From the NCBI GenBank assembly GCA_036867785.1, contig CP145417.1:434001-498000 (forward strand): a stretch of DNA of 64,000 nt, read 5' to 3'. The DNA comes from Plasmodiophora brassicae. Lineage: Eukaryota. Position numbers and translations under genes: made by a program. Below the pieces are notes generated by a model. That model searched no databases. It was not told the origin of the DNA and saw nothing but the letters and a program-made list of their open reading frames with translations. Below are positions 1 to 64,000 of the stretch, piece after piece (within the stretch, counting starts at the first letter, position 1; each line of letters starts with the position of its first letter).

Positions 1-2097
1 CTACCTGCGGTTCGCGTTGATGGTGTTCCCGTCGTTCGCGCTGATGGACGGCCTGCTCGTGCTCCAGATCCAGGTGGGGCGCGCGCGTATCTCTCGTCCA
101 CCGCCCCCATGCGCTGACAACAACGCCCAGTTGTACACCGTCTGCATCGCCGATGCATCGGACAGCTGTTCGGGTCGCCTGCCGTCACCATACGGCACCG
201 TCTGGCAGAACATCGTCTACCTCGGTATGGACCAGGTCTGTGCCGGCGTCGTCGTCCTCCCTGAACGCGCCCTTGCAGTTGTCGTCACCGTCCTCAGCTT
301 CGTCGTCTTGATACGCAGCGAGAAGCGTCGGCTGTTCGCCGACGAAGAGCAGACGCCCGGGTCCTGGCGCATGCGCCTGTACAGGTTCGTCTGTTCGGCG
401 GACGCGCCCGCCGAGGACGCCGGCAGGAGCGTCGCCCCTGTCGAGGACCAGGACGTCGCCAAGGAGCGGGAGCGGATGGAGTACGCGCTGAGACAGCCGA
501 CCGACCCGCTGGAGATCCTGGGCCTCTGCAAGATCTACGAGAGCAGGACGACGGGTGCGAGTCGGGTCGCCCTGCACCCGTTGTGGCTGGGCGTGCCCGC
601 CGGGCAATGCTTCGGGTACCTGGGCGTGAACGGCGCCGGGAAATCGACGACGCTGAAGTGCCTGACCGGGTTCCTGCCGCCGACGTCCGGCACCGCTCGT
701 ATCGCCGGGCGCGACATCGTCGCCGACATCTACGGCGCCAGGAAACGTGCCGCGTACTGCCCACAGTTCGACGCCCTGTTCGACGTCCTCACCGTCGAAC
801 AGCACCTCACGTACGTACGACGACAACGCATGGGCGCGTGAGACGTGCTGACCCGCGCGCGCGCGCCCCCAGGATGTACTGTCGGATTCGAGGCGTGCCG
901 ACGAAGGTGGTCGACACGATCATCAGGCAGATGCAGCTGGACCTGTTCCGGAACGTGCCCTCACAGTACCTGTCGGGTGGGAACAAACGCAAACTGTCGG
1001 CCGCCATGGCGCTGGTCGGCACGCCCCGCGTCGTCTTCCTCGGTAGGCGTCGTTCGTCGTCGTCCCCGGTATCCGGGAGCGAACGGATCTGAGGCGCCGC
1101 CCGCAGACGAACCTTCGACGGGGATGGACCCGCACACGAAACGGTTCCTGTGGCGCGTCATCTCAGGGGTCGTGCAGGCATCGCGAACGTGCGTTGTGCT
1201 GACAACGGTCCTGGGTGCCCGGATGGAAACTGGATGGGACGCTCTGAACGACTGACGTGGGGGCCCCTGTAGCATTCGATGGAGGAGTGCGAGGCGTTGT
1301 GCTCGCGCGTCGCTATCCTGATCGACGGGTCGTTGCGCTGCATTGGGCCGATTCAGCACCTGAAGTCAAGGTGACGTCGTCGAGCGCAGTCGGCCCACAG
1401 GGCGTTCAGCAATGCTGACGAGCGGATGTCGTCAGGTTCGGCAGCGGGTACACGATCGAGGTGCGCACGAAGCCGGTGACGGTGGAGATGGTCAATGAGG
1501 CCAGAGCGAAGATCGGCGCGTTCGCCGTCGTGAACCGGGAGACGCTCGCACAGGTCTGCGAAGGCTTGGCCGATCCTGCGCTGACAAAACTGGCATCGTC
1601 AAGGTCGCAGCAGACGCTCCTTGGCCTGGACTTGGGCGACGTTCCTATTCAGGTGACCCGTCGTTGCTGAACGTCATCGGGGACGGGATCGCTAACAGCG
1701 GCCTGGCCAGGTGTTCATCAAGTGGTGGCTCCAGGAGAAGCTCTGCATGTCGGTGATGAACCAGGTGCTGAAGGGCCTGAAGGACTGCACGTTGAAGAGC
1801 CGCCATGGGCATCACCTGGTGTTCCAGGTAGGGGACCGACAGGGCTCTGTTCGCGTGGCGGTCGCGCTGAATGACGAGTTGCCGTCGGCAGGTGCCGATG
1901 CAATCGACGTTGCTGTCCGACATGTTCACGTTCATGGAGAGCATCACGTCGTGCTTCGAGCACTACTCGATCTCGCAGACGACCTTGGAGGAGATCTTCA
2001 ACATGTTCGCCAACGAACAGGTATGCGGCGACCGCCGATCCAAGCGCAGCTAGAGCCCTTGCTTCACGTTGTCCTCATCGTCGTAGTCGATCTCTAA
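1..2097 (+). CDS. ABC transporter subfamily A, C-terminal part (5'-truncated, multi-exon)
   Basis: Walker [18 protein letters not shown], signature [34 protein letters not shown] and [12 protein letters not shown], spread across short GT-AG introns (e.g. 74-130). Exact stop is approximate. Confidence 0.93.
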
Positions 2098-2149
2098 ACA
2101 TCCACTACTGCATTCGGTCGACACGTGTGACATCCGGCCGTCTGTTAAT

Positions 2150-3867
2150 AGATCATGTGTGACGCTTCAGGACCCGTCGGTTTCGCCCGGTGCAGGGCCA
2201 TACGCATCGACCCAGCCGTGCGTCTCGAAGCGTTGCAGGCAGCGGTTCTCGTAGACCTTATCACTCGCCTTACCCAGGCCCGCGAACGCCATGTACTCCT
2301 ATAGAGACACATTATCATAAGCAGGCCAGCATCGGTACGCGGCTGCCGATGTCACCTGTAGCGGGCGAACGTTGCCCATGCCGAGGCCGTCCTCAATCCC
2401 TCTCAAGTCGACGTCCATATCGTCAGCCAGCGCAAGGCCCAGAATGTACCGGGCGCGAGCCTCGGCTCCGCTGGCGTCGACCCCCATTCTATCGGATCAG
2501 CTCGACTGAGACCGTCGCCCATCCGACCAACAAGCGTCGACTCCGACCCGTTCTGCGCGTGGTCGTCGTAGATGTTCTTGTCGCGACCGCCGTACACGTG
2601 GCTAAGCACGTTCTGGGCAGGCGCGTACATATCGTACCCGGACGTGTACAATCGTGCTGCGATGAGCACCTGCACTGCACAGTCAGACGTTCGGTTCGCA
2701 ACCGCTCCAACGCGCGCCGACACACTCACACACCTCCTCACCATGGAACAGGTACGGGAGGAACGGGTCGAACGGCACGTCCCGCAGGAACGAACTGTGC
2801 AGGAAGAACAGCCCGCCGCCGATGAACGCGGACGAGCAGGTCCCCCTCGGGCGGGTTCGCAGGTGCGGCGACCAGTTCGGCTCCTGGCAGTAATCCTGCA
2901 CAGACGACGTCAGTTGCGGCACCAAGACATGGACCCCTGGTGCGATCTACCTGAGCCAGGACGAACAGGCCAGGTGGGGACTGCTCGTGGTCCTCTGCTT
3001 TACAGATCCAGGTGACGGGCGCGTCCTTGTGGAGTTCCCCAGCGTCTCCAGGTGGATACTACACCGCACCGTTATCGATGGTGTACGCGCATGCACAGCA
3101 ACCCGGTTGATTACGTGGCTGATGACCGCCTTGGACGGGTTCGGCAGCTGGCGAATGTTGTCGATGAGGATGCGGTCCCACCCGTCGCGGAACGTGCTGT
3201 GAGCGTCGATCATCAGGAAGAAGCGCTCGCCGTCCCACAACTTGGACGCGATGTGCCGGGCGTGCGTCGGCCCGCGCGCGTTCACGTGCCGCATGCGCAC
3301 CAGGCGCACCCGCTTCCGGATGTCGTCCGGCAGACGTGCATGACATTGGATGTCGTCCGTGTGCGGGTCGTCGAGGTTCGTCTGGTCGACCAGGCCGACG
3401 AACACGCGATCCGGCCGAGACGCCGCCGTCATCATCGTCTGGATCGTGCCCGGGCACGCGTCGTCCCGATAGGTGGCGATCGACACGAAGATCGTGTCGT
3501 CGTCATCAATGTCGACCGAGTTGAGCCGGGTGCGGTACTCGGCAACGGTCTCGTTCAGGAACGGGGCGTTCTGCTCGTCGTAGATGAACCGGTCCGACGT
3601 GAGGACCTGGGGTTGTCGTGGCGACGTCCCCGAATTCGTCACCGCGAGCATGACGAGAACCACGGTCGACCAGGCAATGGTCAGCGCCGCTCCCGCACCA
3701 CGACAACGTCGCCTGCGACGACGTTCGCTGTCGGCACGAGACGCCCAGGCCGGCGTCGGCAACGAGGAGCGACGCCGATGCAGCATCTTGGAGGATATCC
3801 GAGCGATCGGATCGCGCGTACCAACCGTTGCACCACCAGGCGTTTGTTCTGGAAGACGGAACGCCAT
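2150..3867 (-). CDS. GT60-family N-acetylglucosaminyltransferase (Skp1-hydroxyproline GlcNAc-transferase-like), type II membrane protein, multi-exon
   Basis: TIFVSIATYRD, ARGPTHARH, FLMIDAHSTF, VPFDPFLPYLFHGEE and ARLYTSGYDMYAP motifs; N-terminal TM segment (ALTIAWSTVVLVMLAV). Ends approximate. Confidence 0.88.
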
Positions 3868-5078
3868 CGACAGGGGGCAACAGTCACACCGTCTCTGCAA
3901 CAGCACTGGGACGACGACGGCGTCCCGGGACAGGGGCGATAGGCACCTCCATCTTGGCGGATGCACGTGCCAGGATCCATGCTGGGCGTCGACGACTTGG
4001 GTGGGCCTGGGGTCATCCGTTCCTGGAGCAGTTTGGAGATTTAGAGAGAACCCTCGTGCTGACGTTGCGGCTTCCAGAATGACGTTTGTAATCGTTGCGC
4101 GATTTGGGAGGTTTGCAGAGGAATGGGAAAGTGTGCACCAGACACGAGAACCAAGACGGACGTCACCGACCTGGCTGGCTCGTTCGGGGTTCGACCATCA
4201 CATTCAGGATGCCGATGCGACAATCACCTGTGTTGATTTCGAGTCGGTAGAGGAGTTGTTTCCGAAGTTTGGAGAAAGGCTGGGGGTTTCGTTCGGAAAA
4301 GAATGTCGTTTGGGAGACCCTGCAAGCCGCGCAAGACCTGGGTCGAAACCCAAGCGGAAAGCTCGACAGCCGAAATCGTCTACCTAAATAGTTCCATCGG
4401 ATGAAAAGCGACATCTTCTGTAAAGAACAAGCTATAATGATGGATCGATACCCGATCGGGCAAAGGAGATTAACAGTAAGGTCCATGGAAAGTGACCGTC
4501 AGAGCGTTGTCTGCAGAGGTACGGGCGTCAGAAACCCAAAGAGCCTTGGTCAAGAGGCATTGATCCGGCAGTACGTATCCGATAACGGCACGTAACAAGG
4601 AAGGTCATCTCGGATACCAGACCTACCGTCGGTTCAACTGACCAAAGGTAGCCGGCAGTGATATTGTGGTGCAGCGTTCACAAGATGCCCAGTTTGCGGC
4701 CGCCACCCGCACACAACACGTCGACAACTTCGCGGACTTGCTTGAAATAGAAGACGGCATGGTTGAGGACGGGTTTCGAACGACATACACTGTCCCAAAT
4801 GAAGCTCACCGGCACTTCTCGGTTCACTAAGTGGGAATACAATTGGACGAAAATATCCCCTCACCTTCAACCGTGTTCGGATCCGTCACGGGCCATGCGG
4901 TGCGTCCCAGTACACGCGCGGCAGAGACTGGCACGTTATGACAGGACAAGTTTACCCAACCACACGGGTTGACCCATTGAGGTCGACCAGATAGTTTCAT
5001 GGAATACGCCGCGATGGAGCCCTTGTCTGAATCACGGGTTAGGTACGGGCGCCACCTGCGCGAATCGATGCTTCAGCC

Positions 5079-5086
5079 TATAAATA
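5079..5086 (+). promoter_or_regulatory. TATA box of effector-like paralogue 1
   Basis: TATAAATA about 120 nt upstream of ATG 5205; same motif at the equivalent position in paralogue 2. Confidence 0.6.
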
Positions 5087-5204
5087 GGTACCTCCGGGTG
5101 CTGGGACTTGCGGAGTTTACGGGCGACGTCTCTAGCCGCGGCGGCCGACCACAGTGACTCGTCGGCTGCCCGCTGGAGCCACCTTCGAAACCTCGTTGCC
5201 GGCA

Positions 5205-7109
5205 ATGCCTTCCCTCCATGTATTACTGTTCGCATGCGCGACGAGTTATGCGCTGGCCGTTGATCTTCGTGTCATGCCGACGGATCGAGAGATGCCGCCA
5301 AGGATGACGCCGGAAGAGGCCGACCGTGCCATCGCCGCGCTATCCGCTCTTGGGTTGTCGTCGAGGTTGGCGTGTCCATTGGCGGAGCAGCTGTCGAACA
5401 AGATGGTGACACTGGCGGATGGATATACCTATGATCTGAATCACGTTCTCGCGTCCTGCCGCAATGCGGACACTCTGAAGTCGCCCCATTACCAACACCT
5501 GACGATCCCCACAATCCTCGCGGTTGCATTCGTGAACCTGGATTTGATGGACATCGTCAAGAATGCTGAGATGATCGAACAGAGCGTTTCAGGTGGTGAG
5601 ATCCCAGTGACGGTTCGTCGATGGATCGGATCTCCACTGCCGCAGCCCATATGGATCTGTGCGGATGGACGGTCGCGTTTGATGACATCCTTCAAGCGTC
5701 CGTTCACGATTGAACAATTGGGGATGTTTCTGGCTCTCGACAATGGGGAATTCTGCTTCCGGAACATCCGACTCGAACAAGTCGTCGACGAGATCTGTCG
5801 ACGTGTGGATTGTGGGAGGGGTTGGGCTCAGCGTATACGCGGGACCTCGGTGAGGATGGATACCGCCCATGTGGAGCCTGACGCTCAGTCGCTTTCTATT
5901 TCAAATCTGCTTTCGCCAAGTACGGCAGCGTCTAGCAGCCGTCCTTCTGTCGCGAATCCGCACCGGCAGTCTATTGACACATCCAGCACCGGGACGTCTA
6001 CCGCGGTTCATTCCCCGTTAAATATCGCGGCTCATTCCCCTACAAGTACCGCGAGATCGAGCAACGGAAGGTCTCCGGTCTCGAATCATCAACAGTCGAA
6101 TGCTCTGGTGTCTCCTTTCAGGATTGATGACATTGTCTCCGCTGCTTGGGCCAACATCGCCGATGCCATCCCGTGGCCAAGTGAATCTGAAATGCAGCCT
6201 GCCCCATCGTTGCCTTCTGAAATATCGTCCGCTTGGGCCGCAACGATAGCATATACTCGTGCTCTTCATAAGCAATCGTTTTGGGATCGGGACCAGCTCT
6301 GTTCGTCGTCAAATTCCAACTTTTATGCTGCCCTGTTCTGGGCGGATCATTACTGCAAAAGTACCCCCTTCAAACCGGCCGACATGGAGCTGCCGCCCAA
6401 ACCTACGAATTCGGGCGACATGAGAGGCTGGCAGGCCGGCTGTCTTCGTTTCTTCCAAGCAGCGGAAGACATCGTCGTCAACTCGATTATAGAGAAGCAA
6501 CGCAAGCCTAATGCCGTCGCCCCGGGCCATTATAGTCGACCTGTGTGCCGTCATGCTCGAGCTCTACAAAGGATGGTGACACGGATGGGTCTGGTCCCGT
6601 CTAAGAAGCGTAAGAGCACTACGTGGTCGGACGACACCGCTGATACCATTCCATGGCCCGGTGCGTCGAAAATCAAGCCTCCCCCTTCACTGCCCTACTC
6701 AATTTCGTCCGCTTGGGCTGCAACGATCGCGTATACGCGCTCCCTAGACGACCGCAAAGAATGGCAGTGGGAAGGTCTCACAGAGACCGACGCGAACGCC
6801 ATCTACGATGCGCTGTTCTGGGTCCGTCAGTACACTACTGAGTGGGAACCGCCCGGAATGTCGTTGCCGCCGAAGCCTGCCAGCAGCGGCGGTTTCAGAG
6901 AGTGGCAGGCCAGCTGTTATCGCTTCTTCAAGGCCGCCGAAGATCGCGTTGTCGAGTCCATTTCAGAAAAACAAAAGGACGTCGCTGACGACGCCAAAGG
7001 CTCTGCGAGAATCATCCGTTTCTCAGATCCTTTGCGACGTCGCCTCAGGAACAGCGGTCTGCCCATTAACGCTGAACGCAAGCGGCGCAAGCTCATGAAG
7101 AGATCGTGA
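5205..7109 (+). CDS. Candidate secreted effector, paralogue 1: signal peptide + tandem degenerate U-box-like domains + two Trp-rich repeat domains + NLS-like patches
   Basis: Intronless ORF; MPSLHVLLFACATSYALA signal-like start; ACPL..LSNKMVTLADGYTYD resembles the U-box core; repeat core IPWP..AWAATIAYTR..ALFW..PPKP..WQA.C.RFF.AAED occurs twice; KKRK and RKRRK. Confidence 0.8.
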   Translation: MPSLHVLLFACATSYALAVDLRVMPTDREMPPRMTPEEADRAIAALSALGLSSRLACPLAEQLSNKMVTLADGYTYDLNHVLASCRNADTLKSPHYQHLTIPTILAVAFVNLDLMDIVKNAEMIEQSVSGGEIPVTVRRWIGSPLPQPIWICADGRSRLMTSFKRPFTIEQLGMFLALDNGEFCFRNIRLEQVVDEICRRVDCGRGWAQRIRGTSVRMDTAHVEPDAQSLSISNLLSPSTAASSSRPSVANPHRQSIDTSSTGTSTAVHSPLNIAAHSPTSTARSSNGRSPVSNHQQSNALVSPFRIDDIVSAAWANIADAIPWPSESEMQPAPSLPSEISSAWAATIAYTRALHKQSFWDRDQLCSSSNSNFYAALFWADHYCKSTPFKPADMELPPKPTNSGDMRGWQAGCLRFFQAAEDIVVNSIIEKQRKPNAVAPGHYSRPVCRHARALQRMVTRMGLVPSKKRKSTTWSDDTADTIPWPGASKIKPPPSLPYSISSAWAATIAYTRSLDDRKEWQWEGLTETDANAIYDALFWVRQYTTEWEPPGMSLPPKPASSGGFREWQASCYRFFKAAEDRVVESISEKQKDVADDAKGSARIIRFSDPLRRRLRNSGLPINAERKRRKLMKRS

Positions 7110-7261
7110 ACCCTGGGTACAACCCTGTCAAGGTGCGGGCGCAATGGATTGAGTCTGCAGAATGTTGCTTTCTGAATTCCTGGTCCGTAGATAAACACAT
7201 GTTGACCATGACGTCGTGTGGATCAATTCTTGGTGTCGAGCGTCACCGGCCGCGCGGCCTG

Positions 7262-7460
7262 GTTCATTAACCATGAGCGCAAGCGCCTTACACGATCGGG
7301 TTTGTTTGTGCGCGCAGGCAAGAGGTCCTGAACCGTCAATGTAGACCTGTCAATAGCAGGCGCAAGTGGCACGAATCTACAGGATGTTGTTTTCTGATTT
7401 CCCGGTCCTATGATAAACTCACCGGACCCTATGTTGACAGCGTCATATGTCGATTGATTC
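7262..7460 (+). repeat. Local duplicate of the 3' end and 3' flank of the effector-like gene
   Basis: CATTAACCATGAGCGCAAGCG...CCGGTCCTATGATAAAC mirrors 7064-7200. Confidence 0.75.
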
Positions 7461-8379
7461 GTAACGTACCGTTATGATCGGTATCGCCACTAGTGTCGAA
7501 GCGCCACCCCGGTTCGCGTTCACCACAGGCTCGTTCAGGAACGGGGCGTTGTCTGACGTTTTTCACAGGCTAACGTCTGAATTTGCGGTTGGCAACAGGG
7601 ACGCCCTTGTATATGTACCGGAACCATGACAGCGTTTGAAAACCGCTGACGAAGCGACCGGAAGCTAAATGGGGGTTTCAATACTGCCGGCAACGACGTT
7701 CGACGTCGGTAATGGGACGCCCAGGCCAATCTGGCAAAGGGCGACGACGACACTGCATGCATGGAGGAGTTATCCGACACGAACGGCGGTCGCGCACGGG
7801 ATGTTGAGATCCCAGCGCGAACCGACGCGATCGCCATACACAGAGGACAGGGCGTTGAAGACGACGACCGGAAAGCGGTACCCTGTTCCATGAACAAGTT
7901 CCCTGGATTGACTTGCCCGAGGAATCCCCTCTGAGCAAGGCGACCTCCAGCAAGACGTTCGTAGCTGCTGATGATTTCGAGAGCGACCAGGGAAGCCAGC
8001 GTCCGCAGGTCGTCAACGAGGAACGACACGACCCGTCGAAGGACCGGCGACGGCGCCTGGTCCCATCGCCCATCGGGGTAGCTGTGACCACGAACCTGTC
8101 GCAATGCAGTAACAGGCTCCACGATCGTCGGTTATCGCGCTGGACGCGTACACGACAGTACCGGAGGCGAATGCCCCGACGTTGTGAGAGGATACCACGC
8201 CTGGCGGCGGGCACTCCACGAGCGTCGCCGTCCGCCACGACCACGTCCGCCCCGACGCCAACGGCCAGCGGGGAGTCGACGGCGCACGCCACCAGGCTCG
8301 ACATCTGTCCCGCCAGCATCATCTTCATCATCGTCGTCGTCGCCCCGACAACTTTCGTTTCGGCGTCGACGCCGTTACC

Positions 8380-9084
8380 GCAAACGGCCGCCCGCCCCGA
8401 TACGCACCCGACGAACGTACGATCGACGTGCCCCAGATCGACAGAGATCACTCGCACAATGACGCTCGCCGACGGCTGTATGATAGGTATTCAACTGCAT
8501 TACCGGGTTATGTAAGTGGTTGATCACGGCCGCCCGTCGCTTGCCCTGGACGAGCGCCTTCCCCGACAGACGTCCTCGACGACGGATCGGCGTCCTGCCA
8601 CCGGGACGGGTCAGCGGCGGTCAGGCGGGACGATGTGACGCGGGGGATCCTACCTCGGCTGGGGTGTGTCCTCGCTGCCTGTGTCGTCGACGATGGCGCC
8701 GGAGATCGCCGCCAGAACGAGGGCCAGGATCAGGACCGCCAGCGGGCATGGTGGCGAACGCGACGCCTTGGTCACCGATTTGGCCGATGTCCAGGTTGGC
8801 GTAGGCGATGGGCTGACAACCGTGGCAATCGGCCAGCTGAGCGACGTTGCGCTGGTCGAGGCGCGGGTTGTTTCCGGTTCGGCGCGTGACGTGCTGACCG
8901 ACTGGGCGAACGCCGTCGAGACACCTGGGACGAGCAAGGAGCTGGTCGTCGCCGCGCCGGTTGAGTGCTGGAGCAGGACGATGGCGGGTGGCCAGCAACT
9001 GGCCGGCCGGCTTGCCGGGTTGCCGCCAATGAGCACCGCGACGGCGACGACGATGACGGTGCTGAGTGACGACGGCGACGACAT
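8380..9084 (-). CDS. Ser/Thr-rich (mucin-like) membrane protein, copy 1 (may be decaying)
   Basis: Hydrophobic N-terminus MSSPSSLSTVIVVAVAVLIGG, S/T-rich middle, TM segment PLAVLILALVLAAISGAIV; GT-AG intron 8595-8653 conserved in copy 2; 3' end uncertain. Confidence 0.5.
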
Positions 9085-10089
9085 CGGGTACGTAAACAAG
9101 GGATATCAGAGTGAAGCGTGTACGTGCGGGAAGAATCCAGCTGGGGGGTTACCAGTTCGGCCGAACGATGGGGACCGTTCCAGGGGGGCTGCCCGGCCCA
9201 GGGTGACGGTGGACAATGAACGGCCGTACGTGCTAGCCCGCCACGTCACCGACAATGGCCATGAAGCGGACAGCGATCCTGGCACAGGTTGGGGCATAGG
9301 GCACCCGCTGCCTGCGGTTGATCACGGCCCCGCCCGGCCGTTGTGCACTGTGCCTATGTGAGGTTGACACGTTTGAGCAAGCCACGTTCCCTTGTCCAAG
9401 GCGGTGGCCCGCGATATGGTAAAGGGCGACACCCGTGCCCAACCAGTGCACATACAACATAACATAACGTGTTTATTGATTCATAGCCCCATTAGGATTG
9501 TCCAAGCGCGTAAGGCCACGTACGGGAGCGTTACCGTGAGGCGCTCTTCCTGTCGTTCTGCTCTTCCTGCAGGCATGTGCAGGTTTCGGCCAGGCGGTCA
9601 GACGTACGAAAGGTTTCTGATTGAGACCCGTTCAAGGACGGCGGGTACAACTGGAGAACAATGTGCTGCACGTTCAATCGACGTCAGCTGCTACGACCCA
9701 ACACACGTCCTGGCTGTAAACGATTGAGGGCACATGGGCCATCGTTGCAGACGATCCCGCAAGCGACCAACGATATGGTTTATCCAAGAGATCAAGGCGG
9801 AACGCGATTGGCGACAGCTCACTGTAATCGGCTACGATTCGATCAGGTCGACGCGTTCAGTCGATTCGATGTCGATGACACCAGGTTCGTCTGCTGTCAC
9901 GACTTGTCCTTAGTTCTGGCCCGCCATGCACAACCTATCAAATGTGGGCACCGGCCTGTTCCGCTTGATGGCCGCCGACGATCACAGTCGGTTGACGATA
10001 TCGACGTAAGTAGATGGGTCCATGCCGGTGAGTTCCACGATGAGCGGCCACCCTGGAGCCAGGCAGCAACGACGATACAGGACAGGATG

Positions 10090-10340
10090 TAGCCGGTCCC
10101 GTTGGTGTTATCGACCGCATTTGGACAGTGAATTGCCTGCAAGATGATCGTCAACCGGATTTCGTTTTGAAGTGCGAGGACGCCCGCTCTCTCGATACCC
10201 CGATCCACAAGGCGTGCAAGGATGGACAGATCGACGAGTGCGTCCGTGAGGGCAGTACACGAGCTTTGGATTGCCACATAGGTCAGCGATTGCATCACGG
10301 CTTGAACCAGCGTTCGATCGGAACATTACCCCATCAGAGC
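10090..10340 (+). pseudogene. Possible decayed ankyrin-repeat gene fragment
   Basis: DTPIHKACKDGQIDECVR and, in another frame, PLVLSTAFGQ*IACKMIV resemble ankyrin TPLH-A-G motifs; broken by stops and frameshifts. Confidence 0.3.
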
Positions 10341-10734
10341 TGTTGAAAGGTGTCGTGCCGGCTCAACAACAGGACGCCGTCCGAACCCAGCGGCCATATT
10401 CATCAAGTTCAAGCGATTCAATGTCGCTAGCTGTACTTGGACGATTCGTTATGGCGTGGAATCGCAGAGCTGGCCCAGTGCCATGCACGTCCTGCCCAGT
10501 GCGCTACAGCTTGATCACAGAGGTCGCTCAGGCATGTCTGAAGTCACATACGGTGGGGATAAAAGCGAATGCACAGAGCGCCCATTCTTTCCGGTGCTGC
10601 CTCTTCACATCGCTCTCGACGACCAAATGGCAACCTCAAAGCTCGCTGCCAATGCCGAATGTCATCAATGAAGACACGTCCTCGTCGTGTCTGACGCAGA
10701 TTACGCGCCTACCATTGACGCAGATGCTCCTGTC

Positions 10735-10742
10735 TATAAATA
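10735..10742 (+). promoter_or_regulatory. TATA box of effector-like paralogue 2
   Basis: CTATAAATAGG identical to the paralogue 1 promoter core. Confidence 0.6.
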
Positions 10743-10848
10743 GGATTTCGCACACGCGCATTTCGGATTTGCGGATGTCATGGCCGCCGACCACATTGAT
10801 TGCCAGGTCGGCTGCCGTTGGAGCTACCTTCGAGATCTCGTACGAGCA

Positions 10849-12789
10849 ATGCCTGCTCTCGTTGTGTTCCTGTTCGCATGCGCGACGAGCTACTCGCTGG
10901 CCGTTGATCTTCACGTCTATCCGGCGGAGGAGGAGATGGCGCCAAGGATGACGCCGGAGACGGACGTCGACCATGCCAGCTCTGTGCTAACCGCTCTGGG
11001 GTTGGCATCATGGTTCGCGTGTCCATTGGCGGGGAGAATGACGAACAAGATGGTGACACTGCCGGATGGCTATACGTATGATCAAGATCACGTCATCGCA
11101 TCCTGTGGCAAGGCGGACGCTCTGAAGTCGCCCCACTACCAATACCTGACGATCCCCGCAAGCCTCGCGTTTGCATTCGTGAACCTGGACTTGATGGAAA
11201 CCGCCATGAATGCCGAATCGATCAAGCAGAGCGTCTCGAACGGTGAGATCCCGGCAGCGGTTCGTCCCTGGATCGGATCCCGACTGCGGGAGCCCATATG
11301 GATCTGTGCGGATGGGCGGTCGCGTTTGATGACATCCTTCAAGCAGGCGTTTACTGTTGAACAATTGGGCATGTTGCTGGCTCTTGAGAACGGGGATTTC
11401 TGCTTCCGGAACATCCATCTCGAACAAGTTGTCGACGAGATATGTCGACGTGTGGATTGTGCAACCGGTGACGTACGACGTATTCGCGAAACCCCGGTGA
11501 GGATGGATACCGGCGCCCATGCGGAGCCTGGCGCACATCACTCGCTTTCTGTTCCAAGTCTACTTTGGCCAAATACGGCAGCGCCCAGCAGCCGTCCTTC
11601 TGTCGCGAGTCTGCACCGGCTGTCTATTGACACATCCAGCAGCGAGACGTCTACTGTGATTAGTCATTTCCCGGCAGGTACTGCGACGTCGAGCAGCGGA
11701 AGTTCTCCGCTCGGGAACCATCAACAGCCGCGCGCTCTGGCGACTCCTGTCGGGGCTGATGACGCCGCCTCTATTGATTGGGCCAGTTTCGCCGATGCTG
11801 TCCCGTGGTCCAGAGCGTCGGAAGTGAAGCCTGCCCCATTGTTGCCATCTGCATTGTCGTCTGCCTGGGCCGCGACGATAGCGCATACTCGTGATCTGGA
11901 TAACAAATCGTTTTGGAGTCGGCCCCACCTCGTCTCATCGGCAAGGGACATCTTCTATGCTGCCCTGTTCTGGGCGCGCCATTACCGCACCACCTTCAAA
12001 CCGGACGACATGGAGCTGCCGCCCAAACCTACGAACCCGGACGACATGAGGGACTGGCAGGCCAGCTGCCATCGTTTCTTCCAGGCAGCGGAAGACATCG
12101 TCGTCAACGCCATTTCAGAGAAGCAAGACAGGCATGTGACCGTGAGCCGTCACGCTCGGCCTCTCCAGATACTGGCGAAACAGCTCGGTATTGTTAAGTA
12201 TGAACGGCACCCGAGCAAGCGCCGGAGATCTACGTATTCGGGCGACGCCATCGTCGACACCATTCCATGGCCCAGTATGTCGGCAATATCGCCTGCCCCA
12301 TCATTGCCCCGCGACATGTCGTCCGCTTGGGCGGCAACGATTGCGCATACGCGCTCCCTAGACGACCGCAATCGTTGGGATTGGACACGTCTCACGGGGG
12401 GCGGCTCGAATCGCATCTACCATGCGCTGTTCTGGGTCCGTCAGTACACCACTAAGTGGGAACCGCCCGGAATGTCGTTGCCGCCGAAGCCTGCCAGCAG
12501 CGACGGTTTCAGCGAGTGGCACGCCAGCTGTTATCGCTACTTCAAAGCCGCGGAAGACCGCGTTGTCGAGGCCATTTGGGAAAAGCAAAGTGACGACGCT
12601 GACGACGCCGTCGAAGGCTCTGCATGCGTCAGCCGTTTGTTATCTCCTTTGCGGTGGCACCTTAAAAACAGCGGGCTGCCCATTAACACTGAACGTAAGG
12701 ACCACAAATACCCCAAGTCACGAACCCGGGGCGTAAATCTGTCAAGTGAAGGTGCAAATGAATTGAGCTTCCAGGATGTTGCTGTGTGA
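10849..12789 (+). CDS. Candidate secreted effector, paralogue 2
   Basis: Collinear with paralogue 1 (MPALVVFLFACATSYSLA; FACPLAGRMTNKMVTLPDGYTYD; two WAATIAHTR repeats; KRRR). An in-frame upstream ATG exists at 10780. Confidence 0.8.
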   Translation: MPALVVFLFACATSYSLAVDLHVYPAEEEMAPRMTPETDVDHASSVLTALGLASWFACPLAGRMTNKMVTLPDGYTYDQDHVIASCGKADALKSPHYQYLTIPASLAFAFVNLDLMETAMNAESIKQSVSNGEIPAAVRPWIGSRLREPIWICADGRSRLMTSFKQAFTVEQLGMLLALENGDFCFRNIHLEQVVDEICRRVDCATGDVRRIRETPVRMDTGAHAEPGAHHSLSVPSLLWPNTAAPSSRPSVASLHRLSIDTSSSETSTVISHFPAGTATSSSGSSPLGNHQQPRALATPVGADDAASIDWASFADAVPWSRASEVKPAPLLPSALSSAWAATIAHTRDLDNKSFWSRPHLVSSARDIFYAALFWARHYRTTFKPDDMELPPKPTNPDDMRDWQASCHRFFQAAEDIVVNAISEKQDRHVTVSRHARPLQILAKQLGIVKYERHPSKRRRSTYSGDAIVDTIPWPSMSAISPAPSLPRDMSSAWAATIAHTRSLDDRNRWDWTRLTGGGSNRIYHALFWVRQYTTKWEPPGMSLPPKPASSDGFSEWHASCYRYFKAAEDRVVEAIWEKQSDDADDAVEGSACVSRLLSPLRWHLKNSGLPINTERKDHKYPKSRTRGVNLSSEGANELSFQDVAV

Positions 12790-23828: not shown

Positions 23829-25185
23829 ACGTGAGACGGTGGAGGCAATCTCGGAGCCAGACGTTTGTCGGTTCGGTTCCCAGAGCTGGCTGCCTACCTG
23901 TAGTCTGAATGTACGTCTATGACCAAACCATTACGGCCAAGTATTGTAATGCGATTCGACGAGGACAACACTTGTGTGCTCCAAGCGAATGCAACGACCG
24001 GCTCGGGGAAGTCGACCGGTTGATCGACATCGTCGGCCTGCTGGCATGGACGACAACGACGCTGTACGCAATGGACAACACCAAAGCGGTATGCCTTGAA
24101 ACAAAGTCCACCGACTCCCGGCGTGCGTTGTAGGCTGCGTTCCAACTTCCAGGCCTGTCCTCGGGTTACGTTCGCCTCTCACTCTTTTTGAAATCAGAAA
24201 TGTGAAACAGCAGCAACTAGAATGAATTCGTCCGAAGCTTGTCATTCCTGACTATCCTGCGTATATGTGACTAATCACCAACGTACTTCTGGAAATCTCT
24301 GGGCATTCGTTCTGGTAGTCACCTCCCTATCGACGACGACGACGTCTGTGGATCCATCTTCCTACGGTGACTGATGGCTGATGTCTGAGGCGTGGTTTGG
24401 ATCACTCAGACGATGGTGTTGCTGCGATCCTGGGTTGGGTTTATTAATGTTTCACGCTTTAGTAGCCCCTTTCCCCAACTCCATTTTAGCGCGCACTGGC
24501 CGTATCGGGACAGGGGTTATGACTTATGGTCATGAGTATCATCATAAAGTGCTGCTATGCGGTACGTATGATACAGTTGAAACCGCTTGCAGTATCGAAT
24601 CTGCCGACTAGAAGTACTCCTCTCAGGTCTGCAGCTTGGTGATTAGACCTCCGGTGAGCAGGTGTTCCAGGCCCTTCTCGTTGAGGACATCCTCGACCAA
24701 CTTACGCTTGGCGTCCGTTTTCAAACAGCGCCGGATCAGCTTGGAATTGGTCGAAGCTGCCACGACTTTGCTTTGGAGCTCGTCATCATCCGACAGACCC
24801 GGTGCCGATGCACGCCGCGTACCCGACCAGGGCGATCATAGACAGGTCCTGTCATCAGCTTACGCCGGAGTTGCCTGTAATATTCAGAGCATCCGCGGTC
24901 AACGTCGAAACTTTCAACTGACATGGCCCGCACCACCTTACTGCCGTCTGTCCAGACCTACCCCAGCTTGCTGACGCACGTTCAAGTGCCGTTCTGACCG
25001 AGCCTAACGTGGCAAGCGTCTTGTAACGAATTCTACAGATACCATGTTGAGTTCCGCCAGAGGTACTTATAGGGTCTGGTATCGAGTAGGGCCACTTGAT
25101 GGTGTTGTCTGTATTGTACCGATACGGGAATAGGATAAGCTGTGGGCAGTCGGTCCTTGATGCGGCGCATATGACGTAGAGGCAA

Positions 25186-26326
25186 TCACATAAGACCACC
25201 TTCCCGTAAGCTCTTCCTGATGATGATGTCCTTGACGGCGTTGAACACGTGTGCAATGTTGTTCGTGTCGGTGGCACAGGTCACGTGCGAATAGATCTCC
25301 TTCTCGGGCGTCTTGTTCTTCCCTCGGAACAGCTCCTCGAGGTACGCTGACGCCGTCTCGAAGTCGTTCGTCCCGGTGAACTCAGGGAAGCACACCGACA
25401 GCGGCACTTTCTGGATTTTGTCGGCGAACAGATCGCGCTTGTTCAAGAACAGGATCATGGACGTCTCGCGGAACCAGCGCGAGTTGCAGATTTCGTCAAA
25501 CAGGTTCAGCGCCTCGACCATTCGGTTCGTCGTTTCGTCTTCGTACAGCACCTGGTCGTACTCGCTCATGGCAGCGACGAAGATCACAGCGGTAACGTTC
25601 TCGAAGCAGTGGATCCACTTCTTACGCTCGTTACGCTGACCACCGACGTCGAACATCTTGAATCTGTTCGACTCGATGACGAATTCGGTTTCGACAATAC
25701 CCGTCGTTCGGACACGTGATCGCAGAACGTCCTGCTCGTCGGGAATGTATCCGGGCTCAGAAATCACCTTGATTCGGTCAAAGAAGTAGGCGGCAGAGTC
25801 GGGCAGCTGGAATTTCGACCGATTATCGTAGGCGTTCAGGATACCCTTATCCTGCCACAGCGTCTGAACGTGTTTCGCGACCGCGGCGTCAATCTCCACT
25901 TCGGTCTTGCACTGATCGATGAAGTTCTTCGATTCAACGGCCTCCGGGCGCACGCGCGTATCCAACGCCGGGTCCAGCTCATCGGAGTACTTGACCAGGA
26001 TCTTCATCGCCGAGATCGTGTTGTTGAACACGATGTGCGTATAGCTCTTTCGGTCTTCCTCGCTGTACCCTTTACCGTACAGCGTAATCATCTGTTTGAA
26101 CCTGCGACCTAGTCAGCGATGCGGGGCGGGGGGCACATGAGCGCGATCCCTTTACTGACAGCGTGGATTTGCCCGATTCACCGGCACCGAGAAGCAGAAG
26201 CTTCTTAATGGCCTGGTCGGCCTGCTGCTCCTCGATGTGGGCTTCCTCGATCTTCTTCGAGGCGGCCTTCTCGGCGCTCTCCTTGGCGCGAGTCTCCGAC
26301 GACTGTCCCGACATGCAGGCACCCAT
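25186..26326 (-). CDS. Heterotrimeric G-protein alpha subunit
   Basis: MGACMS lipidation start, GAGESGKST, RVRTTG, DVGGQR, NKRD, TCAT; one intron 26102-26159. Confidence 0.98.
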
Positions 26327-26786
26327 GGTGGCTGGCGGTGGTGTCCGGTCAACCCCCGACCAAACGTCGTCCTAGCGCCTAGCGCCTCGCCCAGTGATCG
26401 ACTGGGCCCGCCCCGCACAGCGTCAGCCACCCGCACGTGAGCGATCGCGAACCAGAAACGACGCAGCGCCGCCCGTCACAGGGCCCAGCGAGCTACCCGG
26501 CGTCGAGGTGGCAGCCCCCGTCACCGACACCGCCTGCGCGTCGACGCCAACGACGACAGACACAAAACCGTGGCCCGCGATGTAACCAACCCCCAGTGGA
26601 CTGTGGAGCGGTAACCCGGGTACCCGGGCCCACCCACAACTCCCACAGGCCCCGCCACTGCGCAATAAAATTGTGCGACACGCCAACGCGAACGCGTCAC
26701 GACTGGAAGTGAATGACGCCAACGATTGCATAGTAATTCAACTGTTGCCGACTGTGCCCATTGTTGTACATTGTCGGTGATGGCAG

Positions 26787-28063
26787 CTACGGCGACGCGG
26801 ATGCGCTGCGTTGAACGTGGACGTTGTTGACGGAGCCGTCCATGCCGGAGAGGAACGTGAAGTTGGACAGGGGCGGGTCCTTGTGCGTGATGGTCTTGAG
26901 GATTTCCTGGCCGAGGACGCCGCCGATGATGGCGGAGCTGGGCGCGGATTCGAGGCCCCAGTTGCCCGCCACGTTGCGAAGCACCTGGTATAAGCATTTA
27001 GGTCGCGTGCACCCATCGAAACAGAACGGCGGACACCGTTTGGTCGAAGGTTCTCGAATCCAGCCGCTCGTTCTCGATGAGCGTACTGCGCATCTCCATC
27101 AGCGTGTCCATGTCGGTAGACGCAGGCCAGCGCGATTGTTCTCTCTCAAACTCGTAGACTGACGTTCCCTTCAGCATCGTATTTGAGACCACGCGTAGCC
27201 GAACTCACTTAGTCGGATGGAAAGGAATTGCGCAGCCGTAGACTTCATTCGACGCCCAGCTGCCTTCAGAACGTCGCTAGCCGGGCACGAGAACACTTCC
27301 GCAAGTGCCGGAAACGTGGCTTCATCGTTGACGTGAACGTCGTCGGCACCGTCTTCTCCTTTCGTAACCCTGCACACTTGTAAGCATGCGGCATGGCGTT
27401 TCGTACAGACACGCGCGATACCGAACGAATTTGTGCTGGTGCAAGTTCTGAGCGAACCACGCGTCAAAATTGTTCGGTTCAGTGACGAACACGGCCGGTG
27501 CATTCGACGACGATCGAGCAATGTTTTCGACAGCAGATATGGTACTCAAACCATACCCGGAGAGCGAGATGACATCGAACTGGTCGAAGAACTCGGGGGC
27601 GCATGCCTCCAAGGCGTCGGTGACAGTGTGGATCTTCACGTTCGGGTTCAACTCTGCCAAACGCGGCGCCATGGTCAAAGCTCTCTGTTGTTATCCGTTA
27701 TTTACAGCTGGGAACAGGCGAACCTGTGCACCGTTTACAAATTTGCCACAGTCATCCGTGTTGCACAGGAAGTACGCGGACACATCGTCGTCCTCGGTGA
27801 CAACTCTATGGTCCAGAATAGTCAAGGCTCCGACACCGGCCAGGACAATATTCTTGCAGACTTCGCCATGGATCGAGTTCAACCCGCAGACGAGCACATG
27901 ACTACGCCGCATCCTGCAAATGCCCGTCAGCAACCACAGCGCATGGCCACACGGCACCGGACCTGTTCTGGGCGTCCATGCCCCAGACGCGGATCTGCCT
28001 GTCGTACAGGCGCGCCTCCTCATCGGTGATTAGGTTGCCATTGGCCGCCTCGTCCACAGCCAT
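26787..28063 (-). CDS. SAE1: SUMO-activating enzyme subunit 1 (Aos1), multi-exon
   Basis: EEARLYDRQIRVWG, EVCKNIVLAGVG, LAELNPNV, AIIGGVLGQEILK..PLSNF. Confidence 0.93.
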
Positions 28064-28115
28064 CGTGCTGAACGAGTGAGAGCTGCACGTCGGCCGCGGA
28101 GTGCGCGCCTTCAAA

Positions 28116-28557
28116 ATGTCCTTCGCCGACGTTGACGATGTCGTGCCGGATGTCGCGCCGACCCGACGGACGCTGTACGTCGGTGGCTTGTCGATCGACG
28201 TGACCGAGGAGATTGTGCGGTCCGCGTTCCAGATATTCGGCGAGCTGGTCGACGTGACGATCCCGCCGCCCGTTGGCGGAATCGTGGAGAAGACGCGGCG
28301 GTTCGCGTTCGTCGAGTTCGAGGACCCCGAGGACGCCCTGTGTGCAAAGGACAACATGAACGATTCCGACCTATACGGCCGGATTATCAATGTTAAATAT
28401 GCATCCGATGAGCGACGAAGACAAGAAGAGAAGCCACGTCCAGGTTCGATCATGTCGTTCGCAATTGATCTCATCAGCACTCTGACGCGTTTCCTCAGTG
28501 TGGGCGCAAACCCCCTGCGATAGCAACCATGATGAACGAATGGACGATGCACAATGA
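28116..28557 (+). CDS. Single-RRM protein similar to the RRM of cyclophilin E (Cyp33)
   Basis: RNP2 LYVGGL, RNP1 RFAFVEF, AKDNMNDSDLYGRII; intron 28444-28498 gives RPVWA. Confidence 0.85.
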
Positions 28558-28598
28558 GAACACGCCGTCATTATTTTCTATACACGCGGGATATCTCA

Positions 28599-29759
28599 AT
28601 GGTGTCGATCGGAAGATATTCTGCGAAAGATCTATTCGGGACGTTCGTGGAAATGTTCCAGCGCCCATCAACGTCGTCAACCCCCGAGCCTCCGAAGGAT
28701 GCGCCCCCCAACAAGTCTCTTCAGATGGCCCTGTCTCAAATCGCGCAACGCCTGGACGCCTTGCTCGACGACGACAAAGTACAAGCCAGTGGGCGCGATG
28801 CCTGCCTGCTTCTGAAGGACACGCTCGGCGCCTTTCTTCATAGTGAAACTCGCAAGTCGCTGTCGCCATCGCCGTCTGCTGCCGGACCACAGCCTATCCG
28901 TAAGCTGGCCCTGCCTGCCGATGAGCCTTCATCTACGATGCCACGAAAGTCGCCGTCCCATGAAGCGGTGCCGGAGACGCCTCGTCGATCGCCAGCGCAC
29001 GTGGAGTACAACAACGACGGCGCCTTGGAAAATGCCCCAAAGGTCGACGTCGAACGCGCTGACAACAAGCGTGAGGGCGGCGTTCGGAGGACGGTGATGG
29101 ACTCTCTAGCCACGACGACGGACGCGGTCGATCGCACCTTGTCGCTGCTGAAGGACGACGACCTGGCGGAATGGTCGAGTCAGGGCCCGGTAGGTCGTGG
29201 CATGACCAGGGCCGGGTTCAAGATGCTGCTCGTGAACGAGGCCCTACACGACGGATTCGAGGTGTCCAACGACTTCCATTTGAAAGGGCAGCACATCGAC
29301 CTGGTCCTCCGCAAGACAATCAATGGGACACGTGTCCACGTCATCGTCATGGTGAAGTACATTCGTGCAGCGTTTATCAAGAGCGTCGACGGGCATTCGC
29401 TGGAAATGGACCCTAACAAACCGGTTGCATTCGCCAACCGCTACGATGCGCTCAACGACGTCGTCGGCCGCCTGAACAAGCTGGACGCGGCGAACCTGCC
29501 AGCGGTCACATACGTCGCGTCGGGCGCCAAGCCGTTCGAGACGGTCGAATGGCTGATCCAGGACACCGCCGAGCACGAGCTCATCCCGTATATGGAGGAG
29601 ATGATCGACGATCTCGACGGGCACCTGTTTGGCGTCGTCATCGTCGGTGCGGCCAGCCGTGTCGTCAAAGGGCCCATATACAGATGGCGCCCGGACCGCA
29701 ACCGATTCGCCTACCAGCGCTTCGACAGCAAGCACCCACGGGGCACTGCCGCAGATTAG
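28599..29759 (+). CDS. Hypothetical protein with C-terminal PD-(D/E)XK nuclease-like fold
   Basis: Intronless ORF of about 386 aa with host-like codon use; HIDLVLR...VIVMVKY resembles the D...ExK core, with E replaced by M. Confidence 0.6.
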   Translation: MVSIGRYSAKDLFGTFVEMFQRPSTSSTPEPPKDAPPNKSLQMALSQIAQRLDALLDDDKVQASGRDACLLLKDTLGAFLHSETRKSLSPSPSAAGPQPIRKLALPADEPSSTMPRKSPSHEAVPETPRRSPAHVEYNNDGALENAPKVDVERADNKREGGVRRTVMDSLATTTDAVDRTLSLLKDDDLAEWSSQGPVGRGMTRAGFKMLLVNEALHDGFEVSNDFHLKGQHIDLVLRKTINGTRVHVIVMVKYIRAAFIKSVDGHSLEMDPNKPVAFANRYDALNDVVGRLNKLDAANLPAVTYVASGAKPFETVEWLIQDTAEHELIPYMEEMIDDLDGHLFGVVIVGAASRVVKGPIYRWRPDRNRFAYQRFDSKHPRGTAAD

Positions 29760-30188
29760 CAGGGCGCCGACCCTGTGCGCCTCGTGCCGTTCGTGAATAC
29801 AGCAACCAGAGCGTGCGCTGTCCCGCAGACAACAGGGCCCGCCCAACGCTTCTCGTGTTCCCGTCCGGCGAACGCTGTCCGGGCAGCTGCTGCGTACCGC
29901 GAGCTGCAAATCAGCATGCCGCGACGATCTGTACAGTGTGGCAGGGAATGGCCGCCGTTGCGCAATTACGCACGAAGTAGTGGGCGTCGTGACTCGTGAC
30001 GTTCGGCGGCATTCTCGCCACAGTAGCCACAGGGGTGGTGGGCAGACTCCGTGGCGCGCGGAATGAAGGAGGAGGGGCAGCATCGGGCGACGTCGCCGAC
30101 ATCGTTCCCGGCGCTGTCCCGAGCGCAGACGGGCGTGCCGCAGGCGACGCCCGATCGTCCGGATTCGCGTCGGGCGGCCAGTGCGCCG

Positions 30189-30922
30189 ATGGGGTCGTCC
30201 GGCCCGTTCGACAATCTCGAGCGGCACTGCGGCAAGCCCGTCGAGATCACGCGATCGAACCCAGCCAGGTCGAAGATCACGGGAAGGGTCCTGTTTGCGG
30301 ACACGACCAATGGTACAATGGCGTTTCGGGCATGCTCTGCGGTCAGCTGACGCCGCCCAGGCATGATTGGGGTCGTCGAGGACGAGACTCTCCAGCTCCA
30401 CATCTACCATGTACATTCCCTTCTGCAGATCGACGTCATTGACGATAACCCGACAGACTGGACGCCTAGTGAATGCGCCGGTACGATCTCGGTCGATTCG
30501 GGTCTGGAGTGCCCAGATCTGACAACGCTCGAGCAGGTCTCGGTCTGGTGTCCGACCCGGCTGCCCTGAAATCTCGCCAGGTATCGGCGCTGGCCGCAAG
30601 GCAAGACGAAGCCTTGAAGAATGGCCCGCCAGGCACCTCCGCCGCTGTCCAGGCCCTGTTCGACACAATATCAAAGACAATGTCGTGCCGTTGGAAGGGA
30701 AACACGATCGTTGTCCACGACGTTTCGATTGAGAAGCCTTACCGGCAAGGCAACTGCAAAGGAGCCAACCAAACGTCATTGCTGCGCGTCCAGAAGATCG
30801 TTCGTGCCGTGCTGCGAGTCGCCTCCGAGTCCTGACTCTGAGCTCTGTAGGTGGGCGCATATTGGCAGAAGGCCGATTTCGACGCCGATGGTCCCGGCGA
30901 CGCCATGGATACCAGTCAATGA
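30189..30922 (+). CDS. LSM12: LSM12-like protein (Lsm domain + anticodon-binding domain), multi-exon
   Basis: ITGRVLFAD Lsm-like strand; QALFDTISKTMSCRWKGNTIVV..V.I.KPY...C..SLLRVQKI. Confidence 0.82.
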
Positions 30923-31020
30923 AGGTCGACGTTCATTATTCCACAAGCGGTGTCTTTACGAGGTGTCTTCAGGTGCTGTTGACGCCCCACTGTTTTAGAC
31001 AGCGCGGTAGTGGTATCATT

Positions 31021-33321
31021 TTAGGCTGGCTGGGCCGGCGCCTTGTGGTTCACTGCGACGAGTCGCCGGAACTCGGATAGGTCATCGGCGATTGCGAAGT
31101 TGTTTGATCTGAGCTTACTGATGAAGAAGGTTGCCGGCAGCTTATAGAATAGGTTGTCTCGTAGCCAGACGAGGATCGGGTTGGATACTTGGCCGATGAT
31201 GCTCTGCATGTGGGACGACCTTGCCACGCCTTTGACGAACGCCATCCGTCTCTGCTCATACTGGTAGCGCGCTTCAATGTCTCCGTCGGCGTGCGACTCG
31301 TACTTGCCGATCCCGGTAGCCAGAATGAACGCATCCTCAATGGCCAGGCACGCTCCTTGGCCCATGTTAGGTGTTATCGGGTGCGCCGCGTCACCAACCA
31401 GGACAGAATGCAGTGACGACCATCGCGTTCCCGGATCGCGGTCGGTGATGCGGTGCGAGTACCGTTGCGAACCAGGTGTCTTATCGTACAGAACGCGTAA
31501 ATCGGCAGGCCAGCTCGCAGTGTGGGCGTCAGTGCCTTCATGGGCTACTTGCTTTACCCACCAGTATGCTGACGAAAGCGAGCTGCCGTCGTCGATGTAC
31601 CCGACACTGGATCGAAGGCCGGCGCCGTACAAGATCACCATTGTGCTCGGTGGTATTCCAGCCAGCAAGTTCTCAAACGCGTCTCGAAGCCCCGACGATG
31701 AATTCAAGTCCACGACGCCCCGATAGCACATTTCGCCGACGTACTTGGCGGGCGTAACCGAGTCGATAGTCGCACGCCGGACAGCGGAGCCGGTCCCGTC
31801 AGCACCAATTAGCAGACGAGAGTCAACGACGTCGTCATCTCCCGTCTTCAAATGCCGGATCTGGACGCGACCGTCGGGAAGAATGCCGACAAACTCCACG
31901 TTGTACTGGACGAGGTCTGACGGCAGCAGCGCCCGCAAGGCGTGGAGTAACGGCCGACGAGACACAAGCCGGAAACGCTCGCCTGTGCCTCGAACAACGG
32001 CGCTCATGTCGACTCGATTCAGCGTACTCGCATCTGACATCCGCCTCATGACGACCTTGTCGACGACGTGCGTGTGCGTGGTCCAGAATGAAGACGCGAC
32101 GCCCAGCGTTCTCAAAATATGAACAGCCGATGGCCACAAGGCAAGATCGGCGCCATCCTCTGCTTGGGACGCTGGCCGCCTTTCGTAGACGATACACGGT
32201 ATGCCCTGCTTGTGCAGCGTTATTGCTGTAACGAGCCCACCGATTCCCGCCCCTGCAATGACGACACGGCGAGTACGGTCAGGCTTTCGTGGGTCAACGT
32301 CACCGGCCTTCGGGAACGATTTCGCAGAGCGAACGAACTGGATGAAGAGAACCGCAACGATCAGGACATGCAGATCGACGACGCCGCGGTGTAACAGCCG
32401 ACGACACACGGTTTCGAACAGGAATGCCCAGACGGGGAGGGTGCAGTGCACCAGGCTGCGAGCGACAACGCTGTCGAACCGATACGGTCGGTGCCAAAGC
32501 ATCCGGCTGATCTCGATCGCCAATGGAGCGGAGAGCACGGCGAGCGCAAAGGACGCCGTTGTCGGAGCCAATGCGGCCATGCTCAGGTAGGCAAGCACCA
32601 GTGACGTCGAGTGTGCCACAGATGAGGCACGATCGCCGACAAGAACAGGAATGGTGACCTTGCCCGCAAGCCAGTCCGGTCGTCGATCGTTCAGGTTCAG
32701 GACGACAAACAGCGCGAACTTGATGAAGAACGACGGGACGATCAGGAACAGCAGCCGTCCCGCGATGCTGCTGAGATCTGATGTTTGCGTCCAAGCAGCA
32801 AACACGGGCAGCAGAACGTTCTGGACCAGGGCTGCGGTGACCTCGCCCAGCGCTCTGTGATTCAACATCAGCGGCGGCGACGAGTACTGGTGCGCAAGGG
32901 CGAGCATTGCTATTGCGAGTGGAGCGACTCGCGGTGGAAGGACGCACGCGATCAGCGCCGCACTGTAGATGGCGAAACCGGCGGCAATGTACAGGGATAT
33001 GATCGGGTCGACTTTGGAGGAAGGCGATGGGTCGGAAAGGACACGCGATCCTCCTGTCAACCTCGTCCCGTGCCGGTTGAGTCGATCCGACGACAGGTCG
33101 TAGAATTCGCCCGTGTAATGGGCGACCATCTGGCAGGAGAACACGAACATGTAGGCGAACAGGAGCATCTTCACGTCGACGGCGCCGGCATCGCCCACGC
33201 CAATGGCCACGCCGCACAGGTACGTCACGGCGCTGAACATGGTCATGTGCACCCGCCCTAGTCGAACCACGGACCAGAACCGGGCCGACGCTGACGGCAC
33301 GGGTCCCACGCCCACACCCAT
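31021..33321 (-). CDS. Fusion of UbiA/MenA-like prenyltransferase and FAD-dependent aromatic monooxygenase
   Basis: Single intronless ORF; multi-TM N-half with EFYD..SD, TGGSRVL, YSSPPL, LGE and NLND..PD..AGK.T; C-half with GAGIGGL, LIGADG and GDAAHPITPNMGQGACLAIEDA. Confidence 0.9.
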   Translation of the reverse strand: MGVGVGPVPSASARFWSVVRLGRVHMTMFSAVTYLCGVAIGVGDAGAVDVKMLLFAYMFVFSCQMVAHYTGEFYDLSSDRLNRHGTRLTGGSRVLSDPSPSSKVDPIISLYIAAGFAIYSAALIACVLPPRVAPLAIAMLALAHQYSSPPLMLNHRALGEVTAALVQNVLLPVFAAWTQTSDLSSIAGRLLFLIVPSFFIKFALFVVLNLNDRRPDWLAGKVTIPVLVGDRASSVAHSTSLVLAYLSMAALAPTTASFALAVLSAPLAIEISRMLWHRPYRFDSVVARSLVHCTLPVWAFLFETVCRRLLHRGVVDLHVLIVAVLFIQFVRSAKSFPKAGDVDPRKPDRTRRVVIAGAGIGGLVTAITLHKQGIPCIVYERRPASQAEDGADLALWPSAVHILRTLGVASSFWTTHTHVVDKVVMRRMSDASTLNRVDMSAVVRGTGERFRLVSRRPLLHALRALLPSDLVQYNVEFVGILPDGRVQIRHLKTGDDDVVDSRLLIGADGTGSAVRRATIDSVTPAKYVGEMCYRGVVDLNSSSGLRDAFENLLAGIPPSTMVILYGAGLRSSVGYIDDGSSLSSAYWWVKQVAHEGTDAHTASWPADLRVLYDKTPGSQRYSHRITDRDPGTRWSSLHSVLVGDAAHPITPNMGQGACLAIEDAFILATGIGKYESHADGDIEARYQYEQRRMAFVKGVARSSHMQSIIGQVSNPILVWLRDNLFYKLPATFFISKLRSNNFAIADDLSEFRRLVAVNHKAPAQPA

Positions 33322-33791
33322 CGCGGCGACAACCGCCAAATTGTCCCGCCCCACTCCGACGGTAGTGACGTCCAGACCTGAACGCCAAGTACGTCGGACG
33401 CGTCGATTCGATCGCAGTCGGGGACCGATTTTCGTCGCGGACCCCAGACTCGTTTTGGCGAAGGCCCGAACGAATCGCCAACAACGGCGTAGCGACGACG
33501 ACCCCGATACGGTTGGCTAGTACCACCCAGCGATGCGCGACGACGACGACGAACCTGGGCAGCATCACTGTCGCCGATGCAGGTCGATCGAACGATACGA
33601 TGACACCCTACGATTTATTAGTACCGGGCAGTAGAGGGGTTGCACGAGCCCCAGTTTATCCCGGTGCGTCCCTCGAATCGCATTGCCCATTGCAAAACTG
33701 TCAACGTCGGCCACACTAAGCTACGGTTCGAGTATGAAAGGTCGGGGATGGGGAACAAGGCGGGGTGGTGCATTCGTCATTCTATGGACAG

Positions 33792-35406
33792 TTAAGCGGC
33801 AGATGGACTGGGTGCCCGCTGAAGCTCTGTGAGGATAACGGCGTACACGGCGGTGGCATCGACGACCTTCGGCAGGCCAGCGAGGGAGTCCAAATCTGAC
33901 ACGATGAGAACAGGACGGACGGCGTCATCGATCCGGCCATGGGATCCAGCGATACGTCGGCAGGAGTCGTCGCCGACTGGGGTGGCGTTGATGAGGACGC
34001 GCAACCGGAAGACTTGCGAGAGGATCGCTTTCACGACCAGGTGGGCGTACCCGATCCACGAGCCAAACCAGCGCGGGCGCCAGGTCAGCATTTCGCACGG
34101 ATCGTATCCGGGCTTGTCGTGGATGGCGACGGTGCGCGCATAGTCGGGCGCGTCGGCATCGTTGAGCCAGAAGTAGTACGTGAACCACGCGTTACCCTCG
34201 GCCACGCAAACGAGTTCGCCAGCACGATGGACACTGAGTGCTGCGGCCGCCCACGTCGGCACGTCATCCCGATCGAACACGAACGCGATCCCCTTTGTGG
34301 ACTTCAGCAACCTCTTAACTGGATCCACGTCTTCCGCCTTGGCAACGTGCACAATGGAGACCTGGTGATCGGAATGTGCAAACGCGCGGGACGACCCATA
34401 GTCGAGAGTCAGCCCACCGCGCTCGGTGCGGGTGGCGACGTACCCGGCACGGTTCAGAACGCGATTGATGTGCACTGGATGGTTGACCGGGACGATGCCG
34501 TACTCGGAAAGGATTATGACTCGTGCCCCGTGATCCTCGTAGAACGTGACCAGGTCCCGCAGGACACCATCGATCTCGGCCAGGCTATCCAGTACCGACG
34601 GCGACGATGGGCCATCGCGTTGCAGGACGTAATCGAGGTGCGGTAGGTAGATGAAGCTCAATACGGGATCGAACTCGTCGTCGACCATCTTGGACGCATC
34701 GGCAATCCATTGCGAGCTTGCAATGCCGGCCAATGGCCCCCAGAAACGATGCAACGGGAACCGCCCCAGCCTAGATTGCAGAGAATCGCGCAACGCGGCC
34801 GGCTTCGTCCAGATGTCAGGAAGCTTGCGCCCATCAGACAGGTACTAAACGGGTCGTCAGTCTCGAAACCGTGGAGCAACAACGGGGACGACTCGGAACC
34901 TGTGGGCGCGGCACGACCGCAACGTCGAGTGCATCTGTTCGTGACGTTCATTCAGGCACGTAAAGTCATTGGCAGTGCACGCAGGCATACCATCGTGCAT
35001 GCAATGCCATCCACAATTGCTAAACGTGACCGCCGTCGGGTCGATGGCCTTGACCGTATCGAAGATTCGCTGGCCGCGAACCAGCGCCCGGCTCTGATGC
35101 CAGTTACGAACCTCCTTCAGAACGGGATCGTAGAACCCGTTGGCCGTTATCGAATGCTCCGCAGGGGACGCCCCTGTGAGATACTGCAACAGGCAACCGG
35201 TTAGCGCCAGACACCTCGAGGGTTCGCCTTGGTGCGCCCCGAACCGTAGCCTGGGCGACGCAGGTCACAGCCGGGAACGCTGCCTCGATTTCCCGACAGG
35301 CGCTGCGTGCCTGGAACTCGTGCAGGAACGGCGTCTGGGTCGGCCCGATTAACGACTGGGTTAACCCGACCACATCAATGACGCAAGTCTTCGTCAGAAT
35401 CGGCAT
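33792..35406 (-). CDS. eboF: EboF-like alkaline phosphatase/nucleotide pyrophosphatase superfamily protein, 4 exons, about 480 aa
   Basis: Exons 35406-35245, 35183-34991, 34934-34900 and 34844-33792 join to give VIDVVGLT, PAVTCVAQATYLTG, PRPQYLSDGRKLPDIWTKP, FPLHRFWGP, SSQWIA, YLPHLDY.LQR, LSEYGI, IHDKPGYDPCE and GSHGR. Confidence 0.85.
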
Positions 35407-35785
35407 CGGCGTTCGCAAACGTCGCCCCAAAACGTGGCCAGTTGCCCCGTGGCGACTTGCGCGTTTCAAGTCCGAAGAAGGGCGTAGCCAATGGCTGACC
35501 GTCCGCCCCGACTGCTGCGACGCCTCGGGACGGCGTTCGTGCAGTGCCCGACTGAGGTGGGGATGTCCGCTGCACGTCGTGCACGCGTTCGTGTCTCACG
35601 TGGGAAGTGCGGATGCGTGTGCAGGCGCAGGTGTACGGCGCATGCGTGCTCAAGAACCTCGACCGGTTGGAGAAGGGCGTCTGCGAGGACACGTTTCAGG
35701 CGCTGGCGCGTTGCGTTCGCCAGGCCGTTCAGCAGACGCGGTCGCGACGATGATGGATGTAACGGAATGTATTGGATCGGGGGTG

Positions 35786-37030
35786 CTATGTGGGCGGTGC
35801 TGCTGCGGTCAGGTATTGGGCAAGCCATTCTGGGATCCAGCGGCGCGATGGACTCCATGTGAACAAAGGCGATCGGGCGCTATCCGCATCGGACGCCTGC
35901 AAGACGCGCCGGGCGTCCGGCTCGCGGCTCCTTCCGTTCCATTCCATATGCTTCAGCAGGTCGGCGTACGTTTCACGTGCGGCACGAAGCGCCATCGATT
36001 CGGCCGCTGACAGAAACGGGAACTTTGCCAGTTTCGAGATCGCCGAACGCAGCAGCCCCTCGGACAGGATCGCTTCGCCGGCGTGCTTGTAGAACGCGGC
36101 CAGCAGTCGAAGGGATTCGACGTTTAGCACGTCGTGGTCTGGCAGTCCCTGCACGTGTCACGCGAATCAACACGAGCCGACATCGAATCGACGAGACGCG
36201 GGGTTACGGCCGCCTCGGACGCCGACAGGGCGTCCTTCAGCGTCTGCTGAGCAGCGGGGCTGGTGCCTTGTGCAGCGCCGAGGAGCTGACTCGCGGCAAC
36301 GAGCAGCGGCGACTTGCCCGGCTCCAATGCGGAACGCGCCTCAGCAAGGATCGGTTCAGCACCGAGTGGATCTCGCTCCATCATGATCCACCCGGTTACC
36401 AAACGAATCGCGCCTAACAACGCGGCACGTGGGCACAGGCCAATGTCAACCAACGCGACCCGCCATACCTTGGACGTCATCGGACGCACCGCGACCGGCA
36501 TCCAGCAAACCAGTCGGGTCGTTGGCAATGACGGCACGCACAGCAGCGGTACGAGCGCCCTCTAGGTTCAGTTCTCCCGCAGGATGACAGCTCCCGCGAT
36601 GGTTAGCAAGATGGCGCGCTGCCTGGATGGAGGGATGCCCCAGCTCCTCGATCGTTCGAAGACGGTCGCACTCGTCCTTGAACTGCCCTCGCTGCTGGTA
36701 GGCAAACGCGGCGCGTTCGACAATCGACGCCATCAGGGCCGGCATTCTTAACGGGCGAACGATATCGCAGGCGCGGTTCAGCCTCGATTCCACCTGCCCA
36801 TCGACGCCCAGGTGCACCCGTCGCCGCACCAAGTCGTCTGCCTCCACGACCTCGTCGATCGGCGGGCCGGCGCCCGCCTCCAGGGCCCCGCCATCGCCCC
36901 AGTCGAACGCGACGCCGTACGCGCTGTACCGACGGCGGCAGGAGCGACGACCGAACAGCCCCACTACGGACATGAGCGAAAATGGCACGATGCAGCAGGC
37001 GCTTCAGCGTCGCTGGCTACCTACCAGCAT
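35786..37030 (-). CDS. Alpha-helical (TPR-like) hypothetical protein, possibly mitochondrial, multi-exon
   Basis: Successive minus-strand ORFs joinable at GT-AG introns; Arg-rich start (GLFGRRSCRRRYS); helical Ala/Leu pattern. Confidence 0.55.
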
Positions 37031-37101
37031 CGCGGACACGAGCGATGCCGTCGCTTCAGCCCTATTGACTACCGACAGCGCGAGAGACGTTGACTTGAGG
37101 A

Positions 37102-38094
37102 TTACACCAGTGTCTTCGTGGCACTGGAATGCGTGGCACTGGAACGCGAGGCGCTGGCCGGGGAATGCATGGCACTGCGGGGCGAGGCAACCCCCGCGGG
37201 TAGCAAGGACAGCGGCGATGCGATCCACGGCGCGAGCACATTGGAGTCGTTCAGGCATAGGTGGACCCGCCACCACATGCGGTTGACGACGTCGTATGGG
37301 TCGTTGGGGTCGGACTGGGACGGGTTCGTGTCCCACGGTTTCTGGAGCACGTAGTGAATGTTGCGCACGTCGCTGATGTCCCAGAGGTCGGGGTGGGAGA
37401 CGATCAGGGTCTTGAGCGCGTTGTAGACGTACGGGAGCAGGAACGTGGATTCAGCAAAGTACTCGTTGAGGAAGTCCTGGTCTGCGAATGGGTACGACGA
37501 CCTGTCGGCAGCGGCAAGGGCAGCTGTCAGGCTGGTCAGCGTGTCGAGGGAGGGGCACAGGACGAGGAGCCCAGAGTTGAAGTACGACGCCAACGCGCCA
37601 CGCTTCGATGTGAACGCGCAGTTGGCGGGCACCCACGATTTCGGATACTGGGGCAGTCGGTTCTGGTTGCAGGTGCAGGCTGGGCACGCGGCCAAGTCGA
37701 CGTGACCGGGGACCAGGTCGAATACATCGTCCATGTGGCGTAACACGAGCATGTCGCTATCCAGGAAGCAGACCTTGTCGTAATCCACTAACGACCAGGC
37801 TTGCAGTTTCGTCCAGACTTCAGCGAACCTTTCAAACGCATAGTCCTTCCTCGAAGAAGTACTGGGACCGGGGTCGACTGGATCGACGTGTACAACTCGC
37901 ATGCCAGGAACGCCCGCGACAGATATCAGCGTATGCGAACTGACCGCTGACGTTACCATGGCCACAAGCGGGTACGCGGTCCCCGATGACATCAGGGATC
38001 GCCCAAGGGTCACTGTGCCAACGGCATACTGGTCGCGCGTCAACAGCGTTGCCCACGCTCGTCTCTCGCTCGATTCCTTCTTCCTCGACCCCAT
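37102..38094 (-). CDS. Glycosyltransferase family 8 (galactinol synthase/glycogenin-like)
   Basis: AWATLLT, WTKLQAWSL, FLDSDML (DxD), YFNSG, FADQDFLN, LPYVYNALK, IHYVLQKPW; intronless. Confidence 0.93.
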   Translation of the reverse strand: MGSRKKESSERRAWATLLTRDQYAVGTVTLGRSLMSSGTAYPLVAMVTSAVSSHTLISVAGVPGMRVVHVDPVDPGPSTSSRKDYAFERFAEVWTKLQAWSLVDYDKVCFLDSDMLVLRHMDDVFDLVPGHVDLAACPACTCNQNRLPQYPKSWVPANCAFTSKRGALASYFNSGLLVLCPSLDTLTSLTAALAAADRSSYPFADQDFLNEYFAESTFLLPYVYNALKTLIVSHPDLWDISDVRNIHYVLQKPWDTNPSQSDPNDPYDVVNRMWWRVHLCLNDSNVLAPWIASPLSLLPAGVASPRSAMHSPASASRSSATHSSATKTLV

Positions 38095-38488
38095 TCTCGG
38101 GATGTCGACTGGGCGGACTTGACGACCAAGAAGCAAATCACGTCGCGTCGAAAGTGTTAACTGTCCCAGGCAGACCTTGTTCTGGACCCCGGCTGCGACC
38201 CTTCGGGCGTTCGGCCACTAGCTCTGTGACGACCGAAAGACGCGCCGCGGACGGCTTATCTGTTACACAAGTCGGCCACTGCGAAATGCACAGCGCCTCT
38301 ACCCACTTCGTTCGGTTTTAATAAGCCGGAACCATCGGCTGAAAACGATTCGACTGTGGCGCTATTTTGGGGCAGCAGGGTCGCGGAACTCGGATACCTA
38401 AATTCGGGGGTCGACCTTTTCAGTCAACAGCCGATCCAGGGCGCTGGCAGTGAGTCGTCCAGAACACCGCGATCGCTTCACTGCAGTC

Positions 38489-39647
38489 ATGAAGCACGCG
38501 GTTCACGCGTTAGCGGTCATGCGTTTGCTCGTATTCGTCACGGGGCGTCTGGCGGCGTTCGATCCGGGCGACTGGATGCGCGACCTCCGTGAGGTGATCG
38601 GCCAGTTCCCGCTGACACGCGTCGCCATTCCCGGAAGCCACAACTCCGGATCGCATGCCGCCACATGGAAGAGCGCCCGATCCGATGATAGCGAGCTGCA
38701 TCCCGTGCTGCACAAAGTGGTACCTTTCGTCGTTGCCGATTGGGCTCGTGTACGTTCGACTGTGTCCGTTGGCGCCACCCGACCATACTGACATGTCGCA
38801 GTGTCAGCGAAACTCGATTCTCTTGCAGTTACTGAACGGCATTCGTTATCTGGATGTTCGCCTGCAGTATGCACCGGGTGGCAAATCGTCGTTGTGCCAC
38901 TCGGTCTGCTGCATGCCGCTGGCTGATTTCAACAGGGAGCTACGCGAGTTCGTCGACGGGCACGCCAGCGAAATTGTCATCGTCCACAGCCATCGCGGCA
39001 TATTCGGCCTGTCCGACAACCGTGACGAGGCGGCTGCCCAGCAGAACGAAGTCGTCCCTGCGGTGGTCGACGGCATTGGGCGCGAGCGAGTCGCGAACCG
39101 TCTGTTTACAGCCGGTTCCCTCGTCAATGCATTCATGGACGCCGGTGTCAACGTCGTCATGGTGTTCCCGGATGAGAGCGTCTCTCGCCGACACAACATA
39201 TGGGACGAATCACAGAGCCTAACGCGACACTGGCCGGCATCGGAGAACGTCCGCGACGTTCTCAACTTTGCCAAGGAGCTCTGGCGGAAGCGCGACAATT
39301 TCTCCAAGTTGCACGTTGCCGAACTTATCCTGTCCCCGAAGGACACGAGCATCGTTGCTGCCGCGGCCGCCGGTCTGGCAACCGGTGTACCTTTGGGGAT
39401 TGTCGGGTCATCCCTCTGCAAGGGCTTGGCAGACTACTACGTTCCGCAGACGATTATGGGATTCTGCAGACAGCTAACCGAATCTGTGCCCGACTTCCTT
39501 CACCACTGCTGGGTCACCAGCAGCGACGACATCTTCGAGAACATCAACATCATCATGATTGACGACTGCGACATGCAATCCGGGGCGATCATCAAACGCA
39601 TCGTTCAAGTCAACCTGGACAAGATCCCGTTGACGAATGGCCCATAG
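38489..39647 (+). CDS. Secreted PI-PLC X-domain protein (PLCXD-like)
   Basis: Signal-like start, WM....L..VAIPGSHNS, QLLNGIRYLDVR, EIVIV; one intron near 38750-38800. Confidence 0.88.
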
Positions 39648-39871
39648 GTCACCTCCACTTCATCGTCTAACGAAACTGCAGGCGATGGCTGCACGTGACA
39701 CCTGAGATCAGCCTCACAGCGGGCTCTCTACCTATTGCAACGAGGTTCTAGGGGCAGCTACACCCATTAAATCATGGTGTGCCTGTCAAGTACCCAGGCA
39801 GCGGTCGATCACGGGTACCGCCTAGCTCCTGTAGTGTAATAGCATCTCCTGCATTACACATCGTGCTCACC

Positions 39872-41409
39872 ATGGCCGGTGCCCTGGCGCCATGTGCGTT
39901 ACTCGCGCTGTGCGTTGCCGTCGTTGACGGCTCGGTGACGTTCCCATCGGCGGCCCCTGGCAGTCCACTCGCAGGTGTGCACTTGTACTCGGCAGCAATG
40001 ACATCGTTTATCGGGCCTCAGCCTGGAGATCCCGACAGCACCAGGACCGGTCCGGTCGTCATTTTCGACGGCGACTTATGCCAGCCGTCAACGATGCAGG
40101 CTCCAGGAAGCATCATCTTCATAACGACGGGTTCGGCAACGCGGGCCGCGTGCTCCTACGAGACCCGGTACCTCTCGTTATACGTCACTGGTGCCGCTGC
40201 TATACTTCGTAGGTGCTCGCGCGCATGTTGAGCCGCCTTGTTTTGAACATATGCCCTTTAGTGCCTGCGGTAGACAATGTTCCATCTGTGCAGATGTACA
40301 CGAACGACGGATCGCAAGGTGCCTACACGCGTCACCTTCCTACGCTGTTCCTTCACGTCGGGCCTAGCAATGAGGTGTACAACACAGTGGTATCCGCTGC
40401 TCCCGGGCAGAACGCCACCGTGTCGCCCGACGCCAACGTCTGGCAGGACACGTTCGCATCATGGTACTACCAGTTGTTCATTCGGATCCTGCCCAGTTTC
40501 GTCTTGATTGCATCGGGGCTGACCGCGTCTGTGTACTTGGCTGTCCACATGCGCTTCATGCGCGGCGAGTACGAAAGCACCTTTCCCGTGGCGCGCCGAT
40601 CGCTGTCAAGGTGGATGGCGTTCGCTCGGAAGTCAGCGGGGTTGCCGCACGCCGTCCTGGCCATCGAGGTGGCCACCGCCACCCTTTCCGGTGCCATTCT
40701 GGCGATCGACGGCTATTTCAGCACGCCGAACCTGCCGTTCCCTGTCCTTCAGTATTTCATCACGCTGCTGAGCGGGTGGAGCTTCGCGTCGTCCCTGCTC
40801 TCCGCATCGGTTTGGGTGCGCCACCTGTCGTGCATCGTCGATTCGAAGTCGCTGTTGACTCGCGTCGTCCGAGGCGACTACCTGTCCGTATTCGTCCTGC
40901 TGGCCGTCATCCCCATCATCGTCGACACAGCTGGTAGTGTCCTGTTTGCCATGTACCATGGGCAGCTGGCGGTGACAACGATCATCTCGGCACTTGGGTT
41001 CCTGCTCCAGCTGACAGTGGGCGTACACGTCCTGACGAGCGTCATGCATTACTACTGTACGGTCCGCAAGGTATTCGTGCAAACGACGCACGCTGCGTCT
41101 GATGCCGACGAAGGCATGGACGCAATTCTGCGCCGCCTGAGCGTCTGCGCCCTGGGCATGTCGCTCTCGATGATCCTGTTCTGCTTCGGGACCGCCCTGA
41201 TCGCGCTGTCGTCAGCGTCTCTGTACAGCCCGGCACGATGGACGGCCATCTGGTCGTTGATCTATAGCGGTCGGGCAGCGGATAGCGCGTTTCGTGTTGC
41301 GATGTTCAAGCCCCGGTCCGCCCAACCGTCGTTTAAACACAATGTCATTGCCGTTACGCCCGACACAAAGAAAACGTGGGCGTCACTCTCGACCCCTCTA
41401 CATCAGTAG
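39872..41409 (+). CDS. Signal peptide + extracellular domain + about 7 TM helices (GPCR-like membrane protein)
   Basis: Intron 40209-40261 joins two ORFs; about seven hydrophobic segments in the C-terminal 300 aa. Confidence 0.7.
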
Positions 41410-41555
41410 AGGCTTGTAAGCGATGCCAGGGGGCTTCAATAAAGTACGTCCCAGGCCATGTCAACCTGAAGGAGACGCAGAGCGACCCCGATGCGGGTAA
41501 ATCCTCAGGTACTATTCATTCATAGCGACGAGGGCGTTGCATTTGGTGTCGGCGA

Positions 41556-43280
41556 TCACGCGTCAGCATATGCACTGCTCATGATGTTGCTGGTCGTGTG
41601 CCCCACCGGTTCGCCTGCCAGCGCGATCAGGCTGCGCGGGGCCTGCACGGCGCGGTGCGGGGTGCGTGGGCCCGGTGCGGCGACCGGGCCGACGCACATC
41701 GCGCTCGCGTTCCGACACGCGGACGTGTAGTCGGTGGCGCCCGCGTCACCCATCTGCCAGTGTCGCACACCCGGTTAGAACCCCCATCGCTTCCAAGTTG
41801 CCGGGTCGCCCCGACCGTTAACCGAATCGCCGACTGCCTTCGATTCGCCGCCCTGGAGGCGTCGCGTCGCCTGGGCGGCAACGTCTTGAACTGCCGCATG
41901 TTCTCGGTTGTGAACCTCAGCTTGTCGTCGAGGTCGGCGCATGACGCTTGGATCGGCCAGCTGGCTTTCGAGAACCGCGCCTTGGTCGCCTCCGCGACTC
42001 TCCTGACGTTCGACGTCTCGCCTGGCGCCTGTGCGCACTTGTCGCCATAGGTTCGTGCCGACGTCGATATCCATTCCGATCCACCAGGGCCCGACGACGA
42101 CGTCGGCGCTAGCACCGACACTTTCGCCGCTGGACGCTTGGGCAGGTTCAGTGCCGGCAGCTTGACCGGCTGGAAATCGTGACGAAAGGTCGTCTCGTAG
42201 TCGGTCGGTTTCGCACCTGTCGAGGGCCCCGACGACGCCAGCAGGTTCGTGCTACGGTTCGAGGGCGCTGTCGCCCGGAGGAACCGGCCGCCGATGCTCG
42301 GGAAGACTCCTTCGCGTGTCGTTGTGCGGTACTGCAGATCGTGGGTTAGTGTTAGGGCGCCTGCCCATATACATATATGGCGCCTACCATGCAGGCGTCG
42401 TTGCCGAACACAATGTTACGCTGCGGGACAACGCGCCGGATCGTCGTCCGTTCCGACATGCCCGACCTGTCGGTGAAGAAGGCCGCCGACGTCGTCGTGA
42501 AATCGCGGCGATTGACGCCTTCGTCCTGCGCCATGCGGACGTTGTCGTGATGAGGCCGATGCGTTGCCGCCTTCCGGGCGACGGTTCGCGAAGGCATGAT
42601 CTGCGACAGCGTATTGTTCGTCTGCCACGATCGTGGTGTGCAACCCGGTTGCGCTTGCGTCGACGTGAGCCTTGGCACCTCGACAGGCCGGGCTCGAGCG
42701 CTCGGGCCTGTGCATTTGGGGGCGGCGAAGTTCCGAGCGCTGGTCGACGTCCAGTCCGGCGGGTAATGCCCTAGGACAAGTCGCGACACGACCGGCTTGT
42801 GCATGGAGACGTGTGCCGATCCCAGCGGCTGTGGGCAAAACCTCTGCGTTTGCTCCGTCGTCCAAGCGCTCGCTTCGTGGCCGAACACAATGTGGCCGGG
42901 CTGTGCGGCACCTGCCAGAGGCGTCACCATATGGGACGGCGGTTGCGGCAGCGCGGGTTGCGATGTGGTCCTGGAGCGCTCCCCTGCGTAATCGCTGGAC
43001 ATGATGGCGGATGTCGTATACGTGCCCGACGATTCGCCGGCGCCGAACGTGACGGAATCGGGCGCTGACTGATTCGCGACGGCTTGCGACTTCAGTCCAT
43101 GGAGCCCAGCGAAGGCGGCTGTCGTTGCTGACTCAAAGACGGGTGAACGCTCGCCAAGCTTGATGCTCGTCCTGCATACCGACGGGTTAAACGTGAAATG
43201 GGTGGCAGTGCTAGGTCTGGGTAATACCTTCGGGATTGGGCCAGGAGCTGGAGTTTCGTGTCATGACTATCCTTCCAGGA
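41556..43280 (-). CDS. Repeat protein resembling axonemal microtubule-inner proteins (SAXO/TEX45-like), multi-exon
   Basis: Recurring (I/V)xFG/LG...(W/Y)xTTxxxxF/Y units: HIVFGHEASAWTTEQTQRF, LVLGHYPPDWTSTSARNF, DYETTFRHDF, EWISTSARTY. Ends uncertain. Confidence 0.5.
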
Positions 43281-43605
43281 CTGACGACGTCGGCCCTCCT
43301 GTAGAAAGGCGGCCGTAGCGCTCCCACCCGTCATGAACGAATGGCAACAATATGTACGTCGAAAGTCCCTACCCGGAATAAAGTCGATCGATCCCATGCG
43401 ATCGTACCGCACGAATGCGCCCAACGGTGCGAATCTCCATCGTCTGACTGATTCCCTTAAGTGAAGCACTGTGGGCAACGCCTGGCGTCTCTGGCGTGGG
43501 CACATCATGGGTACGAGTTCGACAACGAGTGCTCGGTGCTGGCCGCTGACGGTTGCGGTACAACCATGAGACAGATCGTTCGATCGGTCAGCCACGCTCC
43601 GACTT

Positions 43606-44139
43606 TTACAAATGAAATTGTTCTTCCGGGTCGTTGCCGTCTATAGGGGCCAGGGCGTCACCGCCGCGCTGCGCCATGAACTGAACCAGGTGGTCAAGGA
43701 CTTCTTTGGCCCTTGTTACGAGGCTGAGTCGGACCCGGAACGCATTGTCGAATTCGTTTGGGTACGGAACGGTCCCCAGGATCTCAAAATCGTCGTACGA
43801 GACGCTGTCTAGCACACGATCGCGCATCTGCTCCATCAACAACGCTATCTCCCTGGCGGACAGCTGCTTCCGTCCCTGGCAGAACGTTACCCGTTGCAGA
43901 ACGCGACGCAGATCGCCTTTCGAAATCCGCCCGTCGCCATCGCTGTCAAACCGCTCAAACGCCCGCTTCGTGATCTGGTTGTCGATCGCGAAATCGCGTT
44001 TCTCGAACTCGGCGTCCTGCGCAGCACGCGACGGGCGTCGCGACGACGACGACGACGACGACGTCGACACCCTCAACCTGCTGACGACATGCAGCCGCGA
44101 CGCCGCTCGCGTAGGCTTCCTCATCGGCCAGACCGACAT
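43606..44139 (-). CDS. EF-hand protein (possibly the 5' exon of the repeat-protein gene)
   Basis: AFERFDSDGDGRISKGDL canonical EF-hand; the ORF ends at a GTAAAA donor-like site. Confidence 0.6.
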   Translation of the reverse strand: MSVWPMRKPTRAASRLHVVSRLRVSTSSSSSSSRRPSRAAQDAEFEKRDFAIDNQITKRAFERFDSDGDGRISKGDLRRVLQRVTFCQGRKQLSAREIALLMEQMRDRVLDSVSYDDFEILGTVPYPNEFDNAFRVRLSLVTRAKEVLDHLVQFMAQRGGDALAPIDGNDPEEQFHL

Positions 44140-44492
44140 CGCAGCACTAGTAGTGTACAGCAAGCGTCAGCGTACACTGTGCGGGCAGAGCGCGTGCCGC
44201 CTGCATGTGACGTCGTTGTTCGGGGACGGGTGCCCGCCGCCGACGTGATTCGGCCCGGTGCCGTCATGCACACGCAGAGTGGCCGAACAGGGCGGGCGGC
44301 GCCCTGGCTGCCACTGCGAGGCAGGGCGCGTTCTGCCTTGCTCGGTTGGGCGGCTGCGGGCGTTCTCAAGTGGCATATTCGGCATATTCGGACAGTGGAG
44401 CCTGCGATCTGATTGTCATTCGGGTGGTTGCAGTGGGAGTGAGGGGGGTGGGGGCGCCTCTGTGATCGGCACTCGGGTCACGCGGTCGCCGA

Positions 44493-47437
44493 ATGGATGG
44501 CCTCGCCGAGATCGTCGTCAGTCTGACGCGGTTCGCGTTCGCGACGGTCACGTCGCATTTCATCGGAGAGCAGCTTGGACGACGGTGGGAGCGGGGCTTG
44601 CGAACCGGTTCGGTTCGCAATTGACCATGCGACAGGGCTGGGTTCCCGCAGCTGACTGGGTACATTCTTGGCGGATTCATCTCTGGGCCATGGGGGATCC
44701 ACCTTGTCGAACTGGAGACTCTGCACCGGTTGTCGTTCATCAACGGGGTTGCTCTGGCCGTCATTGCGTTCTGCGCTGGTGCTGAGCTATACCTTCCAGG
44801 TCCGTACGCTGTGGCAGGATAGTCCCATTCAGTGCCAGCTTCCCCCTGACGACGGTTTCGTTAGACATTCGGCCGCACCTGAGAACAATCATTACGCAGA
44901 TGACGTTTATTGTTGCGATGACGCTGGCCTGGTGTGCGTGTACCGTCATGATAATTCGCAAATGGTCTAACCACCAGCTCAGAACCGTGTCGCAATGGCC
45001 GGGTCATTGATACTGTGCATGTATGTATGCAGGGTGCCGTACATGTCGACGGCTGAGTTGCCATGCCAGTGGCAAATTGCACTGCTCTGTGCCTCCATCA
45101 TGATTGCAAGGTCTCCGTCCTCGGCAATGGCACTGATACAGGAGTCGTTTGCCAAAGGCCCAATCACGTCGATGTGCATGGGGATTACCGTTGTCAGGTT
45201 AGGACATGATGTTGATCGCTGCAGGACACGTCGCTTATATTCACCTTAGTGATGCTGCGTTGCTGGTGGCGTTCGCTGTGATGAGCTCGCTGGCTTCCGC
45301 AGAATGCCTGGGTAACTTTGGTGCTGGGGAACACATCGCGCGCCTGACTTACATCCCTTTAGGGCAAGGTATTGATTCTTGGGCGTTCGTATCACTTGGC
45401 GTTTCCGTCTTTGGATCAATTGTTGCGGGGTACGTCCTCGGCAGGCTCATTGTGGCCATTCTCTGGATTCCGTTATCCTCGTCATATATCAAAGGCGGAA
45501 TCATCATCTCGATTGGGTATGCTGTCTTCTATCTAGCCAGGTACGCCGCTCAGAAGGGCACGGTAACGGCTGCTGACGACAATTGTAGAGTTGTTGAGCG
45601 TGCTTCCTGGTCACGATTCGGCCATAGGTTTCGGATCGAACCTCTCCTGGTCTGCATGGTTGCCAGCTGTGCTGCCTGCAACGCAACATCAAAGCGACGC
45701 AGTCTGACTAGCATCCTCCACAATTCATCCCTGTACGTCTTCCTCCCGTTCTTCACGTTGAGTAAGGACGCCTTTGCTGCTGTTACACTGTTTGCCCTAG
45801 CCGACGTTTGGCTGCAGCAGGAGCGTCATTACGTGTGGAAAACACTGGCCCCGTTCTACCGCTGAGCATTATCCTGTTTTCGTCCCGCATGATTGCCATT
45901 TGGATGGGATCGCAGATCGCCTTGAAGTCGACGCCACTAGGAGAGTTCGGCAAACAGTAAGCAGACTGTTTGCATTTGGTGCTCGGTTTCGGCCCGCCTG
46001 ACCTACGCAGGTATCCGTACTTGTGGATGACTCTCACTACTCAAGCGGGCGCCGCCATTGGTCTCGCCAATGAGTTGGTAGGAAGGAGTCGCACGTCGTA
46101 TCGCGCCTAGTTTCGCTAAATGCTGCTGCCCAGGCATTCTCCTTCAAACCGTGGGGTACGTCTTTCGCCGACGCCATTACCATGGTCGTGGTTCTGAACC
46201 AGGTTGTCGGGCCGTTCATCTTGTGAGGCCCATGCGAACATGTGCATGATTGGCCATGCTGACTTGACGTGTTTGATCAGCCGTTTCGCTCTCCAGCGAG
46301 TAGGCGAGGACCGCTCACCGAAACATTGGCAAGGCCAGGATGTCGCCGTCCTAGGCGCAAATCGAATCGCAATGTCGATCAGCGCCCGACTTTGTCGCGC
46401 CGGGTGCCGTGTTCGTGTTGTTCGCTCCGACGACGTCAGCGAGGCTGTCGCCAAGATGAGGATCGATCAGGTGGGTTTGCATCAGGACGCGACGTACCGT
46501 TTTCGGCCAAACCCCCATACCATATACAGGTCCTGGCATCACTTGCATCGGAGGAGAAGGACGCGAATGCTGTCTTCCACCTACGGCTGATGACAGAGTC
46601 GCTGCCTGCCAATTTAGGTCAGCTGACGAGTTCCTGCGGGACGAACAGACATCACGTGGACCTCGACTACTGCCCTCCGTTGTCGCCGTCGCCGGACGGC
46701 GCCCACGATTCGAAGTCGGCGCCGTTGCTGTGCCAGGATCATTGGGAGCTGTCCACGCTGGTGCAGCGTCTGATACCTGAACAATGTGCCACTGTCGTCG
46801 TTGCCCTGGACACTGATGCGCAGACGGCCAAGGCATGTGACCTGATTACATCGTCGTGCCCGCATATCATCCCCCGAATCGTCGCCATCGGTTTGACCGC
46901 GTTTCCGGCAGTCTGGACAGAATCTGACAGGTGCCTTGTGGCAGCCGAGCGCGAGGAGACCATTGCCCAGCTCTGCAGCTATGGCATCATTGTCGTCAAT
47001 TCCCACACGTCTCTGGCCGAGGTTGCGTCAGCGCTGGCATTGACGCATTCATCGCAGGTCAGGTGCTTGTCGGGTTGGCGCGCGCGATGTTATTCTGATT
47101 GGCAGGGTCGAAGGCTGTGTCAATTCTCGCCGCTGGCAAGTTCTCGGTCCATGCTGCGCGCTCGCTGATCAAACCTATCGACGTATCTGCAGGCCCTGCA
47201 AGCGGGCCGGCATCGATCGGCGGCGCCGTCGAAGGGCAGCCTGTGCACAAGTTGACGTTGCGGCTCCAACCGCGTCCCGAGATGATGTTCTCGCCCGATG
47301 ACTGGGCCGTGCCGATGACGACCAAGGCAGGAGCCGATCCGGTCCCAGTCGCTCACGAGTCCAACTGGAAGCACGCTGACCGGCAAAGGCGACGTCGTGG
47401 TCATTCCCCAGCACCGCGTTGGATGTCGCTCAGCTGA
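44493..47437 (+). CDS. Cation/H+ antiporter (CPA2/Kef-like) with C-terminal TrkA-N-like domain, many exons
   Basis: FPQLTGYILGG, IAFCAGAEL, ARSPSSA, LPFFTL, LWMTLTTQAGAAIGLA, NQVVGP, VAVLGANRIA. Confidence 0.8.
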
Positions 47438-47990
47438 TCCAGTGCTTCTACTTGGTTTCCGGCATAGGTATAGATTTAGTAATATAAAACAAGGATCGCA
47501 TTCAGTTGTTGGCAGCGACTCCCTACGATGTGCAGTAGCCCGGCCTGGTAGATAGTTTCGATGAGGATCATCACCCAGTCCGACGGGGCCTGCCAGTCGT
47601 TCAACGAGAACGTTGCAATGAGAGACCCCGGCCTGGACATGCGGCTCCTGGAAGCGGTCCGCGTCCTATAGAAACATCTGCTCATTTTCCACATCGACGT
47701 ACCGGTCGACGAGTGATTTGAGCTATGCTCTGCAGATCGATCACCCCATCTTATCGTGCGTCCCATCTGCGTTGAGGTCCATGGAAGGACCAAACGTCGT
47801 AAACCATACCCCGCACGACGATAGAGCTGTTATCGGATGAGACCCCTGATGATGAGTACGCGCGAGCTGCAGTGAACGGAGAAAAGGCCGTGCGGGACGA
47901 TCACAGTCGCCGGCGGGGCGTCGCAGGCGGCAAGGGTGGCCCCGGTGCTCGGCGCATTTGTTGCGGAGTGTCAGCCGCCGCACCCCCGCA

Positions 47991-48378
47991 ATGGCGTTGG
48001 CAACGGCGGCAGCTGGGGCCGTCCGAGCTGTAATGTCTGCCGGTGCTCGGCCGTGCGGTTTCATGGTACCGATCGTGCACGGAGCGCTGCTGACCTGCCG
48101 ACGTTCCGACTGACGGTGCGTTCGGCGCGCAGGTGCATAGGACCCCGCTGGGGTATCTGCCCGTCTACCTGGAAGTGCGCCGAGAGACCAGCAAGTACCA
48201 GTCCGTCGAGGCAACCGTGATACGCGGCCTGGAGGGCAACGTCACCCAGCTCGTCGACGAGTTGCGGAACGAACTGGGCGAGCTCGACGTCCTCAGCAGA
48301 GCTGGGGGCGACTCGCTCGTTCTGTGGGGCAACTACATGGACGAATGCACGGAATATCTACTGCGACGAGGCTTCTAG
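47991..48378 (+). CDS. MRPL49: Mitochondrial ribosomal protein mL49 (Img2), copy A
   Basis: Exons 47991-48065 and 48133-48378; VHRTPLGYLPVY..TVIRGLEGN..L.LWG..YLLRRGF. Confidence 0.88.
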
Positions 48379-48534
48379 ATGGCAGCGCCTCAGTATAATA
48401 TATCTGTTTGGGGCGTTTCTCTCTACGTGTACGGCTGCACCGATACCATGGCATGCCCGCGAGTACGGCTCTGGTGACACCTGGACGCAACGCCCATGGA
48501 CCCTCTCTGGTGCACTAGGATATGGATTATTTTA

Positions 48535-48934
48535 TCAGAATCCCATTCGTGTCAGGAGATCGACGAACTCTTCCCGATAGTTGCCTTGAATTTGCAGGTC
48601 GTGCGTGTTGGATTCGGGTCGCCAAGTCGACGAGACCGCAATATTACCGAACTCGTCCTTCAGCAAGCCCTCGAACGTCGCGACGTCACCCTGGACGGCG
48701 CGCACGATCGTCACATACTTCCCGATGATGCGATCGACGCGCGATGTCGTCTCCAGGTAGACCGGCAGGAACCCGAGCGGCGTCCTCTGGACCTACAAAC
48801 AGGCAGGCCGGCCATCAGACACCCGCCATCGCCGGCAACCCGGATGATGGACCCCATACGTGGAACGGCCTGGTCGACAGGGCGGCCGCTGATGTGGAGA
48901 ATGCCGCTCGCGACGCTCGCAGGGCATGCAGCAT
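48535..48934 (-). CDS. MRPL49: Mitochondrial ribosomal protein mL49 (Img2), copy B (absent from the ORF track)
   Basis: Exons 48934-48860 and 48792-48535: MLHALRASRAAFSTSAAALSTRPFH|VQRTPLGFLPVYLE..TIVRAVQGD..LQIQGNYREEFVDLLTRMGF*. Confidence 0.88.
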
Positions 48935-49352
48935 CGCTGATGATAGCGCGCCCCGGAGTGCGCCGCTGGCGCTGTGCATCGCCGCTGTCGGCCCTGGCCC
49001 CTGGCGCCGCACACCGCACTGCCGCCGCAGGCTGCACCTGTTGCAGCACCAGTGCACCACCCCGTCCCATACGGGACATGCGCGTGCTTGCGGATCCGCA
49101 GCTCCCCAGCACGTATAATATGCAAGCGTATGCCCACTTGGATCTGGTGGGTGCCCTGTCCCACTGCTTCCTCGGTATCCACCAAGTCGTCTTAGCTGGC
49201 AGACTTGGGAGTTCGCTGTGCCTGTGCCGCTATCTGCGTTTACAGCTTGCACGCCCCTCACACTGTGCATGCCCCATGCTGGGTGTTCGGCGGCTTCTTC
49301 TGCGCCCCCAGCGCACTCACGACTGCGTTCCCTCTTGTTTAGCATTGAATGT

Positions 49353-50124
49353 TCGCCCGGGCACGTCTCACTGACAGTGTACCCGGCGTTCTTCTTGGAT
49401 TTGTTGGAGCGTTTCTCTTTGGTTCTCTCGAAAAGCCGTATTCTTCTGCTCTTCGCTGGCCTTCGGGCATTCTTTGAGCGTGTACCTATGGACCATTGCA
49501 GAACCAGCACTTCGGCGTGCATTCGGCGCCATCCCGCTTTTGCCTCTTGGGGTTGGCGGGGGCGCTGGCTGGTCACGAGTACTAGCAACAGGTCAGCAAG
49601 CAGTCGCGGGACCGCAAGGTCCCCAGTTCGAGGCACGAACTCCCCCAAAAAAAAGTCCCGGTGACCAACAGCCGTAAATGTTGAAGGGGTGTTTACTGAT
49701 CAGGCAGCCCAAAGTGCCAGAGCAATTAGGGGTCTCGCTTGAGCGTCTGGGAGGTAAAGGAACGGCCCGTAACAAGTGTATGTCGGCTCCCCGGCATAGG
49801 CGGTATGGCGAAAGAGGTCCGACAAGAGTGCAGTCGACAAGTCCGAGCGAATCACGTCCCGTTCCGATATCGTCCAAGGCGCGATGAACCCAGTACAAAG
49901 GTGACGGGCCGGCACTGCCAGGCCGGGGGATGTTGGCGTTCTGCTGCTGATCCTTCGATCCTCGGACTCGAGACCGAGGCGCCTGCGTGAAAAGAAAAAG
50001 CGCGAAAAACAAATAAAACAAAACCAAACCATCTTGGGGTTGGCGGTTTAAGGCTTTCGAGAAAACCAAAGAGAAACGCTCCAGTGAATGCCGGGTACAA
50101 TGTCAGTGAGACGTGCACGGGTGA
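49353..50124. mobile_element. Non-coding element bounded by imperfect 70-85 bp terminal inverted repeats (MITE-like)
   Basis: 49353-49437 (GCACGTCTCACTGACA..TGGAGCGTTTCTCTTTGGTT) is the reverse complement of 50052-50124; no clear TSD. Confidence 0.65.
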
Positions 50125-51007
50125 GAAACCTCCTACAGGGCGAGACGTTCAAGGTGAAAGTGCTGCTTCACGGCATGTGGCCAGAAGAACTTCGGGAGGC
50201 CGTCACCGAGATTACAGGGTCCACAGTTGCGGAAAGGGCTCCCGCCAACTTCTCCAGCTCGTGGGATAGAAGGGCATCATGTTCGACTTGGGAGCTGCTG
50301 CACGAATGATACGCACACACGAACCGACTGCGATGTAGTATCGGTGTAGTCTCCCGAACAATAACGGCGGCGACCGACGCCCTCGTCAAGCCCTCGCCAT
50401 GGGATCGACCACACTCCTCGTGGGCGCGTGGCATTCAGGCAATTATATCAGGGCCGGGTAACCCAGATCGGCACCGTCCCATCACACAGGCACTACTACG
50501 AGAGGGCGGCCGCGAAGCAGGCGAAGAGGAAGAAGCAATCCGCGCTCGTCAAATGGTGCCGACAGTACAAACTCTACCTGGAAGGGGATGAGCGAGTCGG
50601 GACTCCATGACGTGGACGCAAGGGTGCGCATCATGGTGGACGAGCACCTGTTGGCGGCCCTGCTGTCTGCGGCGTACCGCCTGTCGAGGCCAGTTGAAGG
50701 TCTGCCCGGTATACGCCATTCAAGAGAGCGGGTGCCACGCTTCAGCGTCGAACGTTGCCGCCGGGCGGTGGTCGATGCCGGCGCCGACGTTGACCGCCTA
50801 TGTACCGAAGACGGGTGGCCAGTCACAGTGCATACGCCTTGATTTCCTCAAGACGAGGGGAGGAGGTTCAGGCGCCTGGACATGGAGTCGGGCTCTCCTG
50901 CACATCACGCTGACAGGCTATTCGCGTCCCTGCCCGTAATCAGCGCCCTTCGCTGCTGTAACCATCATGCACACTGATGCACCTGCAGGCCGAGCCGACA
51001 TGTCAGA

Positions 51008-51666
51008 TGGCGGTAGCGTCCGCGTTGTCAGAGCGGATTCTGCAGAACGCCCTAGCGGTTGCCAACAACCGCGTTGAGACGCTGCGCAACCGGTGCCGAC
51101 GCCAGCGGAGCGACATCGACGACCTGCAGAGCCGGGTGCACCGCCTGGAACGCGAAAACGAGGCGTTACGCAGGCAGACCGCCGACCTGAACGTCGCCGT
51201 CGCTCATTTCCGCGATGAGATCCTGCCGCGAGTTCAGACGGTCCCCACAGGGGAAACAGCTCGACCTGTCGGTCATGACCGGCCCCTGTCACATAAGTCC
51301 CACAAGTCAGTCGTTTGCGGTTTGCTCGATTGTTCGCTAACGTCGGATGGTGTCAGAGACCCAGCGCTGGACGTGGCCGCGATACTCGACGAAATCGATC
51401 GTGCGATGGCGAAGCCCGTCGTACCGCCGGGGAGTGCCACGTCGCGCCAGAAGCATGACGACGCCAGCAGGCTGTTCTTCCAGATCCGCAAGGCGTTACC
51501 GCCGGCGGCGTTCTCCGAATTCCTACGAGTCGTCTCGGCCCTGCCCGCGCCCCGCACCGGGGAGCGCCCCTCCAGCGACGTCGTCGACCGCGTCCGCCCG
51601 CTCCTCGCCCAGCACGACCCCGACCTGTTCGACCGGTTCCGCCGGCTCGTTCTAAACGCCAACTAA
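51008..51666 (+). CDS. Coiled-coil protein with C-terminal PAH/harmonin-N-like helical domain
   Basis: Heptad pattern LQSRVHRLERENEALR; FFQIRKALPPAAFSEFL...DLFDRFRRLV; probable in-frame intron near 51307-51357. Confidence 0.65.
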
Positions 51667-51830
51667 TTGCAACTGAACACGGCCCGAGTCGATATTGTAT
51701 TTGCGACGGGAACGCCACCCAGTGTTGGTTGAGTCCGCATCAGCGGCGGCGGCGGCGGCTGCCCCGTCAGTGCGTCGCACTCCGAATCCGATTGTCGTCG
51801 TTGTCGTCGTTGTCGTTGCTGTCGGGAACC

Positions 51831-52466
51831 ATGGGCGCTCTTGGCAAGGCGTTCGGATTGCTGCTGGTGATTGGTGTCGGCGCGTACGTGTACCTGCAGT
51901 ACACTGGGTTGGCCGGTGTCGTGTCGGTCACGAAGCAGGCAGCGGCGAAGGCGACCGGGAAGAAGGGTGGCGAGGCGGAAGTGGCGCCGCTGGGCATCAA
52001 ATGGGATTCGTCGCACGAGTCGGTGAAGAAGGCGAAAGGCGAACCGACGCTGCTGTATCGTGTGCTGAAGAGCGGGCCGACATCGGGGCCGCAGCCGAAG
52101 GCGACGGATGAGGTGTCGTGCCATTACAAGGGAATTCTGGCGCCGAAGAGCAGCAAGTCGAAGGACAAGGAGACGGAATTCGACTCGTCGTACAAGCGCG
52201 GGCAGCCTCTGTCGTTCCGCCTGACGGGCGTCATCAAAGGGTGGACCAAGATCCTGCAGGAGATGCACGTGGGCGACAAGTGGGAAGTGTACATTCCATC
52301 CAATCTCGCGTACGGTGCATCCGGTGCAGGAGGTATTTGCTGTCCCATTGTGTCCTACGACGTCGAATGCTGACCCAGGGGGATCGTAGGCGTCATCCCA
52401 CCCAACGCGGACCTGATCTTCATCATTGAGCTCAAGGGCATCAAGGGCCAGAAGACCGAGCTGTGA
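51831..52466 (+). CDS. FKBP-type peptidyl-prolyl isomerase, ER-type
   Basis: HYKG, EFDSSYKRGQP, VIKGW, YIPSNLAYG; intron 52333-52389 then VIPPNADLIFIIEL; ends KTEL; N-terminal hydrophobic anchor. Confidence 0.93.
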
Positions 52467-52607
52467 TAGGTGCGACCTCGGCCGAATACAGAATCGGGTG
52501 GCGGGTGCCCGTTTCTTCTGCAATGTAACTCGTCGATCGACGACAACGATACGTCCTACACTGTCCTTGTTCTATTTTGGTGTTCGATCGGTTGGCTCGC
52601 CATCGTC

Positions 52608-52886
52608 ATGGCGGTTGGCAGGGACGAGTTGCGATCGCGGATGCGCCCGTACCTGGAGCGAAGGAAGAAAGAGCTCGACGACGCGCTTCTGCGTGCGGAC
52701 CAGAGCGCGCCGCCGCCAGTGCTGTCCCTGCGTACCGTGCTGGACCTGATCGTCGTCGCGATCCTCCTCGCCGGCATCTGCGCCACGCTCTACGTCGAAT
52801 ACGACGTCAATGTCTTCCGGTATATATTCGGCGTCGTCGTCGACGCTCTCGACCCTCGACTTGTGGTCAAACCTCCTGCTCAGTAA
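52608..52886 (+). CDS. Small single-pass membrane protein
   Basis: 92 aa ORF with host-like codon use and TM segment VLDLIVVAILLAGICATLYV. Confidence 0.55.
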   Translation: MAVGRDELRSRMRPYLERRKKELDDALLRADQSAPPPVLSLRTVLDLIVVAILLAGICATLYVEYDVNVFRYIFGVVVDALDPRLVVKPPAQ

Positions 52887-53017
52887 ACCGTCCGCTGCCG
52901 AACGGTCACATCATCGGATGGATGGCGGTGGGGGGGGCCAAGGCGTCGATAGCCAGACAATCGCGGACAGACGTCTATTCGCTTATGATGTATTGTTTGG
53001 CGCACCTAGTCGATGCA

Positions 53018-54074
53018 TTATAATTCATCGCGTTCAGCAGACAGCTCCGTGATCTGTGCGTCGGTGAGGGACAGCACTCTGAGATTGTCGACAATCCCGT
53101 CGACGTCCTCTTGGTCGCACGCGCAGGGTGTCGCGAAGTGCATCACGTAGACGCATGTGCTCGGTTCTGACACGTCCAGCAGCTCGTTGGTCTGCCCACA
53201 CGAAACGGATACCTGCGACAACGGTTCAGGCGCGGGCCCTGCAGGTGATATACGTTCAAATACACGTACGCGAGTGGATCTCTCAGGCCCGTTCCAGCAC
53301 CGCTGGCCTTGCTCGAAGAGCCAATCCCCGGATTGATCGTCCCACCTTTTGAAGCGCCTGTTCAGGGAATCAACAGTCAGTATGCAATCGTTACGCGTGA
53401 GCGCCACGCCAGCGGTACCCGAGAGACGTGTCACTGCCACCACTGCTTTGGGTCACCGACTTGAACGGGCATAACGTGTACGTGTACTGGTCGACGGACA
53501 GGGTGAAGCATTTATCTTGCAGAACACGAAACGCGTCGTCTTTGCCGAAGTCCATGTTGAGCATCTGCTCAATGGTCTTCCGCTCTTTATCCAGAGCCAG
53601 GAGCGCGTTCTCGGCATCCTGGTGGACCCGCCGGGCTTCATTGGCAGCTAACACGCCACGACATCGAGTCAGGGACCAATGACGACATTAACGCCATCCC
53701 AACATGCCTGCGCGCGCGTTCTTCCGGGTGGGACGAAACGGCTCCCACCCGGAGAAAACGCCCAGTACAGCGTCGCGAAGCCTACCTAGGATAGTCGGCG
53801 ACGTCTCCGTTGCTGGTTCAGGCGCAACGGGCTCGGACTCATCGACATCCTCATCGTAATCCTCGGCGTATTCCTGCTGCTCATCATCACCACGCGAGTC
53901 CTGCTGCTCATCTTCGCCGTGGAACGCGTACTGTTCTGGATAAGGGAACGCTTTGGACGGCGTCGCACCTTCCGCTACTTCCGGAGGTTGATCGTCAGCT
54001 GAAGGCCCAGCCGCATCGTCCGCAGGAACGGTTGCCGGTGATGTCATAGACTCAGATACCTCCGCATCGGCTTC

Positions 54075-54105
<31 letters not shown>

Positions 54106-54761
54106 CTCTCTGCCTCCTCATTCGCCCGTCGTTTCGCTTGCTCCGCCTCGTCGATCTGTCGCTGCCGCTCCTTTTCAGCGGCCTCTTCGACTTCGGCGGC
54201 ATCCTTCTTCGACTTCAAATCATTGACCTCAATCTGCTTCGCGTCGGCCTGCCTCTTCAGCTCCTCAAGGCGGGCAACTTGTGACGCCCGGAGCGCGTGA
54301 CCCTCTTTGACGGCCGCATCACGCTGGCGAAGGCCGACGATCACCGATTTGTACCGCGACTTCAACTCGGCCACCATGGAGGCGCCTCGTTCCGCGCAGG
54401 CCATTGGGCAGGTGACGTGCCCGGCGTATTCATCCGATCCGTCACAGCAATCGCAGACGCCGTCGTTCACGCGCGACGACGGCAACACGCTGGGGACGTA
54501 CCCGACGTTCCGGCAATAGAACTGCCCATCAGAGCACGCCGACGTCCCAGGTTCGTCCAGCGCCGATATCGGGCAATCGCAGTAGTCGTCGTTGATTCGG
54601 GCGCGCGGCACCGTCACGCCGTCCGCCTCGCAGTGCAGCTCGCCCGCCTCGTACCGATGCCGCTCGGACGGTACCGCACCGAACCATGGATCCAGCGGCG
54701 ACCCAGCGACCGCCGCCGCTGCCAGCAGCCCCCAGGCGACGACCCAGTGCGGCAGCGGCAT
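53018..54761 (-). CDS. PRKCSH: Glucosidase II beta subunit
   Basis: INDDYCDC..DEPGTSAC, VNDGVCDCCDGSDE, coiled coil, MRH domain (YTYTLCPF, CWNGPERS, EPSTCVY), C-terminal RDEL. Confidence 0.95.
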
Positions 54762-54924
54762 CACTAACGACCGCGCCGCGCCAATGCGGATCAAGTGTAA
54801 CGCAGCCGGCACCGCAAATATGGGCAGGACCGAGCTGACCCCAGCAGGGGGAGGACGAAGCGCACGCGGCGCCATGGGAAGGAACAAGGCTTTACTGAGT
54901 CGTGCGGCAAACAGCACGGGGACC

Positions 54925-56122
54925 TCAGTAGACGGGGCTCATCTGCAACGGGTTCCGCCGGTACGACGATGCGCCCGGGGCGAACTGCGTCGGCGACATG
55001 CTGCTGGCGCCGAGCAGTGGCAGCTGATGCGTTCCTGGTGGTTGCTGCCGCTGCTGCGGCTGCTGCTGCTGCTGGCGGGAGAACGGCATGTACGGGCGCG
55101 GGTTCCGGAAGTACGCTGAGCGGGCTGCTGGGTAGGTCTGCTGTAGCGCGCCTTGACCCGTGTAGTAGTTCCCCTGCGGTTGTCGGTCGGGGAACAGAGG
55201 CTGTTGTTGGTAGGGCGAGCGGTCGTACGACGCTGGCGCCTGCTGGTATAATGAGCCGTCGCTAGCTGATGGCGCCTGCGCCTGGAAGATTGGTGCCGCC
55301 TGCGATGGCTCAGTGGCGAAGTACGATGGCGCCTGAGTCGTCTGCGTCAGTGCGTCCTGCTGCTGAGGCAGGTCATCGGACGTCTGATCAGAATTATCGG
55401 GAGGTTGACCCTGGGGGTCTTGTTCGCCGGCCGATGGATCACCGCTATCACCTGCTTGACCCTGGTCCTGAGACGGCGCTGAGCTCGCTGGCTGATCGTC
55501 CGGCGCTGATGACGTGTCGAAACCCTGTTGACCGGCAGGACTATCGGATGGACTGGACGTGCTGTTACTGCTCTCTGGCGCCGCCGCTGGGCCGCCTGCC
55601 GGATCCAGAACCTTGGACAGGATCTGGATAACGCCGTAGTCGAAATAGTGATCTCCGTCGACAATGTTCGCGTCATTGACGGCGACGACCGTCAACCCCA
55701 GCACGCTTATGGGATTCGTCGACACTTCGTTGCCATCGTCCATGGTCGGGAACGTCCCGTTCAGGGCGGACATTGCGTGCTTGCCGTGGATGATGTGATA
55801 ACGCATCAGCTTGGCCTAAGGCACAGTGTTAAAGCGCGCCACATGCAACGGCAAGTGCTCTGACCAGGTCCGTTGCGTTCGTCGGCAGAGTTGCATTGGC
55901 GAAGGCTTCGTCGTTCGGTGCCAGGACTGTGTATTCGCCAGGAAGGTACAGATCCGTGAGGACGCCGGAAGCGTTCAACGTCGAGATGAACGATTTGATC
56001 TCGGTGGTCCCCATGGCAACCGTCACGAAGTCATTGCCTTGCGACGACTGGTTACTGTCAGAAGACTGGACTCCTGCTGCCAGCACCAGCAACATCGTCG
56101 TGATCATCGCAACGCACGTCAT
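54925..56122 (-). CDS. Secreted fasciclin (FAS1) domain protein with low-complexity Q/P/S tail
   Basis: Signal peptide, YTVLAPNDEAF (H1), RYHII, GVIQILSKVL (H2); one intron. Confidence 0.87.
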
Positions 56123-56267
56123 GTCATCAATGGCGCGACCGGAATGGTTCCGCGTTCCGACCGAACCGCAACGGAACACCTGGCTACATGAGGCCCGACT
56201 GAACACAAATAGCGCCCTCATGGTATTCACGCAAAGGACTATCCTAGTATGTACATATATGGTACCC

Positions 56268-57038
56268 TCAGAACTGGAATTTCGTATGGTGCTGCCTGAA
56301 CTTCAGCTCCTGGTTAGCAATCCAGATGAGGACGGCGCTGAGGCCCGCCGAGAAGAAACACCATGTGCTGGCGAAGGCGGCGCTCCACAATGCAAACGCA
56401 ACGGACAGCGAGACAGCGACCATGACGGCGAACTTGCCGGTGTGGGCGACGCTGGACACGAGCAAGGCGCCGTGGACTGCAACGACATACAACATGAAGG
56501 CGGTGTACCTTGCGACGTCCGGGCCGTCGAACATGAGCCTCGGGAAATGCACATCGTACGCGATGCGCCAGTCAGACAGATACGCCTTGACGGGGTCGCT
56601 TTCGATCAGGGCAGCCGCGCAGTACAAGGCCACGACCGAGCCGATGATGAAGATAGCGACCTGAAGCGCCCGACGCCAGGGCGAGGTCGTCTTGTGGCTG
56701 TCGAGAAACCATGTCCAGCCCCATTGCGGCCTGGGCGACGACGTCTGAGGTCGCGTCAACTCGAGCAGGAGCATGGAGAAGGGGACAAAGAACGGCCAGA
56801 ACGGGAACGCGAAGAACGTGAAACAGCGGATCGCGTCCTGGTTCGCCAGGTTGCTTTGCCATACGAATCCTTCCGCGATCTGCTGTGCGCCGAACCCGAT
56901 TGGAATCGATGCGAATGGCAGGACGGCGAGTTTCTGTCGCAGACTGACAGAAGCGACTAAGGTTTGGAGAACGTTAACCAGGCCCAGGGCGAGGAGGCAC
57001 GCGCCTAAGGTCATGCTCGCCGCCTCTGAGAAGCACAT
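56268..57038 (-). CDS. Multi-pass membrane protein of bacterial DUF6629-like type
   Basis: MCFSEAAS start, PFASIP..F..QQIAEGFVW and FASTWCFFSA match this family from recall; intronless. Confidence 0.75.
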   Translation of the reverse strand: MCFSEAASMTLGACLLALGLVNVLQTLVASVSLRQKLAVLPFASIPIGFGAQQIAEGFVWQSNLANQDAIRCFTFFAFPFWPFFVPFSMLLLELTRPQTSSPRPQWGWTWFLDSHKTTSPWRRALQVAIFIIGSVVALYCAAALIESDPVKAYLSDWRIAYDVHFPRLMFDGPDVARYTAFMLYVVAVHGALLVSSVAHTGKFAVMVAVSLSVAFALWSAAFASTWCFFSAGLSAVLIWIANQELKFRQHHTKFQF

Positions 57039-58577
57039 GGTGTCGAAGAATCCGCCAGCGCTATGCTGCTGAAATGCAGGTTTGATGGTGCACGCCCTGT
57101 TAATAGACTAGGCGGACGGCAACGCGTGAGTCATCAACGGTTGCACGCGCTGGCCACAACAGATTAATCGTAGTGATTACAACGATCAGTCGTCGCTGCA
57201 CGCTGTGATGCCGGGACTCAAAGCGCGGTAGCCGTGCATGCATGACGGTTGAGGCACCGGTACAGCCAAACCGGACCAGGCATTCAAGCGCCACTGGACC
57301 CTTTACGACGATGGCTGTTACGCTCGTCACGTGTGGACCAACCGTGGGTCCATGTGGTGCACTTCCTGTATTAGCTCGCTGACGCCTGTGTACGTTCGCG
57401 TGCCATCCACCCCACACGTCCTGTATGTACATTCCCTGAGGACACTCCACAAGGTCGCAACAAGGTCGTAGTCAACGATGGCAAGGCGGTGGTCTCCAAC
57501 TCGATGGCAGGGAGTCGGTCGCCAGGTCTGCACTGCTCATAGATTAACCAGGCAGCACCATTTGCACTAGCTGACGCATGATCAGCAACGTCGTCTTCGA
57601 ACAAACCTCCCAGACGAGCTTCCGCAGACTGTAAGTCATATATGCTTTCGTCAGGGGGCGATCAGACGAACCTATCCTGCTTCTATGTGTCTCGGTGTTC
57701 GCCCTGAAGGGTCGAGGAAACGCATTCATTCAGATATTCGTCTATCGTGCCGCAAACCAACTATAGGATAAGCCCCAGACTTCATCGGCCTGGTCCTCAG
57801 ACGGGCGTAGGTCTGGGCGAGCCTGCCCGCATCCCTGTTAGGTGCTTCATCTCATTGAATTCCACAGGCTGCACAACGTATACCGCGGTGGCTCCTGCAG
57901 GCTGTGGTCACGTACCGAGAACGAATTCACTGCCATGGCACTGTCGTCGGGCGCCATCGACGACTTGTGGCAATCGCCGAGGATAGAGGGGAGCTGCCCC
58001 GGCTCAGTGGCCTAGATGGTCTGCAAGCAGCCGTGGGATCAGGCGTCGACATAGCAGGTCGGCGCCGGAATAAAGTCGTCGGTCAACGCGTCGTGTATAG
58101 TCGTGACAGGTTGACCGACCTTCTCAACGGCACACACGCGATGACGCCCCGAGACCCTCGAGAGACGCGCCCCGAGACGCGCCCCGGGAACCCCGAGACC
58201 CCGGTGAATGCGGTGCTTGACCAATCGACGCTGACGCGCACAATCGCTGCGGCTGTGGCGGAGGTGCTCCAGGCGCAACGCGCTGAGATTGACGCCATGC
58301 TTCGGCAGCAGCGCGAGCAGATCCTATCGGAGGTCGCCGCCCGCCAGCCAGTCGTGACGAAGACAGACGCCGCGATCATCGCGCCAGACGGGCGATCACC
58401 GGCGCCCCCGTCGACATCGTACACCACGCCAATCCGCCTGCTATCCTTCACAAGGTGACGAATCGGTAGACCCGATGTCCTCCTCGACGTGGTTTCGAGG
58501 AGTTCTGTCGGTTCGCCGATGCGGATCCGACGTCACCGGCTCCGCTGTCGAACGCGGCGAAGAATTTGCTGGCGTCG

Positions 58578-58985
58578 TACAAAACTTCGAAGAGGCCTTC
58601 ACGTGTCAGTCGTGGAGAAGAGCGACATGATCCTTTCAAGTGATGGCGGGCCGCAGATGGTCATTGCAGCAGGAGGCGATCCTGTTGCAAGGACGCTGAC
58701 AGCATGCGTCCTGCTCCGCGATCGTCATCAAGGTGGCCCTCTTCACTATGGTTCTCTGGTGACGATAGCAGAGACGGACGCGGAGGGTGTCACGACTTCG
58801 TCACCAGAGAGCCATAGTGAAGAGGGCCACCTTGATGACGATCGCGGAGCAGGACGCATGCTGTCAGCGTCCTTGCAACAGGATCGCCTCCTGCTGCAAT
58901 GTCCATCTGCGTCCCACCATCACTTGAAAGGATCATGTCGCTTTTCTCCACGACTGACACGTGATGGCCTCTTCGAAGTTTTGTA
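58578..58985. repeat. Long inverted repeat, 188-bp arms, 32-nt spacer
   Basis: 58578-58765 is the reverse complement of 58798-58985 with few mismatches. Confidence 0.95.
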
Positions 58986-59216
58986 TAACAGACTGATCGT
59001 GAACGACGTCGACGTTCCCGAACTGTTGACTGCGGCCTCTGTTTGTGCGCTCAAGAACTCCCCAAGTGACCGGCTGGAGCTCATGAACAGCTCACGGGCG
59101 ATGAGGCCACCGTCCGTCTTCCAGAACTTCCGGGTTCCACGCATCGGTGACCCGACCAAATCCAAGATCTGGTCGTAGGGGACGCCTAGCGCCTTTAGTT
59201 CATGGTTGATGTCGCA

Positions 59217-59506
59217 TGGCCGCTGGTCGGCGCGGTGGTTCTGACAGTGGCGATTATGGGGTTCCTGGAAGCGCGCAACACAAGCCTTGAAAGCGATTAG
59301 GCAGACAAGGACTCCTAGGATGACGCCGGATGCGACTTTGGTTGTTGTCTTATCGACCATGTTGCGCGCATCCAGGAACCCCAGAATCGCCATCCGGCGT
59401 CATCCTAGGAGTCCTTGTCTGCCTAATCGCTTTCAAGGCTTGTGTTGCGCGCTTCCAGGAACCCCAGAATCGCCACTGTCAGAACCACCGCGCCGACCAG
59501 CGGCCA
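59217..59506. repeat. Long inverted repeat, 116-bp arms, 58-nt spacer
   Basis: 59217-59332 vs 59391-59506, one mismatch seen; spacer holds a partial third copy. Confidence 0.95.
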
Positions 59507-60182
59507 GCACACCTGATCATCGGCTGTCATCCTGTTGTTATCGGACCATACTGACGTTCGGAAGTACGTGTTCGTAACAGGTTCTCCAGAACCGCAAACG
59601 GCGTGTCGGCAGCGGCAGCAGGTACCGGTCCCCCCTCCCCCCGACGGCTCCATCCTAACCCAACTAGTACAAATTGCGACTGACAGTCTCCAGTGCCGGA
59701 CGTCGTCTGATGTAGAGAAACGTGGCGGGGTTCCTTTACCGCTTGGCCCTTTCGACCATGTCCTTGCGCGCTATGCCATTCAAAGGCCCTGCTCGCCCTG
59801 TCGCCAGTCTGGCTGTTGATTGCGTTCCAGCCGTCGCTGCATCGTGTCCGCGCCCAACTCTGTCCCAACGCGGCGCACGCTTGCGGGGGAGGCCGGCATC
59901 GAAATGATAGCATACAACCGAGCAATTAAAGCCTTGAGCGCGGAAGCGTTGCGTGCGTCGTGGCAGACGTATCGCCAGACCGCACCAGATGAAGGTACGG
60001 GTCCGATATGCGGCCTGTTTCAGTACCTTACAGTCTGAATTCTATCAGGCGGCTTGTTGACAGTTTTGAACAGAAATTTGGCCTCGATTGGTCCCAACCG
60101 TTCCTCAGATGTTCGTCACTATCGGCGGGATCGTGATCGCGACACTTATCGCCAAGAAACCGGCCTTTTAGGAAACATCAAG

Positions 60183-60254
60183 TTGTAGACCGGACCGCCC
60201 ACTAGGCCACGAGAGCAGCTGCTTTCGTGGCCTAGTGGGCGGTCCGGTCTACAA
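60183..60254. repeat. 72-bp loopless palindrome
   Basis: TTGTAGACCGGACCGCCCACTAGGCCACGAGAGCAG|CTGCTTTCGTGGCCTAGTGGGCGGTCCGGTCTACAA; one G/T mismatch. Confidence 0.95.

Positions 60255-64000: not shown

Follow-up and report, generated by a model that had tools for sequence, protein, structure and literature searches.

Which of the genes crowded into positions 31021–39647 of a 64,000-nucleotide stretch of the Plasmodiophora brassicae genome (contig CP145417.1; hereafter the window) form a metabolic module, and what might that module make? The original prediction had described five genes here, one of them unrelated-looking, and proposed a remodelled ebo-like pathway; all five are real at the coordinates in Table 1. 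Protein matches of 98–100% identify the genome as that of P. brassicae. Transcription evidence came from contigs assembled from 4 runs of 4 studies, which do not rank genes by expression. Run contigs covered the fusion and GT8 genes, joined each of the three EboF introns in 4/4 runs and the two introns of the helical gene in 4/4 and 3/4, and likewise joined the intron of the PI-PLC-X-like gene (3/4) and those of the LSM12-like gene (4/4). The EboF stop codon lies 470 bp upstream of the fusion ATG, and among the pieces listed each of the four runs has the two genes on separate contigs, which hints weakly against a joint transcript. Genes are densely packed in this genome, housekeeping genes border the locus, and the LSM12-like gene marks the module boundary.

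Table 1 Genes at the P. brassicae locus (window positions)
Feature	Position	Strand	Description
UbiA-FAD monooxygenase fusion	31021..33321	-	766 aa, single exon; PBRA_006090 / CEO97976 via 98%-identical database match
EboF	33792..35406	-	480 aa, 4 exons; PBRA_006091 / CEO97977; identical to database protein P0017
EboF exons	35245-35406, 34991-35183, 34900-34934, 33792-34844	-	
Helical gene	35786..36973	-	357 aa, 3 exons; open model
GT8 glycosyltransferase	37102..38094	-	330 aa, single exon; Pfam PF01501 E 2.2e-13
PI-PLC-X-like gene	38489..39647	+	368 aa, 2 exons (38489-38749, 38802-39647); hydrophobic N-terminus
LSM12-like gene (anticodon-binding domain)	30063..30836	+	Pfam AD E 1.2e-18; convergent with fusion

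Pfam recognizes both halves of the fusion protein (UbiA, E 4.8e-14; FAD_binding_3, E 1.9e-21). In its AlphaFold model (pLDDT 87.8, pTM 0.87), residues 11–309 match two archaeal UbiA-family structures (Z 22), and residues 347–749 adopt a PHBH-type fold closest to TrlE (Z 41.5; rmsd 2.8 over 372 residues), HpxO (Z 39.1) and 3-hydroxybenzoate 6-hydroxylase (Z 38.7), with VibMO1 also among the matches (Z 34.2). Both Asp-rich motifs are intact, as are GxGxxG, DG and GD, the motifs of group A flavoprotein monooxygenases. The protein thus carries a membrane domain of the UbiA prenyltransferase superfamily (Pfam score above cut-off, fold and motifs) and, in its C-terminal half, a group A flavoprotein monooxygenase (motifs and PHBH-type fold). 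Among solved structures, its nearest monooxygenase relatives hydroxylate aromatic compounds, often with decarboxylation (NicC, HpxO, TrlE, VibMO1, salicylate hydroxylase), and several of the nearest enzymes (NicC, HpxO, PhzS) act on N-heteroaromatics; as characterised enzymes match at no more than about 20–24% identity, this kinship does not fix the substrate.

The UbiA domain is matched best by MenA models in NCBIfam (E 4e-14) and, among PDB sequences, by UBIAD1 (E 0.018), but its scores lie far under all MenA cut-offs and its first Asp-rich motif reads HxxGExxDxxxD. MenA (DHNA polyprenyltransferase) proper was rejected on these scores (52.4 bits against a cut-off of 555; TIGR00751, 18.9 against 102), and so was EboC, as the domain has no match to NF035940 (a control EboC scores 425 bits) and BLASTP to EboC gave E 6.3. 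Judged by sequence, the domain belongs to the MenA/UBIAD1 branch and not to EboC, which bears out the caveat of the original prediction that it looked MenA-like rather than clearly EboC.

The adjoining gene, first called EboF-like, is a true EboF: its product is 46% identical over 465 aa to the EboF of a complete bacterial eboA-F operon, keeps the conserved EboF columns, and appears as EboF (CEO97977) in Table S3 of PMC5133447. The family belongs to the alkaline-phosphatase/NPP superfamily, is single copy in the P. brassicae genome, and yielded no solved relative by sequence. Section 3.5 of PMC5133447 (Yurchenko et al. 2016) describes eukaryotic EboF as independent of other Ebo proteins, that is, stand-alone. 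The gene judged partner-free there is the one studied here, which shares a clade with Stylonematophyceae; the available parts of that paper do not mention the adjoining fusion or its recurrence.

The locus resembles the bacterial and eustigmatophyte ebo operon (eboA-F), which encodes the thallusin/saccharoquinoline pathway, in setting a true EboF beside a UbiA-family prenyltransferase. Unlike in the operon, the UbiA protein is not EboC and is fused to a monooxygenase, the genes are nuclear and intron-bearing, and no EboA, EboB, EboD or EboE turned up in the genome. Genome searches gave no match to EboC (NF035940) and 0 candidates for EboE (NF035939), whose model scores a true EboE at 500 bits in an exon-by-exon search that could miss a heavily interrupted gene. 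There were likewise 0 candidates for EboA (NF035938), with a model that detects true EboA and to which no control genome responded; EboB (TatD-like) was not found with a single bacterial EboB query run without a genome-level control. No EboD sugar-phosphate cyclase was found; the only PF01761 match lies in an AROM-type gene, as its DHQS domain, with an EPSP-synthase-like frame after it. Of the idea of a remodelled ebo-like pathway, the pairing of a true EboF with a UbiA-family prenyltransferase is supported; the pathway itself is not.

Beyond P. brassicae, 16 full-length matches to the fusion were recovered among 8000 scored candidates, and in a tree of 140 of 157 UbiA domains the family forms a 39-row clade (SH-aLRT 86). 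Its motifs are nearly invariant in the 35 members of at least 720 aa (first Asp-rich motif in 33, second in 35; GxGxxG in 34, DG and GD in 35 each). The 12 members that have a species name all come from eukaryotes (Phytomyxea, PX ochrophytes, a red alga, blastoclads, Hyaloraphidium and an amoebozoan), and, judged on these 12, the UbiA-flavin-monooxygenase fusion is a conserved, eukaryote-only family. EboF is recorded in the same species for 4/12 (P. brassicae, Rhodosorus marinus, Phaeothamnion confervicola and Hyaloraphidium curvatum), and the named taxa overlap the patchy range of non-plastid eukaryotic EboF; in Spongospora, EboF is present and a named fusion was not found. A prokaryotic genome scan with the fusion UbiA alignment returned 59 pattern matches and a scan of viral contigs 38 (UbiA alignment) and 12 (EboF), with 0 confirmed in each. 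Nor was a bacterial fusion found in the 401 genomes of the phylum of genome G039, in which a related UbiA occurs in 4 genomes and a monooxygenase at E <= 1e-35 in 1, a different one. In the literature covered, which leaves most subscription journals outside, we found no description of the fusion or of its link to EboF.

The linkage sample comprised five eukaryote-type metagenome loci, of which only L003 has enough flank to test EboF. On this unrelated eukaryotic contig EboF (3401–4801) lies 5.2 kb from the fusion (from about 10001) with an ankyrin-JmjC oxygenase (4824–6257) between them; the chance of an EboF within 10 kb either side of a fusion is 2e-4 to 8e-4 for assumed genomes of 25–100 Mb. 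The fused monooxygenase half is truncated in L003; 8.5 kb downstream there is a paralogue that stands alone. A decarboxylase on the same contig has PSD-like matches (27–32%) in P. brassicae on other contigs. In a third eukaryote (L002), an ankyrin-JmjC gene, 38% identical to that of L003, stands head-to-head with the fusion. The UbiA tree puts the fusions of these three linked organisms in separate places, and the window and L003 otherwise share no gene order. Linkage of fusion and EboF in other eukaryotes, which the original prediction had proposed as a check on synteny, is seen in L003 but not in Hyaloraphidium, where the two lie on different contigs (255,021 and 607,112 bp). Maximum-likelihood trees group the L003 EboF with bacterial sequences and not with the P. 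brassicae clade, and if that placement is right the EboF-fusion pairing is convergent; by an AU test, however, a common origin of the L003 EboF and the P. brassicae clade is not rejected (p 0.21).

The ankyrin-JmjC 2-oxoglutarate oxygenase, absent from the first reading of the locus, is a better candidate for a third component than the neighbours named there, and is likely a module member. Its P. brassicae orthologue has the HxD...H motif and lies on the same contig, 720 kb away among unrelated genes. Because of this distance and of Atlas neighbours in diatom-rich clusters (score 0.84, a lead only), the family may be wider than the module.

For the remaining neighbours the comparison came out differently: the fusion/EboF pair recurs, but homologues of the GT8, PLC and helical genes are absent from the 20.8 kb of L003, a single locus whose flanks around the fusion measure about 10 kb (upstream) and 9 kb (downstream). 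A match of PLC exon 1 inside the L003 EboF (E 0.005) was judged spurious. GT8 belongs to the glycogenin/galactinol-synthase fold family, its best solved relatives being glycogenins, and has one other, distant relative in the genome; we found no evidence that it is part of the module. The PI-PLC-X-like assignment rests on the motifs GSHNS, RYLDVR and CHS, with Pfam only at E 0.1 and a single-sequence model of exon 2 at pLDDT 32. This gene, one of at least three dispersed paralogues (contigs C9 and C19; the only PDB match of the C9 copy is a bacterial PI-PLC, E 0.88), is probably a bystander. The same probably holds for the helical gene, which matches no Pfam family and has a sole, spurious NCBIfam match (E 0.035); its neighbours in the Atlas are mainly TPR clusters (0.90, recognition low; a lead only), and its product is possibly TPR-like. 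Membership of GT8 and PI-PLC in a cluster, as first proposed, was accordingly abandoned given their absence from L003 and from 80 bacterial loci and the dispersal of the PLC-like family. With them went the suggestion of a cyclitol-linked or glycosylated product, given that AROM is the only DHQS-family match and that neither gene has a homologue beside the L003 fusion.

The bacterial genes related to the UbiA domain lie in meroterpenoid clusters: at least one of ten neighbour types searched occurs in 48/80 loci, with HPPD in 34, a polyprenyl synthase in 25, a squalene-hopene-cyclase-like gene in 16, and a sugar-phosphate cyclase and a Pyr4-like cyclase in 8 each. The clusters of the sugar-phosphate-cyclase type may be BE-40644-like, judging from gene content and the available text of PMC5133447 (section 3.7). 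These actinobacterial and myxobacterial clusters share a related UbiA subfamily with P. brassicae (Flexithrix member, 27% identity, E 5e-27); HPPD, polyprenyl synthase or terpene cyclases are theirs, EboF is not, and none of the sampled members is fused to a monooxygenase, unlike in P. brassicae. Because EboF lies within 8 kb of a related UbiA in 0/80 loci, the fusion-EboF pairing has no bacterial precedent in this sample. Elsewhere in these genomes EboF occurs in 47/80, mostly actinomycetes, a count without a control set and uninformative. P. brassicae has an HPPD on contig C18, unlinked to the locus and not diagnostic.

Fungi offer a second comparison, as UbiA plus group A FAD monooxygenase pairs (PanE and PanI, VibMO1; AtyB and AtyG; BisJ and BisD) make prenylhydroquinones there, the monooxygenase carrying out an oxidative decarboxylation that is often followed by a cupin oxidase (available text of PMC12720273, which does not describe EboF in these clusters). 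In the fungal pathways the two enzymes are separate genes, whereas P. brassicae has one polypeptide with a MenA-branch prenyltransferase.

We therefore favour, at a probability of roughly 0.55, the reading that fusion and EboF form the core of a small meroterpenoid module in eukaryotes, with the ankyrin-JmjC oxygenase as likely third member and GT8, PI-PLC and the helical gene as ordinary neighbours; the two-gene core holds up. The best reading of the product, by analogy, is a prenylated hydroquinone-type metabolite with EboF as accessory. By kinship of the enzymes, the monooxygenase would turn a phenolic acid into a para-hydroquinone by hydroxylation, perhaps releasing CO2 in the process; the MenA-type domain would add a prenyl chain at the membrane, before or after hydroxylation; and the JmjC enzyme may then oxidise the prenyl-hydroquinone or quinone further. 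EboF would most likely serve the prenylation arm (donor or prenylated product) and not a cyclitol step, because bacterial operon and eukaryotic module have just one partner of EboF in common, a prenyltransferase of the UbiA family, which moreover is not orthologous between them.

The fusion might instead work alone, for example in making a minor quinone or antioxidant lipid, with EboF and JmjC as relics of co-transfer or chance neighbours. We regard this as unlikely but deserving of weight, in that fusion and EboF are unlinked in Hyaloraphidium and JmjC is unlinked in P. brassicae, only one outside locus is informative, the AU result keeps a single EboF origin and with it the possibility of inherited synteny without shared function, and section 3.5 of PMC5133447, in its available text, makes eukaryotic EboF independent of Ebo proteins. 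Against it stand linkage in three organisms whose fusions are scattered over the UbiA tree, the otherwise unshared gene order of window and L003, and the maximum-likelihood placement of the L003 EboF, by which the pairing would be convergent. That all four genes (fusion, EboF, GT8 and PI-PLC) form one cluster for a prenylated, glycosylated or inositol-linked metabolite is very improbable. The short gaps between four co-oriented genes, the transcription of all of them, the near-singleton status of GT8, and the inositol genes used by actinobacterial ebo clusters (available text of bioRxiv 10.64898/2026.05.21.724671) would suit such a cluster; the empty 20.8 kb of L003, the 80 bacterial loci, the dispersed PLC-like family, the gene-dense setting with adjoining housekeeping genes, and AROM as the only sugar-phosphate cyclase match speak against it.

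More doubtful than a fusion working alone is the idea that eukaryotes make a prenylated hydroxyquinoline resembling thallusin or saccharoquinoline by a route of their own, in which EboF acts as in bacteria, the MenA-type domain replaces EboC, and the two oxygenases replace EboB, EboD and EboE by hydroxylating a ready-made aromatic ring. As far as the available text of bioRxiv 10.64898/2026.05.21.724671 goes, thallusin requires eboF and likewise eboB, eboC and eboE; EboC attaches the farnesyl group to trihydroxyquinaldate, and Actinomycetota can do without EboD. The retained EboF columns, the N-heteroaromatic enzymes (NicC, HpxO, PhzS) among the nearest monooxygenases, and red and brown algae among the carriers agree with that route. 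However, none of eboB, eboC and eboE was found in P. brassicae, EboC and the UbiA domain are not significantly similar, and HPPD beside 34/80 bacterial relatives points to a benzoquinol and not a quinoline head. Comparably speculative is the wider proposal that a horizontally spread pathway (fusion, EboF and ankyrin-JmjC) makes a thallusin-like prenylated aromatic signal in red, brown and yellow-green algae, a plant parasite, blastoclad fungi and amoebae, EboF having been recruited to the fusion more than once and acting on the prenylated product, possibly in the late cyclisation or oxidation steps to which no enzyme of thallusin biosynthesis has yet been assigned. Sampled bacterial clusters with a related UbiA do contain terpene cyclases and do not contain EboF.

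Under the favoured reading of a fusion-EboF core, the results point to a shared small-molecule pathway across scattered algae, water fungi and amoebae that was not known before. EboF is essential for the algal morphogen thallusin, and its lone occurrence in eukaryotes has been unexplained since 2016; a different prenyltransferase as its eukaryotic partner would narrow the role of EboF to the prenylation arm, and yeast could serve to rebuild a system of two or three genes. As a biosynthetic gene cluster the module would be a rarity among protists and algae; it would be a candidate source of algal prenyl-hydroquinones, and its product a specialised metabolite of the clubroot parasite, in which the genes stay expressed.

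Gene models and Pfam located all five genes of the original prediction where it had placed them, on contig C7 of the 25.3-Mb, 20-contig P. brassicae genome, and the proteins of the window are 98–100% identical to Plasmodiophora brassicae database entries. In contigs of four sequencing runs, drawn from four studies and without an RNA label on record, the EboF introns are spliced across in all four, the helical-gene introns are joined in 4/4 and 3/4 runs and the PLC intron in 3/4, while the intronless fusion and GT8 genes are covered by contigs of the four runs; the spliced joints indicate that these contigs derive from transcripts. Third-position GC of the locus genes (0.71–0.78) is similar to that of their neighbours (0.72–0.80), indicating that they are long resident.

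Over the fusion contig (30851–33443), 48 positions in runs X18 and X20 depart from the window sequence, against none in X6 and X16, which separates the runs into two strain groups. In the gap separating the start of EboF from the 3′-end of the helical gene, two of the four runs join across a GT..AG intron on the forward strand (window 35557–35624), which marks the EboF promoter as the site of a spliced transcript, either antisense or divergent. The LSM12-like gene has an additional 3′-terminal intron (30800–30850), and contigs reach into the convergently oriented fusion gene at its 3′-end, so the two transcripts may overlap. Also in the window are a 407-codon frame without a Pfam family (28536–29759, +) and a gene for a multi-pass membrane protein without a clear Pfam family (39752–41409, +), by eye like the tandem genes in locus L018.

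Coordinates of the genes discussed, in the window, elsewhere in the P. brassicae genome (G000) and in the metagenome locus L003
Feature	Location	Strand	Remarks
UbiA-monooxygenase fusion	window 33321..31021	-	single exon, 766 aa
EboF	window 35406..33792	-	four exons; translation exactly equals database protein P0017
Helical gene	window 36973..35786	-	
GT8	window 38094..37102	-	intronless
PI-PLC-X-like gene	window 38489..39647	+	
LSM12-like gene	window 30063-30851	+	convergent with the fusion, on its other side
PI-PLC-X-like paralogue	G000:C9:786388-787143		same motifs
PI-PLC-X-like paralogue	G000:C19:409677-410262		same motifs
Ankyrin-JmjC oxygenase	G000:C7:1187496-1188658 (L017:1457-2667)		720 kb from the locus, unrelated genes around
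PSD/PSDC decarboxylase gene	L003 475-1992		upstream of EboF; GC below neighbours'
EboF	L003 3401-4801		
Ankyrin-JmjC gene	L003 4824-6257		
UbiA fusion	L003 from about 10001		fused monooxygenase truncated
Stand-alone monooxygenase paralogue	L003 20055-20813		downstream of the fusion; starts at about 20230

Of 8000 candidates scored in a single-protein search with the fusion, 16 were full-length relatives, a set then enlarged by a UbiA-part profile run against 1.84 billion representatives (best 150) and by searching longer proteins. The fusion family forms a 39-row clade (SH-aLRT 86) in a tree built from 140 of the 157 UbiA domains (17 short matches were left out), and several subgroups within it (PX algae, blastoclads and an amoebozoan group) also come out when the monooxygenase halves are compared. 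Among members of at least 720 aa, the Asp-rich motifs are kept in 33/35 and 35/35, and the monooxygenase motifs GxGxxG, DG and GD in 34/35, 35/35 and 35/35, respectively. All 12 species-named members are eukaryotic, comprising PX ochrophytes (Tribonema minus, Choristocarpus tenellus, Phaeothamnion confervicola and a partial Chrysoparadoxa australica sequence), blastoclads (Catenaria anguillulae, Blastocladiella emersonii, Paraphysoderma sedebokerense, Sorochytrium milnesiophthora) and P. brassicae, Rhodosorus marinus, Hyaloraphidium curvatum and Planoprotostelium fungivorum. Among 10 family representatives looked up for their source, 7 carried a species name. Identifiers are NDN08_002273 for Rhodosorus marinus, KAG5181541 for Tribonema minus, ORZ41658 for Catenaria, H9P43_000928 for Blastocladiella and PROFUN_10845 for Planoprotostelium; EboF of Ectocarpus is CBJ28409 and that of Chondrus XP_005711005. 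Four of the 12 species also have EboF on record (P. brassicae, Rhodosorus, Phaeothamnion, Hyaloraphidium), and for the brown and yellow-green algal members it is recorded in the same class; Spongospora has EboF, and the family searches found no named Spongospora fusion. The sequences closest to the fusion clade in this tree, weakly supported in that position, are a group of stand-alone UbiA proteins, P0188–P0220; the 101-aa fragment P0212 shares 60% identity with the P. brassicae UbiA domain.

An AlphaFold model of the fusion (pLDDT 87.8, pTM 0.87) predicts a helical membrane domain at ~11–334 and a group A flavin monooxygenase at 347–750. The closest solved monooxygenases by sequence and fold (NicC, HpxO, TrlE, 3-hydroxybenzoate 6-hydroxylase, VibMO1 and salicylate hydroxylase; 20–24% identity) hydroxylate aromatic compounds, in several cases with decarboxylation. 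The available text of PMC12720273 describes fungal pairs of UbiA and FAD monooxygenase enzymes that lead to prenylhydroquinones, followed by cupin oxidases; in P. brassicae the two enzyme types form one polypeptide. We propose that the fusion would both form a hydroquinone head and add a prenyl chain to it at the membrane, whichever step comes first.

The EboF-like gene proved to encode a genuine EboF, 46% identical to that of a complete eboA-F operon used as control. Yurchenko et al. 2016 (PMC5133447) had already listed it (CEO97977), and the available sections of that paper report stand-alone EboF from red algae (florideophytes, bangiophytes and stylonematophytes), from PX-clade ochrophytes and from P. 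brassicae, concluding that eukaryotic EboF is independent of other Ebo proteins. The locus resembles the operon in joining a true EboF to a prenyltransferase; however, the operon's prenyltransferase is EboC, whereas that of P. brassicae is MenA/UBIAD1-like. EboC model NF035940 gave zero matches in the P. brassicae genome, BLASTP of the UbiA domain against the control EboC gave E 6.3, its top profile matches are MenA models scoring far under cut-off, and UBIAD1 is the closest solved protein by sequence (E 0.018), bearing out the caveat, made at the outset, that the domain looked MenA-like rather than EboC. Exon-by-exon searches of the genome found no EboA, EboB or EboE, a DHQS-family search matched AROM only, and the remaining UbiA genes, read from their frames, resemble COQ2 and COX10. 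According to the accessible part of a preprint (10.64898/2026.05.21.724671), the bacterial operon produces thallusin, each of eboB, eboC, eboE and eboF is essential for it, EboC farnesylates trihydroxyquinaldate, and EboF is given no reaction. Given these requirements and the genome searches, the locus appears not to belong to the ebo family, so that the predicted ebo-like pathway is set aside; a thallusin-like product, which the true EboF might suggest, is quite unlikely.

A metagenome scan yielded eight loci, five of eukaryote type, with long flanks in L003 only, an intron-poor stretch of 20.8 kb that is probably from a red alga, judging from where its fusion falls in the tree. There EboF, an ankyrin-JmjC gene and the fusion are linked; under random placement in an assumed genome of 25–100 Mb, the chance of a single-copy gene falling within 10 kb either side is 2e-4 to 8e-4. 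The truncated fused monooxygenase of L003, together with the downstream stand-alone paralogue, points to a possible secondary split. In L002, a second metagenome locus whose fusion groups with an amoebozoan one, an ankyrin-JmjC gene 38% identical to that of L003 lies head-to-head with the fusion, and P. brassicae has an orthologue (41–45% identity) with the HxD...H motif. Homologues of the GT8, PLC, helical and LSM12 genes are absent from L003, and, with the PLC paralogues on contigs C9 and C19, the PI-PLC-X-like genes make up a small dispersed family. Of the proposed five-gene cluster, the fusion and EboF remain as a candidate core and GT8, PI-PLC and the helical gene drop out; a full cyclitol or glycoside cluster is highly improbable.

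That fusion and EboF are unrelated neighbours, or relic synteny, is a considerably less likely reading. The linkage sample is the weak point: EboF and JmjC have a single outside locus each, set against one counter-example, Hyaloraphidium, where fusion and EboF lie on two different contigs. Three trees place the L003 EboF with bacterial sequences and outside a P. brassicae-Spongospora-Bangiopsis-Hyaloraphidium clade, and florideophyte EboF is likewise placed in the available text of PMC5133447. A single EboF origin is not rejected (AU test, p 0.21), so convergent recruitment and ancient shared linkage are both possible.

Bacterial relatives of the UbiA domain were sought with an alignment of 17 related stand-alone proteins, of which 16 belong to a clade of myxobacterial/actinobacterial type and one to the weakly placed group that lies closest to the fusions; 120 were confirmed, 80 were retained, and ten neighbour types were sought within 8 kb. 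HPPD, which produces homogentisate, was present in 34/80 loci, a polyprenyl synthase in 25, a squalene-hopene-cyclase-like gene in 16, an O-methyltransferase in 14, an FAD monooxygenase of another subfamily in 13, and a sugar-phosphate cyclase and a Pyr4-like cyclase in eight each; EboF occurred in 0/80, and 32/80 had none of the ten types. These neighbours indicate that this UbiA branch serves meroterpenoid pathways, often beside a homogentisate-making enzyme. HPPD, UbiA, polyprenyl synthase, squalene-hopene-cyclase-like and FAD monooxygenase genes occur together in 13/80 loci (L030, L033, L040, L041, L043, L055, L056, L079, L080, L084, L086, L091, L100), a possible homogentisate-based meroterpenoid cluster type on which a literature search returned nothing specific. 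Seven of the 80 (L070, L072, L073, L081, L082, L083, L098) combine sugar-phosphate cyclase, UbiA and a Pyr4-like membrane cyclase; if, as we infer, they are BE-40644-type clusters, a candidate terpene cyclase is present, in contrast to the BE-40644 cluster itself, which according to the accessible part of the thallusin preprint (10.64898/2026.05.21.724671) lacks one.

P. brassicae EboF keeps the invariant family columns T48, H199, D201, Q205, S243-E244-Y245 and H432. Q205 and E244-Y245 stand where typical NPP enzymes have metal ligands, so EboF may catalyse something other than ordinary phosphodiester hydrolysis. Because the bacterial operon and the eukaryotic module share only one type of partner, a prenyltransferase, a role for EboF on the prenyl arm is favoured; prenyl-diphosphate phosphatase is among the options in the available text of PMC5133447.

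In the literature searched, beyond which most subscription journals lie, no published description of the fusion or its EboF link was found, and the locus gene ids were absent from the searched supplements of P. brassicae papers. The best explanation, to which we assign a probability of roughly 0.55, is a two-gene core of fusion and EboF, with ankyrin-JmjC as a likely third member elsewhere. What would be new is that eukaryotes carry the meroterpenoid logic of UbiA plus monooxygenase on a single polypeptide and couple it to an Ebo protein.
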